A DNA stretch of 64,000 bases from Candidatus Heimdallarchaeum aukensis (GTDB lineage Archaea; Asgardarchaeota; Heimdallarchaeia; Heimdallarchaeales; Heimdallarchaeaceae), in the NCBI GenBank assembly GCA_021513695.1, contig CP084166.1, positions 2,272,001-2,336,000 of the forward strand. The letters are read 5' to 3'. This document shows positions 1 through 64,000 of this stretch, in pieces (within the stretch, counting starts at the first letter, position 1; each line of letters starts with the position of its first letter). A model generated the notes under the pieces. It saw only the letters and a list, made by a program, of their open reading frames with translations, searched no databases and had not been told where the DNA came from. The translations under genes were made by a program, and so were the position numbers.

Positions 1-2
1 AT

Positions 3-983
3 ACTCACAAGGATAAAATATATGGTTTCTTCCTTGGAAATGAGGACGGTATTATCTTTAAGCATAGAATTTTCAACAAGGAACTCTGTCCTGAATCAGT
101 GTTGGAAAATGTTGTAAGTTCTGTTTGTTCTTTTTTAAGAGAAACAGATCTCTCTGACCGGGGATCAATTACCTTGTCAAATTCTCTTATTTCATTTATT
201 AGAATTAAAGATGTTACTTATGTAATAAGTCATGGGATAGCAGAAATAAAAGAAGTCTATGAGATTCTGAATGAAATTGCAGACATATTTGAAGATCGGT
301 CTAAACGCCGTTTTCATAGTGGCAGTGAGAATCAGTTATTTTCTGGAGCTTCAGCTTCTTTTTCAGAAGTAGTGGAGGAAGTATTTAGAGAGATAATAAT
401 AGCTCAACAGAGGAAAGTTATGTACGAAGAAACAGTAGAAACAGATGCTGAAGAAATAATTCTTTCTGATCTAGAAATTGTTGACTTTCCTGTTTCTGTT
501 TCAGGAGAATCAAAAACTGAGCAAATTTCAAAAGAAAAAGAAGAAAAAGCAGCTACTGAAGGAAAAGAAGAAAAAGTAAAACCTGTTAGTAAGGAAGATC
601 ACTTGAGATCTATTTCATATAATATATTAAATTCTCTATCTGGAATCAAGCATCTAGTTTTTATCGAACATGCTGATAACAAAGCTAAAATGTTTTTTGA
701 ATATGGTGAGATTGAAGAAAAAATAGTTCAGCAAACGGTATCTATATGTGAAAAATTCCTAAAAGAAATTATAGAACTTATGGCTGATAAAGAAGAAAAA
801 AGTGCGATAGAAGTAAGTAAGAACTATCAGATTATCTTTGTTCCATTAAATGAAACTAATTTTATGTATGCTATCGCCACAAAAAGTATTGACCCTGTAA
901 TTATGGAACCTGTTTTTGAAAGAATTGCAAGACGGATAGTCCAGCTTGTTCTTGACTATAAAAAAGAAAAAAATGAAAGTTAA
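3..983 (+). CDS. hypothetical protein, 5'-partial at window edge; apparent tandem Roadblock/longin-like modules joined by an acidic K/E linker (fold call by eye)
   Basis: Frame is open from nt 3 (THKDKIYGFFLGNEDGIIFKHRIF...) through the listed GTG at 99, so the gene probably starts upstream of the window. Stop at 981-983. Purine-rich coding strand, as in most genes here. Confidence 0.6.
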   Translation, partial: THKDKIYGFFLGNEDGIIFKHRIFNKELCPESVLENVVSSVCSFLRETDLSDRGSITLSNSLISFIRIKDVTYVISHGIAEIKEVYEILNEIADIFEDRSKRRFHSGSENQLFSGASASFSEVVEEVFREIIIAQQRKVMYEETVETDAEEIILSDLEIVDFPVSVSGESKTEQISKEKEEKAATEGKEEKVKPVSKEDHLRSISYNILNSLSGIKHLVFIEHADNKAKMFFEYGEIEEKIVQQTVSICEKFLKEIIELMADKEEKSAIEVSKNYQIIFVPLNETNFMYAIATKSIDPVIMEPVFERIARRIVQLVLDYKKEKNES

Positions 984-984
984 T

Positions 985-1683
985 TTATGTGTTGAAAGCT
1001 CTATCTCCTGCATCTCCTAATCCTGGAACAATGTAACCTTTTTCATTCAGTTCCTTGTCTATGTCTCCCGTGAGAATAATGGTTTCTGGATATTTATCCA
1101 ATATCCTATTGATGCCATATTCAGAAGCTATAGCACTTAATACAACAATCCTTTTCGGTTTTTGCTGGTAAAGATGATCTAGAATGAACAACATCGTTGA
1201 TCCACTAGCTAACATGGGGTCTACAATAATAGCTACATTTGATTCATCTAAATAAGGTATGTTTATGTAAGGGACATCAATTCTGAACTCTTTTCCTCCC
1301 TCCCGAAGCATTTTTCCTCTAGATGCAGAAACAACGCCCATTGAAGCTCTAGAAAACTGATTAATTACGCCCTCTGCCATTGGTAGCGCAGCTCTAAGTA
1401 TAGCAACCACTACAATATTGTCTCTAATCTTTCTTACTTCTGCAATACCTAATGGCGTTTCTACTTTTTCTCCTACATTATCAAAATATCTAGCTGCTTC
1501 ATAAGCTAGGTAAGTACCCAACTTTTGAAGATTAAATCTGAATTCTGCAGGTTCTGTTTCTTTATTACGTAAAGTTCCAACAACTTGAGAAACAAGTAAG
1601 TTTTCGTTACTTATATTTTTATACATCTCAAGAGGACTATAAATTTGAAAGAAGAAAAACATTTCTGAAGATGTAAACTTCAT
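985..1683 (-). CDS. upp: uracil phosphoribosyltransferase
   Basis: PRPP-binding loop IIVDPMLASGST and C-terminal PGLGDAGDRAFNT typical of UPRTase. True start is probably the ATG at 1626 (MYKNIS...) rather than 1683. Confidence 0.85.
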   Translation of the reverse strand: MKFTSSEMFFFFQIYSPLEMYKNISNENLLVSQVVGTLRNKETEPAEFRFNLQKLGTYLAYEAARYFDNVGEKVETPLGIAEVRKIRDNIVVVAILRAALPMAEGVINQFSRASMGVVSASRGKMLREGGKEFRIDVPYINIPYLDESNVAIIVDPMLASGSTMLFILDHLYQQKPKRIVVLSAIASEYGINRILDKYPETIILTGDIDKELNEKGYIVPGLGDAGDRAFNT

Positions 1684-1773
1684 GTCAAGTAAAGTTATCC
1701 TATAAGAAAGAATTATCTTTATTCAAAAAGTAAATTAAGAATAGTGAATATAGTTAATCATTAGATTTACAAG

Positions 1774-2463
1774 TTGTTCAGCATGTATTCGGAGCTAGAT
1801 AAAAAAAATAAAAGAAACTTAATTAAAAGAATAGGGGTTATGCATGGAATAGAGATTACAGATAGAATGATTCAAGCTTTTATTAATGTTCCACGTGAGG
1901 AGTTTGTTCTCGAAAGAGATAAAAATTCAGCTTATGTAGATTCTCCAAGACCAATTCTCGCTGGACAAACAATTTCAGCTATACACATGGTAATTATGTA
2001 TATTTCTCCCTCCCTCTCTGATCCAAAGGAAGGAGATATCGTTCTTGAAGTTGGAGCAGGAAGTGGGTACAATGCAGCACTTTTTGCAGAAATGGTGGCT
2101 CCAAAAGGGTCATCTAACCCTGGGCATGTGTATGCGTTAGAAATTATCCCCGAGCTGGTAGAGTTTGCAAGAGAAAACATCGAAAGAACAGGTTATTCTG
2201 ACAGAGTTACAATAATTCATGCAGATGGAGGTATAGGATATCCCGAAAAAGCTCCTTTTGATATAATCTCTGTTGCTGCTGCATCTAAAGGGATTCCAGA
2301 GCCGTTAAAGGAACAACTTAAGGTAGGAGGAAGAATGATTATTCCTGTTGGGACAACATTTTTTCAAGAACTGATATTAATAAGAAAGGAATCAAGTGGA
2401 AATTTTTCACAAAAAAATATTTGTGGAGTTAGATTCGTTCCTTTGACGGGAAAATACGGGTAA
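1774..2463 (+). CDS. pcm: protein-L-isoaspartate O-methyltransferase
   Basis: SAM motif LEVGAGSGYNAALFA, QTISAIHMV block and C-terminal VRFVPLTG typical of PCMT. Listed TTG start; an ATG lies at 1783. Confidence 0.85.
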   Translation: MFSMYSELDKKNKRNLIKRIGVMHGIEITDRMIQAFINVPREEFVLERDKNSAYVDSPRPILAGQTISAIHMVIMYISPSLSDPKEGDIVLEVGAGSGYNAALFAEMVAPKGSSNPGHVYALEIIPELVEFARENIERTGYSDRVTIIHADGGIGYPEKAPFDIISVAAASKGIPEPLKEQLKVGGRMIIPVGTTFFQELILIRKESSGNFSQKNICGVRFVPLTGKYG

Positions 2464-2495
2464 AAAGAGAATACAAAGACAGCCAATTTCTCTAT

Positions 2496-3530
2496 TCAAC
2501 TAAAAAAGGAGTCTAATCTTTTTTGTTGGAGAATGGATTTTTGTTCTTCTTTTGTTTTTGACAAAACATTTCTTACTCTAGCTTCATCAAAGCCTCTTTG
2601 TTCACACAAGAATTCAACTATTCCTTCAATATCTATCTCTCCAAAACTAAGGTCATAGTCTTCAGTAATTACAGGATTTCTAAAAACTTCGCGTATCTCT
2701 TCATAATCTGCATTTAACTCAATGTTAACATTTTCTAGAACTTTCTCTATAGTACCATACTGCTGAATATATTTGTAAGCTGTTTTTGGTCCCACTCCTT
2801 TTACTCCATCAGGATTGAAATCAGTTCCAATTAGAATGGCCATATCGATAAGTTGATCCGGAGTTAAGTTCAATTCCTTTAACAGATTTTCTCTGCGATA
2901 TATCTCAACATTTACAGTAATATATCGATTACTTCTGGGGAGTTTTCTTCTACCTGAGAGAGTTAAATTTCTAATCAATATTGGAGCTCCAAATAACAAA
3001 CTATCAAAATCTTGTGAAGCTACACCCCATACTTTCCTATGTTGAGCTAGATAAGCAGCCTGAGCTTCTCCTTCTTGTGGAGCTTCAATATAAGGGATTC
3101 CCATTAATCTGAGCAAGTGTTTAGCATCTTTTAACATATCTTCAGTCAATGAAACAGTTCTTTGTGCAACAGTGCGAACACGTTCCATGTCTCCTCTTTC
3201 TCTCGCTTCTTCTAGTTCTTCTCTTGCTTTTTCTTTTAATTTTACTCTTCTTCTTATTTCTTCCTTTTTAAGTTCTGATGGTTTTCCATCAAAAACATAA
3301 ACCAATTTTATTCCATGTTGTAATAGTCTAGCATTGCGGTATAAAAGACCAGATAAATGACTAGTAACCATTCCGTCTATATTTTTTAAAAGAGAACCAT
3401 CCATTCCTCTGATGGAAGCTAAAAATTGGTAGAGAATATTATATGCGTCTACAGCTAAACGCTTTCGACTTAAATCAGAAAGTTCTATAGGTTCTCCTTT
3501 AATGAGGTCTGAAATTTTCTTTACTCCCAT
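2496..3530 (-). CDS. fen: flap endonuclease 1
   Basis: XPG-N/XPG-I acidic blocks (VYVFDGKP, EGEAQAAYL), H3TH GTDFNPDGVKGVGPKTA, C-terminal PCNA-binding PIP box QKRLDSFF. Confidence 0.92.
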   Translation of the reverse strand: MGVKKISDLIKGEPIELSDLSRKRLAVDAYNILYQFLASIRGMDGSLLKNIDGMVTSHLSGLLYRNARLLQHGIKLVYVFDGKPSELKKEEIRRRVKLKEKAREELEEARERGDMERVRTVAQRTVSLTEDMLKDAKHLLRLMGIPYIEAPQEGEAQAAYLAQHRKVWGVASQDFDSLLFGAPILIRNLTLSGRRKLPRSNRYITVNVEIYRRENLLKELNLTPDQLIDMAILIGTDFNPDGVKGVGPKTAYKYIQQYGTIEKVLENVNIELNADYEEIREVFRNPVITEDYDLSFGEIDIEGIVEFLCEQRGFDEARVRNVLSKTKEEQKSILQQKRLDSFFS

Positions 3531-3656
3531 TTAAAACACCATTACTTGTATAACCTATATATTTTATTATTTAAAGTTAATTTCAAATAAAGATCTGAGA
3601 ATAAATGGTCTGAACAGACAAGAATTAAATAAGGAAAGAAAAAAGTTAAACCGCCA

Positions 3657-4898
3657 ATGACTAAAAGTAATGAATATGTATTTTTTAAACTTGGACGGAA
3701 TAAGGAGTTGGCGGAAGTTGAAATTTCCACAATTCTTGAGAAAGTGGGAATAAATAGAAAAATTAGTTATTTTCAGTGGAAAGAATTTCTCTTTGTTAAA
3801 ATAGAAAAAAAAGAAGAACAGAAGGTTCTTCAAAAAATTAGAGAAACTGGAAGTATAGTAAAAGTTGGTAGTTGTTTTGCAAAATGTAATTCTGAGATTG
3901 AAGTTAAAAAAGTGATACCAGACAAAATTAATCAGATAATAGAAAAATTCTCAGGAAAAAAAGAAAAAATAAAATTTTCAATTAACCTTCAAATAGAGAA
4001 AGAAAAACAAAAATCTTTTTCTGAAATAGTGAAGAATGAGATACTAAAAATTGCAAAAGATAAAAGGGTAGAAGTGAAGATAATTCCAAAAAAAGGATAT
4101 TCACTAGAACTTAGCCCTTACCAGTATCACAAAGAAAATATGCCAAAAAGAGGTGTAGAATTAATTATTTTTGGTATAAAGTCAAAGTTGTATCTTGGAG
4201 AAACAAAATGGGTAACAAATCCATTCTTTGACATAAAACTTGATGAAGGACGGCCAGAACGATTATTTACACATGGGACATCAATAAAAATGGCTCGTTC
4301 ATTAATTAATCTCACAAATATCAAGAAAGGTTGTAAAATAGTAGATCCTTTTTCAGGAACAGGAACTCTATTGATTGTAGGATTGTTACAAGGTTATGAT
4401 GTTTTGGGTTTTGAAAAAGATCCGAGATGTGTTAGAGTTGCTAAAACAAATATACGTTGGGCAGTTGATAAATACAAACTTGAGCGAAGTTGGAAAATAT
4501 ACAAGAATGATGCCAGGGATATGCATAAAATAATTAGTGAAAAAGTTGATGCAGTTGTAACAGAACCATATTTAGGGCCATTTCTAAAAACTCTTCCTGA
4601 TTTAGAAGAAGGAAAAAAAATAATCCATGAACTTGAAAAGTTATATGCTAAAGTTTTATATTCGTGTAGTCAAATCTTGAAAGATGATTCTAGAGTAGTC
4701 ATAATCTTTCCTTTTTATGAATATCCAGACAAAACTAAACTTTCAATTAATTTAGAACGTGTAATAAATGGTTTATCGTTAGAACTAGTAGAAAAGACTC
4801 TTCACTTTAATGTTAGTTTTCCTATCAGCATCGGAAGAGAACATAATATTATCTCAAGACAAATTGTTATACTAAAGAAAAATAGTATGAAACAATAA
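3657..4898 (+). CDS. putative RNA (guanine-N2)-methyltransferase, Trm11/UPF0020-like
   Basis: SAM motif I IVDPFSGTGTLL and catalytic-type motif VVTEPYLG (variant of D/NPPY), with a long N-terminal extension that could be THUMP-like. Substrate not determinable. Confidence 0.5.
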   Translation: MTKSNEYVFFKLGRNKELAEVEISTILEKVGINRKISYFQWKEFLFVKIEKKEEQKVLQKIRETGSIVKVGSCFAKCNSEIEVKKVIPDKINQIIEKFSGKKEKIKFSINLQIEKEKQKSFSEIVKNEILKIAKDKRVEVKIIPKKGYSLELSPYQYHKENMPKRGVELIIFGIKSKLYLGETKWVTNPFFDIKLDEGRPERLFTHGTSIKMARSLINLTNIKKGCKIVDPFSGTGTLLIVGLLQGYDVLGFEKDPRCVRVAKTNIRWAVDKYKLERSWKIYKNDARDMHKIISEKVDAVVTEPYLGPFLKTLPDLEEGKKIIHELEKLYAKVLYSCSQILKDDSRVVIIFPFYEYPDKTKLSINLERVINGLSLELVEKTLHFNVSFPISIGREHNIISRQIVILKKNSMKQ

Positions 4899-4931
4899 TC
4901 TTTCAATCTTTGTTTAATTTACTAATCTTAT

Positions 4932-5195
4932 TTAATCTTCGCCAACCGCAAGAAAACTCATATCTTTTGTTAGTTTTTGGATACGTCTTTTAGTTTTAGA
5001 AATCCATGAGACATGAATTAATCCATTAGTTTCCAAAGAGAGTAGAGCTTTGTTTAATTCAGTTTCGGAATAATCGCCATAAAGTTCTCTAAGTGGATTT
5101 TCTAGCTCATTCTCAATAATTACTCCGCCCCGTTTTTCTAAAATTGCGAGAATACAAGATTTTAATGGCGTAACTCTCCATGCTGCAGAGGTCAT
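4932..5195 (-). CDS. small winged-helix-like hypothetical protein
   Basis: 87-aa ORF with purine-rich coding strand. The LKSCILAILEKRGGVI...LETNGLIHVS pattern resembles a wHTH. No family assigned. Confidence 0.4.
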   Translation of the reverse strand: MTSAAWRVTPLKSCILAILEKRGGVIIENELENPLRELYGDYSETELNKALLSLETNGLIHVSWISKTKRRIQKLTKDMSFLAVGED

Positions 5196-5343
5196 CGTAG
5201 AATCACCTAAAATAAAGATGTAGTAAGCTTTTTAGAATGTTTTGTTCCACAAGAAAAAGAGTCGAACTTTTAAATCTAAGAGACAAAATAAATTAGAAAG
5301 ACAAAATTTTTAATATATACTTTTTTTCAAGTTTTTAGTTATT

Positions 5344-5523
5344 ATGAACACACGAAATCGTATATATGTGATTATTACTTTATCGATAGCAATATTATTC
5401 TTAATCATTGCAATTGTTCAATCACAAATTGACAGTTTTAGCGCAATAACGAAGATGACTGAAGAAGAAGTGAAAAATTTCTTGTCGGGATACTTAGCAG
5501 GTTTCCCAAAACCATGGGAATAA
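5344..5523 (+). CDS. small membrane protein (59 aa), not in ORF track
   Basis: ATG 5344 to TAA 5521-5523. MNTRNRIYVIITLSIAILFLIIAIVQ... gives one clear TM helix. Ends 15 nt before the next gene, whose start follows gagagg. Confidence 0.4.
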   Translation: MNTRNRIYVIITLSIAILFLIIAIVQSQIDSFSAITKMTEEEVKNFLSGYLAGFPKPWE

Positions 5524-5538
5524 AGTGAGAGGATTGAA

Positions 5539-6465
5539 ATGACAAAGAACAAAGAAAAAAACATAACATTATCTTTACGTCCGATAACTAATCATAAAAT
5601 TAGAATAGTTAGAATCATTACACAATTAGTAATATTTAGCTTATTAAACGGGTTAATATTTGGGCTAGCTAGAGTAAGTTTAATTTTACCTATTGAATAC
5701 CCTACAGGAGGACCATTTTCTACGGTATGGAGTGGTTTTGAAGCGTTACAGTATGGGCTAACAATCTTTACCTTCCCCTATCTTGTAATAGCTATCTTTG
5801 GATTATTTGGAGCTGTGGCTGGAAAAACAACTTGTGGATGGGCTTGCCCAATGGGATTATTCCAAGATTTATTTAGTTACATCCCAATAAAAAAGAAAAA
5901 AGTTTCTAAACCAACAGAAAAGTCACTAAGAAGTTTCGCCGTGTTCATTATTATATTCGCTTTAGTATTCTCTTTAGTCATAGGAATATCTTATAATAAA
6001 AACGGTTCTGCAGCAAAAGACGCTTATGGAATATGGGGAAATATTCCTTATAGTGTGTTAGATCCCGTAGCAACAATTTTTGCAACTCTGTTTTATTATC
6101 TAAAATGGGGAATCCAAGCAGAAACACTTGGAGCTGAAATGGGTGATTGGAAATTTTGGTTTATTGCAAGAATATTATTCTTAGCAATAATCTTAATCCT
6201 CATAACCTTATATCCAAGAGCTTATTGTAGATGGTTCTGCCCAACAGGATACATATTAGGCTTTTTCAATAACTTTAGTCTATTTGGTTTAAAAATAAAT
6301 AAGAATAGATGTCCAACTGGTTGTAATAAATGTGAAAAAGCTTGTCCGGTTCAAGTACCTATACTAGATTATGATAAGAACATAACACATCCCAATTGTA
6401 CAAATTGTGGAGAATGTATAGATGCTTGTCCTGAAGGAGCTCTAAAAATAGGTTTCAGATTCTGA
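5539..6465 (+). CDS. polytopic membrane 4Fe-4S protein, NapH/MauN-like
   Basis: CGWACPMG and CRWFCPTG membrane-proximal Cys motifs, two ferredoxin motifs (CPTGCNKCEKACP, CTNCGECIDACP) and several hydrophobic helices. Confidence 0.7.
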   Translation: MTKNKEKNITLSLRPITNHKIRIVRIITQLVIFSLLNGLIFGLARVSLILPIEYPTGGPFSTVWSGFEALQYGLTIFTFPYLVIAIFGLFGAVAGKTTCGWACPMGLFQDLFSYIPIKKKKVSKPTEKSLRSFAVFIIIFALVFSLVIGISYNKNGSAAKDAYGIWGNIPYSVLDPVATIFATLFYYLKWGIQAETLGAEMGDWKFWFIARILFLAIILILITLYPRAYCRWFCPTGYILGFFNNFSLFGLKINKNRCPTGCNKCEKACPVQVPILDYDKNITHPNCTNCGECIDACPEGALKIGFRF

Positions 6466-6519
6466 TTATCCAAACTTATTTCATAGAAATTCTTTTTCTT
6501 TTCTCTTTTCTTTTTTGTA

Positions 6520-7773
6520 TTAACTTTGAATTTGTAAAGAATGATGGTATGCTTCTTTTTCTGTTTTTTGAAGAATAGAACTGTAACCTTTTTCTAAATA
6601 ATCCTGAATAATCGAAAGAACTGATTTTGATATGGGAAGTTTAACACTGTTATTAGTTTTCAGTATTTCTTCTATACTCACTTCAAGAGAGTCAAGATAA
6701 AGAGCAGCAGAATAAAGTTCCTTAATAAAGTTGTAATTCTTATGTATAATGAACCCTTTTAAATGAGACATTTTTAATAAAATCTCTGATAAAATTAAAT
6801 TAACCTTATTCGCTTGCTCTGGAATATATCGAATAGGAGAATAACCAAGTTTCATTTCATAATTATATCTAAAAGCTTTAACGCGCGGAAGAACCAATCC
6901 TAATCTTTTGAATGCTTTTCTGTCGAAATCCCCATATTTATCATTGTTTCCGTAAAGCTCTAAATATTTGGCTACCAAATGAGGATAATGTTTTCTAAGG
7001 GTATCAATAAATTCATCTTTATTTCTCCCTGGCTTAAGAGTAAGTCCCCAAGTGATAACATACTCTGCATTAGCTTTTTTTGCTTTGTGAAAAATATTTT
7101 CAATGTTTTCTTTTGTATCTCCAATAAAGGGTAAACATGGATTGAAATAAACCCCAGAATGTATTCCTTCTTTACGTAATTTAGAGATAGCTCGAAAACG
7201 ATCCTCTGAAGAACTAGCACGAGGTTCGAAAATCTTACGAACTGAATCATCCGCGAGAGTGATAGTGAAATTAACACTAGCATAAGTCTGTTCATTAATA
7301 GCTTTAAGCAAGTCAAGATCACGAAGAACGAGAGTGCTTTTTGTGAGAATGAAGACTGGTAATTCATAATCATGTATGACTTGAAGAAGTTTACGAGTAA
7401 GTTGAAGTTCTTTTTCTGCAGGTTGATAGACATCGCAAACTCCTCCACCTACAAAAATAACGAATTTAGAAGGAGAAGGCATCTGAATTCGCTCAACTGT
7501 AGTATCTAAATAGTTGAGTAATGAGTGGGATGAATTAGGAGAAAAAAATCCTCTTTTTTTGAGATATTTCTCCAAGAGCTCTGGAGCATTAACCTTAACT
7601 TTGATTCGATTAGCAAAATCTTCATGCATATAATAGGATTCAGCTTTACCGTCACAATATTTGCAATCGTGCCAACAACCCTGATAGGGATTAAGGTAAA
7701 CTTTAGCCCAAGAGAAAAAAGAAGGTGTTACTTCTTTAATTAACGATTTAGCACGAATACGTTCAATGATCAT
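6520..7773 (-). CDS. radical SAM protein, SplB/COG1533-like
   Basis: N-terminal NPYQGCWHDCKYCDG (CxxxCxxC) as in the 'DNA repair photolyase' radical SAM family. Long helical C-terminal extension. Confidence 0.6.
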   Translation of the reverse strand: MIIERIRAKSLIKEVTPSFFSWAKVYLNPYQGCWHDCKYCDGKAESYYMHEDFANRIKVKVNAPELLEKYLKKRGFFSPNSSHSLLNYLDTTVERIQMPSPSKFVIFVGGGVCDVYQPAEKELQLTRKLLQVIHDYELPVFILTKSTLVLRDLDLLKAINEQTYASVNFTITLADDSVRKIFEPRASSSEDRFRAISKLRKEGIHSGVYFNPCLPFIGDTKENIENIFHKAKKANAEYVITWGLTLKPGRNKDEFIDTLRKHYPHLVAKYLELYGNNDKYGDFDRKAFKRLGLVLPRVKAFRYNYEMKLGYSPIRYIPEQANKVNLILSEILLKMSHLKGFIIHKNYNFIKELYSAALYLDSLEVSIEEILKTNNSVKLPISKSVLSIIQDYLEKGYSSILQKTEKEAYHHSLQIQS

Positions 7774-7876
7774 TGTTTTCCCAATTAATCAAATAGAGTT
7801 TTTTTTATTTATAAAGATAGTTAGGTTGCTAGATTATCACCTTTAGATAAAGAAAAAAAGACATAGAATTAAAATA

Positions 7877-8947
7877 TTAAAACGATAAGGAAAAAAAGTC
7901 ATTGTTATTAAGTTTCGAATGAAACAAATAGCTTTTCCATTCAAGTTTACACGAACAAGAAGGTAAGTCCTGAAGAATATTGGGATCTTGAGAAAGAGTG
8001 AAATCTTTTAGGGCTTGAACAATTGTAGAGTCACAAGAACCACAGTTATGAGCTCCTCTCTTTTTACCTCCTGCAACAGGGTCACAAATGATTCTTAAGT
8101 TGGGATAGAGAGTAGAAAGTTCTCGGCAGATATGTACAAGTGACCATAAGTAGGGGGGACGATAAAGATTCTTATCAAAAAGTGAAGAGAGATAAGTGTC
8201 GCGTTGTATATTTATTGCATTAATTGATACGGTGTCTACCCCTAAAGAAACAACCTGTCTAACACTGTTAAAAACGTCCAACATGGAGTCAAATTCTGAA
8301 ACAAAAGGTGGTTTGAAAAGAAGGTAAGCTTTAATTTTTGCCCCAAAGGAAAAAACACGTTTTGTAGCACGTTCGAAATCTTCCCAAAAGAAACCTTTGT
8401 TTATAGAATCACGAAGAATAGCATTATTCGCACTTTCTAATCCTATAGCAATCTCAACTTTAGAAATATCAAAGTGATCACGGAGAAGTGTTAGTTTTTT
8501 TTCTGTAACATATGAAGGTCGAGACTCTAGTACTAACTCTTTAATACTTGACGAATAAGGTTGAAGTTCATGAAGGATAGAAATTAGAACATGGTTTGGG
8601 ACTTCGAGAGAATCAAGAATGCTACCACTAGTAAATAGTTTTATAGAATAAGAAAGGGACGGATCAATTAAAGAGGATAATTTAGAAGAAAAATCAGAGA
8701 GCATCTCTGAAAAATCTGGTTTTTGAGGGTTATCATAAAGATAACCGCAAATTGAACAACCTCCACTACGAGAAAGAGCCCAAGAACAACCTCTTGTAGG
8801 AAGAATAAAAACAATAGCTTTTGCTGGGCCAGTACGAAGACGATGATCTTCAACCCATGCAACAAGACGACGTGAAGTAGAACGCTTGGAAAGGGCTGAT
8901 TGGCGGTAACTATGGATTATGGAACTAAAAGAAGGGTTTATTTTCAT
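7877..8947 (-). CDS. raSEA: archaeosine biosynthesis radical SAM protein RaSEA (TIGR01210-like)
   Basis: Cys cluster region TRGCSWALSRSGGCSICGY and C-terminal CGSC/CSC cysteines. Its ATG overlaps the ArcS stop (ATGA at 8944-8947). ArcS-RaSEA pairing is known in archaea. Confidence 0.7.
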   Translation of the reverse strand: MKINPSFSSIIHSYRQSALSKRSTSRRLVAWVEDHRLRTGPAKAIVFILPTRGCSWALSRSGGCSICGYLYDNPQKPDFSEMLSDFSSKLSSLIDPSLSYSIKLFTSGSILDSLEVPNHVLISILHELQPYSSSIKELVLESRPSYVTEKKLTLLRDHFDISKVEIAIGLESANNAILRDSINKGFFWEDFERATKRVFSFGAKIKAYLLFKPPFVSEFDSMLDVFNSVRQVVSLGVDTVSINAINIQRDTYLSSLFDKNLYRPPYLWSLVHICRELSTLYPNLRIICDPVAGGKKRGAHNCGSCDSTIVQALKDFTLSQDPNILQDLPSCSCKLEWKSYLFHSKLNNNDFFSLSF

Positions 8948-10872
8948 TTTGTTTCACCTTTTTTGAGTTTGAGTTTTTTCTTTACTATAGCTAAAGAACC
9001 AGATGACATTTTATTCATGTCAACACCAGCAATAAGTGCACGAGCAGTGGCCAAAACACAACCTGAATTAACAATAAATATTTCATCAGATGGAAGAATA
9101 AATTCAGAAGCGTGATTACAACCAGGGGCGTAGATAGAACTACCTGTGATGGTCTCTGCAGCAAAATCTAAGTTGACGAGAGAGTAATCGAGAATCTCTT
9201 GAGCTGCTGCTGGCTGGAGAGAAAGAAAACCTGTACGGGAAAGATATGTGGCTATAAGTTTTTTTTCTCTGAATATCTGGATGTCTCTAGGATATTTACC
9301 ACGAGTGCGAATTGGAGAAGAAAAGAGAATATTACCTGAGCCAGGACCGTATTGGTAATCTGCCGTAGCAATGAGTTTGCGGAGAAAAGGAGATAGATTG
9401 TGAGATGAATTGGAGTCAGTAAGGTCCAAAGAAGAAAAAACTTCGCGTAGGGTTGAAGAAAGATTAGAAAGAGATGAAGAACTAGTTGGACGATCAGATA
9501 TGGAAGTATGATATACAGTCAAATTCAAAGAATTAGAAACACGTTCAACTATATCAGAGTAACCTTGACCATATGTGTGATTAATAAGAATAATGTTTTC
9601 TGGAAACTTAGAAAGAACATCAATGAGAAGAGACGAAGTGACAGCTATTTCTTCTTCTGACCAGAAACCTGAAACTGGTATATCATAAAAACGAGGAGGA
9701 TAAAGAGATTCGAGTTCACGAGGAACAACAGAAAGCGGAGAGGTAATTATTAACTCTGAAAGAAATGGTAAAAAGGATTTTCCTGCTTGACGGAGAGATT
9801 GAATAAAAAGTGAATGAGAGCGAGAAAGAGAATAAGGTTTTCTTGCAGAACAAGGAAAAAGAATTACAACTCGAGTTTGAGGAGATGGATTAAAGCGTTC
9901 TCGAACACGATGTCGGAAAAGTTCAACTTCAGGACGATTAAGCGATGAAGAGCTAGTACAAACTAAAGAAGTAGACTGTTGAGCTGGAAAGCGAGAAAGG
10001 AAGGTAGAGGAATAGTTACGGTCGAAGTAATTGAGAGTCGAAGAAAGAAGGGGTGAAGAATGAACATCGCGTTCTACTAAAGTACGAAGGTTATCAGACT
10101 CCAAAAAGAAACGGATTTGAGAAAGTTTGTTAGCCATGACTTGAAGATTGTGTCCTAGGATGTCGGGAGGAGAAGAGCGGCAGAAAGAACAATAACATTC
10201 TGGATGATTAGAAAGAGGATAAACAGAATCAGAAGTGAGGAAAAAACCTCGTTCTGAGAGATAGTAAGCAAGAGAATCGTCGAAAAAGTCTATACCTGAA
10301 TAGACAAGAAAAGAATAATAGGCGGGGGCAATTGGACCAGGAACATATAGAGCTATATCTGGAGAAAGTCGAGAGCGTAGAGAAACAAATAATTCAGAAA
10401 GTTTACGCTGATTGTTAAAGAGAGAAGAAAGACCAGTAAGAACAAAAAAAGAACAGTCAGTAGATAAAACATCTTCTAATAGAGGAGAATCGAAGAAAGT
10501 ATAAGGTAAAGTAAAAATTTGAGAATGAAGGTCTGGGAGAGATAGAAAAGAGGTAACATATTCAGAAAAAGATGATTCTGACAGAGTAGATGAAACAAAC
10601 GAAGGGTAAAATGGTTGAGATGAAAGTGTAAAAGAAGAAGAAAGAACTCGCTCGGAAAGGTGAGGTGGAAAAGACCATCGTAACTGGAAAGAAGAATCTA
10701 AGTCAGAAAAACGGGGAGGAAAAGAAGAATCAAAAAAACCTGAAAAGCCAAAATTAGAAGGTTTGTTACCAGAATTGAAAGAGAGAAGACCTGGTGCGAG
10801 GATATGAGAAGTACGAGTCTCAGCTAAAAGGCGAGAAAAACCAAAGGCAGAGAGAGGTTGAAAGAAACGCAA
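8944..10872 (-). CDS. arcS: archaeosine synthase ArcS (TGT-like N-domain, DUF5591 core, C-terminal PUA)
   Basis: DUF5591-type block ILFPCSARKPYSLSRSH and PUA-like C-terminus (SSIYAPGCNHASEFILPSDEIFIVNSGCVLATARALIAG). Uninterrupted 642-codon ORF with TTG start. Very Ser/Phe/Leu-rich and divergent. Confidence 0.7.
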   Translation of the reverse strand: MRFFQPLSAFGFSRLLAETRTSHILAPGLLSFNSGNKPSNFGFSGFFDSSFPPRFSDLDSSFQLRWSFPPHLSERVLSSSFTLSSQPFYPSFVSSTLSESSFSEYVTSFLSLPDLHSQIFTLPYTFFDSPLLEDVLSTDCSFFVLTGLSSLFNNQRKLSELFVSLRSRLSPDIALYVPGPIAPAYYSFLVYSGIDFFDDSLAYYLSERGFFLTSDSVYPLSNHPECYCSFCRSSPPDILGHNLQVMANKLSQIRFFLESDNLRTLVERDVHSSPLLSSTLNYFDRNYSSTFLSRFPAQQSTSLVCTSSSSLNRPEVELFRHRVRERFNPSPQTRVVILFPCSARKPYSLSRSHSLFIQSLRQAGKSFLPFLSELIITSPLSVVPRELESLYPPRFYDIPVSGFWSEEEIAVTSSLLIDVLSKFPENIILINHTYGQGYSDIVERVSNSLNLTVYHTSISDRPTSSSSLSNLSSTLREVFSSLDLTDSNSSHNLSPFLRKLIATADYQYGPGSGNILFSSPIRTRGKYPRDIQIFREKKLIATYLSRTGFLSLQPAAAQEILDYSLVNLDFAAETITGSSIYAPGCNHASEFILPSDEIFIVNSGCVLATARALIAGVDMNKMSSGSLAIVKKKLKLKKGETK

Positions 10873-11055
10873 AAATTACACCTAATAAAAGAAAATAAAA
10901 GAAGATTAAAAAGAATACGATTAGAAAGAAAAGAAAGACGGAACATTAGAAATAATTAAAACGATTTATATAAAATTTAAAATAAAAAAGGCTAATACTC
11001 TTGAGAAAAAATCAGTTGTATAATAAAAAAAGCAAAAGAAAAACTTTTCAAAAGT

Positions 11056-11096
11056 AACGAAAATTTTAAAACAGTTAAAAAAGTAGAAGTATCAGA
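11056..11096 (+). promoter_or_regulatory. copy 1 of duplicated upstream module (probable tRNA promoter with TTTTAAAA TATA-like box)
   Basis: 41 nt identical to 11275-11315 (aacgaaaattttaaaacagttaaaaaagtagaagtatcaga). Degenerate similarity continues to the tRNA. Ends 36 nt before tRNA-Lys(CUU). Confidence 0.6.
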
Positions 11097-11132
11097 AAAG
11101 CCTAAAACTTGCGAAAACGAGCGTTTTAGATG

Positions 11133-11209
11133 GGCCTCGTGGCTTAGTTAGGTAAAGCAACGGACTCTTAATCCGTCGATCAGGGGTTCAAATCCCCTCG
11201 AGGTCACCA
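11133..11209 (+). tRNA. tRNA-Lys (anticodon CTT), CCA encoded
   Basis: Hand-folded cloverleaf: acceptor GGCCTCG/CGAGGTC (one G-U), D stem GCTT/AAGC, anticodon stem ACGGA/TCCGT with loop CTCTTAA, T arm AGGGG-TTCAAAT-CCCCT, discriminator A then CCA. Confidence 0.9.
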
Positions 11210-11274
11210 ATTTTTTAGATTGTTCTTTTAAATAAGTTTGAATCCTCTACAATCCATTTTTGATTTTATTCTTA

Positions 11275-11315
11275 AACGAAAATTTTAAAACAGTTAAAAA
11301 AGTAGAAGTATCAGA
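11275..11315 (+). promoter_or_regulatory. copy 2 of duplicated upstream module (probable tRNA promoter)
   Basis: 41/41 identity with 11056-11096. Ends 32 nt before tRNA-Lys(UUU). Confidence 0.6.
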
Positions 11316-11347
11316 CATGCTTAAGACTTGAGAAAACAACATTCTCG

Positions 11348-11455
11348 GGGCTTGTAGCTCAGCTAGGTAGAGCAGCAGGCTTTTAAGCTTTCTGCGAGCC
11401 ATGCAAAAGCGCTGACACCTGTCGGCCATGGGTTCGAATCCCATCAAGCCCGCCA
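11348..11455 (+). tRNA. tRNA-Lys (anticodon TTT) with about 31-nt intron at canonical 37/38 position, CCA encoded
   Basis: Acceptor GGGCTTG/CAAGCCC, D stem GCTC/GAGC, anticodon stem GCAGG/CCTGT, loop CTTTTA|A split by 11386-11416, T arm ATGGG-TTCGAAT-CCCAT, discriminator G then CCA. Intron AAAAGC can pair with GCUUUU of the anticodon region (BHB-like). Confidence 0.85.
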
Positions 11456-11556
11456 AACTCTTTTTACCTTGTTTGAAAAGAAATCAAGAAGAGATACTAT
11501 AAAGTCAAAAATTTTTTTCAACATATTTTAATAATTTATTATTTTCTATATCTTGC

Positions 11557-12606
11557 ATGAAAACTACTCATGAAATTATATACTCCTCTTCTAGCTCTCT
11601 TCCTTCTATTCTTTCAAGTAGTGTTAATATTGTTGTCACTTCTCCCCCTTATCCAATGATTGAGATGTGGGATGAGCTTTTTTTTAATCTTAATCCTGAA
11701 ATCAAAACTTCTTTAACCTCTTATCCATCTTTAGCTTTTGAGCTTATGCATTTAGAGCTTGACAAAACTTGGAATGAAATTGATCGTCTTCTCAAACCTG
11801 GTTCGATTGTTTGCATAAACATTGGTGATGCAACGCGAAAGATTGATGGTAACTTTGCTCTTTATTCTAATAGTTCTCGAATAATCAGAAAATTTCTTGA
11901 ATTGGGCTATTTTTGTTTACCTTCTATTCTGTGGCGCAAACAAACTAACTCTCCCACCAAATTTATGGGGTCAGGCATGCTTCCTCCCGGTGCCTATGTA
12001 ACTTTAGAACATGAGCACATCTTGCTTTTCCGTAAAGGTTCTAAGCGAGAGTTTAATTCTTCCGAATCTAAATTGAATCGTCGTCGTAGCGCTTATTTTT
12101 GGGAAGAACGTAACCTTTGGTTTTCTGATATTTGGGAGTTTAAAGGCGTAAGTCAAAAACTAAATTCTGAAGTTTTGCGCTCTCGTAGTGCTGCATATCC
12201 TTTTGAGTTAGCTTTTCGCCTTATTAACATGTTTTCAGTTCAAGGTGATACAGTTCTTGATCCTTTTTTAGGTACGGGAACAACTACTCTAGCAGCTATT
12301 ACTTCATGTCGTAACAGTATTGGTGTAGAAATTGATAAAAATTTCAAGGCTATTATTCTCGAAAGCATAAGAAAGGTAAAAGATTTTGCAAATGGTTATA
12401 TTGATAATCGTTTGCAGGCACATCTGGCTTTTGTTAAACAAAAAGAAGAAACACATTCCTTTAAGCATCGTAACTCTATTTATGGTTTTCCTGTTATGAC
12501 TGCACAAGAAACTGATCTTTACTTTCCTAAAATTAAAAATGTTAAAATAAAAGATGAATCGCTTTTCGAAATTATTTATAAAAATAAAGAAAAGATTTAT
12601 TCGTAA
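11557..12606 (+). CDS. DNA N4-cytosine/N6-adenine methyltransferase (beta-class), no adjacent restriction enzyme
   Basis: Motif IV TSPPYP near the N-terminus and motif I DPFLGTGTT near the C-terminus (beta-class order). Ser-rich, pyrimidine-rich coding strand. Confidence 0.8.
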   Translation: MKTTHEIIYSSSSSLPSILSSSVNIVVTSPPYPMIEMWDELFFNLNPEIKTSLTSYPSLAFELMHLELDKTWNEIDRLLKPGSIVCINIGDATRKIDGNFALYSNSSRIIRKFLELGYFCLPSILWRKQTNSPTKFMGSGMLPPGAYVTLEHEHILLFRKGSKREFNSSESKLNRRRSAYFWEERNLWFSDIWEFKGVSQKLNSEVLRSRSAAYPFELAFRLINMFSVQGDTVLDPFLGTGTTTLAAITSCRNSIGVEIDKNFKAIILESIRKVKDFANGYIDNRLQAHLAFVKQKEETHSFKHRNSIYGFPVMTAQETDLYFPKIKNVKIKDESLFEIIYKNKEKIYS

Positions 12607-13376
12607 AAATCATCTCTTGTTCCAAACTCTCTTTCTATTGCAGCGATTAGTGTTTCTATATTATGCATAGTTGTCGCGCTTATTGGAAACAGTTCACCTG
12701 TGTTTCTAAATTGTTCTATAGTTTGTATTATGTTCAATCCTAGTTGTTTTGATAATGATATTGTTTGTCCTCTTTCTATTTCTATTCCTATTGTTTCTGG
12801 TTCTTCTATCCATCTTTCTAATCTTTCTTTGTGATCTTTTTTTATTAAATCTGCTTTTGAAATTACGGGTATTTGAGGGAGTTCTAATTGGAATTCTACT
12901 GATAGGCTTAGTAATAATATGCTTGCTAAACCTTCAGGTTTTAGTACTAATGATGGATCTATTAGGAACACCGATACAGGTTCTCTGTTTTCTTTTAACA
13001 TATTAGCGATAAACTTTCCACTGCTTCTATATGCAAATAATTCTATTTGTCCTGGTGTGTCTACGATTAAATATTGAGGGTCAACGTACTCCACTTCTGA
13101 CATCAAATCATGTATTTTAGTTGCTATTAGGTCCATACTGGCTATCATCGCCCCATTTGGACCTAGGTTGTATTCGTTTACTATTTCATTTATGTCTACT
13201 ATATCTCTTACATCTATCGCAGGAGCGTAAGGTATTGTTCTTACACCCGCATCTAAGTTAAGTATACCTACATCTAACTTCTTTTCCGAGAACCAATCAA
13301 ATAATGTCCTTGTCAGAAAAGTTTTTCCTGCTCCCGCAGTTCCAAGTAGGTAAATTATGTATTTTCTATCTGGCAC
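12597..13376 (-). CDS. GPN-loop GTPase
   Basis: Walker A GTAGAGKT, signature LGPNGA, DTPGQIE switch II. Confidence 0.85.
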   Translation of the reverse strand: MPDRKYIIYLLGTAGAGKTFLTRTLFDWFSEKKLDVGILNLDAGVRTIPYAPAIDVRDIVDINEIVNEYNLGPNGAMIASMDLIATKIHDLMSEVEYVDPQYLIVDTPGQIELFAYRSSGKFIANMLKENREPVSVFLIDPSLVLKPEGLASILLLSLSVEFQLELPQIPVISKADLIKKDHKERLERWIEEPETIGIEIERGQTISLSKQLGLNIIQTIEQFRNTGELFPISATTMHNIETLIAAIEREFGTRDDFYE

Positions 13377-13379
13377 TTT

Positions 13380-14165
13380 TTATTCTCCTATTTCTGTTAT
13401 CTTTATTTTGGGTTGATTCTCTTTTATTTTATCCATCAAAAACCTTTTTGCTTTTGCGACTATTTTTTCTCCTTCTTCTCCAGAATATGAAAAATGAATT
13501 GTTATTCCTTTTCTTTCTCCAAATTGAGGATGAGATTTAACATACAGTTTTTTAAATTTCTTCTTTGTTTGATTAATATAAGGTGCTATCTCACTTTCTC
13601 TACAGTTTTCTATCAGTATTTTACATTCTGTTATGCGGGTTTTTATTTTAGACGATAGGTAAGGGTGAATAGCCGTTGTGTATATAGATTTCACCTCCGT
13701 TGGGACACCAGGCAAACAGAATATCTCTGTTTTCTTATATTTTATTAAACATCCTGGCGCTGCTCCCGCACTGTTGTTTAGTATTTTTCCTCCTTCAGGT
13801 ATCATTGCCATCTTTCTTCTCTCTTCACTCATTTCTAATCCATACTTTTCATAATGCTCTTTTATTAACTCTAAGGCTTCTTTATTTTCTATAAGTCTCT
13901 TTCCTGTTACTCTTGATATAACTTCCATTTGTATATCATCATATGTTGGACCCAATCCACCTGTGACAATCAATATTTCTGGTTCTCTCTCTATGACTTC
14001 TTTAATGCACTCGCTTGCTTGTTCTAGATCATCCCTTACACTAGTTATTCTTCTTACTTCTATTCCTAATCTGGTTAGCTGTTCTCCAAGGTAAGTTGCG
14101 TTTGTATTAACAGTAATTCCCATTAGCAGTTCGTTTCCTAAACAAACAATCTCCGCTGTAACCAT
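13380..14165 (-). CDS. CinA-family MoCF-binding domain protein (COG1058-like)
   Basis: N-terminal AEIVCLGNELLMG...TNATYL and VTGGLGPTYDD motifs of the CinA/MoaB-like fold. Confidence 0.7.
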   Translation of the reverse strand: MVTAEIVCLGNELLMGITVNTNATYLGEQLTRLGIEVRRITSVRDDLEQASECIKEVIEREPEILIVTGGLGPTYDDIQMEVISRVTGKRLIENKEALELIKEHYEKYGLEMSEERRKMAMIPEGGKILNNSAGAAPGCLIKYKKTEIFCLPGVPTEVKSIYTTAIHPYLSSKIKTRITECKILIENCRESEIAPYINQTKKKFKKLYVKSHPQFGERKGITIHFSYSGEEGEKIVAKAKRFLMDKIKENQPKIKITEIGE

Positions 14166-14195
14166 TTTTTTTCCTTCTTTACATTTTTCTAATTA

Positions 14196-15272
14196 TTATT
14201 TTGATCTGTTTACTCCCATTTTTGCTATTTCTATGAGATATTCTTTATACTTCTTTTCAAATGCAGGCTCTGCTTTTTCAATAAACAATTTACATGTTGA
14301 GAATAATTCTTCTGCTTTTGCTTTAGCATAATCTAAAGCTCCTGTTTCTCTCATAATGTCTTTTATTTCTTCTATTTCTTCTTTTGTTGCATTTCTTTTC
14401 CCAATTACTTGTTTGAGTTTGTCTTTTTCTTTGTCATTCGCATTTTCTATTGTCTTTATTAGTAAAATTGTTTTTTTTCCTTCTTTAATATCGCTATCTA
14501 CTGGTTTTCCTGTTTTCATTTCATCTCCAAACGTACCAATGATGTCATCTACAATCTGGAAAGCTATTCCCATATTTCTTGCATAGGATGACAAAGCTTT
14601 AAGTTGCGTTTCTTCTGCTTCTGCATAAATTGCTCCCATTTTTGTTGCTTTTTCAAATAACGCTGCTGTTTTTCCATTTATCATTTCAAAATATTGCTTT
14701 TCTGTTACTTCAAATCTCCCTTGCATGTCTGTTTCATAGATGACCCCTTTTACAACTTCCATAAATCCCTTATTAAATTCTGAAGCTGCTTTTATCATTA
14801 TATCTGGTTTGAAATCTACTCTGTTTAGTGCTTTGTATGCTAAATTATAAACAAAATCTCCCCCTAGTATCCCCATGGCTAGGCCATAATCTTCAGGTTG
14901 AACATTCTTTTTGGGATAATTTTGCTTTGAATAATCTCTTAAAACTACATGAAAAGCTTTTTTTCCTCTTCTTGTTTCAGCAAAATCCATTATGTCATCA
15001 TGAATTAAACTAGCATTATGAAGAAGCTCTATCGATAATGAAGCAGGATAAATGGATTCATTGAAGTTAGTGTTTAAACAAGCTTCATAGGAAAGTAACA
15101 TAAGTACTGGTCTTATCCTTTTTCCTCCTGAAAATAGAAAATTATTAACTTCTTGAACATAATATTCTAAAAAAGGATTGTCCTTACATGCAGCAATTTC
15201 TTCGTTTATAAACTGTGTAAGTGCAATATTTACTTGTTCCATTTTTTTAGTGTAGAAACCTTTGAAATTCAT
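14196..15272 (-). CDS. idsA: polyprenyl (geranylgeranyl) diphosphate synthase
   Basis: First Asp-rich motif LIHDDIMDFAETRRG and second FQIVDDIIG. Confidence 0.85.
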   Translation of the reverse strand: MNFKGFYTKKMEQVNIALTQFINEEIAACKDNPFLEYYVQEVNNFLFSGGKRIRPVLMLLSYEACLNTNFNESIYPASLSIELLHNASLIHDDIMDFAETRRGKKAFHVVLRDYSKQNYPKKNVQPEDYGLAMGILGGDFVYNLAYKALNRVDFKPDIMIKAASEFNKGFMEVVKGVIYETDMQGRFEVTEKQYFEMINGKTAALFEKATKMGAIYAEAEETQLKALSSYARNMGIAFQIVDDIIGTFGDEMKTGKPVDSDIKEGKKTILLIKTIENANDKEKDKLKQVIGKRNATKEEIEEIKDIMRETGALDYAKAKAEELFSTCKLFIEKAEPAFEKKYKEYLIEIAKMGVNRSK

Positions 15273-15420
15273 TAACTATCCCTTGATATTTTGAGAGAAA
15301 GGTAATATTATTAATTTTTTTCTAAGAATTTATCCTTATCTGTATTTTCCATTTTTTTAAATTAAAAAATCCTTTATCCCAATTTATTTAAACTCTCTTT
15401 CCTTCCTTTATAAGAATAAT

Positions 15421-16050
15421 ATGCATTCCTATTTAAAAAAATTTCAAGAAGTTGCACAATCAATTGAAACAGAACTTAATAAAAAATCAACTTTAAAGGA
15501 AAAGTTGCTAAAGTTATCTCGTGATCTAGTAAAAACTTCTGGAAAAGTTATTTCAAATGTCCATTCAAAAAGAGTAAACGAAGCAGAACAGTTGCTCTCT
15601 ACTGCTATGTCACTTCACTCTCAGATCTGTGAGTTACTTTCTCAAGATCCGTCTTTTACAGATTCAGGATATATTTTAACAGCTTTACAAGAGTTTACTG
15701 AAGCCCACATTTTCTTCTCTTTGATTTCTAATTCTCCAATTCACTCTCCAACAGAGTTAAATGTAACTGATCAAGCTTACTTGTTAGGAATTGCAGATGT
15801 TATTGGAGAACTTCGGAGGCATATTCTTGAGATATTAATAAATGATAATATTGAGGAAGCAAAGAGGTTTTTTCAATTAATGAAAGACTTGTATGATATT
15901 TTCTTACAAATAGAAATCGACAAATCTTTGATCAGTGACTTTAGAAGAAAGCGGGACATGGCTAGAGTTTTGATAGAAAAAACTCTCTCCGATTTGTTTA
16001 TTGCAATTCAAAGTAAAAGATTAGAACTAAAAATGAAAGACTTAAGCTAA
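15421..16050 (+). CDS. translin-family protein (COG2178-like)
   Basis: All-helical, 209 aa, with YLLGIADVIGELRR block characteristic of translin/TRAX. Confidence 0.6.
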   Translation: MHSYLKKFQEVAQSIETELNKKSTLKEKLLKLSRDLVKTSGKVISNVHSKRVNEAEQLLSTAMSLHSQICELLSQDPSFTDSGYILTALQEFTEAHIFFSLISNSPIHSPTELNVTDQAYLLGIADVIGELRRHILEILINDNIEEAKRFFQLMKDLYDIFLQIEIDKSLISDFRRKRDMARVLIEKTLSDLFIAIQSKRLELKMKDLS

Positions 16051-17423
16051 TCTCTTGTAATAATTAATACTCCCACATCCATTACGTTTGTACCAGTGTA
16101 TCCCGTGATTATTTCTCCATGGAATTTATGGAAAAAACTATTCGTATCATGCTTTTTTAAACTCTTTTTTGCCTCTTTTTTTCTTAGTCTGTTACTAATT
16201 GTAAACGGCCCTACAATTGCTCCAGCTGCCTCAGAATTTCCGTCAATACCATCAGTTCCAAATTCAATAAGATATGCTTTTTTATTCTTTCCTAGCTTTA
16301 ATACAAAAGACAGAGCTAACTCTTGATTTCTTCCGCCTTTTCCAATATTTTCTGTATTTTTAGGAAGTTCTACTGTGGTTTCTCCACCCCACAAAAAAAC
16401 TCTCTCTCGTGGATTTTTTTTCACATATTTTTTAGCTATCCACTTACCTATTTTTGCAGCCTTTCCTTCAATGTTGTATGAAATTATTTCTCCATCGATA
16501 TTGTTTTGCTCTAAAATGTTTTCTCTTAAATGGTTTAGAACTACTTGGTTGCTACCGATTAATACATTATTTACTTTACGGAATTTTTCTCTATCTTTCG
16601 GAGTTTCATAATTTTTTTGTTTATGTCTATCTTGTAGTATCTCTTTTACTTCTATTGGTAATTTCTTTTCAATTTTGTATTTTCTAATTATTCTTTTACA
16701 GTCTTCCCATGTTGTTGTATCCATAACCGTAGGACCTGAAGATATGTTTGTTGGGTCATTCCCTGGTACATCAGAGATAATAAATGAATAGATATTTGCA
16801 GATGTATAGTTAACTATTTTTCCCCCTTTGATTTGAGAAAAGTGTTTTCTTACAGTATTTATTTCATGTATTGTGGCACCACTTGATAATAAAAGTTTCA
16901 TTAACTTTACATAACTATCCATTTTGATTATTGGTAGTTCAAATAGAGATGATCCTCCTCCTGAGATGAGGAAAATGCAAACATCTTGTTCTTTTAATTT
17001 TGACAGTATTTCGATTGTTTTTTTGGCAGCTTTTATACTTTCATCATTTGGTATAGGATGTCCTCCCCTAAAAAAATGACAATTTGGGATATTTTTTATT
17101 TTATCACTTGGTTCATCAGGAGAAGAAATAAGTATCTGATTAAAGGAATAGGGGGCATTTGTTATAAACCAATTAGCCATTGTCTGTGCTGCTTTTCCAA
17201 ATGAAATTAAGTAAAAATTTGCATTTTTGTCAAATACAAATTTCTCTTTTTTGCATATCAAGCTATTTTCTTCAAATTTTATATTTCTATTCAAAAAAGA
17301 ACTCGGTTGTGCAAAATTTATAGCTTCTTCTGCTGTATCTAATAGAAGTTTTACATATTTTCTTTCCTTCTCATCTGAGATTTTTGATAGAATTTCTCTC
17401 TTATTTTTAATCCATTCACTCAT
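16047..17423 (-). CDS. glycerate 2-kinase (MOFRL/DUF4147 family)
   Basis: FGKAAQTMA, LISGGGSSL, WGGETTV, GGRNQELALS and GTDGIDG blocks. Confidence 0.8.
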   Translation of the reverse strand: MSEWIKNKREILSKISDEKERKYVKLLLDTAEEAINFAQPSSFLNRNIKFEENSLICKKEKFVFDKNANFYLISFGKAAQTMANWFITNAPYSFNQILISSPDEPSDKIKNIPNCHFFRGGHPIPNDESIKAAKKTIEILSKLKEQDVCIFLISGGGSSLFELPIIKMDSYVKLMKLLLSSGATIHEINTVRKHFSQIKGGKIVNYTSANIYSFIISDVPGNDPTNISSGPTVMDTTTWEDCKRIIRKYKIEKKLPIEVKEILQDRHKQKNYETPKDREKFRKVNNVLIGSNQVVLNHLRENILEQNNIDGEIISYNIEGKAAKIGKWIAKKYVKKNPRERVFLWGGETTVELPKNTENIGKGGRNQELALSFVLKLGKNKKAYLIEFGTDGIDGNSEAAGAIVGPFTISNRLRKKEAKKSLKKHDTNSFFHKFHGEIITGYTGTNVMDVGVLIITRD

Positions 17424-17426
17424 TCT

Positions 17427-18062
17427 TTACATCCTGATGTTCTTTTGGATAATTTCTTGCATAATTTTTGAGGTTGATTTTCCTGGAACATATTGATTTA
17501 ATCTGATTATCTTTATATGTTCTAATCTATTCTCTTTTAATCTATTCTTTAGATCTTCTTCATTGAATTTTTGGTCATAACCTAAAGCTATAATATCTGG
17601 CATTATCTGCTTTACTGTTAAAATGAAATCTTCTTCATTTCCAATAACTGCCACATCTACATCTTTTATGTGGGCTATTACTTGTGCTCGATCCTTTTGC
17701 GAATTTGTTGGTTCGCGTTTTTTTAATTTCCTAACATTATTATCTGTAGTTATAACTACAACAAGCACATCCCCTAGTAACTTTGCCTGTTTAAGGGTAA
17801 AAATATGCCCAATGTGAATGAGGTCAAATACTCCCCCAGTCATAACTACTGAAATTTGTTTCCTCCCAAATTCTGTCAACGATAAATCATTTTCGTCTTG
17901 TCTTGCCAAAGAACCATTTCTTATTAATTCGTTAACAGTTTCTTGGATAATCTCTACAGGCAGTTCTAATCTTCGAGCAAGGTTTATACTATTCGTCTTT
18001 CTTTTTACTAATATGTCACAATAAGCATGTCTTAGAATCAAATTATCAATTGAGCCTGTCAT
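17427..18062 (-). CDS. ribL: FAD synthetase RibL-type cytidylyltransferase-fold enzyme with N-terminal winged-helix domain
   Basis: GGVFDLIHIGHI (HxGH) nucleotidyltransferase core in the C-terminal ~140 aa. Extra ~70-aa N-terminus (INLARRLELPVEIIQETVNELIRNGSL) looks like wHTH. Confidence 0.65.
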   Translation of the reverse strand: MTGSIDNLILRHAYCDILVKRKTNSINLARRLELPVEIIQETVNELIRNGSLARQDENDLSLTEFGRKQISVVMTGGVFDLIHIGHIFTLKQAKLLGDVLVVVITTDNNVRKLKKREPTNSQKDRAQVIAHIKDVDVAVIGNEEDFILTVKQIMPDIIALGYDQKFNEEDLKNRLKENRLEHIKIIRLNQYVPGKSTSKIMQEIIQKNIRM

Positions 18063-18068
18063 CTTTTA

Positions 18069-18761
18069 TCAACTTTTTTTTAATGAATATCGAATTATTA
18101 TTTCGTCTCCGTCCTTCAAGTTAAATTTTTCCCTAATATTAATGTCACTTACAATTTCTGCTATATTTTTTCCATAATGCGTTCTTCTTGGAACAATAAT
18201 TGCAGCTTTTTCATCAGAGTCAAATAGTTTAACTGAATAGCATAACACATCTCCAAAACTTCTTCCTTCTTCTTTAAAGCCAGTTATTATCTTTGGAAAT
18301 GATCCTCTAATAAGATCTAATTTCTCGACATCATTAGGGTCTATTCTTACATTTAGTGTTCCAGGGTAAGGGACAAAGCCTAGTGTCTTTTTGAAACTTT
18401 TTACATAACTTGGTTGAGACATATAATATTTTCCTTCTCCAAATCCAGTAAAAACTAATCCACGCAACACAAGTTCTGTTTTATCAGGGTGGATAGCTTT
18501 TTCTAGCTCAAATCGAAGGTTATGTAGTGTCTCAATACCCTTATCAGTTAACTGTGCATTAGAACCTCTAGGGCCTGATTCCCATAAAATAAAATCCATT
18601 GCTGCCAGTTTCAATAAGTATCTTGACGCACTTTGTTGAGACATATTGAATACTTTAGCAACTTCTGTTGTAGTAATCTCCACTTTATGATCGATTGCAT
18701 GCTTTTGTGCTATATATATTAGTAATCCAATCTCTCGATTTGATAAATGAAAAATGTTCAC
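18069..18761 (-). CDS. ribK: CTP-dependent riboflavin kinase fused to N-terminal wHTH (RbkR-like)
   Basis: C-terminal GLVFTGFGEGKYYMSQPSY...PYPGTLNVRI matches the archaeal riboflavin kinase fold. N-terminal TTTEVAKVFNMSQQSASRYLLKL is HTH-like. Confidence 0.75.
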   Translation of the reverse strand: MNIFHLSNREIGLLIYIAQKHAIDHKVEITTTEVAKVFNMSQQSASRYLLKLAAMDFILWESGPRGSNAQLTDKGIETLHNLRFELEKAIHPDKTELVLRGLVFTGFGEGKYYMSQPSYVKSFKKTLGFVPYPGTLNVRIDPNDVEKLDLIRGSFPKIITGFKEEGRSFGDVLCYSVKLFDSDEKAAIIVPRRTHYGKNIAEIVSDINIREKFNLKDGDEIIIRYSLKKS

Positions 18762-19024
18762 GAGTTATCAAAAACATAGATATTTGTACTTTCTTAAATT
18801 TTTCAGTTAATCAACTTAATTTTTTTGCATTTTTTTAATCAATTTTGCTCTCACGGACTTTTAAAGGGGTAGAACTGGTCTTTTATTGTACCATAGTAGG
18901 CGGTTGAGTGCCATACAAAAATAATTAGTTGCTTTTATGTTATCTCCTTCTTTTCATCAAAAGTATATTTTTTTGTAATTCGAATAAAAACCTTTAAATA
19001 TCCAGTTAGAAACTGTATAATGGG

Positions 19025-19050
19025 GACTTACATTTTTATGTAAGTCTTTT
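19025..19050 (+). terminator. perfect 9-bp hairpin followed by T4 (terminator-like or regulatory)
   Basis: gacttacat-tttt-atgtaagtc then tttt. Lies 24 nt upstream of the ATG at 19074. Confidence 0.3.
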
Positions 19051-19073
19051 ACATCTGATTGGAGTGAAGAAGG

Positions 19074-19208
19074 ATGTCTCGAAAAGAATCAGTGAAAAAA
19101 ATAGATGAGGAAGTAAAGAAATTGAAAGAGAAATTAGAAAAAGATGGAAAGAAAAGTGTTTCGTCTAGAGAATGGGTGAATTACGAAACTTTCAGTATTA
19201 TTTTTTAG
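19074..19208 (+). CDS. possible small basic coiled-coil ORF (44 aa), not in track
   Basis: ATG preceded by ggagtgaagaagg. Translation MSRKESVKKIDEEVKKLKEKLEKDGKK.... Stop 11 nt before the next ATG. Coding status unproven. Confidence 0.3.
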   Translation: MSRKESVKKIDEEVKKLKEKLEKDGKKSVSSREWVNYETFSIIF

Positions 19209-19219
19209 GAGGAATAAAA

Positions 19220-19516
19220 ATGAAAGAAGAAAATTACAATTTTGATTTATGGTCTGAAGAGCTATCAAAATCAATAAGAAATTGGGTTGAAACAACAATA
19301 TGCAATTTACAGAATGACCTAAAACAATTCCATGGTCCATTGAAACAATTCTCACAAATTTCATCAGAAGGAATACAAACTGCATTGGTTAATTTTACAA
19401 CAAATCTAAAAGAAACAATAACAGAATTATCGGAAGATTTCTTAGATACAATAGAAGATGCTCTTGATGCTATTGAGGATGTAATGGAAGATCTAGAAGA
19501 AGCTGCTGAAGAATAA
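19220..19516 (+). CDS. small acidic hypothetical protein (98 aa)
   Basis: ATG at 19220 preceded by aggagg. The track's 19172 start is probably over-extended. C-terminus strongly acidic (EDALDAIEDVMEDLEEAAEE). Confidence 0.5.
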   Translation: MKEENYNFDLWSEELSKSIRNWVETTICNLQNDLKQFHGPLKQFSQISSEGIQTALVNFTTNLKETITELSEDFLDTIEDALDAIEDVMEDLEEAAEE

Positions 19517-19563
19517 AAAGAGAAATAAAAAAAAGTAAACGGTGAAAAAAATGGAAAGTAAAT

Positions 19564-19579
19564 ATATTGGAATGAATTT
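19564..19579 (+). repeat. direct repeat copy 1 (atattggaatgaattt), candidate operator
   Basis: 15/16 identical to 19624-19639. Lies in the 269-nt gap upstream of the ArsR-HTH gene. Confidence 0.4.
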
Positions 19580-19623
19580 GTTGAAAAGTTTATCAAACTT
19601 AGATAAGGGGATGAGAAAGAAAA

Positions 19624-19639
19624 ATATTGGAATGTATTT
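19624..19639 (+). repeat. direct repeat copy 2 (atattggaatgtattt), candidate operator
   Basis: See copy 1. The two copies are spaced 60 nt start to start. Confidence 0.4.
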
Positions 19640-19785
19640 CCTTTACTTTTCTTCTCTAAATAGAAATTATTTGTATAAGACTTTTAATTGTTTTGAATTA
19701 TCGTCAAACAAATTCTCAAATGATATAGCCTATCTTGTAGCAAATAATTCTTGGAATATCAGTTCTATAGAGAGGAGGATTTTCT

Positions 19786-20916
19786 ATGAGTGATGATGAT
19801 GAATATAAAATAAAGAAGGAATTGGAAGAATTAAAGAAAAGAAATCAAGAATTAGAGAAAATGATTAAAGCTGTATTTAACAGAATGGATAAGATAAATG
19901 GTTCAAGAAAAGAAGATGAAAAAACAGGTGATAATGTCTCTGATAAAATCGAAAAAAAAGAGATTGAAAAGCTTCTTGAAAAAGATCTCAGACGGTTAAA
20001 AAAGGAAAGAATCAGCAACCAACATCATAGACACCACTTCTCTCCTAATTTAGAAGAAAGAAGATTTGAACGTGATGAGAGAGTTCATTCGATACGAAGA
20101 GCTCCTTCTCCTCCTAGCGCTCCTTCTACACCTAGAACTCCTTCCACACCTAAAGAACCTTTACCTCCAGAACATATCGGTCGTCCTCCAAGAAAACACA
20201 TTTTATTGTCTAAAGAAGAGATTGCTCGAGCTAGAGAAGAGATTAAACGTGCAAAGGAAGAGCTTCGACGAGAAAGAGAACGAATGAGACTTGAAGCTAG
20301 AAGAAAAGCTTTAGAATCTGCAAAAAAATCTGATGTTAAGCCATTTATTTTTTCTAAAAATATCGATTTAGATGGTTTTGGAGAAACAATCTCAAAGTAC
20401 GTTGAAAGTATCCTAGAATCTGTTTCAAGAAATATCGAAGAAACTGTAAAAAGTGCTTTTTCAACAGAAAAATCTTCAACTGGTAGAATCTCTGGTTCCA
20501 ATTTTCCCACATCAAATAAAAAGGCTAGTAAATTTTCCTTTCCTTACGATTACAGGAGGATTCCTATAGACGAAATAGAATCCTACCTTGATGAGATATC
20601 TGAGCTTTTATCTGCAATAGGTGATAAGAATCGATTACATATCTTAAAATTGCTTGAACTTCAACCTGAATATCAAAAAGAGCTTTCAGAAAAAACTGGT
20701 CTTCGTGGTGGTACATTTAAGCATCATACAGACATTCTTGCAAAAAATGGACTTATTACACAAGAAACAGTAAGAGGAAGATATCTTATAACACAACTAG
20801 GGATTGAAGCTCTAAAGTTAGCAGAGATATTATATACCAGAAAACAGGACCTGTATTCTTCAGAAGATTCGTTAGATGATGAAGATGATGATGAAATAAA
20901 TATTGATATTAATTAG
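19786..20916 (+). CDS. coiled-coil / proline-rich / C-terminal ArsR-type wHTH fusion protein
   Basis: ggagg RBS. C-terminal NRLHILKLLELQPEYQKELSEKTGLRGGTFKHHTDILAKNGLI is ArsR/SmtB-like. Central APSPPSAPSTPRTPSTPKEPLPPE tract, flanking K/E/R coiled coil, acidic tail. Confidence 0.7.
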   Translation: MSDDDEYKIKKELEELKKRNQELEKMIKAVFNRMDKINGSRKEDEKTGDNVSDKIEKKEIEKLLEKDLRRLKKERISNQHHRHHFSPNLEERRFERDERVHSIRRAPSPPSAPSTPRTPSTPKEPLPPEHIGRPPRKHILLSKEEIARAREEIKRAKEELRRERERMRLEARRKALESAKKSDVKPFIFSKNIDLDGFGETISKYVESILESVSRNIEETVKSAFSTEKSSTGRISGSNFPTSNKKASKFSFPYDYRRIPIDEIESYLDEISELLSAIGDKNRLHILKLLELQPEYQKELSEKTGLRGGTFKHHTDILAKNGLITQETVRGRYLITQLGIEALKLAEILYTRKQDLYSSEDSLDDEDDDEINIDIN

Positions 20917-20930
20917 GGGGAGTTTAAAAA

Positions 20931-21593
20931 ATGACATTGAGTATTAGAAATTCTCCTATAAAAATTAAGAAAACAATTACGCACACCTTTAACAGTAAAC
21001 ATGTCAAATTAGAGTTGAAGAAGGGGTCTTTGCTCTTTCCTATTTTTGATGATTCTAACGATGTTCAAGTGGGTTGGCTGTTCTCTGGAACACTTACTGT
21101 TTTTGGTGATTTAATTGTCCACACTAATGATGGAGCTGCAGGAAAAATCGTTTCACAACAATACTCTAATAGTGTTTTTATGCCTGTAGTTCTTGAATTT
21201 TTATCTTTCAATGCTGTAAGAGAAATTAAACCTTTATCCGATTTTAGTTATTATACGAAGATTATAATGGACTTTAATAAAAAGATAATTTTCACTAATT
21301 TTATAAGAAAAACAGCACCCAACACCTTTATTTGGGGAGATAAACATGGGTCTTTTTGGATGATCTCAAAGGAAAAAACGTTTTTTGTGAATTTACCTGA
21401 AGTACTAGCGAGAGAAAGAGATGATGAATTACTATATCTAGATAAAAAGGGTTTCACTATAGTAAAAGACGGTGTTATTTCCTTCGAAACATCTACATTT
21501 TTATCTGGTCAAAGAATTAGGAAATTCATTTCTGAAATGTTGGATAATGTAAACATCGATACTTTTCTTAAAAATTTTAATATTACTTTTTGA
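20931..21593 (+). CDS. hypothetical protein (220 aa)
   Basis: Starts 14 nt after the previous stop, preceded by ggggga. No recognisable motif. Confidence 0.5.
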   Translation: MTLSIRNSPIKIKKTITHTFNSKHVKLELKKGSLLFPIFDDSNDVQVGWLFSGTLTVFGDLIVHTNDGAAGKIVSQQYSNSVFMPVVLEFLSFNAVREIKPLSDFSYYTKIIMDFNKKIIFTNFIRKTAPNTFIWGDKHGSFWMISKEKTFFVNLPEVLARERDDELLYLDKKGFTIVKDGVISFETSTFLSGQRIRKFISEMLDNVNIDTFLKNFNITF

Positions 21594-21682
21594 AATTTTT
21601 TTCTTTTTTTATTTAAATCATCGAAATTGAATATTTATACAAGAAAAAGTAATTAAGAAGAAATTGTTTTTGAACTTAATTT

Positions 21683-22117
21683 TCAAAACACTTGTTTTAG
21701 TTTTTCAGATATTTCATTTAGCAATTGTTCCAGTTCTAACAATTCCGTTTCTTTCTTTGCTTTTAATTGACTTTCAATATTTTCTTTGAATTGCTTTAGA
21801 TCCCTTAGCACTAAAATATATTGTTCAATTTTTTCTTTCTTTTTTTCTATTAGTTGGGGAATGTCTTCTATTGATGTAACTGAAGATAATAAACTAGGGT
21901 CATTTTTTTCTTTTGCTACTATCAAGTTGCTAATTTCATTATCCAATTTGTCAATATTTCGATTAGTTGCATATATTTTTTGATTGATCTTTATTAAAAT
22001 ATCTTGAGCTCTTTCGATTATAGGCGATTGCTCTTGCTTTTTTCTTAATAAAATAAGCAATAAGGCAATTGAAACTATTCCAATTACACATAAAATTATT
22101 ACTAAAATGGTTTGCAT
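21683..22117 (-). CDS. membrane-anchored coiled-coil protein
   Basis: N-terminal TM helix ILVIILCVIGIVSIALLLILL followed by K/E/L heptad-like sequence. Confidence 0.5.
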   Translation of the reverse strand: MQTILVIILCVIGIVSIALLLILLRKKQEQSPIIERAQDILIKINQKIYATNRNIDKLDNEISNLIVAKEKNDPSLLSSVTSIEDIPQLIEKKKEKIEQYILVLRDLKQFKENIESQLKAKKETELLELEQLLNEISEKLKQVF

Positions 22118-22259
22118 AAGTAAAAGAATCTGTACTAATAAAAAAAACTATTGAAATATAAATTTGATTTATTGATTGATTTACTGCTGAAAGTTCCTTT
22201 TGGCTTGTATCTTTGAAAAATAAATTTTTTTTATAAAAAAAAAAGAATAGTATTAACAG

Positions 22260-23723
22260 TTAGAGTTGTTTGTAATTGATAATTCTAACTGTTAGTGGTT
22301 TTTTTGAAATATCTGCAATTCTTGCACCAATTATAAGTGAGATTCCTTTTGTATGTGCAATTTCAAGTAATCTTTGAGTTACTACTCCATCCACTATCAT
22401 TGTTTGAGCTTTTTCAATATTTTGTAGTTTGTTAAAAATCTCTTTTACTGAACTTTTTAGCACAACATTATAATTTTCATCAAAAACAACAGCTTCAAAT
22501 TGTTGTTTTACATCATTTACAGCTTTTTCTAACTGTTCAGGAAGCCTTATTCTTCTGATTACGCGTCTGGTGTGTTGTTGTCTTCCGCTTTGTGGATAAC
22601 TTCTTTGTTGTCTTCCGCTTTGTGGATAACTTCTTTGTTGTCTTCCGCTTTGTGGATAACTTCTTTGTTGTCTTCCATTCTGTGGATAACTTCTCTGTGG
22701 ATGACTTATTTGCTCTTTTTGTGGAGTGTGTCTATGATGAATCTCTTGTTCGTCTCTTCTTATAGTTTTTGAGGGGCGGAGTTCATGTTCATCTCTTTTT
22801 TTGCGTTTTTTTGGTTCTCCCTTTCTCTTTGTTCTCTCCTTGAACTCTGCAACAGTGATACCTTTATCGCTTCCAGTCAAGAAAATTGCTTTTTCTATCG
22901 GAACAGCATTTTTTAGTGCTTCATGTATCTCTGCCTCTGTGAGGTCTTCTACTTCTTTTCCCACAGGTGCTCTAGCTACATAACTTACATTAGCAACTTG
23001 AATTAGTTCTTTTAAAATTAAGTCTGCTCCCCTATCTCCATCGAGAAAAGCTGTTACTGTTTTATTTTTTATCAATTCTAGTAGTTTTTTAGGTATACTT
23101 GTTCCATTAACTGCTATTGTATTATCTATTCCAACTTTCAATAGGTTTATTACGTCTGCTCTACCTTCTACTAGAATAACCTTAGACGATTTCTCAAACC
23201 CAGGTCCTGCGTTGAATTTTTCATCTGTTAAACGTATCACAGTAGATTCTTTTACTTTTTTTGATGATTCTTCAACTTCTCTTTGAATTGAAGCACTAAA
23301 AGGACTTACCTTTTCATCCCATTGTCTAATAATCTCTGCGGCCCGATTAACAATGGCTTTCCTCTTTTTTATTCTTACATCAGTTATCTCATTCAGTTTT
23401 ATTTCACAATTACAAGGTCCAACCCTATCTACTGTCTCAAGTGTTGCAGCTAAAATCGCTGTTTCAGTTCTTGATAGACTAGATGGGATGATAATTTCAC
23501 CTGTTGTTATTCCCTCTTTGCTTGATATTTTTACATCAATTCTTCCAATCTTTCCAGTTTTTTGTAATTCTCTAATATCTAATTCCTCACTGAGTAAACC
23601 ATCAGTTTGGCCATATAATGCCCCTATAATGTCTGGTTTTTCTACTATTCCAATTACTTTAAAATTTGCATGTATCTCATATTTTGTCGTTGCTGTATCG
23701 GTTTTAGCACCCATTTTCATCAT
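22260..23723 (-). CDS. dnaG: archaeal DnaG primase (TOPRIM) with internal repeat insertion
   Basis: N-terminal TKYEIHANFKVIGIVEKPDIIGALYGQTDGLL typical of archaeal DnaG. TOPRIM ILVEGRADVINL / DGDRGADLI. Basic and Q-rich insertion carries the QRSYPQSGRQ repeats. Confidence 0.88.
   Translation of the reverse strand: MMKMGAKTDTATTKYEIHANFKVIGIVEKPDIIGALYGQTDGLLSEELDIRELQKTGKIGRIDVKISSKEGITTGEIIIPSSLSRTETAILAATLETVDRVGPCNCEIKLNEITDVRIKKRKAIVNRAAEIIRQWDEKVSPFSASIQREVEESSKKVKESTVIRLTDEKFNAGPGFEKSSKVILVEGRADVINLLKVGIDNTIAVNGTSIPKKLLELIKNKTVTAFLDGDRGADLILKELIQVANVSYVARAPVGKEVEDLTEAEIHEALKNAVPIEKAIFLTGSDKGITVAEFKERTKRKGEPKKRKKRDEHELRPSKTIRRDEQEIHHRHTPQKEQISHPQRSYPQNGRQQRSYPQSGRQQRSYPQSGRQQRSYPQSGRQQHTRRVIRRIRLPEQLEKAVNDVKQQFEAVVFDENYNVVLKSSVKEIFNKLQNIEKAQTMIVDGVVTQRLLEIAHTKGISLIIGARIADISKKPLTVRIINYKQL
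22575..22706 (-). repeat. 30-bp in-frame tandem repeat, about 4.4 copies, inside dnaG
   Basis: Plus-strand unit ttgttgtcttccgctttgtggataacttct is identical at 22575, 22605 and 22635, variant at 22665, then a partial copy. Encodes QRSYPQ(S/N)GRQ. Confidence 0.95.
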
Positions 23724-24144
23724 CTCATGTAACTTTTTGTTAAGTCAGAATGGATACAGCGTTTCCTCTAACTCTCCCTACCTACTCTCAACAATAACAT
23801 TATCAAATCTGTTAAATCTTGATTATTCTAATTTATTTATTATGAATTATGATATTGTGATGTGAGTGTGATCGTGATGAGTCAGAGGATAGTTCTATCC
23901 ATACTATTATAGTTATTATTAAGACTCAATTATTTACTTACTGTGTCTGACACTTATTTTTATTATTTCTTATCAGACCTCATGATTAACTCCACATACA
24001 ACATTAAAAAACTTACCATTCTGTACAAACAGTAACTGTTAAACTTCCTAGAATGTAGTTTCTTTAGAGTTGAGGATTGTTTGATGTATTTAAATATTTA
24101 TAGCTGATAAAAAAAACTAAAAGAGAGTTTAACTATTTTATATT

Positions 24145-24801
24145 ATGCAAGAATTCACTTCTCATTTACTTCCTTTTAATGAAAATCACTCTCTTCATTA
24201 TTTAAAAATTGGAGAATCAGAAAATGCTATTATCTTAATTCATGGAGGGGATAGAAAATTCCAAAATGCACAATATTGGACCCCTCTCTTCCATGATTTG
24301 TCAAATAGTTTTACCGTGTTCGCAATTGACCTTTTAGGACATGGTGATTCTATCCCTGGAGAATCTCTAGCACAAAGTCAAAGAGTTCCAATTGAAACTC
24401 AAATAGAGGTTTTGAAAAAATTTAGTGATAAAGTGCTGATAAACTATGAAAAAAAGATTTGGGTTGGTCGGTCATATGGTGCAAATGTAGTTCTACACTT
24501 TACAAATAAATATCCAGAAGTAGTAACTCATCTATCTCTAATAGCTCCAGCTGTTTTTAGTATTTTCGTGGAAAATTTGAGTGATATAGTAAAGAATAAA
24601 CCTTTAATGCTATTTTGGGCAGAGAATGACCCAATTGTTCCTTTTTCCAATAATCATTTCTTTCTTAAACATTTTACTGATTGTAAATTAGTAAATGCAG
24701 GAACTATTACTTGCTCTGAAACAGAAAAATGGAGAGCACATACTCCTGAAATGGAAAAAAAAGATTTATTTCTCTCTTCTTTTTTAGCTTCTCTTCGTTA
24801 A
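24145..24801 (+). CDS. alpha/beta hydrolase
   Basis: HG oxyanion region LIHGG, nucleophile elbow GRSYG, C-terminal His region. Confidence 0.65.
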   Translation: MQEFTSHLLPFNENHSLHYLKIGESENAIILIHGGDRKFQNAQYWTPLFHDLSNSFTVFAIDLLGHGDSIPGESLAQSQRVPIETQIEVLKKFSDKVLINYEKKIWVGRSYGANVVLHFTNKYPEVVTHLSLIAPAVFSIFVENLSDIVKNKPLMLFWAENDPIVPFSNNHFFLKHFTDCKLVNAGTITCSETEKWRAHTPEMEKKDLFLSSFLASLR

Positions 24802-24846
24802 TTTTTTTGACCAAAAAAAGAAAATAGGTGTTGATTAAAAGTTAAA

Positions 24847-25350
24847 TTATACATATTCTATGTAGACTCCAGTTCCCAATATTGATGAAACTGTTTGTAC
24901 TAATACTTCTTCTGATATTGGGAGTTTGTCTTTGTATTTTTTGTTAATCTCAACTTTGTATTCTTTGTCGCTAAAGGGAGGAATATACAAAACAGTAACA
25001 TTTTGTACAGGTGTTGGATCAATTAAGCTTTCTACTAGTTTTTTAGGATCATTTGTCTTCTTTAAGAATCGTATTTTTTTAGCTGCGATATTCTCTAACT
25101 CAGGTAAGATATAATCAGAAGATAAAACTGGAACATCTTGACTTCGTACAACTAGTATTACTAAATCTTCTAATTCAATAGAAGAATAAAAGTGAATATC
25201 ATTAAGTTCTTTATGTGATTTAGCTAGATCTACTAATAATTTTGAAATTTCTATGTCTAAATCGCTGATTTTTCCTTCCCTGTAAAGAACTTTGCATTTT
25301 CTACATAGAGTATTTGTTTGGGCGTCAATACGACATATTGGAAGTTTCAT
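24847..25350 (-). CDS. hypothetical protein with N-terminal Cys motif; possibly Zn-ribbon plus KH-type RNA-binding protein
   Basis: MKLPICRIDAQTNTLCRKCKVLYREGKISDLDIEISKLLVDL resembles the N-termini of small archaeal NusA-like/KH proteins as I recall them. Not verifiable here. Confidence 0.35.
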   Translation of the reverse strand: MKLPICRIDAQTNTLCRKCKVLYREGKISDLDIEISKLLVDLAKSHKELNDIHFYSSIELEDLVILVVRSQDVPVLSSDYILPELENIAAKKIRFLKKTNDPKKLVESLIDPTPVQNVTVLYIPPFSDKEYKVEINKKYKDKLPISEEVLVQTVSSILGTGVYIEYV

Positions 25351-25601
25351 TCTACATCACGTATAGCAAATTATTAGTTTTAAATTTCAAGTTTTATTTA
25401 AAAAACTATTTATGTCTTCAAATTTAACGGACATCTTCTCTTTGATGTAAAATCCTTATTTCTCAAAGAATATGTTGGTTATTATCTTATTCTCTTAATC
25501 TGATAGGTTACGATCTATCTTTTCGATTAAAAAAACTGTGTCCATAGTAATTAAAACTTAAAAAATTGTTTAATAAAAAAAAATGAATTAGGTTTCTGGA
25601 G

Positions 25602-26657
25602 CTATATAAGACCCCTTTCCATGAGAACTCTAAATTCTTCAAGAGATAAACTCTCACCATTCTTATATTTTGTCAGAATGGCTTCAGCTCTTGAATCTAG
25701 AATCTCATCTCTTATTTGTTTAGCTCTGATTTTCCTTTCTTTTCTTCGTGCTTTTAGCTCAATTCCTACTGTTTTTGAAAGGATTTTCATATCTTTTGTT
25801 ATAGAATCTAATTCTTTCTTTATTTCTTTAATTTTAGAGCTAATAGTTAATACTTCTGCGTGTAATGAATCTGCTTCTTCTTTTGCAATTTTAGCTTCTT
25901 TTGTGGCTTCAACCATTCTCTTCTGATGAACTTGTGATTGATTAGCTAGTGTAGTGACGCTTGTATGATATGTTTTAATTTCCATTTGCATTTGTCTGAG
26001 TTTATTTTGCATTTCTTTAATTTCACTCTTTAGTTCTCTGAAAATCTCTAGTTTTTCAAGTGCTCCACTTAATGCTTCTAACTGCTTAAGGGTTTCTCTC
26101 TCTTGATCTTTATCCAGAAAAGGAGTTGTTTCTAGTTTTCTTTCAATAGCTCTTATTTTTTCACCTACTCTTCTATCTCGAGGAGCTCCTACATCTTTTA
26201 TCTTTGAGGATAGCTCTAAAAGTCTATTTTTAATCTTCTCTGCTTCCTCTTTAAGGATATCTCTCATCTGTTTTCTTACTTGTACTTCTTCGTTGATTTT
26301 GTCTCTTTTCTCTTTTTCACTTCTTGCTTCCTGAAAAAGTTTCTTCACAAGTTCATTTTTCTCGTCTCGTAACTTTCTCTTCTCACTTCTTTCTTCTAAA
26401 AGTCTATGTAATTCATTAGAAAGCATACTTCGTCTTTGTCTAAGATAACTTAGTTTCTCTTTCTTTTCCTCAAGACTGAGTTCAGCAAAACGTGATTCTT
26501 CTTTCTCTTTTTGTTCTTCAGTATCTGTTTTTGGGGTAGCTTGTTCCTGTATTAATTCTTGTTTTTGTTCTTGTTCTGGATTAGCTTTGTTTTCCCCTGT
26601 TAATTCAGATTCACTCTCTTCCTCTTTGATATTAATATTTTCCTCGTTCGAGCTCAT
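25602..26657 (-). CDS. long coiled-coil protein (COG1340-like)
   Basis: 351 aa, acidic N-terminus, then continuous K/E/R/L heptad-like sequence. Confidence 0.6.
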   Translation of the reverse strand: MSSNEENINIKEEESESELTGENKANPEQEQKQELIQEQATPKTDTEEQKEKEESRFAELSLEEKKEKLSYLRQRRSMLSNELHRLLEERSEKRKLRDEKNELVKKLFQEARSEKEKRDKINEEVQVRKQMRDILKEEAEKIKNRLLELSSKIKDVGAPRDRRVGEKIRAIERKLETTPFLDKDQERETLKQLEALSGALEKLEIFRELKSEIKEMQNKLRQMQMEIKTYHTSVTTLANQSQVHQKRMVEATKEAKIAKEEADSLHAEVLTISSKIKEIKKELDSITKDMKILSKTVGIELKARRKERKIRAKQIRDEILDSRAEAILTKYKNGESLSLEEFRVLMERGLI

Positions 26658-26749
26658 TTGTCAGCACACTAGAAGTTCTAAATTCTTTTTTAGCAAAGAG
26701 TTTTCCACTCTCTGCGACACAACCTTTGGATAAAGGAGATTATTATAAT

Positions 26750-26908
26750 TTATTTTTTGTCAGATCGTCTCATACGTAGATTCTTTGATCTGCATTTTCT
26801 ACATTTTTTTGCAGTTATCGGGTTAGTAGCTGAGCATTCTCTACAAACCTTTACATCCATCAGATGTGCTCGTGCTATTGCGCGATGTTCGGGATTAGTT
26901 ACTGGCAT
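26750..26908 (-). CDS. rpl40e: 50S ribosomal protein L40e (52 aa), not in ORF track
   Basis: Hand translation MPVTNPEHRAIARAHLMDVKVCRECSATNPITAKKCRKCRSKNLRMRRSDKK, showing the C-x2-C...C-x2-C zinc ribbon and basic tail of L40e. The track's 26757..26993 plus-strand ORF is its antisense. Confidence 0.85.
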   Translation of the reverse strand: MPVTNPEHRAIARAHLMDVKVCRECSATNPITAKKCRKCRSKNLRMRRSDKK

Positions 26909-27305
26909 TTTTTTAAACTCCTATAATTCTCCTTTACGTGTCCTAATTTCTGCTCTGTGTTTGATATTAAAAAAATTTCTATCGGTGTCTTGAACTTTTG
27001 TCTGAAGGAGTATTTATCAAGTAAAATTTAGTGTTGTTGTTTCTCCGTTAAACAACTTGATTTCTGCGTAGTTTTTTGTATGTTGATCCTGCACTCAGAT
27101 AAGCTAATTCAAGAGAGTGCAACTAGCATCTATTAACCTGAGGAGAAGGTTAAGTTTTCTTATATTAATTGGAGCAAAATGAAACAAACTCTTGCTCATA
27201 AAGAGCTGTTAGTATTTATGCTTCTATGTTTTAGAAAGACTAAAAAGTGATAATGTTTTGAATTACTCAAAGCGGTTTAATAATTGTCGAATGGCGGTTG
27301 TAACA

Positions 27306-28523
27306 ATGAATAAAACTATACAAGAAACGCTTAAATGGTTTGAAAATGAAATTTCTTCTGAACTTGCTAAACCTAGAAAAACTGCTTCTAAGCACCTTGA
27401 TGTTATAAAAGATAGGGTAAATGATATTAAAGATACTTCAGAAAGATTTGATTATAGTGATGTTAACGATCCTGATGTTTATCAAAACTATGCTACATCA
27501 ATTTATAAGAAAACTTTAGAAAAAATGAATGAAATTGAATTTCCAGAAGTAATTACATATAAGAATATTGACGATTTTTATAATCGGACTTTAAATATCC
27601 TTAATTCATATATTGAAATTCTAGCGAAGTACTTAACTTGGCTTAAACGTGATCGTTCTTATAAAACTAGAGTTAAAAATTTAGATAGGGCAATTACTAG
27701 ATTACAGCAAGAATTGTATAAACTTAACACAAAAACACTTGATGAATACTTAGAATATGAAAAATATGAGAGCGTGATTGATGATTTAAACTATCTGCAG
27801 GAATTAATTAATAGAAAAAAAGAAATTGAAAATGAAATTGAATCTCACAAAGATGATATTGAGCGATTAGATAAAATCATTGCAGAAAAATCTCGTGAAA
27901 AAGAAGAATTAGAGGGTCACCCGGGTTTTGCACAGCTAAAAGAAAATAAGGCGAAACTTTCACAGATTGAACTTACTATCTCTTCCAAAGTTAATGAAAT
28001 TAAGAAATTATGCTCAAAAATACTTAAAGCTGCTGATACAAGAAAAGTTGAACTTGACGATTATACACGAGAGCTGATTAAATCTATTATCAAAAATCCG
28101 CTAGAAGAGCTTGTTAAGGAAACTGATGGATATCCTGGCATCAAAAGTATGTTAAAAGAAGTTAGAAAGATTAGTGAATCACCAAATATTCAAATGAAAA
28201 AGGAGAAACTAGAAAAAGCTTTTAACAATATGGAGGAAATTCTAAACGATAGTTTACTTGACCTACAAAAAGAAGCTAAATTTTTACTAAAACAAACACA
28301 AGCTATTGAAGAGAAATTCGCTGAATTAGAAATTGATCGGAAAATATCCAAATTAAAACGTGAAATTGAAGACCTAAAAATAGATAAAGATAGAATAACA
28401 TTAGCTCAACGACGCGAATTAGCTGAAATAGAAAAAGAAGTAAACAATCTTTATGAAGATTTAATGAAACGTATAGAAGAATATACTGGAAAACACGTAA
28501 ATATTCTCTTAGAAGCCACTTGA
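27306..28523 (+). CDS. long coiled-coil protein (about 405 aa)
   Basis: Likely ATG at 27306 (MNKTIQ...); the track's 27258 start is a non-ATG extension. Nearly all helical K/E/L/I sequence. First gene of the Roadblock-GTPase string. Confidence 0.6.
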   Translation: MNKTIQETLKWFENEISSELAKPRKTASKHLDVIKDRVNDIKDTSERFDYSDVNDPDVYQNYATSIYKKTLEKMNEIEFPEVITYKNIDDFYNRTLNILNSYIEILAKYLTWLKRDRSYKTRVKNLDRAITRLQQELYKLNTKTLDEYLEYEKYESVIDDLNYLQELINRKKEIENEIESHKDDIERLDKIIAEKSREKEELEGHPGFAQLKENKAKLSQIELTISSKVNEIKKLCSKILKAADTRKVELDDYTRELIKSIIKNPLEELVKETDGYPGIKSMLKEVRKISESPNIQMKKEKLEKAFNNMEEILNDSLLDLQKEAKFLLKQTQAIEEKFAELEIDRKISKLKREIEDLKIDKDRITLAQRRELAEIEKEVNNLYEDLMKRIEEYTGKHVNILLEAT

Positions 28524-28694
28524 TTAATAGCTTTTTTTTTTATTTTTTATAAAGAAATGATATTGCAATTATCAACACAATTTTTAAATGATATGACTAA
28601 ATGATATAAGATAGTAAACATAGAACAACATTTAATATGTTTAACATCATTTAGCATATTAAGGATATGTAAATATATTTGAGGAGAATCAACT

Positions 28695-28994
28695 ATGATT
28701 TCACAAAAACAATTTGAAGAAACTCTGAAAAAGTTAGAAAGCCATCCCAGTGTAAGGGGCGTTATAATAACAAGTAATGATGGCTTACCTATCTCTAGTA
28801 CAAAAAATCTTTCAATAGAAATGCGAGAAAATGTTTCAGCATTAGTAGCTTCATTGGTTGGAAGAGCTAAAGCTGTGGTTAGCGAACTAGAAGAAGGAGA
28901 CTTGAATTTCTTTACTTTAGACACAACAAAGGGTGAGATTCTTGTCGCTCCAGAACAGGATTATGTGTTAATCGTTTTACGTAATAAGCAATAA
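28695..28994 (+). CDS. Roadblock/LC7 (MglB-like) protein
   Basis: 99 aa. [22 protein letters not shown]...[10 protein letters not shown]...[16 protein letters not shown] fits the Roadblock/LC7 pattern. gaggag RBS upstream. Confidence 0.8.
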
Positions 28995-29065
28995 TAGAGT
29001 CATCATTAGTAGAAATTATATATAAAAGAAATAGGTTTCATTAAACAACGGAAGAGAGAGTTAGA

Positions 29066-29632
29066 ATGAGAAAAGATGCCTCAGGAAAGCAACACTTTAA
29101 GATAGTGTTTGTTGGACCTAGTTTAGCTGGAAAAACAACTTTACTTAGAAGACTCCATTCTGATGTCACAGGAATAAAAAAAGGTGGATTAAACAGTATA
29201 GAAGATCCTTCAGGAAGAACAATTTACTTTGATTTCTCACCTTTTATGGCGACATCAAATGTCATTTTGGATATTTACACAGTGGCTGGTCAAAAAAGGC
29301 ATAGACACCAAAGGGCGTTAGTTTTGAAGGGTGTTGACGGTCTCTTGTTTGTTGCAGATTCTTCAAGAGCGATGTTGGCCGATAATGTCGAATCAGCAGA
29401 AGAATTGAAAAAAGAACTTGGAGACAAATTAAACAATGAGATTCCACTAGTTATAGTTCTAAATAAACGTGATTTGCCAGATGCAATGGATAAACGAGAG
29501 TTAATCGATGCTTTAAATCTTGGAACAAATTTACCAGTTTACGAAACAATCGCCACAGAAGGTATAGGTGTTAAACGCGCTTTTCAGTCCCTAGCTAGAG
29601 AAGTTTTATTAAAACAAGTTTATAACATGTAG
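29066..29632 (+). CDS. MglA-family small GTPase
   Basis: G1 GPSLAGKTT, G3 TVAGQ (Thr in place of Ras Asp, as in MglA), G4 NKRD. 188 aa. Confidence 0.75.
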   Translation: MRKDASGKQHFKIVFVGPSLAGKTTLLRRLHSDVTGIKKGGLNSIEDPSGRTIYFDFSPFMATSNVILDIYTVAGQKRHRHQRALVLKGVDGLLFVADSSRAMLADNVESAEELKKELGDKLNNEIPLVIVLNKRDLPDAMDKRELIDALNLGTNLPVYETIATEGIGVKRAFQSLAREVLLKQVYNM

Positions 29633-29653
29633 GAATAATCGTCACATAATAAG

Positions 29654-30994
29654 ATGAACTTGGAGAACAATTTTTTAACCTTTTTTTTAGCTTGTAAATA
29701 TCGTTTTAAAAATTTAAAAGGAGAAAAGCTTCAAAGATATCAAGAAAATCGGTTGAAGAAAATTGTTGATTATAGTGTAAAAAATTCTCCTTTTTTTAAG
29801 AGGTATTATTCTAATTACAACATTAATGATGTTTTCAATTTACCGACTGTAAATAAACATATAATGATGGAAAACCTATCAGAGTATAACACAGTTGGTT
29901 TTACAAAAGAAGAATTAATCAATTTCTGTTTGGAAGTGGAAAGGTCTAGGGACTTTTCTAAGAGATATAAAAAGTATAATGTTGCTATGTCTTCTGGAAC
30001 AAGCGGAAATAAAGGAATTGTAATAACTAGTCCAAAAGAAGAACGATATCTTAAAGCAGCTTTTTTTGCACGATTCCCTTTTCCTAGAACCTTGAAATTA
30101 AATATCGCTTTTATTTTGAGGGTTAGTACTCCTGCATTTAACATTAATAAATTTGGACAGAAACTCACCCATTTCAGTTTGCTTGATCCCCTAGAAGAAA
30201 TAGTAGAAAATCTAAACTCGCTTCAACCAAATATTCTCTCTGCTCCTCCTTCAATGCTCAATCTTCTTGCGGACGAGTACAGTGAGGGAAAGTTATGCAT
30301 TAAACCAAAAAAAATTATCTCTTATGCTGAAATCTTATATCCCGATATTAGAAAAAAAGTTGAAGAAACTTTTGGTATTAGAATTGATGAAATCTACCAA
30401 GCAAGTGAAGGCCCAATCGCTATGACTTGTAAACATGGATCATTACACATAAATGAAGACCTACTTGTTTTACAAACTCTAAACGAAGATGGTAGTCCAA
30501 CAGAAAAAGGAGAACTTTGCCACAAACTTATTGTATCTGATTTATATAAAACATCTCAACCCATAATCCGCTTTGAACTTAACGATATGATTAGAATAAG
30601 AGCTGAAAAATGTACTTGCGGTTCTGGATTTAGAATAATCGATGAAATTGTAGGGCGAACTGATGATTTATTAATTGGGGTTAATTCATCTACTGGTCAG
30701 GTTCATTACATTTTTCCTGATTATATACGCAGAGCTATTATCTCTTCTTCTGAGCAAGTAATCGAGTATCAAGCAATTCAAACCAGTAAAAACAGATTAG
30801 AAATTTCAATTCAATTATCAAAAGATAAAGACGAATTCCAAAACATCAAATCAGTTATCAAAAGAGCTGTAGAACAAGTTTTCAAAACTTACAATTGTGA
30901 GATTCCTGATGTTACAGTGAAAATTAGTCAATCTCAACTTCATCCAGTTTCTAAGAAGTTAATACGCATTCAACGAAAGTTTTCTATTGCTTGA
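29654..30994 (+). CDS. adenylate-forming enzyme, phenylacetate-CoA ligase / F390 synthetase family (COG1541-like)
   Basis: MSSGTSGNKG (SSGTTG-type P-loop), YQASEG, GRTDDLLIG motifs. Confidence 0.7.
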   Translation: MNLENNFLTFFLACKYRFKNLKGEKLQRYQENRLKKIVDYSVKNSPFFKRYYSNYNINDVFNLPTVNKHIMMENLSEYNTVGFTKEELINFCLEVERSRDFSKRYKKYNVAMSSGTSGNKGIVITSPKEERYLKAAFFARFPFPRTLKLNIAFILRVSTPAFNINKFGQKLTHFSLLDPLEEIVENLNSLQPNILSAPPSMLNLLADEYSEGKLCIKPKKIISYAEILYPDIRKKVEETFGIRIDEIYQASEGPIAMTCKHGSLHINEDLLVLQTLNEDGSPTEKGELCHKLIVSDLYKTSQPIIRFELNDMIRIRAEKCTCGSGFRIIDEIVGRTDDLLIGVNSSTGQVHYIFPDYIRRAIISSSEQVIEYQAIQTSKNRLEISIQLSKDKDEFQNIKSVIKRAVEQVFKTYNCEIPDVTVKISQSQLHPVSKKLIRIQRKFSIA

Positions 30995-31046
30995 AGATTA
31001 ACTCTTCTCTTTAAACTTTATATACGAGAGCATTAATTTTCCTTTT

Positions 31047-32309
31047 ATGCGCCGTTATTTATCTATAGATTTTCTTCGAGGGTTAGGCATATTTTTTGTT
31101 GTGTTATTACATCAGCTTGTGTTTCATTACACTAATATTATTGAAGCAATTGAAAATCCCAACATTATTGTAATAATAGTAGGTTTTCTTTTAGAATTTG
31201 GAGGATTATTTGTTATAATCTCATCTATGGCGCATACGGTAACCAACTATGGAAGATTGAGAGACAATACTCAATCTCTCAGAAATATCTTAACTAGTTC
31301 AATTTTTTATGGATTCTTTTTCTTAATAATGAATTACATTTATTTCCTTATTTTTGCTCCTGGTCTATTAGACAGAGGTGTGGGAGAATTCAGAATGTCT
31401 ATTATTCCCGCTTTAATAAGGAAAGGAGTTTTTGTTCCTCCTGACATTGATCGTTATTTCCACGCAACTATTTTGGGAATCATTGGTTGGAGTATAATCT
31501 TTGTGAATATAGTTCTTTATTTCATATTTAGGAAAAATGGTTTACAAAAAGTTAAACGAAATATAATAATCATGTTTACCATAGGGACTCTATTTACAGT
31601 AGCAGGATTATCTCGAATATATCTTTATCCCGTATTTAACGGACTTGTTGACAATTCAAATTATTTTTCTGCGATTTTCCTTGGATTTTTAGTAAATAAT
31701 TATTATCCAATTTTTCCTTATCTTGGGTTCGCTTTCTATGGTTCTATGATAGGGTTAGCAATAGTGTATGAAGAATATAAAAAATATTACTGGAAGTTCT
31801 TTTTTGTTCTTGGTTTTTTCTGGTTAATATTAGGTGTTGCTGGTTATGTCTCTTTTGAAGATACAATGCTTGAGCGAGCTGTTGATATGCATGCTGTTTC
31901 TTTTGAAGCACTAATGTTAGGTATTTTTATTCTGTTATTTCAACTATTCTTTAAACTCATTGATCAAAATGGAGATGATGTTAGCCCAAAAAAAGAAAAA
32001 ACTACTCGTTTCTTTAGAAGATTTGGTGTTGTTTCATTTACAATTTTTATGTTTGAAACTACCTTCTCTGAACTGATCGGAAAAGTATTCGATTTAGTTT
32101 GGGCTGGCTGGAACACAGAAATGTGGTCATGTTTTATATTTTCATTTACAAATCTGATTCTTTGGACAATTATTATTGTTTTATGGGAAAAAACGGGATT
32201 TAAATATGGGTTAGAATGGATGACTGGAAAGATCCTCTATTTACTAGTAAAACGCCCTTCTACAAAAATCTATTTGAAGCAAATTCTATATTTAGAGGAA
32301 ACAAAATAA
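31047..32309 (+). CDS. polytopic membrane protein, DUF1624 / heparan-alpha-glucosaminide N-acetyltransferase-like
   Basis: N-terminal RRYLSIDFLRGLGIFFVVLLH signature and about 10 hydrophobic helices. Confidence 0.6.
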   Translation: MRRYLSIDFLRGLGIFFVVLLHQLVFHYTNIIEAIENPNIIVIIVGFLLEFGGLFVIISSMAHTVTNYGRLRDNTQSLRNILTSSIFYGFFFLIMNYIYFLIFAPGLLDRGVGEFRMSIIPALIRKGVFVPPDIDRYFHATILGIIGWSIIFVNIVLYFIFRKNGLQKVKRNIIIMFTIGTLFTVAGLSRIYLYPVFNGLVDNSNYFSAIFLGFLVNNYYPIFPYLGFAFYGSMIGLAIVYEEYKKYYWKFFFVLGFFWLILGVAGYVSFEDTMLERAVDMHAVSFEALMLGIFILLFQLFFKLIDQNGDDVSPKKEKTTRFFRRFGVVSFTIFMFETTFSELIGKVFDLVWAGWNTEMWSCFIFSFTNLILWTIIIVLWEKTGFKYGLEWMTGKILYLLVKRPSTKIYLKQILYLEETK

Positions 32310-32356
32310 TACTTTTTTCTACCCCTATTATGTAACAAACAATTAATTAACAGGCA

Positions 32357-32833
32357 ATGAGAACTTTTTTTAGATTGAGAATGAGTTTAAAAACAAGTTT
32401 CTACTGCTATGGACATAAAAATGTTTTATGTAAGCATTTAACTACACTTGAATTTACTACAGATGACTTTCTTACATTAAGAGGTGACTGTATAATAGGA
32501 ATAAGATCCAACATGAGTTTGTTTTCACTACCAGAAAAAATGAAACAATTTATCAGAAATGATAATACAAAAATAATTGTCAAGATGGAAGTTGACGATT
32601 TAGTTGAAGAAGTAATAGGCTATGGAAATTCAAAGCTGGAATTATCAGACACACATGCAATGATTATTAGAAAAAGCTCTTACACATGTTCAAGGACTTT
32701 AATGATAGGTGCAAATAAGGCTGCAATTGATATTTCAAGAGAGATTGTTCAAAAAATGAAAAACCCTGATTCTAAAATGAGGGTCACAATTCAAGTGTTT
32801 CCTGCAGATAATAGAAGATCAATACACGCATGA
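32357..32833 (+). CDS. DUF371-like protein
   Basis: FYCYGHKNVLCKHLTTLEFTTDDFLTLRGDCIIGI resembles the archaeal DUF371 N-terminus as I recall it. Confidence 0.45.
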   Translation: MRTFFRLRMSLKTSFYCYGHKNVLCKHLTTLEFTTDDFLTLRGDCIIGIRSNMSLFSLPEKMKQFIRNDNTKIIVKMEVDDLVEEVIGYGNSKLELSDTHAMIIRKSSYTCSRTLMIGANKAAIDISREIVQKMKNPDSKMRVTIQVFPADNRRSIHA

Positions 32834-33864
32834 ATCTCATGTGGAGCACTTTCTCTTATTTTTTGAAAGTGAAGAATTTGCTTTATTCTCCAATTTGTTT
32901 TACTTAACTCGTTTTTTACTAAATTGTAGAGGTCATTTCTTCCTGTTTCATCTTTGACAAAAGAATAAAAGTGTAGAATTGTTCCTTCTTTAAAAATTTG
33001 TGAAGCTAATTGTAGAAATTGGATGGACGTTTTTGGTAAATTCATAATGACTCTGTCGGTTTTAGGTAGGTTGTCTATAATTTCTCTAATATCACCTACA
33101 ATTGGGTAAATTTTTCCTTTAAGTTTGTTTAGTGAAATTGATTTCTTAAGGCAATCAATAGCTTTTTGGTTAATATCTATTCCATAAATAGTAGCTTTTG
33201 TTTTTTTGGCTATATGAAGAGGAAAAGGACCTGTACTTGTAAACATGTCTACAACAATTTCTCCCTCTTTGACTAAATTTGCTATTCGATTATGTTCGTC
33301 TCCTAACCTGGGACTAAAATATGTTTTTTCTACATCTACAAATATTCTTATTCCATATTCTTTATGAATTGTTTCGGTTTTTTTTTCGCCAAATAAATGT
33401 TCAATTTTTCTGAGTCTGTATTCACCTGAGACAGCAGAAGTTTTTCTATAAACACTTTTTATTGAAGGAAAGAGGTTACAAAGCATCTTTCCAATTTCAT
33501 GTTTAAAAGGTGAAAGCGTTTCATCAAATTCGATAATTGCGATGTCACCAATTTGATCAAACGATTTTGGGATAAAATCCACCATATTATTTGGAATAAC
33601 ATTTTTTAAAGCTTCAGCAAGGCTTTTTGGTTTTTGTCTTTTTTTCTTAAAGAAAAATTCTACTATCTCTCCTTGCTCTTTTAGTGGAAAATCATTGATG
33701 AAGGCTTTTTTTTTATCAAGATTTATTTTTAATGGAAAAAAAAGATAGTCTTCTTGTTTTGAAATTTTAAAATTAAAATCCAAATAATTGTTATTAATTA
33801 ACCATTTTCTAGTCTGTTCTCCATATGAACAATGAATTTTTAATGCAATGGAACGAACAGACAT
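32791..33864 (-). CDS. trm5: tRNA (guanine37-N1)-methyltransferase, Trm5/Met-10+ family
   Basis: FSPRLGDEHNRI, VVDMFTSTGPFPLHIAK (SAM motif) and MNLP blocks. Confidence 0.75.
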   Translation of the reverse strand: MSVRSIALKIHCSYGEQTRKWLINNNYLDFNFKISKQEDYLFFPLKINLDKKKAFINDFPLKEQGEIVEFFFKKKRQKPKSLAEALKNVIPNNMVDFIPKSFDQIGDIAIIEFDETLSPFKHEIGKMLCNLFPSIKSVYRKTSAVSGEYRLRKIEHLFGEKKTETIHKEYGIRIFVDVEKTYFSPRLGDEHNRIANLVKEGEIVVDMFTSTGPFPLHIAKKTKATIYGIDINQKAIDCLKKSISLNKLKGKIYPIVGDIREIIDNLPKTDRVIMNLPKTSIQFLQLASQIFKEGTILHFYSFVKDETGRNDLYNLVKNELSKTNWRIKQILHFQKIRESAPHEIHACIDLLLSAGNT

Positions 33865-34023
33865 ACTTTGCTTTCATTTTGTTTTTTTATAAATTTATTT
33901 TTATAGAATGAATTTTTTCTTTTTTATGCGTAAAGAAAAGAAAAAGTGAGAACCAACAAGCGATAAGAGTTTTTATACTAAATTAGCTTACGAAAAATAT
34001 AGCTAATAAAGACAGAATAATTA

Positions 34024-34455
34024 TTATTGTTTAATCTTTTCTTTTTTGACTACTTTGATTTCATCAATTTCTGTAACAGGATACTGTCCATCTTTATCTT
34101 TTTCTAGATATTTTACCATATCCCAGATTGTTGAAAGGAAAATACTTACTCCTACAACTGCTTCCATTTCTACTCCTGTCCGAGCAACAGTCTTTACTGT
34201 TACCTCTACAATTATCTCCTCTTCTTTAATCTCATGATTAAAATCAACGTGTGTTATTGGTATTTGATGACACATAGGAATTAGTTCAGGAGTACGTTTA
34301 ATTGCTTGCATAGCTGCAATTTTTCCTACAACTAATGGGTCACCTTTTTTTATTGTGCGTTCATTTATTTGTTTTATAGTTTCTTTTTTAAGTTGTATTT
34401 TTCCTCTAGCTGTAGCGATCCTGGTAATATGATTTTTATTACTTATATCAATCAT
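34024..34455 (-). CDS. moaC: cyclic pyranopterin monophosphate synthase MoaC
   Basis: MIDISNKNHITRIATARGKI...MCHQIP...GVEMEA motifs. Start moved to the ATG at 34455, giving an 8-nt overlap with the moaA stop instead of the track's 74 nt. Confidence 0.85.
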   Translation of the reverse strand: MIDISNKNHITRIATARGKIQLKKETIKQINERTIKKGDPLVVGKIAAMQAIKRTPELIPMCHQIPITHVDFNHEIKEEEIIVEVTVKTVARTGVEMEAVVGVSIFLSTIWDMVKYLEKDKDGQYPVTEIDEIKVVKKEKIKQ

Positions 34456-35350
34456 AGAAATTTTTTCCTTTGACAAAAAAGGGTCTCCTCCTTTCCATTG
34501 CTTTTTTAAGAGATTTCTCAATATCTTCTTCTATTGGAACTAGGTTGTCAATTCTGTATAAACATGGTTGAAATTGAAAATCGTTTGTTACACGTAAAGT
34601 CTTACAATTCATGCAGAAATTGGTGTTGTGAACTGGATTAACTATTTCTATTTTTGCACCGTTTGGGAGAGTATACTGTTTTCTATGATGTAAATCTCTT
34701 ATTTTTATTTCAACCGCTTCTTTTTCTAATTTTGAAGCAAGATCTTTTAGACTAACATGAAATTTGTTAAAGTATTCTTTGTCTAAATCGATTAATTCAA
34801 TGATTTGCAACATAACATCCTTTTCTGCAGCAAAATTAATCATAGGTTCAATCTCATTCTCATTTATGCCCTTTAGTAAAACCATGTTTAGTTTGATAGG
34901 TGTCAAACCTATTTCTTGTGCAATTGTAATTTGCTTGTCTATTGACTTTAATGATTTATACGAAGGGTTGTAGTGATATGAGTCACAACTGATGTTTACC
35001 CTATCTAAACCTGCTTCTTTTAGCTGTTCTGCATATTTTTCTAATAGAAGTCCATTTGTTGTCATAGATAAATCTTCAATTTTTGGGTGCGATGAAAAAA
35101 TTTTTACTATGTCAACAATTTGGGGGTGAATTAAAGGCTCTCCACCCGTAATTTTTATGCTTGATATTGAATACTTGTCAATAATCGACAAAAGTTTTTT
35201 TATTTGATCAAGAGTTAATTTATTAGAATTATGTGAAGAAAAACCTTCATTGTGGCAATAAGGGCAGTTTAGGTTACAACTAGAAATAACAGAAACTCTT
35301 AATCTTGTTATCTCTCTATTGTATTTATCTATTAGTTTTATAATGATCAC
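34448..35350 (-). CDS. moaA: GTP 3',8-cyclase MoaA (radical SAM)
   Basis: CNLNCPYCHNEG cluster motif, ITGGEPL, and a C-terminal second Cys cluster (CMNCKTLRVT...QPC). Confidence 0.88.
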   Translation of the reverse strand: MIIIKLIDKYNREITRLRVSVISSCNLNCPYCHNEGFSSHNSNKLTLDQIKKLLSIIDKYSISSIKITGGEPLIHPQIVDIVKIFSSHPKIEDLSMTTNGLLLEKYAEQLKEAGLDRVNISCDSYHYNPSYKSLKSIDKQITIAQEIGLTPIKLNMVLLKGINENEIEPMINFAAEKDVMLQIIELIDLDKEYFNKFHVSLKDLASKLEKEAVEIKIRDLHHRKQYTLPNGAKIEIVNPVHNTNFCMNCKTLRVTNDFQFQPCLYRIDNLVPIEEDIEKSLKKAMERRRPFFVKGKNFYD

Positions 35351-35353
35351 CTG

Positions 35354-35800
35354 TTATTTAATAACCTCTATTTTATCGTCAACAGAGATGGTTCCTGTTT
35401 TTATAACTTTAGTAAATATTCCTTCTTTTGGCATAATACAATTTCCCACTAACTTCCTTATTTCACAGCCATGATGGCACTCTTTTCCGATTTGAGTAAC
35501 TTCTAAAACTACATTATTTATCTTTATTTTTGTTCCAATTGGTAGTTCATGAAGTGATATACCTTCTGTCGTTATATTTTCAGCAAAATCACCGTAGTTA
35601 AGGGATAAACCTTGTTTTTTCATCTTGTCAATACTTTCTTTTGCTAAAAGAGAAACTTGTCTGTGCCAATCTCCAGCGTGAGAATCCCCTTTTAATCCAG
35701 TTTGGGTAATTTCACAGCTGTACACATTAGTTTTTTTTGTTCCTTTTCTTTCACTAATATTTACAGCTTTAACCCTTCCTATCATTTCAATAAAAAGCAC
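35354..35800 (-). CDS. MOSC domain protein
   Basis: 148 aa, GDSHAGDWHRQVSLL and a conserved C-terminal Cys region. Sits in the moa operon. Confidence 0.65.
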   Translation of the reverse strand: MLFIEMIGRVKAVNISERKGTKKTNVYSCEITQTGLKGDSHAGDWHRQVSLLAKESIDKMKKQGLSLNYGDFAENITTEGISLHELPIGTKIKINNVVLEVTQIGKECHHGCEIRKLVGNCIMPKEGIFTKVIKTGTISVDDKIEVIK

Positions 35801-35905
35801 CTATGTTCTTTTTTAAATATTTACTATTTACACTTTTACTTGTAGAGACAGAGAGAATCCTTGCCATTTGTTAAAATTTATAAAAGGAGAGACGACAATC
35901 AAAGT

Positions 35906-37114
35906 ATGAGACCCTTTAAAAGATTAATTAGTTTAGATGAAGCTTTAAGAATTCTAGATGAAAATACAACTCCATTATCTGAAACGGAAACTGTTTCTAT
36001 CTTTGAATTATTAGGTAGAGTTTCTGCACAAGATGTCATTGCTGACCTAAATATTCCCCCATTTAACAGATCAGCAATGGATGGTTTTGCTGTGAAAGCA
36101 TCCTCAACTTTTTTGGCTTCTGATAGAAATCCTGTGTATTTGGAGTGTATAGATAAAATACTAGCGGGTGACGTTCCGCATAAAGAAATAAATGAAAATG
36201 AGTGCATTGAAATCGCAACAGGAGCAATGCTTCCTAGTTCTGCAGATGCTGTAGTTCCAGTGGAATATACTAATAGAGAAGGAAATAAAATTGAAATTAT
36301 CAAAAGTTTTCCTCCTAACGCTAACGTTTCCTTAGAAGGTGTTGACATTAAAAAAGGAGAAAAAGTTATTGAAAAGGGAATGGTTCTAGTTCCAGGAAGA
36401 ATAGGTGTGTTAGCTGCCTTAAATATCTCTTCTTTAGAAGTTTACCGGAAACCAAAGGTTGCAATTATTCCAACAGGAAGAGAGATTGCTCCTTTAGGTG
36501 GAGAATTAAAATTAGGACAAGTCTATGACATTAATACTTATACAATTACCTCTTTAATAAAAGATATTGGTGGAGAACCAATTGTTTTTGATATTGTAGA
36601 AGATAAATTCGAAGATCTGGAAAAAGCAATTTTAGAAGCATTAGAAAAAGCAGATTTAGTTTTGATACTAGGCGGAAGTTCTGTTGGAGAGAGAGACATT
36701 AACATTGACGTATTAGAAAAACATGGTACTATACTTTTTCACGGAATTCAACTTAAACCAGGAAAACCGAATTTATGTGCAAAAATTAATGGAAAATTAG
36801 TTTTAAATCTTGCAGGTTATCCTACGTCTTGTCTTACTAATGGCTATATTATCGTTTCTCCAGTTTTAAAGAAAATGGCTCGCCTTCCTCAAAGACCAAA
36901 ACAGAAAATCAAAGCAAAGTTAGGAAGAAAAATTGTTTCAAACCTTGGAAGACATCAGTTTTTCACTGTACGTTTAGAAGGTGATATCGCCTATCCCGCA
37001 TTCAAAGAATCTGGTGCAATTACAAGTATTGCTTTAGCTGATGGTTATATTGAAATCCCCTATAATGTAGATTTGATTGAAGAAGGGGCAGAAGTTGAAG
37101 TAACATTATTTTAG
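35906..37114 (+). CDS. moeA: molybdopterin molybdotransferase MoeA
   Basis: PPFNRSAMDGFAV, IATGAMLP and GGSSVGERD motifs. ATG at 35906 preferred to the track's TTG at 35861. Confidence 0.85.
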   Translation: MRPFKRLISLDEALRILDENTTPLSETETVSIFELLGRVSAQDVIADLNIPPFNRSAMDGFAVKASSTFLASDRNPVYLECIDKILAGDVPHKEINENECIEIATGAMLPSSADAVVPVEYTNREGNKIEIIKSFPPNANVSLEGVDIKKGEKVIEKGMVLVPGRIGVLAALNISSLEVYRKPKVAIIPTGREIAPLGGELKLGQVYDINTYTITSLIKDIGGEPIVFDIVEDKFEDLEKAILEALEKADLVLILGGSSVGERDINIDVLEKHGTILFHGIQLKPGKPNLCAKINGKLVLNLAGYPTSCLTNGYIIVSPVLKKMARLPQRPKQKIKAKLGRKIVSNLGRHQFFTVRLEGDIAYPAFKESGAITSIALADGYIEIPYNVDLIEEGAEVEVTLF

Positions 37115-37122
37115 TGATTAAA

Positions 37123-37650
37123 ATGAATGAAACTCCCAAAGAGAAACATACGGTTAACAAAAACATTTCAATAAATGTTCAGCTTATAATGGTAAGTGAT
37201 TCTTTATCTAAAGCAGATGATATAACTAGAAAAAGAAACGATAAATCTGGAAATATAGCTAAAGATATGCTTGAAAAAGCAGGGATTTCTCCAGGAACTA
37301 TAATTTATGTAGAGGATAGCCTTGCAGAAATTCAGAAAAAAATAAAGCTAGCAGTTGAAGAAGGCAAAAATTTTATTATAACTATGGGTGGAACCGGAAT
37401 TAGCTCACGAGACGTAACTATTGAAGCAGTAAAACCTTTATTAACAAAACAGCTAGATGGTTTTGGAGAACTCTTCCGATCTCTAACATTTGAACAAGTA
37501 GGTACAGTTTCAATAATGACCCGTGCACTTGCAGGAATAATAAAACAATCACTTGTTGTTTCTCTCCCAGGTTCTCCAAATGCAGTTAAATTAGGAATAG
37601 ATATTATCTTAAAAGAGCTGATGCATATATTGAATTTAATTAGTAGATAG
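37123..37650 (+). CDS. moaB: MoaB/Mog-type molybdenum cofactor biosynthesis protein
   Basis: ITMGGTGISSRDVT and LPGSPNAV motifs. Alternative GTG start at 37114 overlaps the moeA stop. Confidence 0.8.
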   Translation: MNETPKEKHTVNKNISINVQLIMVSDSLSKADDITRKRNDKSGNIAKDMLEKAGISPGTIIYVEDSLAEIQKKIKLAVEEGKNFIITMGGTGISSRDVTIEAVKPLLTKQLDGFGELFRSLTFEQVGTVSIMTRALAGIIKQSLVVSLPGSPNAVKLGIDIILKELMHILNLISR

Positions 37651-37662
37651 TGAGATGAATAA

Positions 37663-38070
37663 ATGAGTAAAAAAAGAGCAACAAGTTACGAACGAAATCT
37701 GGGTGATAGATTTTGGAAGGAGGGATTCGCTGTTATGCGTGCCCCTTCTTCTTCAGGAACCTCTGTTTTTCCTAGGCCTGATCTACTTGTAGGGTCATCA
37801 AAAAAGAAGAAAATCTTTGCTATCGAACTTAAAACAGCAAGACAAGATACTTTTTACGTTACGAAGAAACAAATAAATGGATTAACTAAATTTTCTGAAA
37901 TCTTTGGGGCAATTCCTATTTTAGCTGTTAAATATGTGTCAAAACGTCTTCCTTTTCTTTTTCTTAAAATCCCTGACGATTTGATTGAAAGTCGAGGAGA
38001 GAGCTACGTCATAAATATAGAACATGTTACTAGGGTTGGAAAAAAATTGGAAGAACTAATTAGTGATTAA
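37663..38070 (+). CDS. hjc: Holliday junction resolvase Hjc
   Basis: SYERNLGDRFWKEGFAVMRAPSS...PDLLVG...AIELKT gives the E...PD...ExK catalytic pattern of Hjc. Confidence 0.8.
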   Translation: MSKKRATSYERNLGDRFWKEGFAVMRAPSSSGTSVFPRPDLLVGSSKKKKIFAIELKTARQDTFYVTKKQINGLTKFSEIFGAIPILAVKYVSKRLPFLFLKIPDDLIESRGESYVINIEHVTRVGKKLEELISD

Positions 38071-38179
38071 GTTAGTTTTTCTCTTTTCTTTTTATACTAA
38101 TTTCTTTATTAAAAAACTGACCAACCACTAAATTTAAAACAGTCTTTATGGCGAGGATTTAACCAGAGAAACAGAACGG

Positions 38180-38464
38180 ATGAACACTATGATTACAATA
38201 AAACGAGAAATAAAGTCACCTTTCAGTAATTACGGTTTTGAGAAAACCAGTAGTCAATACCAGGTGATTTTAACTTATTTAGAAACCAATGATGCAGAAA
38301 AGAGAAGAATTGGCTACGCACTTTCTATTCCGAAATTTGATGAATTACCAGATGGGCTTAAAGAAATAGTACGCCAAAAATGGTTTTCCGAACAAAAAAA
38401 AGAAAACTTTGAAAAAGAATTTTGCGCTTTATGTGACAAAGTTTTTCGTTTTCAACCAGAGTAG
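38180..38464 (+). CDS. hypothetical protein (94 aa)
   Basis: ORF only. No motif recognised. Confidence 0.35.
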   Translation: MNTMITIKREIKSPFSNYGFEKTSSQYQVILTYLETNDAEKRRIGYALSIPKFDELPDGLKEIVRQKWFSEQKKENFEKEFCALCDKVFRFQPE

Positions 38465-38523
38465 TTTGTATTCAAAGAACTTATATTTTTCCTCTTAGTT
38501 TTTTGATAAGGTGTGAAAAATAC

Positions 38524-39603
38524 TTGAAAATTCTAAGGCAAGATTATCGTCATGGCTATCTTGAACTAATTCCTGAAACCATAGATGATCTCTATGCTAT
38601 CTATCGTATTCTAAAACCAGGAGATAGAGTGCGTGCTTCAACAAAGAGGAGAATACGTAAAGATTCTGAAGATAGCCGAGCAGATTCTGGGGAAAGAGTC
38701 AAATTAGTTTTAGAAATTAAGGTTGAAAACATTTCCTTTGGAGATAACCTTAGTATTAAAGGACCTATTGTCGCGGGAAATGAAAATCTTATTTCCTTAG
38801 GTGAGTACCACACCATTGCTTTAAAAGAAATGGAAAAAGTCATAATTTATAAGGATCACTGGAATACTTCGGAGAAGCAGATAATTAGCGATATAGAAAA
38901 AGAATCTCGATTAGCTAAAATAGTAATTATTACTCTTGATGAAGGAAGCGTGTGTGTTGCTTTAGTTACACAATTCGCGGTAAAAATTGTTGCTGAAATT
39001 GATCATTCTATCACTCGTAAATTTTCTGATGCAAAACAGCATTCTTCTGCTTTAGGAAAGTTTTTCCAAGAGGTTCTTGAGATCATCAAAGAAGTCTATG
39101 AACAACACAATCCTCAAACGATTATTCTCGCTGGACCTGGCTTTACTCCAGAAAATTTTCTAGATTTTGTTAGAAAAAGAGATAATAGTTTAGCTCAAAA
39201 AATTCAATTTGTTCATGCTAATACTGGAGGACGAGTAGGTTTACATGAAGTTTTGTCCCGCAACCTTCCTGAAAAAATAGCTGAAGAACAAAGAGTAGTT
39301 TACGAAACCAGGTTACTTGAAGAATTCTTTAAGCGTGTAGGTAAAGATACTAACACTGTAACATATGGTTATGACAATGTAAAAAAGGCATTAGAAATGG
39401 GTGCTGTAGATACGTTAATGATTTCAGATGATAAATTGCGGATCTATGACGAAAAAGAGCGAGAAAAAGTTGAACAGCTTATAGAGCTTAATAGACAAAT
39501 GGGTGGAAAAACTGTGTTTTTTTCGACACAACATGAGACAGGAGAAAAGTTAAAATCATTGGGCGGTATCGTAGCGCTATTACGTTATTCAGTTGAGATA
39601 TGA
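38524..39603 (+). CDS. pelA: Pelota (Dom34) mRNA surveillance factor
   Basis: LKILRQDYRHGYLELIPETIDDLYAIYRIL matches canonical Pelota N-termini (MKIL...). TTG at 38524 is therefore favoured over the track's TTG at 38503. eRF1-like C-terminal domains. Confidence 0.85.
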   Translation: MKILRQDYRHGYLELIPETIDDLYAIYRILKPGDRVRASTKRRIRKDSEDSRADSGERVKLVLEIKVENISFGDNLSIKGPIVAGNENLISLGEYHTIALKEMEKVIIYKDHWNTSEKQIISDIEKESRLAKIVIITLDEGSVCVALVTQFAVKIVAEIDHSITRKFSDAKQHSSALGKFFQEVLEIIKEVYEQHNPQTIILAGPGFTPENFLDFVRKRDNSLAQKIQFVHANTGGRVGLHEVLSRNLPEKIAEEQRVVYETRLLEEFFKRVGKDTNTVTYGYDNVKKALEMGAVDTLMISDDKLRIYDEKEREKVEQLIELNRQMGGKTVFFSTQHETGEKLKSLGGIVALLRYSVEI

Positions 39604-40706
39604 CTTTTTTCAAAAAGGGGATCAAGGTAAGTAATAAACCCATTTTCCATAGGATATTGTTCAATTATAGCTATTTGGGATATCTTATCCTCAAATTTAT
39701 TTTTTAGAATTTCAGCTGTCTCTTTTATTATTAGTGAACTAGTGTAAATTGCCTTTTTTTCTATTTCAGCACTGAGCATGTCTTCAGAAACATATAACTC
39801 ATTTTTCATGTATTCCAATATATCTTTAATATCCTCTTTTTTATCTACAATTATTCTTCCTCTGACAATTAATCCTTCTTTTGTTATCCAGTCATGCTTT
39901 TTAGCATAGTTCTTTGCTCGTCGAATAAATCTATTACGCAGTTGTATTCTGTCTTTATACACTGAAGAGCAAAAATGTAAAGTGATGTTACTCTTTCTAA
40001 ATTTTTTTAATATCTTCAAAGCTAGTTCCTTACTTCCTTTTACTGCAGATTGTGTGTTAGAAACTGGTCTAAAATCCTTTTTCCTTAAGTTCTTGAAATT
40101 TGTTTCAGCAAATTCGAACTCATTTAAATTTACAAAATCTAACTTATTTTTAATTGCAAATTCTACAATATGTTCTATTTCTAATTTCTTTCCCGGTATA
40201 GCTGGTATCTCTATACCTACTTTCCAATTGTGTTTTGCAGCTTCTTTAATCGATTTTTCTATCTCTTCGCTTTTTTTTAATTGAGGAAAATGAAAACGAA
40301 TCTCATCTAGTCCTACACTATAAAGCATTTCCAGTTCTTCATTAGGTATGGCTCTTGCTGTGTAGAGGTGTATATGAAATTCTTTTCCAAATTCTTCTTT
40401 CAATCTCTGAATATAATTTAAAGTCCTTTCAATTTTGAGTGTTGGTTCTCCCCCAGTAATACTCGCTCCTAAAGCATTGATTTGTTTTGCTTCATCTATT
40501 GCTTCCTCCACTGCATCAATTTTTTGCTCATTAGCAAAAATTACGTCTGCTTTTCTTTGTGTACTGACAGGACAATAGTAGCAATTGAAAGGGCATTTAC
40601 CTGTAATAAAAATCACTAATTTAGAACCTAATGCGCATAGTTGACAACCTAAAGGGGGCTTACCCACTATTTTATTCTTTTTTGACCATGTTCGGACTTT
40701 TAACAT
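39585..40706 (-). CDS. radical SAM protein (PflA-related, COG2108-like)
   Basis: GKCPFNCYYCPVS cluster motif and ITGGEPTL. 19-nt convergent overlap with pelota. Confidence 0.65.
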   Translation of the reverse strand: MLKVRTWSKKNKIVGKPPLGCQLCALGSKLVIFITGKCPFNCYYCPVSTQRKADVIFANEQKIDAVEEAIDEAKQINALGASITGGEPTLKIERTLNYIQRLKEEFGKEFHIHLYTARAIPNEELEMLYSVGLDEIRFHFPQLKKSEEIEKSIKEAAKHNWKVGIEIPAIPGKKLEIEHIVEFAIKNKLDFVNLNEFEFAETNFKNLRKKDFRPVSNTQSAVKGSKELALKILKKFRKSNITLHFCSSVYKDRIQLRNRFIRRAKNYAKKHDWITKEGLIVRGRIIVDKKEDIKDILEYMKNELYVSEDMLSAEIEKKAIYTSSLIIKETAEILKNKFEDKISQIAIIEQYPMENGFITYLDPLFEKSHISTE

Positions 40707-40795
40707 CTGTTAAATAACAAACTTGGACAATATTATAAAGTATAGGATTTGTTTCTTCCAAAAAAGACTTATTGGTATCCTCCTTTTTTTCCTTA

Positions 40796-41743
40796 ATGAA
40801 ATGTACATTTTGCGGGACTGATGAAGTTGTCTACGTTCGTCCATATGATAAAATTGCCTTGTGCAAAGAACATTTCAACGAGCAGTTTGAAAGGAGAGTT
40901 AAGCGAACAATTAATCGTTATAAAATGTTTCAACGAAAAGACAAAATTGCAGTAGGAGTTTCTGGAGGAAAAGATAGTATAGCACTTCTTGATACACTTG
41001 TAAAAATCGAAAAGAATTTTCCCGAAAGTGAAATTATTGCTATAACAATAGATGAAGGTATTGAAGGATACAGAGAAGAAGGTTTGTATTACGCTAAAAA
41101 ACACGCAAAAAGGCTTAACGTTGAACACCATATCTTTTCTTTTGAAGAAGATTTTGGTTATTCTTTAGATGAAATTATAGCCATTTTAGGAGAGAGAGGA
41201 GGAAAAAACCGCGCTTATGGAGCTTGTTCATATTGTGGAATTTTACGAAGAAAAATACTTAATGCCGCAGCTAAAACAGTTGGGGCAAATGTAGTCGCAA
41301 CTGGACACAACCTTGAAGATGAAGCTGAAACAGTTCTTTTGAATATAATACGAGGAGATGTCAATCGTTTAAGCAGACAAAGTCCTTTCCCTAAGAAAGT
41401 TCACAAGGATTTAGTTCCAAGAGTGAAACCCTTTAGACTTACTCCTCAAGCAGAAATTGTAATGTATATGATTGTTAATGAATTAGAATATCAGGAAGTT
41501 GCATGCCCATATGCAGTTGAGGCATATAGAGGAAATGTTCGTGATTTTATATTTGAATCACAAAATTCACAACCCATGCTTTCGTTCAATATTGTGAAAG
41601 CTCAAGATAAACTAGTTCCATACTTAACAAGAAATAGAGATGAAACTAAAGCAAAAATTAAAAGTTGTAAAATGTGCGGTGATCCTTCTGCTAGTGAAAT
41701 ATGCAAGGCATGTAGCCTGAAAGAACAATTGTCTAATCTTTGA
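40796..41743 (+). CDS. tRNA 2-thiolation PP-loop ATPase (TtuA/Ncs6 family)
   Basis: PP-loop GVSGGKDS with N-terminal (CTFCG...CKEH) and C-terminal (CKMCG...CKAC) zinc fingers. ATG at 40796 preferred. Confidence 0.8.
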   Translation: MKCTFCGTDEVVYVRPYDKIALCKEHFNEQFERRVKRTINRYKMFQRKDKIAVGVSGGKDSIALLDTLVKIEKNFPESEIIAITIDEGIEGYREEGLYYAKKHAKRLNVEHHIFSFEEDFGYSLDEIIAILGERGGKNRAYGACSYCGILRRKILNAAAKTVGANVVATGHNLEDEAETVLLNIIRGDVNRLSRQSPFPKKVHKDLVPRVKPFRLTPQAEIVMYMIVNELEYQEVACPYAVEAYRGNVRDFIFESQNSQPMLSFNIVKAQDKLVPYLTRNRDETKAKIKSCKMCGDPSASEICKACSLKEQLSNL

Positions 41744-41762
41744 GAAAAAAATAGAAAAGAAG

Positions 41763-42404
41763 TTATCCTAAAGGAGCTCCGCAATTTGCACAAAAACTGT
41801 AAGAAGATTTTTGTTTTGCTCCACAATTGTCACAATAGACGAAACTTTCTGTTTTTTTAACAGTCTTTGAGGTGTAGGGTTGTGCATAAGCTGAAGAACT
41901 TGTGGGCGCGCTTGATACTCCAGTTTTTGCAGCTCCACCGTAAGGCTGGTATCCAGTGCTTTCATAATTCGCTGCTCTTATTACAGAACGAATAATTGAG
42001 CCTGCAATTATAAATATGAAAATAAATACAATAATTGGTACTATAAATGAAGTTTCATAAGATGTCGCAAGTGTGGATACAATTATTATTATGAAAATAA
42101 ACGCAATGAACATAAATATAGGCAAAAAGCAGAATCCACTGAAATAATGTCCGTGTCTATAGTGTCTTCGTCTATAATAGGGATAGATACCCCAACCTGC
42201 TCTGTGGTAGTGACGACTACTTGTATGTCTTCGTGTACTTCCAGCTCTTATTAATGAACCACTGGAGCGATGAAATGATCCTCCTCCTCTTGTTATTGAT
42301 CTTCCAAATGAAGAAGAACCTATTCGACTAAACGATCTACCACCAAAGCTTCTAGCTCCGCTGAAGCCTCCACCTGTTCTTGATATTCTTGGCATAACTA
42401 CCAC
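41763..42404 (-). CDS. membrane protein with N-terminal Arg/Gly/Ser-rich low-complexity region and C-terminal zinc ribbon
   Basis: RISRTGGGFSGARSFGGRSFSRIGSSSFGRSITRGGGSF..., two hydrophobic helices, and C-terminal CDNCGAKQKSSYSFCANCG. Confidence 0.55.
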   Translation of the reverse strand: MVVMPRISRTGGGFSGARSFGGRSFSRIGSSSFGRSITRGGGSFHRSSGSLIRAGSTRRHTSSRHYHRAGWGIYPYYRRRHYRHGHYFSGFCFLPIFMFIAFIFIIIIVSTLATSYETSFIVPIIVFIFIFIIAGSIIRSVIRAANYESTGYQPYGGAAKTGVSSAPTSSSAYAQPYTSKTVKKTESFVYCDNCGAKQKSSYSFCANCGAPLG

Positions 42405-42505
42405 GATACTATTTTTTTTGGAAGAATATAAAGTCTTCTAAATAGATTGACAAAAATGATAATTATAAAAGAATATTTAATATGGTAGAAAACAAAATCA
42501 TAATG

Positions 42506-42513
42506 TTTAAAAT
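42506..42513 (+). promoter_or_regulatory. TATA-like box (tttaaaat) for SRP RNA
   Basis: About 29 nt upstream of the first paired nucleotide of the SRP RNA, which fits archaeal TATA-to-TSS spacing. Confidence 0.4.
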
Positions 42514-42541
42514 CTCTTTACTTTTTCTAACATAAGAAGAT

Positions 42542-42873
42542 GCTGAGCTGATAGCAACAGCTAAAGTGGGAAGCTAGGGCTCTCCTGTAACCGGAAACGC
42601 TCTATATGCCGGGCTGAAAACTGCTGCTGAGGGCTCGTCGAGGAAGATACGCTCTGTCTGGAAAGCGTCGAAGCATCGCCCCATGAGATTGTGCACACCC
42701 GAGGCGCCTTTGGAGGAAGGTGTTAGAAGGGTTGAGATCAAAAAGGGTCAGGCACGGAAGTGAGCAGCCCTAAGATCGATGCATGATGCCCATGGCAAGC
42801 GGTGTGGAGCTTAAGGGCAGTAAAACGGCTTCCAAAACGGGTTCGAACAGCAGGCTGCTAAGATTAGTTCAGC
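42542..42873 (+). ncRNA. signal recognition particle (7S) RNA
   Basis: Sharp GC-rich island. Helix-8 motif GGGTCAGGCACGGAAGTGAGCAGCCCTAAG matches the universal SRP RNA core. 5' GCTGAGCTGAT pairs with 3' ATTAGTTCAGC (11 bp, 2 G-U). T6 run at 42883-42888 follows. Confidence 0.85.
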
Positions 42874-42977
42874 AGTCTTGTATTTTTTATTTAAGGAAAG
42901 AGTAAAATTAATTCTTTCTACAGCAACCAAAAAGTTATTTTATTAATATACCTTAACCTATCAAAGAAGAAAATAAG

Positions 42978-44132
42978 ATGGTCGTTATGAGTGGATATAG
43001 CCCTACTTGGACTTCAAAAGGCTCTGACAAATTAAGGATCCTTCAAGTCACAAAGATACTAATGAATATAATAGATAGATTGATCAATTCGATTGACGTA
43101 ACTGATGAAAAAACAAGAAATATGGTTGAAGGAATAATAGCGAACACAATTTATAATTATTTTACACCAAACAAAGATTTAGCGATCGAAAAACAGTATG
43201 AATATCTACTAGAATTCTTAGGTTGGAAATTAATTTCTATCGAAAAAAAAGATGATGATTCACTCTCATTAAGTTTAGGTGCAAATCGTTTTATTGATGA
43301 AGAAACAGATAATTTAGCATATAACGCAATTGTTTTAGGCATTGCAAAATCTATTGGATATTTCATTTTCAATAAAGATGTTAAAGTAGAATTGATGGTA
43401 AGTCAGTTTGATTCGACTCAAATAACTGCTCTAATTGAGCGAACTGATAAAGAAATAGCTGTTGAAACTCAAGAAAAGTTAGGTATTCAAATCTCAAAAG
43501 AAGAAGGAGAATTAGGAATCGAACAGAAACAAGCTCCAGCTACCAAAAAAACTCCTGCAATTGAAGTTAAGCCTGAATTAGAATTAGATGTTAAATCTAT
43601 ATTTTCTCCTATTCTTCAGAATTATCCACCCACATCAATTTTGCCTGTATTTCATAAAGTTTTATCTGAAATTGTTACAAGCTTCTTTTCAGAGATTGAA
43701 GACAGTCAAGTAATTAATGCAAAGGCATCGTATTCCGAAATAAACACCGTTTTCTTAATAGAATTTATACTTAGAACCTTACCAACTATTGGAAAAGATG
43801 TGAGTGAGATTGCTACTCTCGCAGGGCAATATCTAATTAAAGCTATACTTACAAAAACACCTGATGATATCATAAAATATTTACCAAAAGAACTTCTTTC
43901 TGAAATCTCTAGACGTGTATCTTATGTTGAATTTGGTGCGCGAGATTATTGTTCTTATGCTCCAGGAGAACGATGTGTTGAAGGGAAAAGAGATTTATGC
44001 GACTTTGTTCTATTTCTTTGGCAAGGAATGTTAGATTCTCTCATTCCTGAAAAAAAATTCAAACTTGGAGAACGCATTCCGGCAACAAGAAGAGGAAAAT
44101 TCTGTTTGGTGGAATTTATAAAACAACAGTAG
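42978..44132 (+). CDS. hypothetical protein with C-terminal V4R-like (TRAPP/Bet3-related) domain
   Basis: C-terminus YCSYAPGERCVEGKRDLCDFVLFLWQGMLDSL...RRGKFCLVEF follows the V4R pattern (C...C-x-F..G...G...G..C..E). The N-terminal half may hold a second degenerate copy. Confidence 0.5.
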   Translation: MVVMSGYSPTWTSKGSDKLRILQVTKILMNIIDRLINSIDVTDEKTRNMVEGIIANTIYNYFTPNKDLAIEKQYEYLLEFLGWKLISIEKKDDDSLSLSLGANRFIDEETDNLAYNAIVLGIAKSIGYFIFNKDVKVELMVSQFDSTQITALIERTDKEIAVETQEKLGIQISKEEGELGIEQKQAPATKKTPAIEVKPELELDVKSIFSPILQNYPPTSILPVFHKVLSEIVTSFFSEIEDSQVINAKASYSEINTVFLIEFILRTLPTIGKDVSEIATLAGQYLIKAILTKTPDDIIKYLPKELLSEISRRVSYVEFGARDYCSYAPGERCVEGKRDLCDFVLFLWQGMLDSLIPEKKFKLGERIPATRRGKFCLVEFIKQQ

Positions 44133-44142
44133 GTGTGAAAAA

Positions 44143-44604
44143 ATGGGTAGAAAAACAATAAAAAAAACATATAAGGATACATATGCAAGAGGACAAGTTG
44201 ATAAAAGTGAATTTCAAGGTAGATATTTTGTTAAAATAGAGCTTGTATCTCTGAAGGTACTGGAAGATAAAGATTTACTTGGAAATGAAAGTGAATTTTA
44301 TTTTAAAGTGGGAAGAATGTTACACAAGCATCGAATTCCTCAGAAAGGTACTATTAATTTAGAGAAAAATGAGGTTTTTCAGCCAACAGATGGGTTGACT
44401 TTATATACACAATTTATTCATAAACCTGAAAGGGGAACAATTGTGGTTCCTTTTCGTCTACGCGAAAGAGATCCATTGAAGGTGGATGACCACATTATTA
44501 AAACTAAGTTATCTATTCCTCTAGGATCTTCTGATTATATAGTTCTGGTAGAAAAATCTGTAAAAGTAAAACTAAAAATTTCAGCTTTGGAAACTCGATA
44601 CTAA
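44143..44604 (+). CDS. hypothetical protein (153 aa), probably all-beta
   Basis: Starts 10 nt after the previous stop, preceded by aggtg. Alternating hydrophobic pattern. No family recognised. Confidence 0.45.
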   Translation: MGRKTIKKTYKDTYARGQVDKSEFQGRYFVKIELVSLKVLEDKDLLGNESEFYFKVGRMLHKHRIPQKGTINLEKNEVFQPTDGLTLYTQFIHKPERGTIVVPFRLRERDPLKVDDHIIKTKLSIPLGSSDYIVLVEKSVKVKLKISALETRY

Positions 44605-44616
44605 AATAACAAATTC

Positions 44617-45828
44617 TTACCATTTATTTTTTTTAAAAATAAATTTCAACCCTGTTTTCATGAAGAAAGGCCAAAGTTCTAATTTTGTTAATAACTTCCA
44701 AACTATGGCCTGTTGATTATCTACATCTCCTTTAGATGTAAATATTTGTTTATACTTTGGTTTATTGAATATTTTTAGTAGATTATCGATGTCTTTGTCA
44801 TCTAAAGAATCTAAATATTGTCTAACAAGCTTCATTATGAAAAGATTTCTAGCAAATTCCTTTTTCCACCTTTTTTCATACTGCTTTAGGAATGATTTTT
44901 TATAATTTTCTTCGATTATTGCTTTTGCAGCTATCTCTCCCGCAATTCTGGCTGCTATACCCCCTAAAATTACACCGCCCCCTGTCGTAGGTTTCGTCTG
45001 TCCTGCTGCATCTCCAACAACTAAGATATTATCAGTATAGCTTCTGTTAATATAAGATCCTAATGGTATCGCTCCACTCATTTCTCTCAAAATTTTTGCA
45101 GAATAAAATCTCTCCTTCAATAGTTCGCTATTTATAAAATTTCTCAAATATTTTTTTGCTGGTCGATATCTAGTTCCTATTCCTACCTTTGCCACACTAT
45201 TGTCTATTGGAATAATCCACCCAAAGAAACCTGGGGCATATTTTGATATCTGATATAACTCCACATATCTTTTATCTAAATTTTCTATACCATCAATTAT
45301 AAATTGCGAAGCAAAGATTATCTCATCAGGATTAGATAATCCGACTTGAGAATTAAGTTTAGGAAATCTTCCTTCTGCTAGAATCGAAACTTTAGTTGTT
45401 ATTCTACTCTCTTTAGCTTGTTTTCCTAACACTAATTCAATATTTTCTGATTTTCTGTGTATATTTTTAACCCTTGAATTTGTTCTTATTTCTATTCCAT
45501 TATCATGTGCAATTGATGCCAAATATCTGTTAAACTTACTTCTATCTACTACAAGTGCATGATTTGAATTTTTTTCAACTACTAACTCTGTTCCATTAGC
45601 AGAAAATATTTTGGCTCCTATTATTTCCTTGTTTTGAATAATTTCTGATGGTAATTTGTTGAGACCTATTTTTTCTAACCCTTCTATACTTAGTAATCCT
45701 GCACAGTGTTCAGTAATTCCTATTTCTTTTTTGGATTCAAGTACTAGAACATCTACATCATATTTACTCGCTTCAATTGCAGATAGTAGTCCAGCTGGTC
45801 CTCCACCAATAACAACGATTTTTTTCAT
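44617..45828 (-). CDS. geranylgeranyl reductase family flavoprotein
   Basis: N-terminal VVIGGGPAGLLSA dinucleotide fold, VVGDAAGQTKPTTGGG. Length typical of archaeal lipid GGR. Confidence 0.8.
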   Translation of the reverse strand: MKKIVVIGGGPAGLLSAIEASKYDVDVLVLESKKEIGITEHCAGLLSIEGLEKIGLNKLPSEIIQNKEIIGAKIFSANGTELVVEKNSNHALVVDRSKFNRYLASIAHDNGIEIRTNSRVKNIHRKSENIELVLGKQAKESRITTKVSILAEGRFPKLNSQVGLSNPDEIIFASQFIIDGIENLDKRYVELYQISKYAPGFFGWIIPIDNSVAKVGIGTRYRPAKKYLRNFINSELLKERFYSAKILREMSGAIPLGSYINRSYTDNILVVGDAAGQTKPTTGGGVILGGIAARIAGEIAAKAIIEENYKKSFLKQYEKRWKKEFARNLFIMKLVRQYLDSLDDKDIDNLLKIFNKPKYKQIFTSKGDVDNQQAIVWKLLTKLELWPFFMKTGLKFIFKKNKW

Positions 45829-45881
45829 TAAGAATGAAGAAAACTAACTATTCAAAAATAATGTTGTCCTATTATAAAAAA

Positions 45882-46805
45882 TTAAAAAGCTAGTTCTAAC
45901 TCATCTACAGCTTTTATTTCATTTTGTTTAATGATGTGCTTTTCCCATGTTTCTGTGTCGATAGCCAACTTTAGAACTTCCTCGAATTCTATTCTTTTGT
46001 TATAGTCTTGAAATATCTCAATAGCTTTGTTTTCATTTTCTTTAATCCACTCGTTAGAAAAATTAGATAGAAATTCAGTAAATATCTGGTAAGCTTTTAT
46101 TTTTTCTTTATTTGTTGTTAAAACGATTGTAAACGCTTTTTCTATTTTTCTAATGAGGACTATGATGTGCTCTGATTCTATTTCAGTTAAATCTCCTAGA
46201 CCATATTGCTGACTCATGTTCAGTATTGCAGAAATAAAAGCGACTAATAAAACAGCATCATAAGGTAAAGATTGGGTAATTAGCAGATACAAAGGTTGTC
46301 CATCTTCATTTGCAATCAATATGTCTAAATCCTTTAGAACCAAGCCAAACGATGTAAATATTTTTTCGTTACCAACTTTTATTTTTTCAATATTTGTTCT
46401 TTTGTTTACAACTAAATTTAGTGATCTCGCAAAATTACTCACTTGCTTTCTCTCATATTCTATAGTCTTTTTATCTTCCATTATGTCATTTATAGAACTA
46501 CTTTTGACCCATGCAAATTGTTGACGAAAGATTTTTACTACTTTTTTGACTACTGTTGAATAATAATCCTTTTTCTTGACGATAACTAAAAAATAATCAT
46601 TTACTGCTTCATAAATAACTTCATTTTCTCCAAAAATGACTTTTTTTGGTATTTTTTCTCCTAATTCTGTAGTAAGTGTTGTCACAGCACTTATGAAACT
46701 TATAAGGGACGCTTTGATTTCCCTGTTAGACCAGGTTCCATGATAGATTCTGTAAAACCTACATGAACCGTTTCTTTTTAGTATCAAAATGGCCTTGATT
46801 AACAC
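45882..46805 (-). CDS. hypothetical protein with two Roadblock/longin-like modules (fold call by eye)
   Basis: MLIKAILILKRNGSCRFYRIY...YFLVIVKKKD and DILIANEDGQPLYLLITQ...AFTIVLTTNKEK resemble the strand-helix-strand pattern of longin/Roadblock domains. Confidence 0.45.
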   Translation of the reverse strand: MLIKAILILKRNGSCRFYRIYHGTWSNREIKASLISFISAVTTLTTELGEKIPKKVIFGENEVIYEAVNDYFLVIVKKKDYYSTVVKKVVKIFRQQFAWVKSSSINDIMEDKKTIEYERKQVSNFARSLNLVVNKRTNIEKIKVGNEKIFTSFGLVLKDLDILIANEDGQPLYLLITQSLPYDAVLLVAFISAILNMSQQYGLGDLTEIESEHIIVLIRKIEKAFTIVLTTNKEKIKAYQIFTEFLSNFSNEWIKENENKAIEIFQDYNKRIEFEEVLKLAIDTETWEKHIIKQNEIKAVDELELAF

Positions 46806-46913
46806 TGTTTTTCACTTTGTTTTATTTTCTTTATTTATCACTTTTTTTATAGTCTCAGTTTTTATGTGCGCAGTTTAAAAAAGTATAAATTGGTTTTTTC
46901 TAATTATAACTAA

Positions 46914-47990
46914 TTAATCAATAATATAAACTGATGAAGCTTTGAAGATTGCGCATATTTCTTTTCCTTTCTTTATATCTAACTTTCTTTTTGATGTTCT
47001 CGTAATTACAGATGTAATCTCTATTCCACAATCCAGTACTACTTTCACATTTGATGATAAGTTTTCAATGATTTCAACAACTTTGCCCTCAAAACAATTT
47101 CTTGCACTGGTGAAATCCATTTTTTTAGGAGAAAGTATAATGTCCTCTGGTCGTATTGTTATAGTTATTTTTTGATTCGGTTTGAGTTTAAGATCATCAG
47201 ATAAAAATATCTTAATTTTCTTATTAGCATTTTCTGGAATAAAAAAAGTGAGATTCTCTTCATGATAAATAGTTCCTGAAAAAATATTCTCAAAATTAAA
47301 AAACTCTGCAATAAATTGAGATTTAGGATCCTCTATTATATCTTCAGGAGTGGCAAATCGTTCTATTTGTCCATTATTTAGTATTATGACTTTATTTGCT
47401 AATTCTGTTGCATCACCAATATTATGAGTAACATAAATAATTGTTTTATTGTAAACCTCTTTCGCTTTTTTAAGTAGTTTTATTATCTCTCTAGCTTTTC
47501 TTCTATCAACTCCAGAAAGAGGTTCATCCAATAAAATCAGTGGAAAATCAAGAATTAAAGCTCTGGCAATCGATATCCTATGCGCTTCTCCTCCAGACAA
47601 ATTTTTAGGTAATCGATTCCTCTTTTCTTCTAATCCCATGAATTCAAGAATGTCGTTAATTCTTTTTTCTCGTTCTTCTTTTGGAAAGTGATTAAGAATA
47701 AGTGCATATTCAAGATTTTCCTGAACTGTCATGTGAGGAAATAGTGTCGGTTTTTGTGGTACATAAGCTATTTGCCTTTTATTTAGAGGAAGGTAGGTGA
47801 TATCTTTCCCTCTGTAAACAATAGTCCCTTCGTTAGGAGAATAAATACCAAGGATAGTTTTTAGTAAAGATGTTTTTCCACTTCCAGAGGGCCCCAAAAT
47901 AACTATTGAATCATTTTTGGAGGCAGAAAATGTTATATCCTTTAACTCAAATTTTCCTAGAGTTAATCTAATTGAATTCACTTTTAACAT
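46914..47990 (-). CDS. molybdate/tungstate ABC transporter ATPase with C-terminal TOBE/Mop domain
   Basis: Walker A GPSGSGKTS, signature LSGGEAHR, Walker B LLDEP, and a C-terminal TOBE-like beta domain. Confidence 0.85.
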   Translation of the reverse strand: MLKVNSIRLTLGKFELKDITFSASKNDSIVILGPSGSGKTSLLKTILGIYSPNEGTIVYRGKDITYLPLNKRQIAYVPQKPTLFPHMTVQENLEYALILNHFPKEEREKRINDILEFMGLEEKRNRLPKNLSGGEAHRISIARALILDFPLILLDEPLSGVDRRKAREIIKLLKKAKEVYNKTIIYVTHNIGDATELANKVIILNNGQIERFATPEDIIEDPKSQFIAEFFNFENIFSGTIYHEENLTFFIPENANKKIKIFLSDDLKLKPNQKITITIRPEDIILSPKKMDFTSARNCFEGKVVEIIENLSSNVKVVLDCGIEITSVITRTSKRKLDIKKGKEICAIFKASSVYIID

Positions 47991-48806
47991 TTATCTGTCC
48001 TCCTTCATCATAATTCTTGCTCCTACTCTTGCTAAGGCAAAAAGAATTGTACTTATAATAATGATAAAAACAGCAACAGGTCTAGCTGCATTTGTTCCTT
48101 GAGAGTTGTATAAATCGAAAACAATTACTGGAGCTGTTAAGGGATAATATGCCATGAAAACCACGGCACCAAACTCTGATGCTGCTCTTGCCCAACACAA
48201 AATAGTACTTGCTAAAATACTTTTTCTCGTTTGAGGAAAAACCACTTTTCTAAATGTGGTAAAAGATGATGCACCTAATATGTGCGAAAAAATTTCAAAA
48301 TCTGGGTCTATTAGATCAAATGTCTCTCTTGCACCTTGTATTAAAATGGGGGCGCTAACGAATAATTGAGCTATTACTATTCCTAGAATTGACCTTGTAA
48401 ATATAGTACCATACTCTGATGGGAATATTTGACCGATTAAACCATATCTACCAAAAACAGATAATAAAGCAATACCAGCAACACTATGGGGGAGAGCTAA
48501 AGGTAAATCTACTAATGTAATAAGAAAATTTTTTCCAAAAAACTCTTTTCTTGAAAAAATATATCCTAAACTAATTCCAAAAAATATTGAGACTATTGCT
48601 GTAATTGTAGCTGTAAAGAAAGTTGTCAGTATTGCTAGTTGCACTTTCTCAATCTTTAGAATCTCAATAAGACTTTGAGGTTTTTCTGAAAAAACCATCC
48701 ACAAAATAGGAATCACTAAAAGAAATAGGGCTAACATACTAAATAAGTAAAGAATAAGATAAAAAAGAGATATTTTTTTGGTAAAATGTTTTATTTTTAC
48801 TTTCAT
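47991..48806 (-). CDS. molybdate/tungstate ABC transporter permease
   Basis: Six hydrophobic segments and an EAA-like loop (ARAASEFGAV). Abuts the ATPase gene with no gap. Confidence 0.8.
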   Translation of the reverse strand: MKVKIKHFTKKISLFYLILYLFSMLALFLLVIPILWMVFSEKPQSLIEILKIEKVQLAILTTFFTATITAIVSIFFGISLGYIFSRKEFFGKNFLITLVDLPLALPHSVAGIALLSVFGRYGLIGQIFPSEYGTIFTRSILGIVIAQLFVSAPILIQGARETFDLIDPDFEIFSHILGASSFTTFRKVVFPQTRKSILASTILCWARAASEFGAVVFMAYYPLTAPVIVFDLYNSQGTNAARPVAVFIIIISTILFALARVGARIMMKEDR

Positions 48807-48809
48807 AAT

Positions 48810-49844
48810 TTACAGCTCTACATTAGCTATAACTTTATCTTTTAATTTTTCTGGTAATAAACTTATGTTTTTTGTTTGTGGAGGATTAATAACCGGTTGG
48901 TAAGCTTGTTCGCTAATTATTCTTAATCCTTCTTCTGAAAGAATAAAACTAACAAAATCAACGGCTTCTTGGAAATTGGGTGCATTGTTTGGGATTGTTA
49001 ATCCGTACCATATTGCTTTACCTGTTTTTTCAGTAATACCTGGGCCTGTTGTATTTACAACTTCTCCAGTTATCGAGTTAAAGTAAACTGTTGCCTTACT
49101 ATAATAATCATTAAACGATTGGTTTGCGAGATTAATGTGTTCATCCAATTTGATATATGATAAATTATACTGAAGAGCCATGCTTTCATAAAGAAAAGCA
49201 TAGTCTATTTCTCCGATTTGTAATGGCCCCACAAGCTGTGCTTCATTACTTGTCCAAGGGTTTTTGAGTGTGGGGTGATTTATGTAATTATTCCACAGAC
49301 TACTATCATTATAAAAGAATGAAGCAAGTTTAAGAGTAATAAGTGTTCTATATCCACATGGATCATCTGCAGGATTAGATCTAGTTGTTATCACAGATGA
49401 TCGATTTGCATATAGGTACCAATTTGAAGCGTTTATCTCCGATGAAAATTGACTTTTTGAAGTGTAGGCTAAAACTATTGCATTTCTGGCAAAAACAACA
49501 CTCCAATTTGCCCATTTTGGTTGTGTTTCAACCATCATAGTATCAATTAGTTTATAATCAGAACTGAAAAGGATATCAGCTAATCTTCCTTCCTCAGTTA
49601 TTTTTCTTATTGAAGCTGCGCTCCCTGCTGATTCATGTTCAATAACAATATTAGGGTGTTGTCTTTCATATTCTTCTGCTAATTTTTCGATAGGGTAACT
49701 CAAGCTTCCTGCATGAAAAATAACAAGATGTGTTTTTTTATCACGTAAAAGTATCATACTAGCTGAAAATATAAAAGCTACGATAAAAAGACCGATTAAG
49801 ATATTAATAATGATCTTTTTGCTATTCATTATCTTCGAGAACAT
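48810..49844 (-). CDS. tungstate/molybdate substrate-binding protein (WtpA/ModA-like)
   Basis: N-terminal anchor helix, then VIFHAGSLSYP...ESAGSAASIRKI...ADILFSSDY, typical of WtpA-type binding proteins. Confidence 0.7.
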   Translation of the reverse strand: MFSKIMNSKKIIINILIGLFIVAFIFSASMILLRDKKTHLVIFHAGSLSYPIEKLAEEYERQHPNIVIEHESAGSAASIRKITEEGRLADILFSSDYKLIDTMMVETQPKWANWSVVFARNAIVLAYTSKSQFSSEINASNWYLYANRSSVITTRSNPADDPCGYRTLITLKLASFFYNDSSLWNNYINHPTLKNPWTSNEAQLVGPLQIGEIDYAFLYESMALQYNLSYIKLDEHINLANQSFNDYYSKATVYFNSITGEVVNTTGPGITEKTGKAIWYGLTIPNNAPNFQEAVDFVSFILSEEGLRIISEQAYQPVINPPQTKNISLLPEKLKDKVIANVEL

Positions 49845-50118
49845 CTACAAGATTTAAAAAAATATTTGTTGATATATGGACTTAATTTCTTATAAAATCA
49901 AGCAATAGAGCTTGAGAGATGTTTATCGACACAATAACATTAAATCAAATAGTGGTTATCAAATTGTCGCTTGTAATATATTATGAAGACAGTAAAACAA
50001 CCTTTAGCTTGTTTATCAATTAGAAATAACATATTACTATTTTGTTCTTATTTTCTAATTTTTAAATTAAAAGAGATTTTTTTGTTGTTTTCTCATCTCA
50101 TTAATTGTATCAAAAAGT

Positions 50119-50571
50119 CTAAATTTTTACCGAAGCTATTACAGTTTCAAAGTTTATGTCTTCGAATTTATTAATAATTGAATATCCTTCACTATTAATT
50201 GGTAAGTTTGAAATAAATAAAGCATGTATTCTTCTTCCTTCTGGTTTTACTCTTGTAATACGTTCGATGAAATCTTTTATGTCTTCAATAGGAACAAAGC
50301 TGTCTCTATAAAACCTACATTCACCTAAAATAAGTTTTTGTTCATTAAAAGCTACAAAATCAAAAATGAGTATCTCGTTCAGTGTCCAACTTACCCATTG
50401 ATATCCATCGTTTTCATAATCATACATAGGGATATCGAAACCTGATTTTTTTAATTCCTCAACACATAGTTTTACAACATCTGGATGAGCCTTACCAGGG
50501 ACAAAGTAACTTAATTTAGGTAATATATTTGATATTTTTAGTACTAGTTGTGTTGTGAGATTCATCCTCAT
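50119..50571 (-). CDS. hypothetical protein, possible PD-(D/E)xK nuclease-like fold
   Basis: 150 aa. FDFVAF...LILGECRF could be a D...ExK/R-type motif. Weak, by eye only. Confidence 0.3.
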   Translation of the reverse strand: MRMNLTTQLVLKISNILPKLSYFVPGKAHPDVVKLCVEELKKSGFDIPMYDYENDGYQWVSWTLNEILIFDFVAFNEQKLILGECRFYRDSFVPIEDIKDFIERITRVKPEGRRIHALFISNLPINSEGYSIINKFEDINFETVIASVKI

Positions 50572-50752
50572 TTTTTATATTGGAAAATAGTATAAGAATA
50601 TATTCATCATCTTGATTTTCGTATATTTTTTTCATTCTCTGTTGTTACTTCATATTTTGTCCTATTTCATTCATTTTTTTCATTTTCTTCTTTAGTAAAA
50701 GGTCTTTATCTCTAAACTTAAATATAATAGTAAAAATCTCGATTTAGTTAAA

Positions 50753-51625
50753 ATGAGTTTCGAGATTCTGGATACACGAGAGTTAAATTCCGAGAATACT
50801 TGGATGAAAATTAAAGCTCCTTTAATTGCTGAAAGATGTAAAGCAGGACAATTTGTTATTATACGTGCAAATGAAAAAGGAGAACGAATTCCTCTAACCA
50901 TTGCTAATTGGGATAAAGAAGAAGGTTCTTTTGAAGTTGTTTTTCAAAAAGTGGGTGCAAGTACATTAGAATTAGGCACTTACAAAAAAGGAGATCTATT
51001 GCTCGATGTTGTAGGTCCTTTAGGAATACCCACACATACAGAAGGAGCGGGAAATACCGTGGTTATTGGTGGAGGATTAGGAATTGCAATTGCTACTCCT
51101 GTTGCACGAGCTTATAAAGAAGCAGGAAATAAAGTACATGTTATTATAGGGGCTCGAACAAAAGAATTGCTCTTTAATATTGAAATTTTAGAATCTTTTG
51201 CAGATGGACTAACGATTTGTACAGATGACGGTAGTTTTGGTATTAAAGGCTTTGTGACCCAACCATTACAAGAAATGATCGATAAAGGAGAAAAAATTGA
51301 TACTGTATTTTGTGTTGGCCCCCCCATAATGATGAAGTTTATTTCAAAAATAACAGAAAAACATGGGATTCACACTGTTGCTTCTCTCAATACTATTATG
51401 TTAGATGGAACAGGTATGTGTGGTGCATGTAGAGTTACTGTTGGTGACGAAATTAAATTTGTTTGTGTTGACGGTCCTGACTTCGATGCACATTTAGTAG
51501 ATTGGGATGAAATGATGGCTAGAACACAAGCTTATAGAGAAGAAGAGAAAATAGCATTAGAGCACTACCATAAATGTAGAGCTGAAAAGGCTTTAGAAGA
51601 GCAAAATGCTCAAGAAAATAAGTAG
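50753..51625 (+). CDS. NfnA/SudB-type ferredoxin-NADP+ oxidoreductase small subunit (PyrK-like)
   Basis: FAD/NAD-binding fold (RIPLTIA, GGGLGIA) and C-terminal 2Fe-2S motif GTGMCGACRV...CVDGP. Confidence 0.8.
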   Translation: MSFEILDTRELNSENTWMKIKAPLIAERCKAGQFVIIRANEKGERIPLTIANWDKEEGSFEVVFQKVGASTLELGTYKKGDLLLDVVGPLGIPTHTEGAGNTVVIGGGLGIAIATPVARAYKEAGNKVHVIIGARTKELLFNIEILESFADGLTICTDDGSFGIKGFVTQPLQEMIDKGEKIDTVFCVGPPIMMKFISKITEKHGIHTVASLNTIMLDGTGMCGACRVTVGDEIKFVCVDGPDFDAHLVDWDEMMARTQAYREEEKIALEHYHKCRAEKALEEQNAQENK

Positions 51626-51637
51626 AGGTAGAAAAAG

Positions 51638-53104
51638 ATGGGTTCCGAAGCAAAAAAAAGTAGGGGTAGAAAGCCATTAGTAAGAACAAGATTACCTATG
51701 GCTACACAGAGACCAGAAGATAGAGTAAAAAATTTTAATGAAGTTCCTTATGGTTATAATGAAGCAGAAGCAGTCCTTGAATCACAAAGATGCCTTCAAT
51801 GTAGAAACGCTCCTTGTGTTAAAGGATGTCCTGTTGAAGTTCCAATTCCTCAATTTATTAAATTGGTTCAAGAAGGTAAATTCGTTGAGGCTGCAGAAGT
51901 AATAAAAACAAAAAATAGTCTTCCTGCTATAACTGGAAGAGTATGCCCACAAGAACTTCAATGTGAAGCACGTTGTGTTATGGGGAGAAGATATCAACCT
52001 GTATCAATAGGTAATCTTGAACGTTTTGTTGCTGATTATGCAAGAGAACATGGTGAAGCGTTACCTGAACTCCCTGAACCAACTGGAAAAAAAGTGGCTG
52101 TAGTAGGTGCAGGCCCAGCAGGATTAACATGTGCAGGGGATCTAGCTTTACTTGGACATGAAGTAACAGTTTTTGAAGCTCTTCATGCTCCTGGTGGTGT
52201 TTTAATATATGGTATTCCAGAATTTCGTTTACCTAAAGATATTGTCAGATATGAAACTAATTACTTAAAGAAATTAGGTGTAAAGATTATACCCAATTTT
52301 ATTATTGGGAAAAATAAAACCGTTAAAGAGCTACTAAATGAATTTGATGCAGTTTTTATAGGCACTGGTGCAGGTTCTCCAAGATTGCTAAAAATTCCAG
52401 GAATAAACCTAGTTAATGTATATTCAGCTAATGAATACCTAACCAGAGTAAATCTGTTGAAAGGTTATCTGTTTCCTGAATATAAAACTCCAGTGAAAAA
52501 AGGAAAAACTGTTATTACAATTGGAGCTGGAAACGTAGCTATGGATGCGGCACGAACCGCAAAAAGACTTGGAGCAGAGAACTCAATAATAGTTTACAGA
52601 AGAAGTAAAAAAGAATGTCCAGCTAGAGTAGAAGAAGTACATCACGCAGAGGAAGAAGGTATAGATTTCAGATTTTTAACTAATCCAATTAGAATAATAG
52701 GCGATGAAAATGGACGTGTAAAGGCTTTAGAATGCCTGCGTTACAAACTTGGCGAACCAGATGAAACAGGAAGAGCTAAACCTATTCCTATTGAAGGTTC
52801 AGAGCATATAATCGAATGTGATGTTGTTATAATTGCAATTGGAAACAATCCTAACCCCATTATTCCTCAAACTACACCAGACTTAGAAACTAGTAAGTGG
52901 GGAACAATAATCACTAACTCGAAAACAGGAGAAACTAGTTTACAACGAGTTTATGCTGGAGGAGATATAGCAACAGGAGCAGCAACAGTTATTGCAGCGA
53001 TGGGAGCAGGAAAAATAGCCGCAAAAAGCATCCACAAACAATTAATGGGTCACGAAATCGATGAAGAAGAACATAACCTCGAAGTTGGCAAATGTGACTC
53101 TTAA
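51638..53104 (+). CDS. NfnB/SudA-type subunit (glutamate synthase small-chain-like, GltD family)
   Basis: CLQCRNAPCVKGCP Fe-S region, VAVVGAGPAGLTCAG and a second dinucleotide fold TIGAGNVAMD, YAGGDIATG. Confidence 0.85.
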   Translation: MGSEAKKSRGRKPLVRTRLPMATQRPEDRVKNFNEVPYGYNEAEAVLESQRCLQCRNAPCVKGCPVEVPIPQFIKLVQEGKFVEAAEVIKTKNSLPAITGRVCPQELQCEARCVMGRRYQPVSIGNLERFVADYAREHGEALPELPEPTGKKVAVVGAGPAGLTCAGDLALLGHEVTVFEALHAPGGVLIYGIPEFRLPKDIVRYETNYLKKLGVKIIPNFIIGKNKTVKELLNEFDAVFIGTGAGSPRLLKIPGINLVNVYSANEYLTRVNLLKGYLFPEYKTPVKKGKTVITIGAGNVAMDAARTAKRLGAENSIIVYRRSKKECPARVEEVHHAEEEGIDFRFLTNPIRIIGDENGRVKALECLRYKLGEPDETGRAKPIPIEGSEHIIECDVVIIAIGNNPNPIIPQTTPDLETSKWGTIITNSKTGETSLQRVYAGGDIATGAATVIAAMGAGKIAAKSIHKQLMGHEIDEEEHNLEVGKCDS

Positions 53105-53177
53105 ATTTCTAAACCTTTTTTTAATTCCCTTTCAATCTTTTTTTGGTAAAAAAGTCTTAATCCAGTATTGATCTTAT

Positions 53178-53657
53178 CTATAAGATTAAACGATAAAGAT
53201 AGGCATTTTCTCCATCTTCATAATATTTTCGAATAGTTCTGATTCGCTTAAAACCCATTTTTTCATATAGATTAATTGCATAATTATTAGTTACTCTTAC
53301 CTCGAGTTTAATCGAACTAAAACCTAGTTCTTTTACTTTAGTTACGAAGTATCTAAGCAGCATTTTTCCGTATCCTTTCTTCCTAAAATTTCTATGAATT
53401 GCTATAGAAAGTATATGTGCTTCAGACTTAAATGATGATCTTCCACCAAGAATGAAACCTATTATCTTGCTATTAGAATTACTATTATCCAATAAATTAA
53501 CATCTGTTTCTAAAACAAAGCATAGGTCAGGATTCTGAAAGAAAATTAAGGAAATATACGATTCAGGGAAAGGAAATGCAAACGTGATTCGCTCTAAATC
53601 ATAAACATCAATAATATCTTCAGCTTGCATTTCCCTTATCTGCACCATAAGTTTCAC
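53178..53657 (-). CDS. rimI: GNAT N-acetyltransferase (RimI/Ard1-type)
   Basis: IREMQAEDIIDVYDLE..., acetyl-CoA motif RNFRKKGYGKMLL, NNYAINLYEKMGF. Confidence 0.75.
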   Translation of the reverse strand: MKLMVQIREMQAEDIIDVYDLERITFAFPFPESYISLIFFQNPDLCFVLETDVNLLDNSNSNSKIIGFILGGRSSFKSEAHILSIAIHRNFRKKGYGKMLLRYFVTKVKELGFSSIKLEVRVTNNYAINLYEKMGFKRIRTIRKYYEDGENAYLYRLIL

Positions 53658-53764
53658 AATTAGTAGTCATTGATTACAACCATAGTTTAGTAGAAAAAAA
53701 CTTTGTGTTCTATTAAATAGTTTAAAATAGGGAAAGTTAAATAAGACTTTGAGTAGATTCTTAT

Positions 53765-53998
53765 GCCTTCTATCGAGGACTTGCTAGAGGTTGTTTATGA
53801 CAAACGATGAAAGCAAGAGCAAAAAGAAGGCTACAGCCTATCATATACGGGCTCTTTACCAAGTTGAGTGTGTCACTCAGAACAATGAGGTTGAGTCAAC
53901 CCTGATAGGCTACATTGGGTTCTCCTGAGGAGCTCTGCTAGCAGATGTGGGGTTGTCCCAAAGATGAAGCTTAGTGTTAGCCTTAGGGGAACCCTTTA
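53765..53998 (+). ncRNA. candidate structured ncRNA of unassigned family (strand inferred from neighbours)
   Basis: GC-rich island with no ORF. Hairpins ttgagtg/cactcag (53864-53880), ggttg/caacc (53889-53901), ctcc/ggag (53922-53932). Long-range agcctatca (53835-43) pairs with tgataggct (53903-11); gctagc (53937-42) pairs with gttagc (53976-81). Confidence 0.5.
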
Positions 53999-54057
53999 GT
54001 TATATTGAAACAGAAAAATTAAAAATAGGTTGGAATTAAGCAATTCAGTAGAAAATA

Positions 54058-54132
54058 GGGGTAGTAGTCTAGTGGTATGACAACGCCTTCACGCGGCGTA
54101 GGTCGCAGGTTCAATTCCTGCCTACCCCACCA
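54058..54132 (+). tRNA. tRNA-Val (anticodon CAC), CCA encoded
   Basis: Acceptor GGGGTAG/CTACCCC, anticodon stem ACGCC/GGCGT with loop TTCACGC, T arm GCAGG-TTCAATT-CCTGC, discriminator A then CCA. Confidence 0.9.
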
Positions 54133-54155
54133 CTAACAATTTGTTGAGAAATCAA

Positions 54156-55121
54156 ATGTCAGAATCAAATACTGATCACGGATTTATTGACCTTTTTTCG
54201 GGAGCTGGAGGTTTTAGTTCTGGGTTTAGACTTGCTGGCTTTAAAGAATTACTCGCTATTGAAAGAGATCCCTCTGCCTTAAGAACATACAACTTGAACC
54301 TGCCTGATGCAATTTGTATAAATGATGATATACGAAATATTCATTCCTTAGAAATAGAACAAAAATGTTCTCAAAAACCAACAGTTATATTAGCTTCTCC
54401 TCCTTGTGAACCATTCACTGCTGCAAATACAAAACGAAAGGAAACTGCGTGGGAAAGGTTTTTTGAGGACCCTCAAGGTGATTTAATTTTTCATGCAATA
54501 AGGATAATCAAAGACTTGAATCCCGATTTTTTTGTTATTGAAAATGTTGTGCCTATTATAGATGGTGAAGGAAAAGATATTATTCTCGAAGCTTTTGCAG
54601 ACTCCAAATTCCAAGACATCCATTTTAATGTTATTCGTGCAGAAAAACACGGTTCTCCTTCTTCTAGAAAACGTGTTTTTATTTCTAACATTAATCTTAA
54701 TTTAGAGAAAAAAAAGACTGTTACTGTTGGTCAAGCTTTATCTGGTCTTCAGGATCCTTCCTATCCAAATGATCTTCCCAATCATTTTTTATCTCCTGTT
54801 CCTGATAAGATTCAAAAAAGAATTCATCAAATCAAGCCTGGGCATGCAGCTGTTTACTTTGAAGGAGCTTTAAGTGAAAAAGTAAATTGGGTCAAGCTTG
54901 ATAAAGACAAAGTTTCCCCTACTGTGATGGGGAAATCTCGATTTATTCATTTTCATCAAGATAGAGCCTTAACTGTACGTGAACATGGACGATTGATGAC
55001 CTTTCATGATGATTTTAAATTTACTGGAACGATTGAGGAAATGTATAACCAAGTTGGAGAGGCAGTTCCTCCATTAATTTCTTATTTGATCGCAGAAGAG
55101 ATAAAAAAACAAATTAGTTGA
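54156..55121 (+). CDS. dcm: DNA (cytosine-5)-methyltransferase, no adjacent restriction enzyme
   Basis: Motif I DLFSGAGG, motif IV SPPCEPFT, motif VI FFVIENV, motif X QVGEAVPP. ATG at 54156 lies 23 nt after the tRNA-Val 3' end; the track's TTG at 54141 would be 8 nt after. Confidence 0.85.
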   Translation: MSESNTDHGFIDLFSGAGGFSSGFRLAGFKELLAIERDPSALRTYNLNLPDAICINDDIRNIHSLEIEQKCSQKPTVILASPPCEPFTAANTKRKETAWERFFEDPQGDLIFHAIRIIKDLNPDFFVIENVVPIIDGEGKDIILEAFADSKFQDIHFNVIRAEKHGSPSSRKRVFISNINLNLEKKKTVTVGQALSGLQDPSYPNDLPNHFLSPVPDKIQKRIHQIKPGHAAVYFEGALSEKVNWVKLDKDKVSPTVMGKSRFIHFHQDRALTVREHGRLMTFHDDFKFTGTIEEMYNQVGEAVPPLISYLIAEEIKKQIS

Positions 55122-55174
55122 AAGTATCAATTTTTCCAAAACATTTAATTTTTCTATAGTAAATTTCTTTTAGA

Positions 55175-56227
55175 ATGTCTTCGAGTAAATCATCTAGTAA
55201 AGCGAAAAGGATAAATTTTTCCACTCTTTTTAAAGGAATAATTAAAGCTGGTTATTGTGCTTCTTGTGGAGCTTGTGTAAGTGTCTGTCCTGTTAATAGT
55301 ATTGAAATGCAAAATGATCTTCCAAAACTTGTTTCTACATGCATTTCTTGTGGAGCTTGTGTAGATGCTTGTTATCGTTTCCAAAAACGAGAGAAACAAG
55401 AACAAGCAGCAATGGATCCGAATGAAATTTTAGAAATATATACTGCTAAAGCTAAAGATGAACGTATTTATACTCAAGCACAGAATGGGGGTGTTGTTAC
55501 AACTCTTCTAGTTCATGCATTTGAGGAAGGGCTAATTGATGGGGCTTTAGTTACGGATAAGTACTCTAATCTTTTTGAACCTAAACCTATCCTAGTAAAT
55601 ACCTCAGAAGGTGTTATTCATGGGGCTGGATCAAAATATGTTATTAGTAATAGCTTAACAAAATTAGATGCTGTTCGTACTAGTCATAAAAAGAAAGCAG
55701 CAATTGTTGGTGTTCCTTGTCATATTGAATCTCTTACACGAATCATGGAATTTGGATATCTGGGACTTGATCATAGGGTTGCTTTGAAAATAGGTCTATT
55801 CTGTATGCACTCTTATGATAAAAATCTGCTCAAACAATTTGTTGCTGATAAATTTAACATTACTCCTGAACAAATAATAAAGATGGATATTGATAAAGGT
55901 AAGTTCATTTTTGTTACTGAAACAGAGAAATACAAAGTAAAGTTATCAGATATAGATTCCGCTTTCTACAATGGATGCCACTTTTGTTCAGATTTTACTG
56001 CAGACTATTCAGATATTGCTGTAGGTAATATTGGTGTAGACACAAAGAGCAATGTTGTTTTAGTTCGCACTCAGAAAGGCAAAGAATTGTTTGAATCTGC
56101 AATCGAAAAGGGACTTCTTGAAGTAACAAAAATTGATTCTTCAGAATGGGAGACAAAATTTGGGCTTGTCTTCAAACTTGAAAAAAGAAAGAAAAAAGAG
56201 GCTAAAGCCCTTCCCGCTCTAGACTAA
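55175..56227 (+). CDS. FrhB-family (coenzyme F420 hydrogenase/dehydrogenase beta-like) Fe-S flavoprotein
   Basis: N-terminal 2x[4Fe-4S] motifs CASCGACVSVCP and CISCGACVDAC, then an FrhB_N/C-like body (VGVPCHIESL, CHFCSDFTADYSDIAVGN). Confidence 0.7.
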   Translation: MSSSKSSSKAKRINFSTLFKGIIKAGYCASCGACVSVCPVNSIEMQNDLPKLVSTCISCGACVDACYRFQKREKQEQAAMDPNEILEIYTAKAKDERIYTQAQNGGVVTTLLVHAFEEGLIDGALVTDKYSNLFEPKPILVNTSEGVIHGAGSKYVISNSLTKLDAVRTSHKKKAAIVGVPCHIESLTRIMEFGYLGLDHRVALKIGLFCMHSYDKNLLKQFVADKFNITPEQIIKMDIDKGKFIFVTETEKYKVKLSDIDSAFYNGCHFCSDFTADYSDIAVGNIGVDTKSNVVLVRTQKGKELFESAIEKGLLEVTKIDSSEWETKFGLVFKLEKRKKKEAKALPALD

Positions 56228-56235
56228 CCATTGAT

Positions 56236-57000
56236 TTGGTGATCTCTTCATTGAAAAAAATTGAACTTTTTTCCATTCCTTTTCCTATTGTTAAAAAAGG
56301 AGATAATATCGCTGAACTGATTCTAAAAGAATTAAGTGAAAACAATATAGAAATTCAAGATGGAGACATTTTTGTTATTGCTCACACTATTATTTCTCGC
56401 GCAGATGGAAATGAATACTATCTACCAACAATTTCTCCTTCTTTTCTTGCTGAAATAATTTCTCGTAAAACAGGAAAAGACCCTTCTTTAGTTCAATTAA
56501 TTCTAAATGAGTCGTCTTCTCTAGAGAAAGTTCAGAATAACATTATTATTAGTAAACATCGTCTAGGGTGGATATCTGCTAATGCCGCAGTTGATCAGTC
56601 CAACTCTCTTCCTAACCATGCTGTTACGTTACCTACTGATCCTGAAAAAACTGCTAAAAAAATTGGCTCTTATTTACAATCCAAATTAAAGAAAAAGATT
56701 TCAATATTGATTTCAGATACTCATGGTCGTGCTCTTAGGAGAGGAGCAATTAACATAGCAATTGGTTCTTATAATTTTTCAGTAATTGATGATGCAAGAG
56801 GTCGCAAAGATATTTTTGGCAATGAACTAAAATCCACTCTTGTGGCATTAGCTGATGAAGTTTGTTCTGCTGCAGAGTTATTAATGGGACAAGCTGACGA
56901 AATGTCTCCGATTGTTATTATAAGAGGATTTACTCAACGTTCACCTGTTTCTTCAATTTATGAATTGCAATATGAAGATGATAAACGACTTTTTAAATGA
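56236..57000 (+). CDS. cofE: coenzyme F420-0:L-glutamate ligase CofE-like
   Basis: GDIFVIAHTIISRADG, ISANAAVDQSN, ISDTHGRALRRGAINIAIG blocks typical of CofE. Non-ATG (TTG/GTG) start. Confidence 0.7.
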   Translation: MVISSLKKIELFSIPFPIVKKGDNIAELILKELSENNIEIQDGDIFVIAHTIISRADGNEYYLPTISPSFLAEIISRKTGKDPSLVQLILNESSSLEKVQNNIIISKHRLGWISANAAVDQSNSLPNHAVTLPTDPEKTAKKIGSYLQSKLKKKISILISDTHGRALRRGAINIAIGSYNFSVIDDARGRKDIFGNELKSTLVALADEVCSAAELLMGQADEMSPIVIIRGFTQRSPVSSIYELQYEDDKRLFK

Positions 57001-57063
57001 AAAAAGAGTAAGTTTAAATAATAACCAAATTAATTCAATCAACAAAAGCAATTCGCTTGTAAG

Positions 57064-57795
57064 GTGTATTATGTGTTTAAACGTTCAAAACGCTCAAAGC
57101 TTGAAGAAGCTAATATACTCTTAGGAGAAGCAAAGGTTCTAGGTCAGCAAAGGAAATATCAAGAAGCCACTGAAACAATTGAAAAAGCAATAGCACTTTT
57201 TACACAGGAAAATGATAGACAAAAACTTGATCTGTCTAAAGCTCTATTTTATGAATTCAAAGCTGAACAATCTATAAAGTCTAACAGAGCTTTAGAAGCT
57301 TCTAACTATCTCGGGAGAGCCGGAGGATTTTACATGCGTTTGCATATGGTTAACGATTTAAACCGGGTTTACAAGAAACAAGCGGACATTTTACTTATTC
57401 TAGCTAGACAAACTATGAAAGAAAAACATTTTATTGAAGCAGCGTCTTATTTTGAGCAAGCCGCTATGGCTTATCAAAAATTAAAAAATAAAGAAATGGA
57501 ACTTGATTGTAAAGCTAAATCTTATGTTTCTCGTGCAGCTGCAGAAAAAACTATATCTGGAAGGAAGGTTTATCTTAGAAAAGCAGTGGAAATAATGCAA
57601 GAAACAGGAACTGATAATCCAATAATAAAGGGCCATCTAGCTTATTATAATGGTTTATTTATTAAGGAAGAAAAGAAAGAGGAAGCTCTTCGCTATTTTA
57701 GTGAAGCTTTACAGAACTATCAAAAAGCTGGAATGTCAAAAAGGGTAGAAGAAATAAAAAAGATGATTAATGACCTAGTTTCAAGCCAGATCTAG
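57064..57795 (+). CDS. all-helical TPR-like repeat protein
   Basis: Repeated A/Y/L patterns (KYQEATETIEKAIALF; HFIEAASYFEQAAMAYQKL; EEALRYFSEALQNYQKAG). GTG start. Confidence 0.5.
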   Translation: MYYVFKRSKRSKLEEANILLGEAKVLGQQRKYQEATETIEKAIALFTQENDRQKLDLSKALFYEFKAEQSIKSNRALEASNYLGRAGGFYMRLHMVNDLNRVYKKQADILLILARQTMKEKHFIEAASYFEQAAMAYQKLKNKEMELDCKAKSYVSRAAAEKTISGRKVYLRKAVEIMQETGTDNPIIKGHLAYYNGLFIKEEKKEEALRYFSEALQNYQKAGMSKRVEEIKKMINDLVSSQI

Positions 57796-57847
57796 TTTCA
57801 AAATAGTAGAATTGTTCTGACTTACTTTATTAGAGATGAATAAAATA

Positions 57848-58441
57848 CTATCTAATGTATATCTCTCTAAATTTCAAAACCTTTTCTTCACTTTGGATAG
57901 CTAATCTTGCAGCATGAGAAAAAAGTTTTTCAACATTTTCAGATGATAATGCAGATGTTTCTATATAATCAAAATTATTTTCTTTTGCATATTCTTCTGC
58001 TTTTTCTCTGTCTACAGCTCTTGCATTTTTTAGATCACTCTTATTTCCACATAAAATAATTGGAATTTCTGAACATTTTTTCTTTATTTCACTAACCCAA
58101 AAGGATACATCATCAAATGTTGACGTTTTAGTAATATCATAGACTACGATAGCAACTTTAGCTCCTAGAAAATATTTTTGTCTAACAAATCCAAAAATTT
58201 CTTGAGCTCCTGTATCCCATAAACTAATTCTAACATTAACATCATCGGTGAGTATATTTTTAGACAAATTTTCATTTAATTCGTCCTTTGTTAAGGAAAG
58301 ACTTTTCGTTAACCAACTCACACCCATTGTTGGGATATAAGAATATGAGAAAGTGTTCATAGCATATCTTCTTGCCAATGATGTTTTTCCTACAAAAGCT
58401 GAACCAATTGTTATAATTTTATACAAATGTCGTTCTATCAT
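57848..58441 (-). CDS. Rab/Ras-like small GTPase with variant G3 motif
   Basis: G1 GSAFVGKTS, switch I YIPTMGVSW, G3 WDTGAQE (canonical DTAGQE), G4 GNKSD, G5 ETSAL. No C-terminal Cys. ATG at 58441 preferred, 2 nt after the upstream gene's stop. Confidence 0.8.
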   Translation of the reverse strand: MIERHLYKIITIGSAFVGKTSLARRYAMNTFSYSYIPTMGVSWLTKSLSLTKDELNENLSKNILTDDVNVRISLWDTGAQEIFGFVRQKYFLGAKVAIVVYDITKTSTFDDVSFWVSEIKKKCSEIPIILCGNKSDLKNARAVDREKAEEYAKENNFDYIETSALSSENVEKLFSHAARLAIQSEEKVLKFREIYIR

Positions 58442-58443
58442 TT

Positions 58444-59292
58444 TTATCTCCAAAATATTTCTATTAGTTTTCTTTCTATGTTGATACTGCTTAAACGCCT
58501 CCAATCATCGAGAATCAAAGGCTTTGTATTCGTATTGATTAATTCTCTAAACTGTTCTGGTTCAAAATACTTACTAGTGATATCAACAAATTCTGAAATG
58601 AAATTAAGGAATGTCTCCTTTATTTGGCTATAATCTTCAATTTCTGTTATTTCTGTTGAGTTTACTTCATCTCTTATAAAGAACCCTTCTTTGTCAAAGA
58701 AAAATAACTCGTCAATTTTTTTGTAATCATTTATTAATTTATTAACATCATTTCTTAGTAACTGATTAATTTTTTTCCTTTTCGATTGATCTTCCACAAC
58801 TTTTTGTATTCCTGAACATACTGAATTTATTATATTCTCAAATATTTCTAATAAATTTCTGAACTCAATATCTTTGATGTGATTAGATATAATAGCGTTC
58901 ACTTTGAAAACTTCGGAAATCACCATAGATGGCGATAAGGGTTTTTTTACTTGTTTAATTTCATCAAGGAAATTTTTAGCAGTTTCTTTATCATAGATGT
59001 CAAAAGAGTATAGAAAGAGATTCATTAAAAAGAATAATTGAGAATACGCCATTCCTTCTTTTTGCTCTTGGGAGATTAGTACAAATATGAAATCATACTT
59101 CTTTTCAACTAAAACAATTGTTTTCTTAAAAATTATTTCTCTTAATGGTCCTAATTCTCTTTGTTCTCCCATCTTTATGAATTTTAATAGTTCCGCAAAT
59201 TGGTCAGGTTTAAGAATTAAATTTTCACTATTAGGCGTGTCTGTAAAGATAGTATCGTAGTTATTTTTGTTGAGTATGTAAAAATTAACCAA
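58444..59292 (-). CDS. hypothetical protein, N-terminal longin/Roadblock-like module; candidate GTPase partner
   Basis: 282 aa. MVNFYILNKNN...KTIVLVEKKYDFIFVLISQEQ...SQLFFLMNLFLYSF. Tightly coupled to the downstream GTPase. Confidence 0.5.
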   Translation of the reverse strand: MVNFYILNKNNYDTIFTDTPNSENLILKPDQFAELLKFIKMGEQRELGPLREIIFKKTIVLVEKKYDFIFVLISQEQKEGMAYSQLFFLMNLFLYSFDIYDKETAKNFLDEIKQVKKPLSPSMVISEVFKVNAIISNHIKDIEFRNLLEIFENIINSVCSGIQKVVEDQSKRKKINQLLRNDVNKLINDYKKIDELFFFDKEGFFIRDEVNSTEITEIEDYSQIKETFLNFISEFVDITSKYFEPEQFRELINTNTKPLILDDWRRLSSINIERKLIEIFWR

Positions 59293-59419
59293 TTAGTACA
59301 CCTTTCTATAATTACTTTTAAATAAATTTAAACTTATTCCTTCTTTAGATTCTGCGTTAACTTTGCCAGTTTCTATTTTTCTTCTATAAATTTTAAAAAG
59401 TATAAAAAAAGATAGAAAC

Positions 59420-61612
<2,193 letters not shown>

Positions 61613-61780
61613 TTATTTCCTCTGATGAAATTCATTTATTATTCCTTGATTCAAAACCTTAATTGACCTTTATTAAGGTTATTTTTTGACAGCATTTTAT
61701 TAACAAATGGGAAATTAGTATTTATATTATATTTTATAAAGAACAAAGAAAAAAGAAACAAAGAAAAAGAAAATGTACTT

Positions 61781-63499
61781 TTAGCAACCCGGAGTGAAGT
61801 AAGGCTTAAGTTCTCCAATATGAGAATCTTCTTCGAGAGTTGCTATCTGATAAATTTTATACCCTCCAGTTAGATTTCTTGGATCAAAACCATGTTGCTT
61901 TAGAATTCGGTATGCGAGATAAGAAGTGAATCCAGTCACACAATGTAGATATACTGGCTTATTTTTTGGAATCTCATCTAGCCTTTCTCTTAATTGACCA
62001 ATAGGTATGTTTATCGCACCTGGAATACAACCTTCAGCATGTAATTCTGGTCCTCTTACGTCAATAATTGTCGCCCCTTCTTCTTTTAATTTCTGTGCTT
62101 CATTCCAATGCCATATCTTCACTTCTCCCCTCATTACGTTAGAAGCAACAAAACCAGCCATATTTACACAATCTCTGGCACAACCAAATTGTGGAGCATA
62201 GCACAATTCAAGATTTTCTAAATCATATACTGTCCCCTTAAAGTTTATAACTGTTGCAATGACATCTATCCTTTTTTCTGTTCCTGGCCCACCTACTGCT
62301 TGTGCTCCTAATATTCTGCCATTTTTAGAGTCAAAAATCAGTTTCATTGATATTTCTTGGGCATCAGGGTAGTAACTTGCATGATTTTGGGGATGAACAT
62401 AGATTTTCTCATAGTTAGTAATTCCTAATGATTTGAGTTGTTTCTCGTTTAATCCAGTTTGAGCAACAGTTTTGTCAAAGACTTTAAGAACAGCCGTACC
62501 TATTGAGCCTTTGTAAGTTGTATCTCTTCCAGCAAGATTGTCAGCAGCTATTCTCCCTTCTCTGTTAGCTGGACCAGCAAGAGGAACAACAGTCGGCTTT
62601 TCAGTAATGAAATTTTTAATCTGAACAGCATCACCTACAGCATATATATCAGGGTCAGAGGTTTGCATGTGTTCGTCAACTATTATATATCCTCGTTCAG
62701 TTAGTTCGAGACCACAATCTTTAGCTAAATGTGTGTCTGGTCTAATCCCTATACTCAAAATGACAAGATCTGTTCCAATTTTCCTTCCGCTTTTAGTAAT
62801 AACTTTGTACTTTCCTTCTCCATCTGTAGACTTCTCAATGCCTACAACCCCATCTCCTAAAATAAGTTTGACCCTATTGAGTACAAGTTCATTATGGATA
62901 AATTGTGCCATCTCTCTGTCTAATGTAGGTAAAACTTGGTCTAAAAGTTCAATTACTTTTACACGAATACCTCTTCGACTAAGATTTTCGACCATTTCTA
63001 ATCCTATATACCCTCCTCCTATTACTGTTGCTGTAACAGGGTTGTTCTTCTCAATAAATTCATATATTTTTTCTGTATCTGGAATATTACGGAGAGAAAA
63101 AATAGGTATATCATCCATTCCTCTGAAAGGAGGACGAATTGGCTCTGCACCAGGTGCTAAAACAAGCTTGTCATAAGAAAGTTCATACTCTTTTCCCACT
63201 TCTCTGTCAATCACTTTAACTATTTTCCTTTCTCGATCGATTGAAATAGCCTCATTCAAAACTCTGACATCAATATTGAAAAACTGTTTAAATTTTTCAG
63301 GTGTCATTAAAACTAGTTTTTCGCGGTCTTGTATCACTTTTCCAATATAATAAGGAAGACCACAGTTTGCAAAAGAAACATATGGTCCTCGTTCTAGTAT
63401 TATTATTTCCGCAAATTCATCTAATCGCCGATATCTAGCTGCTGTGCTTGCGCCACCAGCAACACCACCTATTATTATTATTCTCTTTTTCAATTTCAT
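61781..63499 (-). CDS. CoA-disulfide reductase / NADH oxidase family flavoprotein with C-terminal rhodanese domain
   Basis: IIIIGGVAGGAS, redox Cys SFANCGLPYY, second dinucleotide fold VIGGGYIGLE. C-terminal rhodanese with LHCVTGFTS active-site loop. Confidence 0.85.
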   Translation of the reverse strand: MKLKKRIIIIGGVAGGASTAARYRRLDEFAEIIILERGPYVSFANCGLPYYIGKVIQDREKLVLMTPEKFKQFFNIDVRVLNEAISIDRERKIVKVIDREVGKEYELSYDKLVLAPGAEPIRPPFRGMDDIPIFSLRNIPDTEKIYEFIEKNNPVTATVIGGGYIGLEMVENLSRRGIRVKVIELLDQVLPTLDREMAQFIHNELVLNRVKLILGDGVVGIEKSTDGEGKYKVITKSGRKIGTDLVILSIGIRPDTHLAKDCGLELTERGYIIVDEHMQTSDPDIYAVGDAVQIKNFITEKPTVVPLAGPANREGRIAADNLAGRDTTYKGSIGTAVLKVFDKTVAQTGLNEKQLKSLGITNYEKIYVHPQNHASYYPDAQEISMKLIFDSKNGRILGAQAVGGPGTEKRIDVIATVINFKGTVYDLENLELCYAPQFGCARDCVNMAGFVASNVMRGEVKIWHWNEAQKLKEEGATIIDVRGPELHAEGCIPGAINIPIGQLRERLDEIPKNKPVYLHCVTGFTSYLAYRILKQHGFDPRNLTGGYKIYQIATLEEDSHIGELKPYFTPGC

Positions 63500-63664
63500 C
63501 CCTTAAAAGTTATTTAGTAGAGACTCCTAAATAGAAATATAAAATTAAAGGTATAACTATATTATATCTAATACTAAAAAATATCCAGCAAACTAATGTT
63601 TTTTACATTTTTAGTTAATAGAATTTTGGAAAAATATTAACATATAAAAAAAGAGAAAGTGCAT

Positions 63665-64000
63665 TCACTCTATTTCTTCTAATTCTTCTAACAAATAGCG
63701 AGTACTAGTTTGTTTCATTCGTGAATCTTGTTCTTTTTCTCTTTCACTAATAATATCTCTTTCTATTCGGTCTAAGGCAATAGCAAACGCTCCAAATAAT
63801 CCATAACCCTCTGAGCGAGAGACATAAGTTTTTCCTTTATTTGTTGTTATTCTTAATCTAATCTGATACAAACTGTATCCTCTAAATTTCTTCTTTGGAA
63901 TAGATTTAATATGGATATAGAAATGTCCTGCATTCCCAATCATCAAAGAATATTTATCAATGAACTCTGAAGATAAATCAAAAAGTTGCTTTAAATCTTC
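63665..64000 (-). CDS. hypothetical protein, 5'-partial at window edge
   Basis: Reading frame stays open from the listed start (63946) to nt 64000 (…EDLKQLFDLSSEFIDKYSLMIGNAGHF…), so the gene probably starts beyond the window. A faint resemblance to ribosome-hibernation-factor folds is unverified. Confidence 0.45.
   Translation of the reverse strand, partial: EDLKQLFDLSSEFIDKYSLMIGNAGHFYIHIKSIPKKKFRGYSLYQIRLRITTNKGKTYVSRSEGYGLFGAFAIALDRIERDIISEREKEQDSRMKQTSTRYLLEELEEIE

Follow-up and report, generated by a model that had tools for sequence, protein, structure and literature searches.

An in-frame coding minisatellite in the DnaG linker of Candidatus Heimdallarchaeum aukensis and arginine-rich arrays at the same site in related DnaGs

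Archaeal DnaG is a universal and highly conserved archaeal protein whose roles at the exosome and in the replisome are still debated, and the Heimdallarchaeaceae are an archaeal family that includes genomes placed nearest to the eukaryotes. The link between DnaG and the exosome comes from Sulfolobus biochemistry: in S. solfataricus DnaG, the N-terminal and TOPRIM domains bind RNA and the C-terminal domain (CTD) is important in Csl4-exosome binding (PMC4227792, PMC3672285), with residues Lys6 and Tyr7 required for RNA binding (PMC4227792). Repeats within archaeal open reading frames are known as the aaTRs of Borg elements, whose carriers include RNA-binding Sm proteins (PMC9879509), and low-complexity regions of prokaryotes are reported to be typical of young, fast-evolving families (PMC10120016). 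We found no description of repeats, or of the linker, in DnaG of Asgard archaea in the literature searched, where the feature outlined below, which on sequence comparison appears to be a family-wide, rapidly renewed repeat region with arginine as its only basic Lys/Arg-type residue between the RNA-binding and exosome-docking parts of DnaG, is likewise undescribed.

The repeat array and its host gene

The array lies within the dnaG gene of Candidatus Heimdallarchaeum aukensis, in a window of 64 kb, by which we mean the whole stretch of DNA analysed (Table 1). The first-pass annotation had described a near-perfect four-copy 30-bp in-frame repeat, and this is confirmed, with three identical units, one variant and partial units on both sides. 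Unit u1 differs from u2-u4 at 4 nt, comprising two synonymous CAA>CAG changes and one AGC>AAT change that replaces Ser with Asn. The array is in frame within an unbroken minus-strand ORF (22260..23714 or, from the alternative start, 23723), and the downstream CAA closes a perfectly periodic stretch of 102 nt (22575..22676). TRF reports a single array at 22575..22698 (period 30, 4.1 copies, 95% matches, score 220), the best-scoring array of the window; simulating the window 40 times under a first-order Markov model gave a top score of 67 and a mean of 50. The array peptide has a pI of 11.8 (12 Gln, 8 Arg, 7 Ser, 4 Tyr, 4 Pro, 4 Gly and 1 Asn), the unit being 30% Gln, 20% Arg, 20% Ser and 10% each of Tyr, Pro and Gly, and its coding strand is 49% A and 11% T, versus 43% A and 23% T in the rest of dnaG.

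Table 1 Features of dnaG and its repeat array; positions are those of the window, residues those of the protein.
Feature	Position	Strand	Details
dnaG	22260..23714	-	484 aa + stop; NF003108 archaeal DnaG equivalog
Alternative in-frame ATG of dnaG	23723	-	would add MMK
N-terminal domain, conserved archaeal DnaG NTD	23310..23699	-	about aa 6-135; AF2 pLDDT 88-96
TOPRIM core	22971..23186	-	Pfam Toprim_4, Toprim, Toprim_2
Proximal linker part, Lys/Arg/Glu-rich	22740..22847	-	aa 290-325, with EPKKRKKRD
Predicted disordered, strongly basic inter-domain linker	22551..22814	-	aa 301-388; AF2 pLDDT 39-52
Partial unit upstream of array	22698..22706	-	AGTCATCCA, S-H-P against S-Y-P of the unit; 8/9 nt identical to AGTTATCCA
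Four 30-bp unit tandem array	22578..22697	-	QRSYPQ(N/S)GRQ x4, aa 340-379
Unit u1	22668..22697	-	CAGAGAAGTTATCCACAGAATGGAAGACAA, QRSYPQNGRQ
Units u2, u3, u4	22638..22667, 22608..22637, 22578..22607	-	each CAAAGAAGTTATCCACAAAGCGGAAGACAA, QRSYPQSGRQ
Partial unit downstream of array	22575..22577	-	CAA, Gln; prolongs the period
C-terminal domain	22263..22547	-	aa 390-484; basic lead-in RRVIRRI, start RLPEQL; AF2 pLDDT 93-96

The assignment of the gene to archaeal DnaG, made at first from the translation, is borne out by the NCBIfam equivalog NF003108, which aa 14-482 match over profile positions 1-418 of 419 at 463.1 bits (cut-off 300). UJG40213.1 of Ca. H. aukensis (P0121 in our set) has the same sequence (100% identity), and all homologs start with MGAKTD. 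Among 53 sequences, the invariant residues are Lys11 and Tyr12, the TOPRIM motifs E183-G-R-A-D187 and D225-G-D227, and Asp442, Gly443, Arg448 and Pro473 of the CTD, which is modelled by AlphaFold2 as alternating helices and strands. Lys11 and Tyr12 appear equivalent to the two S. solfataricus residues needed for RNA binding, a correspondence drawn from the alignment. Foldseek matches of DnaG are confined to the TOPRIM part, which resembles the TOPRIM domain of RNase M5 (6z2b) and the catalytic cores of bacterial DnaG (5w33, 1dde). A PDB sequence search with the full-length protein returned zero matches, indicating that there is no solved archaeal DnaG structure.

The domain map agrees with the original placement of the repeat between TOPRIM and CTD, and the array is a coding minisatellite in the distal half of a predicted disordered linker. 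The TOPRIM-CTD connection spans 113 aa between alignment anchors, with about 88 residues predicted disordered; counted as about 90-110 residues with a net charge of about +19, it joins the NTD-TOPRIM module to the CTD. Its basic, Arg/Gln/His-rich character, noted in the first pass, holds up: aa 277-389 have a pI of 11.46, a GRAVY of -1.98 and 30 Lys/Arg against 11 Asp/Glu. The suggestion that the insertion is disordered is likewise upheld by the prediction, as AlphaFold2 gives residues 301-388 a pLDDT of about 40 (39-45 in the repeat region, aa 324-382) and places no secondary structure in either. A structured domain in the array region is unlikely.

Several other readings of the locus were tried and rejected. 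An RNA-level element was considered on the basis of a minimum free energy of -22 kcal/mol per 161 nt (z -4.1), but the centroid is almost wholly unpaired, self-similarity of the repeat inflates the z-score, and Rfam returned zero matches for the repeat-region RNA. A plus-strand ORF at 22572..22772 (66 aa, MLLSSALWITS...) arises from the repeat itself and lies antisense to the conserved gene. The array is not CRISPR-like, as it lacks spacers and sits inside an ORF, and an intein or mobile insertion was dismissed because the linker has no domain match and is predicted disordered. A phase-variation (contingency) switch does not apply, since the unit length is divisible by 3 and changes in copy number never shift the frame. 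An operon link to the exosome was also set aside; dnaG lies among unrelated genes, for an alpha/beta hydrolase, an ArsR-type HTH protein and hypothetical proteins, and there are no exosome genes in the scanned parts of the window.

Unit turnover and copy number within Heimdallarchaeum

The near-identity of the units had been taken as a sign of recent expansion, a reading that holds only in part. The array is neither recent nor specific to one strain: it was found in all 12 Heimdallarchaeum assemblies identified, and a relative at 72% protein identity carries a homologous 33-bp version, in which the first 16 nt of the unit are identical to those of the 30-bp unit (alignment score 16; the best of 2000 shuffles scored 9). 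The array is older than the split between Ca. H. aukensis and Ca. H. endolithica (88% ANI, PMC8813620), both of which carry it. A scan of metagenomes for the unit-junction pattern added one further contig (L006, 4 units), and a GTDB genome scan with the DnaG protein matched Ca. H. endolithica only.

Although the motif is retained, the units themselves turn over. Thirteen different unit sequences occur among the 12 assemblies, and the array has diverged at 1.8-6.4 times the rate of the remaining dnaG sequence (Fisher p 0.011 to 2.5e-10). The Q-R-S-Y-x-Q-S-G-R-Q motif and the length of 3-4 units are retained genus-wide, with 9 of 10 motif positions kept and one free; Gln1, Arg2, Tyr4, Gln6 and Gln10 are invariant as amino acids, while synonymous variants occur at seven codons. 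The free position 5 is Pro in aukensis, Gln in units 2-4 of L010, Ala in L004, L006, L008, L009 and L011, and Ser in endolithica (L007), and each variant occupies several units within its own lineage. A synonymous G/A variant similarly occurs in one unit of the window and of L001 and in three units of L002 and L003, and divergence is greater in the units at the edges than in those inside. Judged from these sequences, the array is evolving in concert, its DNA identity reflecting ongoing homogenisation and not youth. Units are gained, lost and overwritten through slippage in replication or unequal exchange, and such turnover yields near-identity within a genome and divergence between lineages.

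The expectation that copy number varies between strains stands in part. The five aukensis-type assemblies all have 4 units, and in the genus as a whole 9 of 12 assemblies have 4 units and 3 have 3. Variation is found in the sister lineage, where 3- and 4-unit alleles are accompanied by 0/1299 differences elsewhere in the gene, and in the PSSSR array of another Heimdall DnaG, present in 5, 7 or 8 copies. An 18-bp repeat in the gene next to dnaG has 2 versus 5 copies in the window and L001, which are 99.5% identical in dnaG.

Such counts invite the objection that short-read assembly made or collapsed the repeat or its copy number. The aukensis genome was indeed assembled from Illumina reads with SPAdes, with Nanopore reads for scaffolding only (PMC8813620), and the three 3-unit contigs (L008, L009 and L011) each miss exactly one of two identical units. 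However, the perfectly periodic stretch implies that no repeated k-mer exceeds 72 nt, so that it is resolved at k of at least 73, a value exceeded by the k=77 and 99 of the assembly (PMC8813620); the name of the 3-unit contig L011 (k141_) suggests that MEGAHIT was run up to k=141. The same array length is seen in four independent assemblies, three of them JGI metagenomes, the units of L002, L003 and L010 (a 96%-identical strain) are mostly distinguishable and still number 4, and the endolithica genome, a Nanopore de novo assembly, also has 4 units (PMC8813620). An assembly artefact is thus very unlikely, and we give it next to no weight.

Arginine-rich arrays across Heimdall-type DnaGs and their possible function

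The aukensis array is shown to be one case of a family-wide pattern of Arg-rich arrays at the same linker site. Tandem arrays of differing sequence occur at this site in 27 of 50 Heimdall-type DnaGs and in 0 of 65 other archaeal DnaGs from the same hit list (Thor, Loki, Odin, Hel and Bathyarchaeia-type), with array centres at 0.52-0.83 of linker length. Between the same anchors, Heimdall-type linkers measure 101-172 aa, versus 8-57 aa in the 65 others, and every one carries a net charge of +14 to +36. Periods range from 5 to 22 aa and the sequences are wholly different, unconserved between lineages except for their Arg-richness; Tyr and Gln are limited to the Heimdallarchaeum clade. On average the arrays are 27% Arg and 0% Lys, whereas the linker outside them is 11% Arg and 20% Lys. 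Near-perfect arrays at the DNA level were found in five other lineages. Array GC is 0.36-0.59, compared with 0.33-0.37 in the rest of the gene (equal in L005), and four of six measured arrays exceed their gene by at least 6 points, which does not agree with simple AT mutational drift. The Arg-rich, Lys-poor make-up could partly descend from an ancestral array and need not have been selected anew each time.

Two side observations concern linkers elsewhere in the archaea. For long-linker DnaGs outside the Heimdall type, cluster look-ups rarely yielded a taxon name; those obtained were one 'Heimdallarchaeota', one unclassified 'archaeon' and Methanosphaera cuniculi. The linker of another archaeal DnaG (P0224) repeats RGSYGG and RSYG.

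We consider it probable, though well short of certain, that the array, a concertedly evolving minisatellite belonging to the family-wide pattern, acts as a flexible, Arg-rich, nucleic-acid-binding tether, the function being read from composition. The array would serve as a flexible, multivalent Arg-rich extension of DnaG, adding reach and non-specific affinity for RNA or single-stranded nucleic acid, for example by helping the DnaG-Csl4 exosome cap to capture its substrates. The first pass had suggested an RNA-binding or condensate-type module; the arginine-only composition of the 27 arrays, as a property of sequence, supports a nucleic-acid-binding role. DnaG does not in general require the array, given the 3-unit alleles and the short linkers of the 65 other DnaGs.

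It is possible, if somewhat unlikely, that the region is instead a neutral spacer in which any hydrophilic sequence is tolerated and slippage has no consequence, disorder and rough length mattering and not Arg or the motif. The complete divergence of sequence and period among Heimdall lineages would fit this, as would the span of archaeal DnaG linkers overall (3 to 245 aa), the 3 vs 4 and 5/7/8 unit alleles in otherwise identical genes, and the description of prokaryotic low-complexity regions as widespread and transient (PMC10120016). Yet Lys-free arrays beside a Lys-rich linker, the positive net charge of all Heimdall linkers, array GC no lower than elsewhere in the gene despite a genome of 32% GC, and five unit positions held invariant despite synonymous variation are not what such indifference predicts, and 3-4 copies have been maintained in four independently homogenised lineages while the neighbouring repeat has 2 copies in the window and 5 in a strain 99.5% identical in dnaG, or the reverse. 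We regard as quite unlikely a condensate or self-association module in which Tyr and Arg 'stickers' in a Gln/Ser/Gly/Pro-rich spacer cluster or phase-separate DnaG-exosome with RNA. The unit resembles the Tyr/Arg sticker grammar of the FET family, its Tyr and Arg are invariant, endolithica units read S-Y-S, and the P0224 repeats contain Tyr as well; against this, valence is low (4 Tyr and 8 Arg per 40 residues), and Tyr is missing in most other Heimdall arrays (PSSGR, TSDRRPPTR, ERPQRDRDSR), so that a grammar of Tyr and Arg cannot account for the pattern across the family. There is only a slight chance that the unit is a repeated short linear motif, providing docking or modification sites (for example for a kinase or methyltransferase acting on Ser, Tyr or Arg, or for a replisome or exosome partner). 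Conservation of all but one unit position in the genus, and the prediction of Borg aaTRs as SLiMs (PMC9879509), are in keeping with this idea, but the motif is unconserved beyond the genus-level clade, whereas the folded domains that would contact conserved partners are conserved, and any partner of the array would be hypothetical.

A bolder reading, which we consider rather unlikely, is that in Heimdallarchaeaceae the DnaG linker has become an Arg-rich low-complexity domain of eukaryotic style (by lineage RS-like, mixed-charge or R/Y/Q-type), renewed by repeats, through which the exosome cap binds RNA multivalently or clusters in an RNA-dependent way. This domain would then be an archaeal analogue, possibly a forerunner in kind, of RS/RGG-type domains, with the 3/4- and 5/7/8-unit alleles tuning its strength.

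If the arrays are functional, disordered domains rich in Arg and generated by repeats would already serve RNA metabolism in close archaeal relatives of eukaryotes; if the arrays are not, they would still be a clear case of coding-minisatellite concerted evolution in a core informational gene. The natural allelic series (3/4 decapeptides, 5/7/8 pentapeptides and lineage-specific chemistries) makes function directly testable in vitro. The arrays are also usable as VNTR-like strain markers for Heimdallarchaeaceae populations and call for caution with short-read assemblies of Heimdallarchaeaceae genomes.

Comparison with described repeat systems

Like S. solfataricus DnaG, the aukensis protein is built of three conserved parts, namely an NTD bearing the Lys-Tyr motif, a TOPRIM domain marked by EGRAD and DGD, and a CTD; it departs from other archaeal DnaGs in its linker, which is long, strongly basic (pI 11.5) and furnished with a four-unit array, where the 65 compared are short and array-free. 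The turnover of units by slippage or unequal exchange, the diverged edge units and the copy-number alleles in close strains are those of coding VNTR minisatellites. In contrast to what is reported of prokaryotic low-complexity regions (PMC10120016), this array resides in an informational protein that is old and strongly conserved, at a site that has lasted across an entire archaeal family.

The Borg aaTRs of Methanoperedens offer a close parallel in form (Schoelmerich et al. 2023, PMC9879509). Both are near-perfect repeats within ORFs, with unit lengths divisible by 3 (an aaTR requires at least 3 units, and the DnaG array has 4.1 copies), partial flanking units and A-enrichment (46% A in Borg ORF TRs, PMC9879509), both are predicted to be intrinsically disordered, and in both, compositionally similar arrays occupy a conserved hot spot of homologous proteins (PMC9879509). 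Unlike the Borg repeats, which sit on a mobile element, the DnaG array lies in a core, vertically inherited chromosomal Asgard gene. Where aaTRs are recently formed and independent in close relatives, it is also old but homogenised, concertedly maintained at near-constant copy number, and strongly Arg-rich.

Resemblance to the Arg-rich regions of eukaryotes (RGG/RG, RS and FET [G/S]Y[G/S]Q types) lies in being repetitive and disordered (predicted here), combining Arg with Ser, Gly, Gln, Tyr or Pro, and residing on an RNA-metabolism protein; the likeness is to eukaryotic Arg-rich low-complexity regions as a class, and any functional correspondence would be by analogy. The DnaG array is non-homologous to these regions and only 40 aa long. 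It contains neither RG nor RGG, its Arg being followed by Ser or Gln, and it has one lone RS per 10-aa unit, with no consecutive RS dipeptides. Other Heimdall or archaeal DnaG arrays are RS-like (RPSS, SRSSRSDSRS) or mixed-charge (ERPQRDRDSR), and a linker closer to the RS type, SRSSRSDSRSRSSSRE, is present in the DnaG P0283. In FET proteins, [G/S]Y[G/S] triplets are typically numerous and lie in a Gln/Ser/Gly-rich region of more than 100 aa. The aukensis unit reads S-Y-P at the corresponding place, with S-Y-S in 3 of 4 endolithica units, and its 4 Tyr per 40 aa form a stretch far shorter than that norm.

An in-frame minisatellite in the DnaG linker

Tandem Repeats Finder (TRF) scores the period-30 array in dnaG at 220 (4.1 copies, 95% matches), by a wide margin the strongest array of the window, against a maximum of 67 in 40 first-order Markov simulations of the window. 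The first-pass annotation had described this repeat, assigned its gene to archaeal DnaG and placed it between the TOPRIM region and the C-terminal domain (CTD), and on each count it was accurate, coordinates included: the feature is real, with units and partial units following one another on the coding strand. The product matches the NCBIfam archaeal DnaG equivalog along its entire length (463 bits, cut-off 300), carries a Pfam TOPRIM domain and shows 100% identity with UJG40213.1, which is the DnaG of Candidatus Heimdallarchaeum aukensis, whose 3.08-Mb genome is closed; it is a bona fide archaeal DnaG. Translation probably starts at 23714, at the MGAKTD with which all homologs begin; two more in-frame ATG codons (MMK) lie upstream at 23715..23723.

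Features of the window discussed in the text
Feature	Position	Strand	Remarks
ArsR-type HTH gene	19786..20916	plus	376 aa; in-frame 18-bp repeat ACACCTAGAACTCCTTCC (TPRTPS) at 20098..20152
dnaG ORF	22260..23714	minus	array in frame; alternative ATG at 23723
Period-30 array (TRF)	22575..22698		perfect periodicity over 102 nt (22575..22676)
Partial unit upstream of array	22698..22706	minus	AGTCATCCA
Unit 1	22668..22697	minus	4 bases differ from other units: two synonymous changes and S>N
Units 2-4	22638..22667, 22608..22637, 22578..22607	minus	mutually identical, CAAAGAAGTTATCCACAAAGCGGAAGACAA; QRSYPQSGRQ
First codon of a fifth unit, downstream of array	22575..22577	minus	CAA
Antisense ORF	22572..22772	plus	66 aa, MLLSSALWITS... 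repeated
Arf/Ras-family small GTPase	29066..29632	plus	Pfam Arf 4.8e-18
Radical-SAM gene	39585..40706	minus	24-bp repeat at 40108..40165 (2.4 copies, TRF score 67)

The disorder that had been supposed for this segment is also predicted by an AlphaFold2 model resting on a 53-sequence alignment, in which residues 6-300 (N-terminal domain (NTD), TOPRIM, then a helix) and the CTD (390-484) have pLDDT >90, while residues 301-388 have pLDDT ~40, lack secondary structure and wholly contain the array (aa 340-379). The array is thus an in-frame coding minisatellite within a predicted disordered, basic inter-domain linker. Between alignment anchors (aa 277-389) the linker has a pI of 11.46, a GRAVY of -1.98 and 30 K/R versus 11 D/E, and it is bipartite, with a K/R/E-rich proximal part (including EPKKRKKRD) and an R/Q/S/Y distal part that holds the array (peptide pI 11.8; Q12 R8 S7 Y4 P4 G4 N1). 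Family-invariant residues of the alignment fall in the folded parts (K11-Y12, E183-G-R-A-D187, D225-G-D227, D442-G443, R448, P473). Foldseek matches in the PDB are confined to TOPRIM (RNase M5, bacterial DnaG cores), and a search of the PDB for an archaeal DnaG structure found none.

An assembly artefact is barely conceivable as the source of the array. For this genome, SPAdes was run on Illumina reads at k up to 99, with Nanopore reads serving for scaffolding (PMC8813620), and a perfectly periodic stretch of 102 nt yields repeated k-mers only at k <=72, so the published assembly could resolve it.

Elsewhere in the window, the antisense ORF is almost certainly not a gene, being produced by the array's reverse complement, and the 24-bp repeat of the radical-SAM gene is probably without meaning, because its score equals the best simulated chance score. 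The small GTPase belongs to a typical Asgard 'eukaryotic signature' family; the two ORFs after it, 420-446 aa long, have no counterpart in Pfam.

Unit turnover within Heimdallarchaeum

We recovered dnaG from 11 assemblies besides the window. Four units are present in three JGI metagenome contigs (L001-L003; 99.5% identity to the window outside the array), in L010 (96.3%; position 5 of units 2-4 is Gln (CAA) replacing Pro), in Ca. H. endolithica (L007, CP084167, a closed genome; Ser at position 5, one unit diverged) and in L004 and L006 of a related lineage (Ala at position 5), and three in L008, L009 and L011. A single unit separates L004 from L008, with 0/1299 other bases differing. The name of the L011 contig begins k141_, which suggests a MEGAHIT assembly with final k=141, making collapse of its 94-nt periodic stretch unlikely. 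A synonymous CAG variant is restricted to unit 1 in the window and occupies units 1-3 in L002 and L003.

Across 13 distinct unit sequences, Q1, R2, Y4, Q6 and Q10 are constant, seven codons vary synonymously and position 5 varies freely, with P, Q, A, S or T, and the array diverges 1.8-6.4 times as fast as the remaining gene (Fisher p 0.011 down to 2.5e-10). At the corresponding site, L005, a relative at 72% protein identity, carries a 33-bp unit, RKPQR[T/S]YTPRT (3.3 copies at 98%), identical over its first 16 nt to the start of a 30-bp unit (alignment score 16, maximum 9 in 2000 shuffles). Array evolution proceeds via gain, loss and conversion of units, with the peptide motif and approximate length retained. 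From these sequence comparisons we conclude that the array is old, that turnover keeps its units alike (concerted evolution), and that its size stays at 3-4 units across four independently homogenised lineages. The proposal of a recent, strain-variable expansion thus survives in part: the counterpart in L005 speaks against recency, and copy number does vary (L004, L008) though not between the window and L001-L003.

The TPRTPS repeat of the ArsR-type gene serves as an internal control. Its copy number is ~2 in the window but 5 in L001 (+54 nt, 394 aa; L001:5799-6983), so strain-level copy change is visible in such assemblies, whereas the dnaG array is unchanged. The repeat is absent from the ArsR-type gene of the Ca. 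H. endolithica-like L004. In L002 (L002:5799-6930), a 53-nt deletion immediately upstream of the repeat causes a frameshift that breaks the ORF in two (236 + 98 aa); the gene may be a pseudogene there, or the assembly may be wrong at a repeat.

Linker arrays across archaeal DnaG

Among 50 full-length Heimdall-type DnaGs (51-99% identity; several from named Heimdallarchaeaceae), linkers span 101-172 aa (median 137) with net charge +14 to +36, and 27 contain a tandem array, 15 of them strong; the 65 next-best matches (Thor, Loki, Odin, Hel, Bathyarchaeia-type) have linkers of 8-57 aa and no array. Units are lineage-specific (for example PSSGR, PSSSR, RPSSSRSTSSRPSG, TSDRRPPTR, ERPQRDRDSR, TPRTS, RPSTTRRGPSA; periods 5-22 aa), and array centres lie in the distal half throughout (0.52-0.83 of linker length). 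Arrays average 27% Arg and 0% Lys, compared with 11% Arg and 20% Lys in the remaining linker. Those sampled are near-perfect in DNA (15 bp x 11.5 and 27 bp x 4.9, both at 93%; 30 bp x 5.1 at 97%; 15 bp x 8 at 100%), and the PSSSR array has 5, 7 and 8 copies among genes elsewhere identical or one site apart.

In a wider sample of all archaeal DnaG clustered at 50% (131 proteins with a CTD), linkers measure 3 to 245 aa (median 70) and eight proteins have arrays, mostly Arg-rich (GREERGGGGR, RNDQRGSYGG...RSYG, SRSSRSDSRS..., PRGRDSYKRED...). DnaG length polymorphism may also occur outside Asgard archaea: in the cultured methanogen Methanosphaera cuniculi, P0140, P0292 and P0293, of one 90% cluster, have 476, 492 or 495 aa.

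Downstream of dnaG, other Heimdallarchaeaceae (L005, L012, L013, L015 and L016) carry a class-Ib aminoacyl-tRNA synthetase gene (PF00579) and the aukensis and endolithica lineage a 144-aa coiled-coil ORF, so the clades differ in local synteny. Two Heimdall MAGs have repeats beside dnaG, a perfect (TTTTC)x11 microsatellite directly downstream (L017:1840-1894) and a degenerate TATCACA x7 repeat upstream (L016:105-154).

Candidate roles and known systems

In S. solfataricus, RNA is bound through NTD and TOPRIM, and the CTD has an important part in attachment to the Csl4-exosome (PMC4227792, PMC3672285). The array most likely forms a flexible, Arg-rich extension that spans from the RNA-binding module to the docking domain and would add reach as well as non-specific affinity for RNA or ssDNA. 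We infer such a role from the striking Arg-only rule across lineages. A neutral spacer is a less likely alternative; array GC is 0.36-0.59 against 0.33-0.37 in the remaining gene, equal in L005 and never below, which disfavours simple AT-biased drift in most lineages. A Tyr/Arg condensate module, for which the array offers constant Tyr yet only four Tyr and eight Arg in all, seems improbable, and a repeated motif for docking or modification, despite the constant residues, more improbable still given unit sequences that are lineage-specific.

Our literature search found no paper describing DnaG linker repeats in Asgard archaea; Wu et al. mention intragenic tandem repeats of these genomes in general terms only. 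The array resembles the amino-acid tandem repeats of Borg elements (PMC9879509) in its perfect in-frame units, flanking partial repeats, creation of an intrinsically disordered region, A-enrichment (49% versus 43%) and conserved hot spot with compositionally similar arrays in homologs. Unlike those repeats, it is not recently formed and resides in a core chromosomal gene. By analogy it may work similarly to eukaryotic RGG, RS and FET-type low-complexity domains, but it belongs to neither the RGG nor the RS class, having no RG or RGG motifs and no RS runs, and with only four Tyr it is probably not of FET type either.

Follow-up and report, generated by a model that had tools for sequence, protein, structure and literature searches.

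The three neighbouring genes analysed here encode, in our reading, an Asgard MglA nucleotide switch made up of the GTPase MglA1 and the Roadblock protein Rb, with the helical protein CC405 as its probable adaptor, effector or co-regulator, a view that we favour with moderate confidence. The MglA/Roadblock switch itself is of a known kind, and CC405 is plausibly a new, lineage-specific partner and a candidate third component. All three open reading frames lie on the + strand of the window (the whole 64-kb stretch of DNA that was analysed): CC405 at 27306..28523 (405 aa counted from ATG), Rb at 28695..28994 (99 aa), and the GTPase at 29066..29632 (188 aa). The gaps read from these frames are exactly 171 nt between CC405 and Rb and 71 nt between Rb and the GTPase, which reproduces the coordinates and spacing of the three co-oriented genes described in an earlier note on this DNA. 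An alternative TTG start at 27258 would add 16 residues to CC405 that its relatives do not share, which makes the ATG at 27306 the more likely start codon.

The intergenic signals were read directly from the sequence, as the host is an archaeon. A run of ten T residues (28532..28541, + strand) stands 9 nt past the CC405 stop codon, is the sole + strand T run of at least ten in the window, and is a probable archaeal oligo-T terminator. Its position after CC405 speaks against a single three-gene transcript, as the grouping into one module had implied, and suggests that CC405 is probably transcribed separately from Rb and MglA1. The AT-rich spacer upstream of the Rb ATG (28631..28686, + strand) contains two TATA-like octamers, TTTAATAT at 28631-28638 and TAAATATA at 28670-28677, and a GAGGAG at 28681-28686 that might be a ribosome-binding site, so that Rb may have a promoter and ribosome-binding site of its own.

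The 188-aa protein belongs to MglA group 1 and retains Arg51 and Gln76, the catalytic residues of this GTPase family. Its motifs, all on the + strand, are G1 GPSLAGKTT (residues 17-25, 29114-29140), the switch-I segment GRTIYFDF with Arg51 (29213-29236), G3 TVAGQ with Thr72 and Gln76 (residues 72-76, 29279-29293), and G4 NKRD (residues 133-136, 29462-29473); G1, G4 and the G3 with Thr in place of Asp are present just as first described. G1 and G4 follow the canonical Ras-like patterns (GxxxxGKT and NKxD), and the TIGR00231 small_GTP model scores above its cut-off. Thr at the first position of G3, where Asp is otherwise universal, is a trait of the MglA family (PMC4316618, PMC3000849), and the combination of an Arg in G2 with TVxGQ is the signature of MglA Group 1, whereas groups 2-5 have GTPGQ and no intrinsic Arg (PMC4316618). 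We took Arg53 of Thermus thermophilus MglA, in switch I/G2 and missing from Groups 2-5, as the reference for an intrinsic arginine finger: Arg51 aligns with the Arg of ERTLFFDF in MglA, and TVAGQ aligns with TVPGQ of the T. thermophilus and Myxococcus xanthus proteins, to which the GTPase is 38-40% identical. R51, T72, A74, G75, and Q76 are invariant across 25 aligned Asgard orthologues. The alignment to MglA is also ungapped across the G1-G2 segment, described as a bacterial MglA insertion (PMC4316618).

The AF2 model of the GTPase (pLDDT 85, pTM 0.84) has MglA structures at Foldseek ranks 1-14 (TM 0.77-0.87, E 4e-18 to 3e-14), the best match outside MglA being ArfR1 at 1e-11. Motifs, sequence matches, and predicted fold thus agree with the MglA assignment made earlier. 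Coupling to a Roadblock/MglB gene within four genes is seen as well, in the form of Rb, 71 nt upstream; the traits of the family further include stimulation of GTPase activity by a Roadblock dimer and a β2 screw movement upon GTP binding. It is very improbable that the protein is instead an Arf/Rag-type eukaryotic-signature GTPase and the pair a Ragulator-Rag-like module. Arf is indeed the best Pfam model (4.8e-18), because no MglA-specific Pfam family was returned, some orthologues are named 'ADP-ribosylation factor-like' in databases, and the Roadblock protein has a weak LAMTOR5 match. Nevertheless, the GTPase scores 111 bits against MglA in the PDB (E 4e-31), compared to 48 bits for Arf (at most 48 for Arf and Rab) and 19.7 bits for Gtr1/RagA, has Thr for Asp in G3 together with the intrinsic Arg, and lacks the C-terminal Roadblock domain of Rag proteins. 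Asgard MglA1 is moreover an already recognised group, which the literature keeps distinct from ArfR, ArfL, and Rag (Klinger 2016 via 10.1101/2024.02.28.582541). MglA-specific motifs, scores, and fold together rule out an Arf/Rag identity.

Rb is, judging from its sequence, an orthologue of Thor-RB (PDB 7F8F) and is closest to the eukaryotic dynein light chain roadblock. Its match to Pfam Robl_LC7 covers residues 7-95 (E 1.3e-19), in line with the minimal 99-aa Roadblock/LC7 protein recognised from the start, and its identity is 53% to Thor-RB and 57% to Freya Rb. Single-sequence searches of the PDB gave 7F8F at 1.6e-25 and DYNLRB at 1e-15 to 1e-17, and the profile search gave 136 bits for 7F8F and 70-86 bits for DYNLRB1/2 and LC7 (E about 1e-23 to 1e-18), with CvnB5 (20 bits) and LAMTOR2 (17 bits) below DYNLRB. 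Bacterial MglB was absent from the PDB matches of the single sequence (E≤0.1) and of the profile (E≤1), and Rb has no MglB-like C-terminal extension past the Roadblock core. Orthology of Rb and MglB is therefore ruled out, all the more as the paralogue Rc does match MglB, and the suggestion that this Roadblock is the MglB equivalent does not hold by descent. A role of Rb as GAP is accordingly an extrapolation. The likeness to DYNLRB is an evolutionary one and assigns no function; archaea are not known to have dynein.

The remaining Roadblock paralogues of Asgard archaea provide the context for this pair. Rc (about 155 aa) has bacterial MglB as its best PDB match and also matches the Pfam LAMTOR3/MAPKK1_Int model, and Rd of related loci is of the MKD1-RB type and matches CvnB5 (3LEQ) at 5.5e-11. 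Ra, Rc, and Rd were not found in the 64-kb window. The commonest Asgard cluster is Ra|Rb-Rc-MglA1-Rd, and in the majority of Asgard lineages Rc precedes MglA1. As many as four Roadblock paralogues surround one GTPase, and in most of roughly 100 Asgard loci the distance from MglA1 to Rb or another paralogue is no more than about 1 kb. Among the 120 listed of 563 Rc homologues, Odin- and Hod-labelled sequences are present and names of Heimdallarchaeaceae or Kariarchaeaceae are absent; a Hod-type MglA1 locus (L106) carries Rc. No relevant publication was found for PDB entries 9JUE and 9JQ8.

CC405 is a soluble protein (pI 5.5, no transmembrane segment) and, on the evidence of its homologues, belongs to a so far uncharacterised family of Asgard proteins that measure about 400-435 aa. 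There are 80 close homologues of 404-408 aa, and the profile gave 143 matches, about 100 of them full length, whose source names include MAGs of the Heimdall, Hod, and Odin groups. Reversed and shuffled controls of the family returned no matches, which rules out an artefact of coiled-coil composition. The AF2 model (pLDDT 93, pTM 0.66, 13 helices) predicts an elongated all-helical protein with high confidence. Thus, the description of this protein as nearly pure coiled coil stands with respect to its helical nature, but its invariant, non-heptad motifs, RFDYSD..DPDVYQNY and WLKRDRSYK, show that it is no featureless coiled coil. Neither a Pfam or NCBIfam family nor a specific solved-fold match was found, the fold search giving generic helical bundles only, and no description of an association with MglA1 or Roadblock was found in the publications consulted on Asgard MglA and Roadblock proteins.

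What singles out CC405 is that Heimdallarchaeaceae/Kariarchaeaceae-type lineages have retained its gene next to MglA1 and/or Rb. In them, the three genes lie directly side by side in five different orders: CC>Rb>MglA1 (the window, L001, and L037), <CC Rb>MglA1> (L030 and L032), MglA1>CC>Rb> (L119, gaps of 51 and 181 nt), Rb>MglA1><CC (L120 and L108, gap of 8 nt), and <CC<Rb MglA1> (L122, gap of 48 nt). The spacing between CC and the pair is looser in other loci, namely L034 and L063 (1.2-2.7 kb), L035 (1.9 kb), and L012, L019, and L041 (4.6-5.8 kb). Since the CC proteins of the linked lineages show no more than about 25-28% identity and their flanking genes differ, the proximity of CC to the pair has outlasted extensive rearrangement; the lineages concerned have a common ancestry, and independent linkage events are therefore few. 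The five contiguous orders, and the several further arrangements within 6 kb, bear out the proposal that the helical protein is a candidate partner.

The linkage is nevertheless restricted. The co-oriented order CC-Rb-MglA1 is confined to the genus of the window (L001 and L037), and most other Heimdallarchaeaceae have the Roadblock gene Rd after CC on the same strand. In 25 other members of the family, CC lies between DUF371/Trm5 and Rd-DUF7121, and MglA1 lies beyond 6 kb of CC in at least ten Heimdallarchaeaceae loci with full 6-kb flanks. One locus (L118) has CC with no MglA1 within 10 kb, and another (L121) has MglA1 with no full CC. In Hod and Odin, the context is deoxyhypusine synthase, CC, a TRM5/TYW2-like methyltransferase, and RadA; no MglA1 and no adjacent Roadblock was found in these loci, which include one marginal Roadblock-like ORF about 4 kb off (Odin), and no link between CC and the pair was found in the other Asgard classes sampled. 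The three-gene module of the earlier note is therefore upheld as a contiguous group in Heimdall/Kari-type lineages, though not as a co-oriented unit beyond the genus, and the conservation of the coiled-coil gene beside the pair, which had been envisaged across archaea, extends to those same lineages and not to Hod, Odin, or the other sampled Asgard classes.

CC405 might instead be unrelated to the switch, a housekeeping-linked helical protein that drifted around an ancestral MglA1/Roadblock neighbourhood and came to its position in the window by a recent rearrangement, in which case the locus would be one more MglA/Roadblock pair. The housekeeping flanks in Hod and Odin, the adjacency of DUF371 and Trm5 to CC in typical Heimdallarchaeaceae and in L118, the gene order seen in the window's own genus only, and the terminator after CC405 would all fit, as would the block of F390, longin-like, Trm5, DUF371, and CC that splits MglA1 from Rd in typical loci, much like an insertion. 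Such drift would not readily account for five contiguous permutations in lineages in which Trm5 and DUF371 have moved away, for gaps of 8-51 nt between CC and MglA1 or Rb in three lineages, or for a Roadblock gene (Rb or Rd) directly after CC in several independent arrangements, and we regard it as rather unlikely.

A different relationship is suggested by the distribution of Rc. CC is found near the pair solely in loci without Rc, and the two are strictly complementary in the loci examined, none of the 49 Rc-containing MglA1 loci having CC and none of the 13 CC-containing loci having Rc. CC405 might then replace the MglB-type Rc in Heimdall/Kari-type lineages and itself serve MglA1 as GAP co-factor or exchange factor, a proposal to which the MglB-like best PDB matches of Rc, the window without Rc, and the missing family names among the listed Rc homologues would lend some weight. 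But the complementarity tracks phylogeny and may represent a single event, Rc may be encoded elsewhere in Heimdallarchaeaceae/Kariarchaeaceae genomes (120 of 563 Rc matches being listed), and the generic helical bundles of the fold search point to nothing specific. The CC family also occurs in Hod and Odin, where Rc homologues exist, and the Hod-type L106 locus has Rc. We consider this replacement improbable.

In the reading that we favour, an MglA switch with CC405 as partner, a Roadblock dimer would dock on MglA-GTP, position the intrinsic Arg and the Gln, and trigger hydrolysis, by analogy with MglA/MglB of T. thermophilus and M. xanthus, and the GTP/GDP cycle would likewise control where or when an effector assembles. 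As the window is without Rc, the platform would be an Rb homodimer, or Rb combined with Rd or Rc encoded elsewhere. CC405 would most likely bind the Roadblock dimer and/or MglA1-GTP, acting as adaptor, effector, or co-regulator, and polarity and membrane or cytoskeletal positioning are candidate cellular outputs. We further hypothesize, as an unlikely and tentative extension, that Heimdallarchaeaceae and Kariarchaeaceae remodelled the ancient Ra|Rb-Rc-MglA1-Rd cluster, from which Rc left and to which CC405 was recruited as an MglA regulator or effector of a class not recognised before, docking on a DYNLRB-like Roadblock dimer. If true, the remodelled cluster would be a prokaryotic precedent for eukaryotic helical adaptors such as the dynein intermediate chain on LC7 and LAMTOR1 on Ragulator.

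Compared to bacterial MglA/MglB of M. xanthus and T. thermophilus (PDB 3T12/3T1Q, 6IZW, 6H5B), the window has a GTPase of the same fold (TM 0.8-0.87) and of the sequence identity given above, and shares the G3 Thr, the Arg finger, the catalytic Gln, the G1-G2 segment, and the coupling to a Roadblock gene. It differs in having a 99-aa, DYNLRB-like Roadblock, in the missing MglB-like Rc, and in an archaeal host that lacks the gliding or type IV pilus effectors of bacteria. AglZ and FrzS, the coiled-coil partners of M. xanthus MglA, are long helical effectors or scaffolds that act with MglA-GTP. They share with CC405 the trait of a long helical protein as putative MglA-GTP partner, which is a functional analogy only, as CC405 has no sequence or fold relationship to them, no receiver domain, and no Pfam match. 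Streptomyces conservons (CvnA-D) and the MglA group 2-5/MglB systems likewise combine an MglA-family GTPase, a Roadblock protein, and lineage-specific extras, but have GTPGQ and no intrinsic Arg, in contrast to the Group 1 GTPase of the window, and their accessory proteins are unrelated (PMC4316618).

Closer relatives are the Asgard MglA1 group, to which the window GTPase belongs, and the Asgard Roadblock proteins with crystal structures, Thor-RB (7F8F) and MKD1-RB (7F8M) (Tran et al. 2024, PMC10933270); in addition to what has been described for Thor-RB, its orthologue family sits here in a conserved MglA1 cluster. The likeness to eukaryotic Roadblock platforms is architectural only. DYNLRB/LC7, which sits on the dynein intermediate chain, is the closest to Rb in sequence, the Ragulator (LAMTOR2/3 and 4/5 wrapped by LAMTOR1) with Rag recalls the up to four Roadblock paralogues per GTPase and the Rc-LAMTOR3 match, and helical partner proteins on Roadblock dimers are a further resemblance. 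Nevertheless, the GTPase here is MglA-type and not Rag, and CC405 is unlike the dynein intermediate chain or LAMTOR1.

The oldest small-GTPase switches include MglA/Roadblock pairs, and eukaryotes later came to use Roadblock dimers as platforms in dynein, Ragulator, and several GEF complexes. Asgard archaea have a bacterial-type MglA1 in a conserved cluster with Roadblock paralogues, among them the dynein-light-chain-like Thor-RB type, and Heimdall/Kari-type lineages keep a so far uncharacterised helical protein beside MglA1 and Rb. MglA1, Rb, Rd, CC405, and DUF7121, as expressible parts, would offer a test bed for a pre-eukaryotic assembly of Roadblock platform, GTPase, and helical adaptor.

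The DUF7121 gene (25602..26657, - strand) is the second long coiled-coil gene that had been noticed nearby, divergent from CC405, and it proved to be real and a conserved neighbour in relatives. It matches Pfam DUF7121 (PF23435) at 4.7e-11, with 43.1 bits against a gathering threshold of 29, over model positions 40-306 of 307, and its orthologue in L019 scores 75 bits. DUF7121 lies 1-5.5 kb from CC405 in 25 of 27 genome loci, the remaining two having truncated downstream flanks, and relatives show Rd followed by DUF7121; no literature on DUF7121 was found. An L40e gene (26750..26908) stands between it and CC405. On the other side, 21 nt downstream of the GTPase, a gene on the + strand (29654..30994) encodes an adenylate-forming enzyme related to F390 synthetase (TIGR02304, 6e-96). 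A related gene also follows MglA1 in L019, is located upstream of CC405 in L004, where a truncated MglA1 match lies at the locus edge, and is replaced by other genes in L030; synteny is likewise seen in L021. This enzyme is probably part of the context and not a component of the switch.

The three genes of the earlier note were recovered as described, co-oriented on the plus strand and separated by exactly 171 and 71 nt, in a window of ~31% G+C. They encode a helical protein of 405 aa counted from the ATG (CC405, 27306..28523), a minimal Roadblock protein of 99 aa (28695..28994; Pfam Robl_LC7, 1.3e-19) and a GTPase of 188 aa (29066..29632) with the expected G1 GPSLAGKTT (residues 17-25), Thr-containing G3 TVAGQ (72-76) and G4 NKRD (133-136). 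The divergent second coiled-coil gene (25602..26657, minus strand) also holds up, and its product matches Pfam family DUF7121. The region around the three genes is collinear with Candidatus Heimdallarchaeum endolithica PR6 (CP084167.1), at 76-100% protein identity. A TTG at 27258 would extend CC405 by 16 residues that are not conserved in homologues, so 27306 is the likely start codon. Nine nt past the CC405 stop codon lies a T10 run, the only plus-strand T run of at least 10 in the window, followed by T6 and an AT-rich spacer with TATA-like octamers and GAGGAG ahead of the Roadblock start codon, suggesting that CC405 is probably a separate transcript. The 71-nt spacer has no long T run, and the Roadblock and GTPase genes may be co-transcribed.

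The GTPase is an MglA Group 1 protein, which bears out its proposed MglA-family membership. Searched against all PDB sequences, it matches MglA of T. thermophilus and M. xanthus best, with 111 bits (E about 4e-31), whereas Arf and Rab reach at most 48 bits. It shares 38-40% of its residues with bacterial MglA and aligns to it without gaps in the G1-G2 segment. In the classification of Wuichet and Sogaard-Andersen (PMC4316618), Group 1 proteins carry Arg in G2 and a G3 of TVPGQ type; in Groups 2-5, G2 has Thr and G3 reads GTPGQ. The window protein has Arg51 in GRTIYFDF and T72-V-A-G-Q76 as G3, residues invariant across 25 Asgard orthologues. With its AlphaFold model (pLDDT 85, pTM 0.84), the top 14 Foldseek hits are MglA structures (TM 0.77-0.87, E 4e-18 to 3e-14); Asgard ArfR1, Rab and Arf rank below them. 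Orthologues with 50-99% identity come from MAGs labelled Heimdall-, Kari-, Hod-, Thor-, Freya-, Baldr- and Promethearchaeota. The GTPase is thus a member of a class already known, since "MglA1" is one of the Asgard small-GTPase groups (10.1101/2024.02.28.582541); "MglA bacterial-like GTPases" are also mentioned for Asgard (PMC10933270). Kari-type contigs encode, a few kb away from MglA1, a longer MglA-like paralogue of 251-253 aa that scores 92-101 bits with the Asgard MglA1 HMM (L121 13854-14609 and L119 19168-19929, both minus strand); in L121 it adjoins a GPN-loop GTPase (ATP_bind_1).

The Roadblock protein, by contrast with the earlier note's reading, is not an MglB orthologue. Its best PDB match is Thor-RB (7F8F, 1.6e-25, 53% identity), crystallised by Tran et al. 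2024 (PMC10933270), followed by eukaryotic dynein light chain roadblock. A profile built from 14 orthologues gives Thor-RB 136 bits, most DYNLRB/LC7 chains 70-86 bits and LAMTOR2 17 bits, and bacterial MglB is not among its PDB matches at E<=1, which rules out MglB orthology in favour of DYNLRB/LC7 and Thor-RB. We typed the Asgard Roadblock paralogues (Ra to Rd) by scoring every Roadblock ORF of 80 MglA1-centred metagenome loci and the genome loci with local HMMs; at 57% identity to a Freya Rb, the window protein is of Rb type. The widespread Asgard order is Ra on the minus strand, then Rb, Rc, MglA1 and Rd on the plus strand, complete in 26 loci and partial in many more, and Thor/Hod-type loci have Rc-MglA1...Rd. 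Rc (about 155 aa, directly 5' of MglA1) is the MglB-like paralogue: it matches the Pfam MAPKK1_Int/LAMTOR3 model, and in the PDB it is matched best by bacterial MglB (1.7e-5 as single sequence, 5e-6 as profile). Among the 120 matches listed, Rc homologues are 65-99% identical to the query and come from Freya-, Odin-, Loki-, Baldr-, Thor-, Hod- and Hel-group MAGs. Rd is of the MKD1-RB type (7F8M). Heimdallarchaeaceae and Kari-type loci contain Rb and Rd but not Rc, and a search of the 64-kb window found no Ra, Rc or Rd. Because the window Roadblock is not an MglB orthologue and the MglB-like Rc is not in the window, a cognate-GAP role would be an extrapolation; the GTPase would have as its platform either Rb2 or a pairing of Rb with a protein from another locus.

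The four paralogues surround MglA1 Asgard-wide (L028 4262-7065, L050, L107, L111 and about 45 more metagenome loci), a Ragulator-like multiplicity of Roadblock proteins about a bacterial-type GTPase. The recent PDB entries 9JUE_D, 9JQ8_A and 7YH1_D ("Roadblock/LC7 domain protein") rank among the closest structures to Rd, Ra and Rc; in the literature searched, only 7YH1 of the three codes was found in a relevant paper (PMC10933270).

A CC405 profile search of 1.8 billion representatives matched 143 proteins, about 100 of them full length (400-435 aa), collinear and 20-28% identical. Since reversed or shuffled family sequences gave zero matches to the profile, the relationship is homology, not composition. 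Named members come from Heimdall-, Hod- and Odinarchaeia MAGs and from one Bathyarchaeota- and one Diapherotrites-labelled MAG. Among 27 genome loci collected with the CC405 alignment, CC405 lies directly 5' of Rb-MglA1 only in PR6, of the window's own genus. Other Heimdallarchaeaceae show the order Trm5 (+), DUF371 (-), CC405 (+), in some a QRPTase gene, then Rd, DUF7121 and the cis-prenyltransferase gene UPPS (all +); Rd is 0.3-1.4 kb 3' of CC405 in 23 loci, and Rd and DUF7121 are jointly inverted in two. Rb-MglA1 with a following F390 synthetase-related gene (F390) is 4.6-5.8 kb 5' of CC405 in L012, L019 and L041, edge matches in L004, L008, L017 and L021 are consistent with the same block upstream, and at least 10 loci do not have it within the 6-kb CC405 flank. 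Taken by themselves, these genome loci would make the module of three genes seem an accident of one genus.

A wider sample of loci alters this picture. CC-family genes, Rb and MglA1 also adjoin one another in four more arrangements: CC divergent from Rb-MglA1 (L030, L032); MglA1-CC-Rb, co-oriented and spaced by 51 and 181 nt (L119); Rb-MglA1 convergent with CC across 8 nt (L120, Kariarchaeaceae, and L108); and Rb-CC, 48 nt apart, divergent from MglA1 (L122). The linkage is looser in L034, where CC precedes Rb by 177 nt with MglA1 2.7 kb off, and in L063 and L035. The CC proteins of these lineages are only about 25-28% identical to CC405, and their remaining neighbours differ. The proposed module stands as a contiguity of CC with the pair in several lineages, but its exact order is limited to the window's genus. 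Other loci speak against the linkage: L118, with CC and no MglA1, L121, with MglA1 and no full CC, the 49 Rc-containing MglA1 loci, all without CC, and the CC loci of Hod (L117 8939-13054) and Odin (L036 9038-13797). The last two share the context NrdD, deoxyhypusine synthase, CC, TRM5/TYW2-like methyltransferase, RadA and OST3/OST6; neither has MglA1 or a neighbouring Roadblock gene within 10 kb of CC, and in Odin one marginal Roadblock-like ORF lies some 4 kb off. Since CC also lies beside Trm5 (and DUF371) in Heimdallarchaeaceae, the methyltransferase may be its older linkage.

The family identities, catalytic residues and gene linkage of the switch are established by these data. In the mechanism we favour, a Roadblock dimer would bind MglA1-GTP and position Arg51 and Gln76 as in 3T1Q, and CC405 would bind the dimer and/or MglA1-GTP as adaptor, effector or co-regulator. 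The main rival, in which CC405 is a mere hitch-hiker in a slowly decaying gene neighbourhood, seems to us rather unlikely. A more radical and possible alternative is that CC405 took over from Rc as regulator. This reading draws on one pattern, the strict complementarity of CC and Rc among the loci examined (CC in 0 of 49 Rc-containing MglA1 loci), which may reflect a single event because it follows phylogeny.

The GTPase/Roadblock pair belongs to the known MglA1/Roadblock class, and differs from the Roadblock-GTPase-DENN operon of Liu et al. (10.1101/2020.10.19.343400). In the literature searched, we found no description of the four-paralogue organisation, of the crystallised Thor-RB family as a DYNLRB-like paralogue that is linked to MglA1 and separate from the MglB-like one, or of the recurrent association of the CC405 family and DUF7121 with the cluster in Heimdall/Kari-type lineages.

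The window F390 gene (29654..30994, plus strand; adenylate-forming enzyme, TIGR02304 6e-96) starts 21 nt past the MglA1 stop codon; F390 also directly follows MglA1 in L019, L004 edge matches are consistent, and a short-chain dehydrogenase takes its place in L030. Typical Heimdallarchaeaceae loci encode, between MglA1-F390 and Trm5, a 310-aa protein with a near-threshold match to the FUZ/MON1/HPS1 first longin domain (E 2.4e-5; L019 3330-4262, minus strand); its 43% identical homologue in the window (45891..46802, minus strand) lies 16 kb downstream. Rd repeatedly precedes or adjoins a cis-prenyltransferase (undecaprenyl/dolichyl diphosphate synthase, Pfam Prenyltransf) in L019 (7485-9807; Rd, DUF7121, UPPS), L034, L119, L120, L121, L122 and L028, a site that in Heimdallarchaeaceae also holds DUF7121. 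The window DUF7121 gene has lost its upstream Rd neighbour and is preceded by an L40e gene. In L033 (7866-10567, Heimdallarchaeaceae), MglA1 lacks an upstream Rb, and a TnpB/IS605-type fragment (OrfB_IS605, Cas12f1-like_TNB) 1.3 kb upstream suggests a mobile-element-mediated rearrangement. Finally, the linker of an archaeal DnaG primase homologue (Toprim gene 22260..23723) contains four tandem 10-residue units RSYPQ[NS]GRQQ (22575..22694, minus strand).

Follow-up and report, generated by a model that had tools for sequence, protein, structure and literature searches.

Nucleotides 53765-53994 (+ strand) of the window, the 64,000-nucleotide stretch of the Candidatus Heimdallarchaeum aukensis genome analysed here, very probably encode an archaeal box H/ACA guide RNA of the Pab40 family. 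Box H/ACA guide RNAs tell Cbf5 which uridines of rRNA become pseudouridine. The segment is homologous to the family in sequence and structure, displays the motif geometry of H/ACA RNAs and is complementary to consensus sequences of archaeal 23S rRNA. H/ACA sRNAs, the three-motif family and its targets are already known; new is the member of this family in Heimdallarchaeum, a phylogenetically interesting host; it scores below the database threshold and has one unusual feature, a third module lacking the ACA box. What is gained is annotation and comparison rather than a concept: a conserved RNA between genes can be given a function in an Asgard genome that is among the few closed ones, and the multi-module, K-turn-containing H/ACA RNA of the Pab40/Afu4 type would reach beyond the Euryarchaeota into the Heimdallarchaeia. 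No publication on H/ACA guide RNAs of Asgard archaea turned up in a literature search.

The segment is located in a 483-nt gap between two divergent genes, an acetyltransferase gene (53178-53648/57, - strand) and a DNA-methylase gene (from 54141, + strand). It stands out by its G+C content, which is 0.40-0.51 over 53750-53999 as compared to 0.24-0.36 in the flanks. A preliminary description of this DNA had recognized the GC island, had interpreted it as a structured non-coding RNA on the + strand and had pointed to a tRNA-Val gene just downstream in the same orientation. These observations were correct: tRNA-Val(CAC) occupies 54058-54132 (+), 63 nt downstream of the end of the island. The view expressed there that GC contrast can be used to find ncRNAs has a precedent in this very family, because the P. 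furiosus member of the HgcG family was itself discovered by a G+C-content screen (Muller et al. 2008, PMC2377435). The longest ATG frame, for which 15 codons had been given, actually consists of 32 (53807-53905), and there is also a 45-codon TTG frame; the lengths of these frames suggest that they are too short to point to a gene. The start at 53765 was retained, and the end was moved from 53998 to 53994, where the helix of the last hairpin ends and where the RNA most likely ends as well.

A promoter-like element (AGTTAAATAAG, 53735-53745, + strand) was read in the sequence upstream of the RNA; it includes the TATA-like TTAAATAA at -28 to -21 relative to 53765 and may function in transcription initiation. 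The motif AGTTAAAAAAG, which resembles AGTTAAATAAG, also precedes tRNA-Lys and the tRNA at 11348 in the 64-kb window, and tRNA-Val has its own, separate AT-rich TATA-like element. The last helix is followed by a T-rich tract (TTTAGTTATATTG, 53995-54007, +), which could represent the end of the transcript. Since this tract contains no run of at least 5 T, and there is no strong oligo-T 3' of the RNA, read-through towards tRNA-Val may occur.

At the curated Rfam thresholds only SRP RNA and three tRNAs were detected in the window. Below the thresholds there was a single strong match in the window: the model of the HgcG/Pab40 RNA (RF00064, a three-motif archaeal H/ACA sRNA) aligned with the segment over its full length (model positions 1-276) with a score of 50.5 bits, equivalent to E = 9e-13 in the local scan and to E = 8.4e-11 for the whole 64-kb window and 4227 families. 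The RNA had been left unassigned because this score does not reach the gathering threshold of its family (77 bits). The E-value of 8e-11 indicates homology despite the sub-threshold score. The preliminary description had listed the RNA as unassigned and had named a clean cmsearch hit to an Rfam family as the outcome that would make it known rather than novel; the first statement no longer holds, and the outcome was obtained in substance, with a full-length alignment to a known family, but at a score under the gathering value. Judging from the GC-rich consensus, the RF00064 seed presumably covers only GC-rich hyperthermophiles, and with such seeds the Rfam thresholds would miss AT-rich members. 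Standard pairs can be formed at 48 of the 57 model pairs, 25 of which are kept by changes on both sides relative to the family consensus, counts that come from an alignment fitted to the RF00064 model and a consensus that is not a real sequence. The RNA has the three-motif order of RF00064 together with the guide sequences of the family in motif 1 and in the 3' strands of motifs 2 and 3; in the latter two, the 5' guides diverge from the family. As stated before, the RNA is not RNase P, 5S or C/D RNA: covariance models of these classes did not match, either in the local scan (E up to 10) or in the window (E up to 0.05).

In the MFE structure of the 234-nt segment (+ strand) three hairpins follow each other (-85.3 kcal/mol, z = -3.8 relative to shuffled sequences). 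When folded singly, hairpins 1, 2 and 3 had z values of -4.0, -3.1 and -3.4 relative to shuffles. Each hairpin consists of a lower stem (H1), an internal-loop pocket, an upper stem (H2) and a K-turn, and the linkers between the hairpins are UACA and UACAUU. According to Muller et al. 2008 (PMC2377435) and Toffano-Nioche et al. 2015 (PMC4652768), an H/ACA motif has a lower stem with 7-9 bp, 5-11 nt in each loop strand and an ACA/ANA box at a distance of 14-16 nt from the upper stem, and the GA stem, which extends to the second G.A pair above the pocket, is expected to have 8-11 layers (Toffano-Nioche et al. 2015, PMC4652768). In all three hairpins H1 is at least 7 bp long (7, 8 and 10-14 bp) and the loop strands have 5-11 nt (8/7, 6/5 and 6/5 nt). 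The GA stems of hairpins 1, 2 and 3, with 9, 10-11 and 9 layers, are inside the published range. Hairpins 1 and 3 have tandem G.A/A.G pairs and a 3-nt bulge, hairpin 2 has G.A and A.A. An ACA box is found at the proper distance in modules 1 (15 nt) and 2 (14 nt) and is missing in module 3. By these features modules 1 and 2 can be classified as canonical H/ACA modules and module 3 as H/ACA-like.

With its three K-turns, three pseudouridylation pockets and two ACA boxes of canonical form, the segment contradicts the previous statement that it could not be matched to H/ACA patterns. Several of the elements described earlier could nevertheless be identified in the fold. The 9-bp pairing 53835-43/53903-11 is the lower stem of hairpin 2, and the 8-nt repeat aggctaca (53828-35 and 53907-14) consists in both copies of the 3' end of the lower stem (AGGC), a U and the ACA box. 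It is possible to draw the hairpins 53889-901 and 53922-32 as well as the pairing 53937-42/53976-81, but they compete with the K-turn-compatible three-hairpin fold. A simple single-hairpin H/ACA descriptor detected hairpin 1 in the window plus one chance match inside a 446-aa ORF, and a descriptor of the same type gave approximately 1.8 matches in each shuffled window, showing that hairpin 1 alone is not significant. Because the single-hairpin descriptor is not significant by itself, what makes the RNA significant is the score of the covariance model together with the tandem order of the hairpins and their conservation.

Hairpin 1 (H/ACA motif 1, 53765-53831, +), which, like the other two hairpins, is supported by the MFE fold and the RF00064 alignment, has a 7-bp H1 (53765-71/53825-31) and a 6-bp H2 (53780-85/53812-17), and between them the 5' guide AUCGAGGA (53772-79) and the 3' guide AGCAAAA (53818-24). 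The K-turn and the apical stem-loop span 53786-53811 (+), where G53787-A53788 face the bulge G53806-A-U and G53809-A53810; an A.A layer is made by A53786 and A53811, and GAUGA is aligned to the conserved AAUGA/GAUGA of the HgcG model. The ACA box (53833-53835, +) is separated from the closing pair of H2 by 15 nt (53818-53832) and is aligned to the ACA of HgcG. Thirteen of the 15 model pairs of this hairpin are standard, six of them kept by changes on both sides relative to the consensus. The HgcE model also matches hairpin 1, albeit weakly. The guide segments CGAGGA and GC.A are common to the RNA and the Pyrococcus consensus (Pab40 motif 1).

The guides of module 1 are complementary to the archaeal 23S sequence UUUGC-U-N-CCUCGAUG over 5 + 7-8 bp. 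The 3' guide (G53819-A53823) forms 5 bp with UUUGC (C2495-U2491, E. coli numbers) and the 5' guide (A53772-G53778) forms 7-8 bp with CCUCGAU (C2498-U2504), leaving U2496 and N2497 unpaired. The site corresponds to U2496 of E. coli 23S rRNA, a numbering checked by motif spacing, and to U2588 of P. abyssi, the validated target of Pab40 motif 1. A search pattern composed of the module 1 guide strands and the universal GUCGGCUC (TTTGYT N1-2 CCTCGATGTCGGCTC) matched more than 120 metagenomic 23S genes, about 40 of the loci being of archaeal type. All of the 121 matches listed were UUUG(C/U)-U-(A/U)-CCUCGAUG, and 116 of these 121 read UUUGCUACCUCGAUG, a test that is partly circular because the loci were selected with a pattern built from the module 1 guide. 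The strict four-U pattern TTTTGCN{2,4}CCTCGATGTCGGCTC matched no archaeal rRNA in 185,579 species genomes, the matches being two bacterial loci only, both without neighbouring 23S motifs; it follows that the 3' guide does not use its A-run completely. Judged on the 23S rRNA of other archaea rather than that of the host, module 1 is likely to direct pseudouridylation of the U2496 equivalent, a uridine of the peptidyl-transferase centre. In the matched 23S genes the GGGUU-U site is at +90 nt and the helix-69 UAAC-U site at about -572 nt from the module 1 site. This spacing agrees with that of P. abyssi 2588, 2678 and 2016, which have been assigned to the three Pab40-family motifs, and this comparison, unlike the search with the module 1 pattern, is not circular. 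Two database matches to spurious antisense ORFs of 23S were also noted, one of which (L137) is an intron-rich archaeal 23S.

Hairpin 2 (H/ACA motif 2, 53836-53910, +) has an 8-bp H1 (53836-43/53903-10), the 5' guide UAUACG (53844-49) and a 5-bp H2 (53850-54/53893-97), which is continued by a UUU/U loop and the pairs ACC/GGU (53858-60/53889-91). In the K-turn A53861-A53862 is opposite the bulge A53884-A-U plus G53887-A53888, and position 2b.2n is the non-standard A.A instead of A.G. The 3' guide AACCC (53898-53902) is part of AACCCUG, the very sequence that the HgcG consensus has as 3' guide of motif 2. The ACA box (53912-53914, +) is 14 nt (53898-53911) from H2 and is aligned to the HgcG ACA. 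AACCC forms a perfect 5-bp duplex with GGGUU before U2586. The 5' guide is imperfect and has only two ways of pairing: as ACGG:CCGU, which leaves the three nucleotides before it unpaired, or as ACGGGC, which includes a G.A mismatch and opens H2. In unbiased scans of foreign archaeal 23S rRNA, U2586 was not the unique top match for module 2. Published data bear on this site: motif 2 of Pf7, Pho40 and Afu4 was argued to guide the equivalent of U2678, which is a pseudouridine in Haloarcula, Halobacterium, Drosophila and mouse (Muller et al. 2008, PMC2377435). Taking the 23S rRNA of other archaea as reference, we consider it somewhat more probable than improbable that module 2 directs modification of the U2586 equivalent (P. 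abyssi 2678, H. volcanii 2605).

Hairpin 3 (motif 3, H/ACA-like, 53917-53994, +) differs by its long lower helix, which has 10 bp (53917-26/53985-94) and is extendable to 14 bp via 53927-30/53981-84. The 5' guide is AGCUCU (53931-36), the 3' guide is GUUAG (53976-80), and the 6-bp H2 (53937-42/53969-75) contains a bulged U53971. The K-turn, G53944-A53945 opposite the bulge G53963-A-U plus G53966-A53967, has the layout of hairpin 1 (A-GA-NG ... GAU-GA-A). Standard pairs are found at 18 of the 20 RF00064 model pairs, and both GAUGA and UGUUA recur unchanged in Pab40 motif 3. There is no ANA box within 19 nt of H2: the position aligned by Rfam with the ACA is occupied by CCC (53992-94), which is paired with GGG (53917-19), and the helix runs 19 nt beyond H2.

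Pab40 motif 1 was shown experimentally to guide 23S U2588, and motif 3 to guide U2016 in helix 69 (Muller et al. 2008, PMC2377435). Module 3 has the same 3' guide as Pab40 motif 3, (U)GUUA, which pairs with the UAAC that precedes U1915 (E. coli number) in helix 69. The 5' guide AGCUCU could not be paired with helix 69 of any of the archaeal loci (GGGAG-UAACUNURA-CUCUC and variants). It would fit only a hypothetical helix 69 having a GGAGC...GCUCC stem (GGAGC-UAACUNUGA-GCUCC); this variant had seven matches in a scan of viral contigs, and the one inspected was not rRNA. Unbiased scans of foreign archaeal 23S rRNA and of the RNAs and transcripts of the window itself gave no unique conserved site for modules 2 and 3.

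Module 3 appears to descend from a helix-69 (E. coli 1915) module, and it may be a relic or a variant of it. The ACA box was reported to be dispensable for typical UN targets up to 17 nt, and to be required at 19 nt and for the UNUN of helix 69 (Majumder et al. 2020), which makes a helix-69 module without ACA doubtful. With other archaea's 23S rRNA as the basis, guiding of helix 69 by module 3 is conceivable rather than likely. Still less likely is that module 3 is a working guide module in which the ACA anchor has been replaced by the extended helix, an H/ACA variant not described so far. If this were true, the ACA-less module 3 could be coupled to an unusual Heimdallarchaeum helix 69 with a GGAGC...GCUCC stem and a flipped closing pair, which would suit both of its guide strands, and one three-module RNA would serve three pseudouridine sites also modified in eukaryotes, in the archaeal lineage closest to them.

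According to the mechanism proposed, the RNA would be the Heimdallarchaeum counterpart of Pab40/Pf7/Pho40/Afu4 and, for two modules, of Haloferax sR-h45. By analogy with the family it should be expressed and bound by proteins, with L7Ae binding each K-turn and Cbf5-Nop10-Gar1 docking on the lower stem and the ACA box. Both strands of the internal loop would pair with 23S rRNA on the two sides of an unpaired U-N, and the target U would be placed in the active site of Cbf5, about 15 nt from the ACA box. In this way three (or two) Cbf5-Nop10-Gar1-L7Ae units would be assembled and, if the RNA acts like its relatives, the 23S rRNA would be pseudouridylated near the peptidyl-transferase centre. Cbf5 was reported in Asgard genomes (PMC10833476). 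The pseudouridines predicted in this way are at peptidyl-transferase-centre positions that are also modified in eukaryotes; P. abyssi 2016 and 2588 correspond to highly conserved pseudouridines of eukaryotic large rRNA (Muller et al. 2008, PMC2377435).

The neighbouring genes were used to find related loci. The acetyltransferase shares 90% identity with a Ca. Heimdallarchaeum endolithica protein, and the FrhB-like neighbour shares 98% with a protein from a Heimdallarchaeum MAG; the two Heimdallarchaeum species described have 88% ANI and 90% AAI (Wu et al. 2022). Exact copies of the 156-aa form of the acetyltransferase were seen in the Logan assemblies SRR15988954 and SRR15988958 and on a contig longer than 1 Mb. 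The RNA is present at the syntenic loci of H. endolithica (L003) and of a third assembly (L138). Among the three Heimdallarchaeum genomes (window, L003 and L138) four of the 230 positions differ, and all four changes are compatible with the fold: 53784 C/U in H2 of hairpin 1 (C:G to U.G), 53985 A/G in H1 of hairpin 3 (A:U to G.U), 53952 G/A at the apex of hairpin 3 (G.U to A:U, or in the loop) and 53873 U/A in the apical loop of hairpin 2. In conservation the RNA (1.7% divergence) equals the tRNA (1.3%) and exceeds the adjacent spacers (4-5%) and the genome average, and the flanking intergenic DNA, at 4-5% divergence, is well conserved too. Because L138 hardly differs from H. endolithica, no real covariation is gained from it, and the comparative evidence from the three Heimdallarchaeum genomes is weak. 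The next relatives are no longer syntenic, and the RNA was not found at the loci of the acetyltransferase homologue with 49% identity (L004-L007) or at those of the FrhB homologues with 48% (L140, L141) and 42% identity (Heimdallarchaeota AB_125 lineage, L142-L145). Rfam scans of the representative loci L004, L140 and L142 did not give an HgcG-like match, and no homologue outside the genus was found among the synteny-based relatives searched.

The alternative that deserves most attention is a partly decayed H/ACA gene, in which modules 1 and 2 are guides and module 3 is a relic serving as a stable 3' hairpin, an L7Ae-binding element or a terminator. It would explain why module 3 has a CCC:GGG pairing in place of the ANA box and a 5' guide that misfits the canonical helix 69 of the archaeal loci. 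The 3' strand of this module measures 19 nt from H2 to the end of the helix, a distance at which Haloferax guides needed ACA. Yet the K-turn, H2 and the UGUUA 3' guide of module 3 are intact, and the module varies at only 2 of 78 positions in the three genomes, both changes being fold-compatible, whereas a decaying module should drift faster than modules 1 and 2. Partial decay is thus a tentative alternative to a fully functional three-module RNA, with a limited chance of being correct.

Alternatives that deny a guide function altogether fared much worse. That the segment is a long 5' leader or processed spacer of the tRNA-Val precursor, or a cis-regulatory element of the neighbouring genes, could be thought of because it precedes tRNA-Val by 63 nt on the same strand and is not followed by a strong oligo-T terminator. 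The RNA has its own TATA-like element about 25 nt upstream, however, as tRNA-Val has a separate one, and the three H/ACA motifs explain the full sequence; co-transcription with the tRNA would not alter the identity of the RNA. We regard this interpretation as very improbable. A structured RNA unrelated to known families is extremely improbable: no Rfam family reaches its gathering score over the segment, but the end-to-end alignment with HgcG, the ACA boxes and K-turns at canonical distances and the guide sequences common to the Pab40 motifs argue against it. The probability that a small protein is made from the 32-codon ATG or the 45-codon TTG frame appears negligible. Such short open frames do exist, but three of the four substitutions are at stem positions and keep the pairing, the fourth is in a loop, and the alignment with the RNA family accounts for the whole segment.

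The proposed H/ACA guide RNA is most similar to HgcG/Pab40/Pf7/Pho40 (RF00064, Thermococcales) and to Afu4 of Archaeoglobus. It shares with them three tandem H/ACA hairpins in the same order, a K-turn in each, ACA boxes after motifs 1 and 2, the guides CGAGGA/GC.A, AACCC and UGUUA, and the predicted targets P. abyssi 2588, 2678 (proposed for Pf7, Pho40 and Afu4) and 2016. It differs from HgcG/Pab40 in that its stems are AT-rich and different at most positions (the 25 double-sided changes relative to the consensus), it scores under the cut-off of the family, motifs 2 and 3 have other 5' guides, the ACA is missing from motif 3, and the host is an Asgard archaeon and not a euryarchaeon. In H. volcanii sR-h45, two A residues of the 3' guide of stem-loop 1 pair with U2603 and U2604, U2605 is modified, and stem-loop 2 guides helix 69. 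This RNA, compared by description only, likewise combines a GGGUU-U-site module with a helix-69 module, and the pairing of two 3'-guide A residues with the two preceding U residues is the arrangement of AACCC in module 2. In contrast to the Heimdallarchaeum RNA, sR-h45 consists of two stem-loops with a linker of 56 nt between them and lacks a module for the E. coli 2496 site, and its helix-69 module needs the ACA box to modify two uridines in the unpaired UNUN.

In eukaryotic box H/ACA snoRNAs an H box (ANANNA) stands between two hairpins, and there is no K-turn. They use the same guide principle and enzyme family (Cbf5/dyskerin), whereas the three hairpins, the K-turns and the UACA/UACAUU linkers of the Heimdallarchaeum RNA represent the archaeal architecture. 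The H/ACA-like sRNAs of Pyrobaculum (PMC4652768), which also have a K-turn hairpin and guide strands, resemble module 3 only in missing the ACA anchor; their lower stem is truncated or absent, whereas the helix of module 3 reaches 10-14 bp and includes the position of the ACA.

The H/ACA RNA, a three-hairpin HgcG/Pab40-like guide sRNA encoded upstream of tRNA-Val, is preceded on the plus strand by the motif AGTTAAA(T/A)AAG (53735-53745). The same motif occurs twice more on the plus strand, at about 11074-11084 and about 11292-11302, upstream of the tRNA-Lys gene and of a neighbouring tRNA gene. AGTTAAA(T/A)AAG may represent the BRE/TATA promoter consensus of this genome's stable-RNA genes. Rfam also found a 105-nt tRNA (60.7 bits) at 11348-11452 on the plus strand, which was absent from the ARAGORN output and is probably an intron-containing tRNA gene adjoining tRNA-Lys.

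Within the window the top match to the pocket of module 3, the third hairpin of the H/ACA RNA, lies in a minus-strand transcript at 20816. This bipartite match of 6 + 9 bp (GCUAAC-U-U-UAGAGCUUC) is probably due to chance. A loose H/ACA hairpin descriptor matched at 30385-30449 on the plus strand; this site falls within a 446-aa ORF, and the match is attributed to chance because shuffled windows yield about 1.8 such matches each. The weak Rfam match to V_AS7, a Vibrio antisense RNA, at 63300-63468 on the plus strand (35.5 bits, E = 0.004) scored far under the gathering score and most likely arose by chance as well.

Insertions were seen in metagenomic archaeal 23S genes at or beside the target sites of the guides, and some of them contain LAGLIDADG ORFs. 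For example, in locus L102 (about 790-830) the insertion is located directly 5' of UUUGCUACC, in L083 (about 1400-1830) it follows the GGGU of GGGUUU, and in L043 (about 1590-2130) it is near helix 69. The intron-rich 23S gene of L137 (5600-7267, minus strand) carries insertions near helix 69 and after E. coli position ~2600. As for the rRNA genes of Heimdallarchaeum itself, 5S rRNA gene prediction came up empty in its genomes, and a mobile element was described that separates the sole 16S gene from tRNA-Arg(TCT) (Wu et al. 2022, PMC8813620).

The acetyltransferase gene at 53178-53657 on the minus strand corresponds to a mechanically called ORF of 159 aa with a GTG start; public assemblies hold a 156-aa version starting with ATG. 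Both the window and H. endolithica have an unbroken copy of the DNA-methylase gene that follows tRNA-Val on its downstream side; in the syntenic third Heimdallarchaeum assembly (L138, 3927-4952) this gene is broken into two ORFs of 228 and 66 aa.
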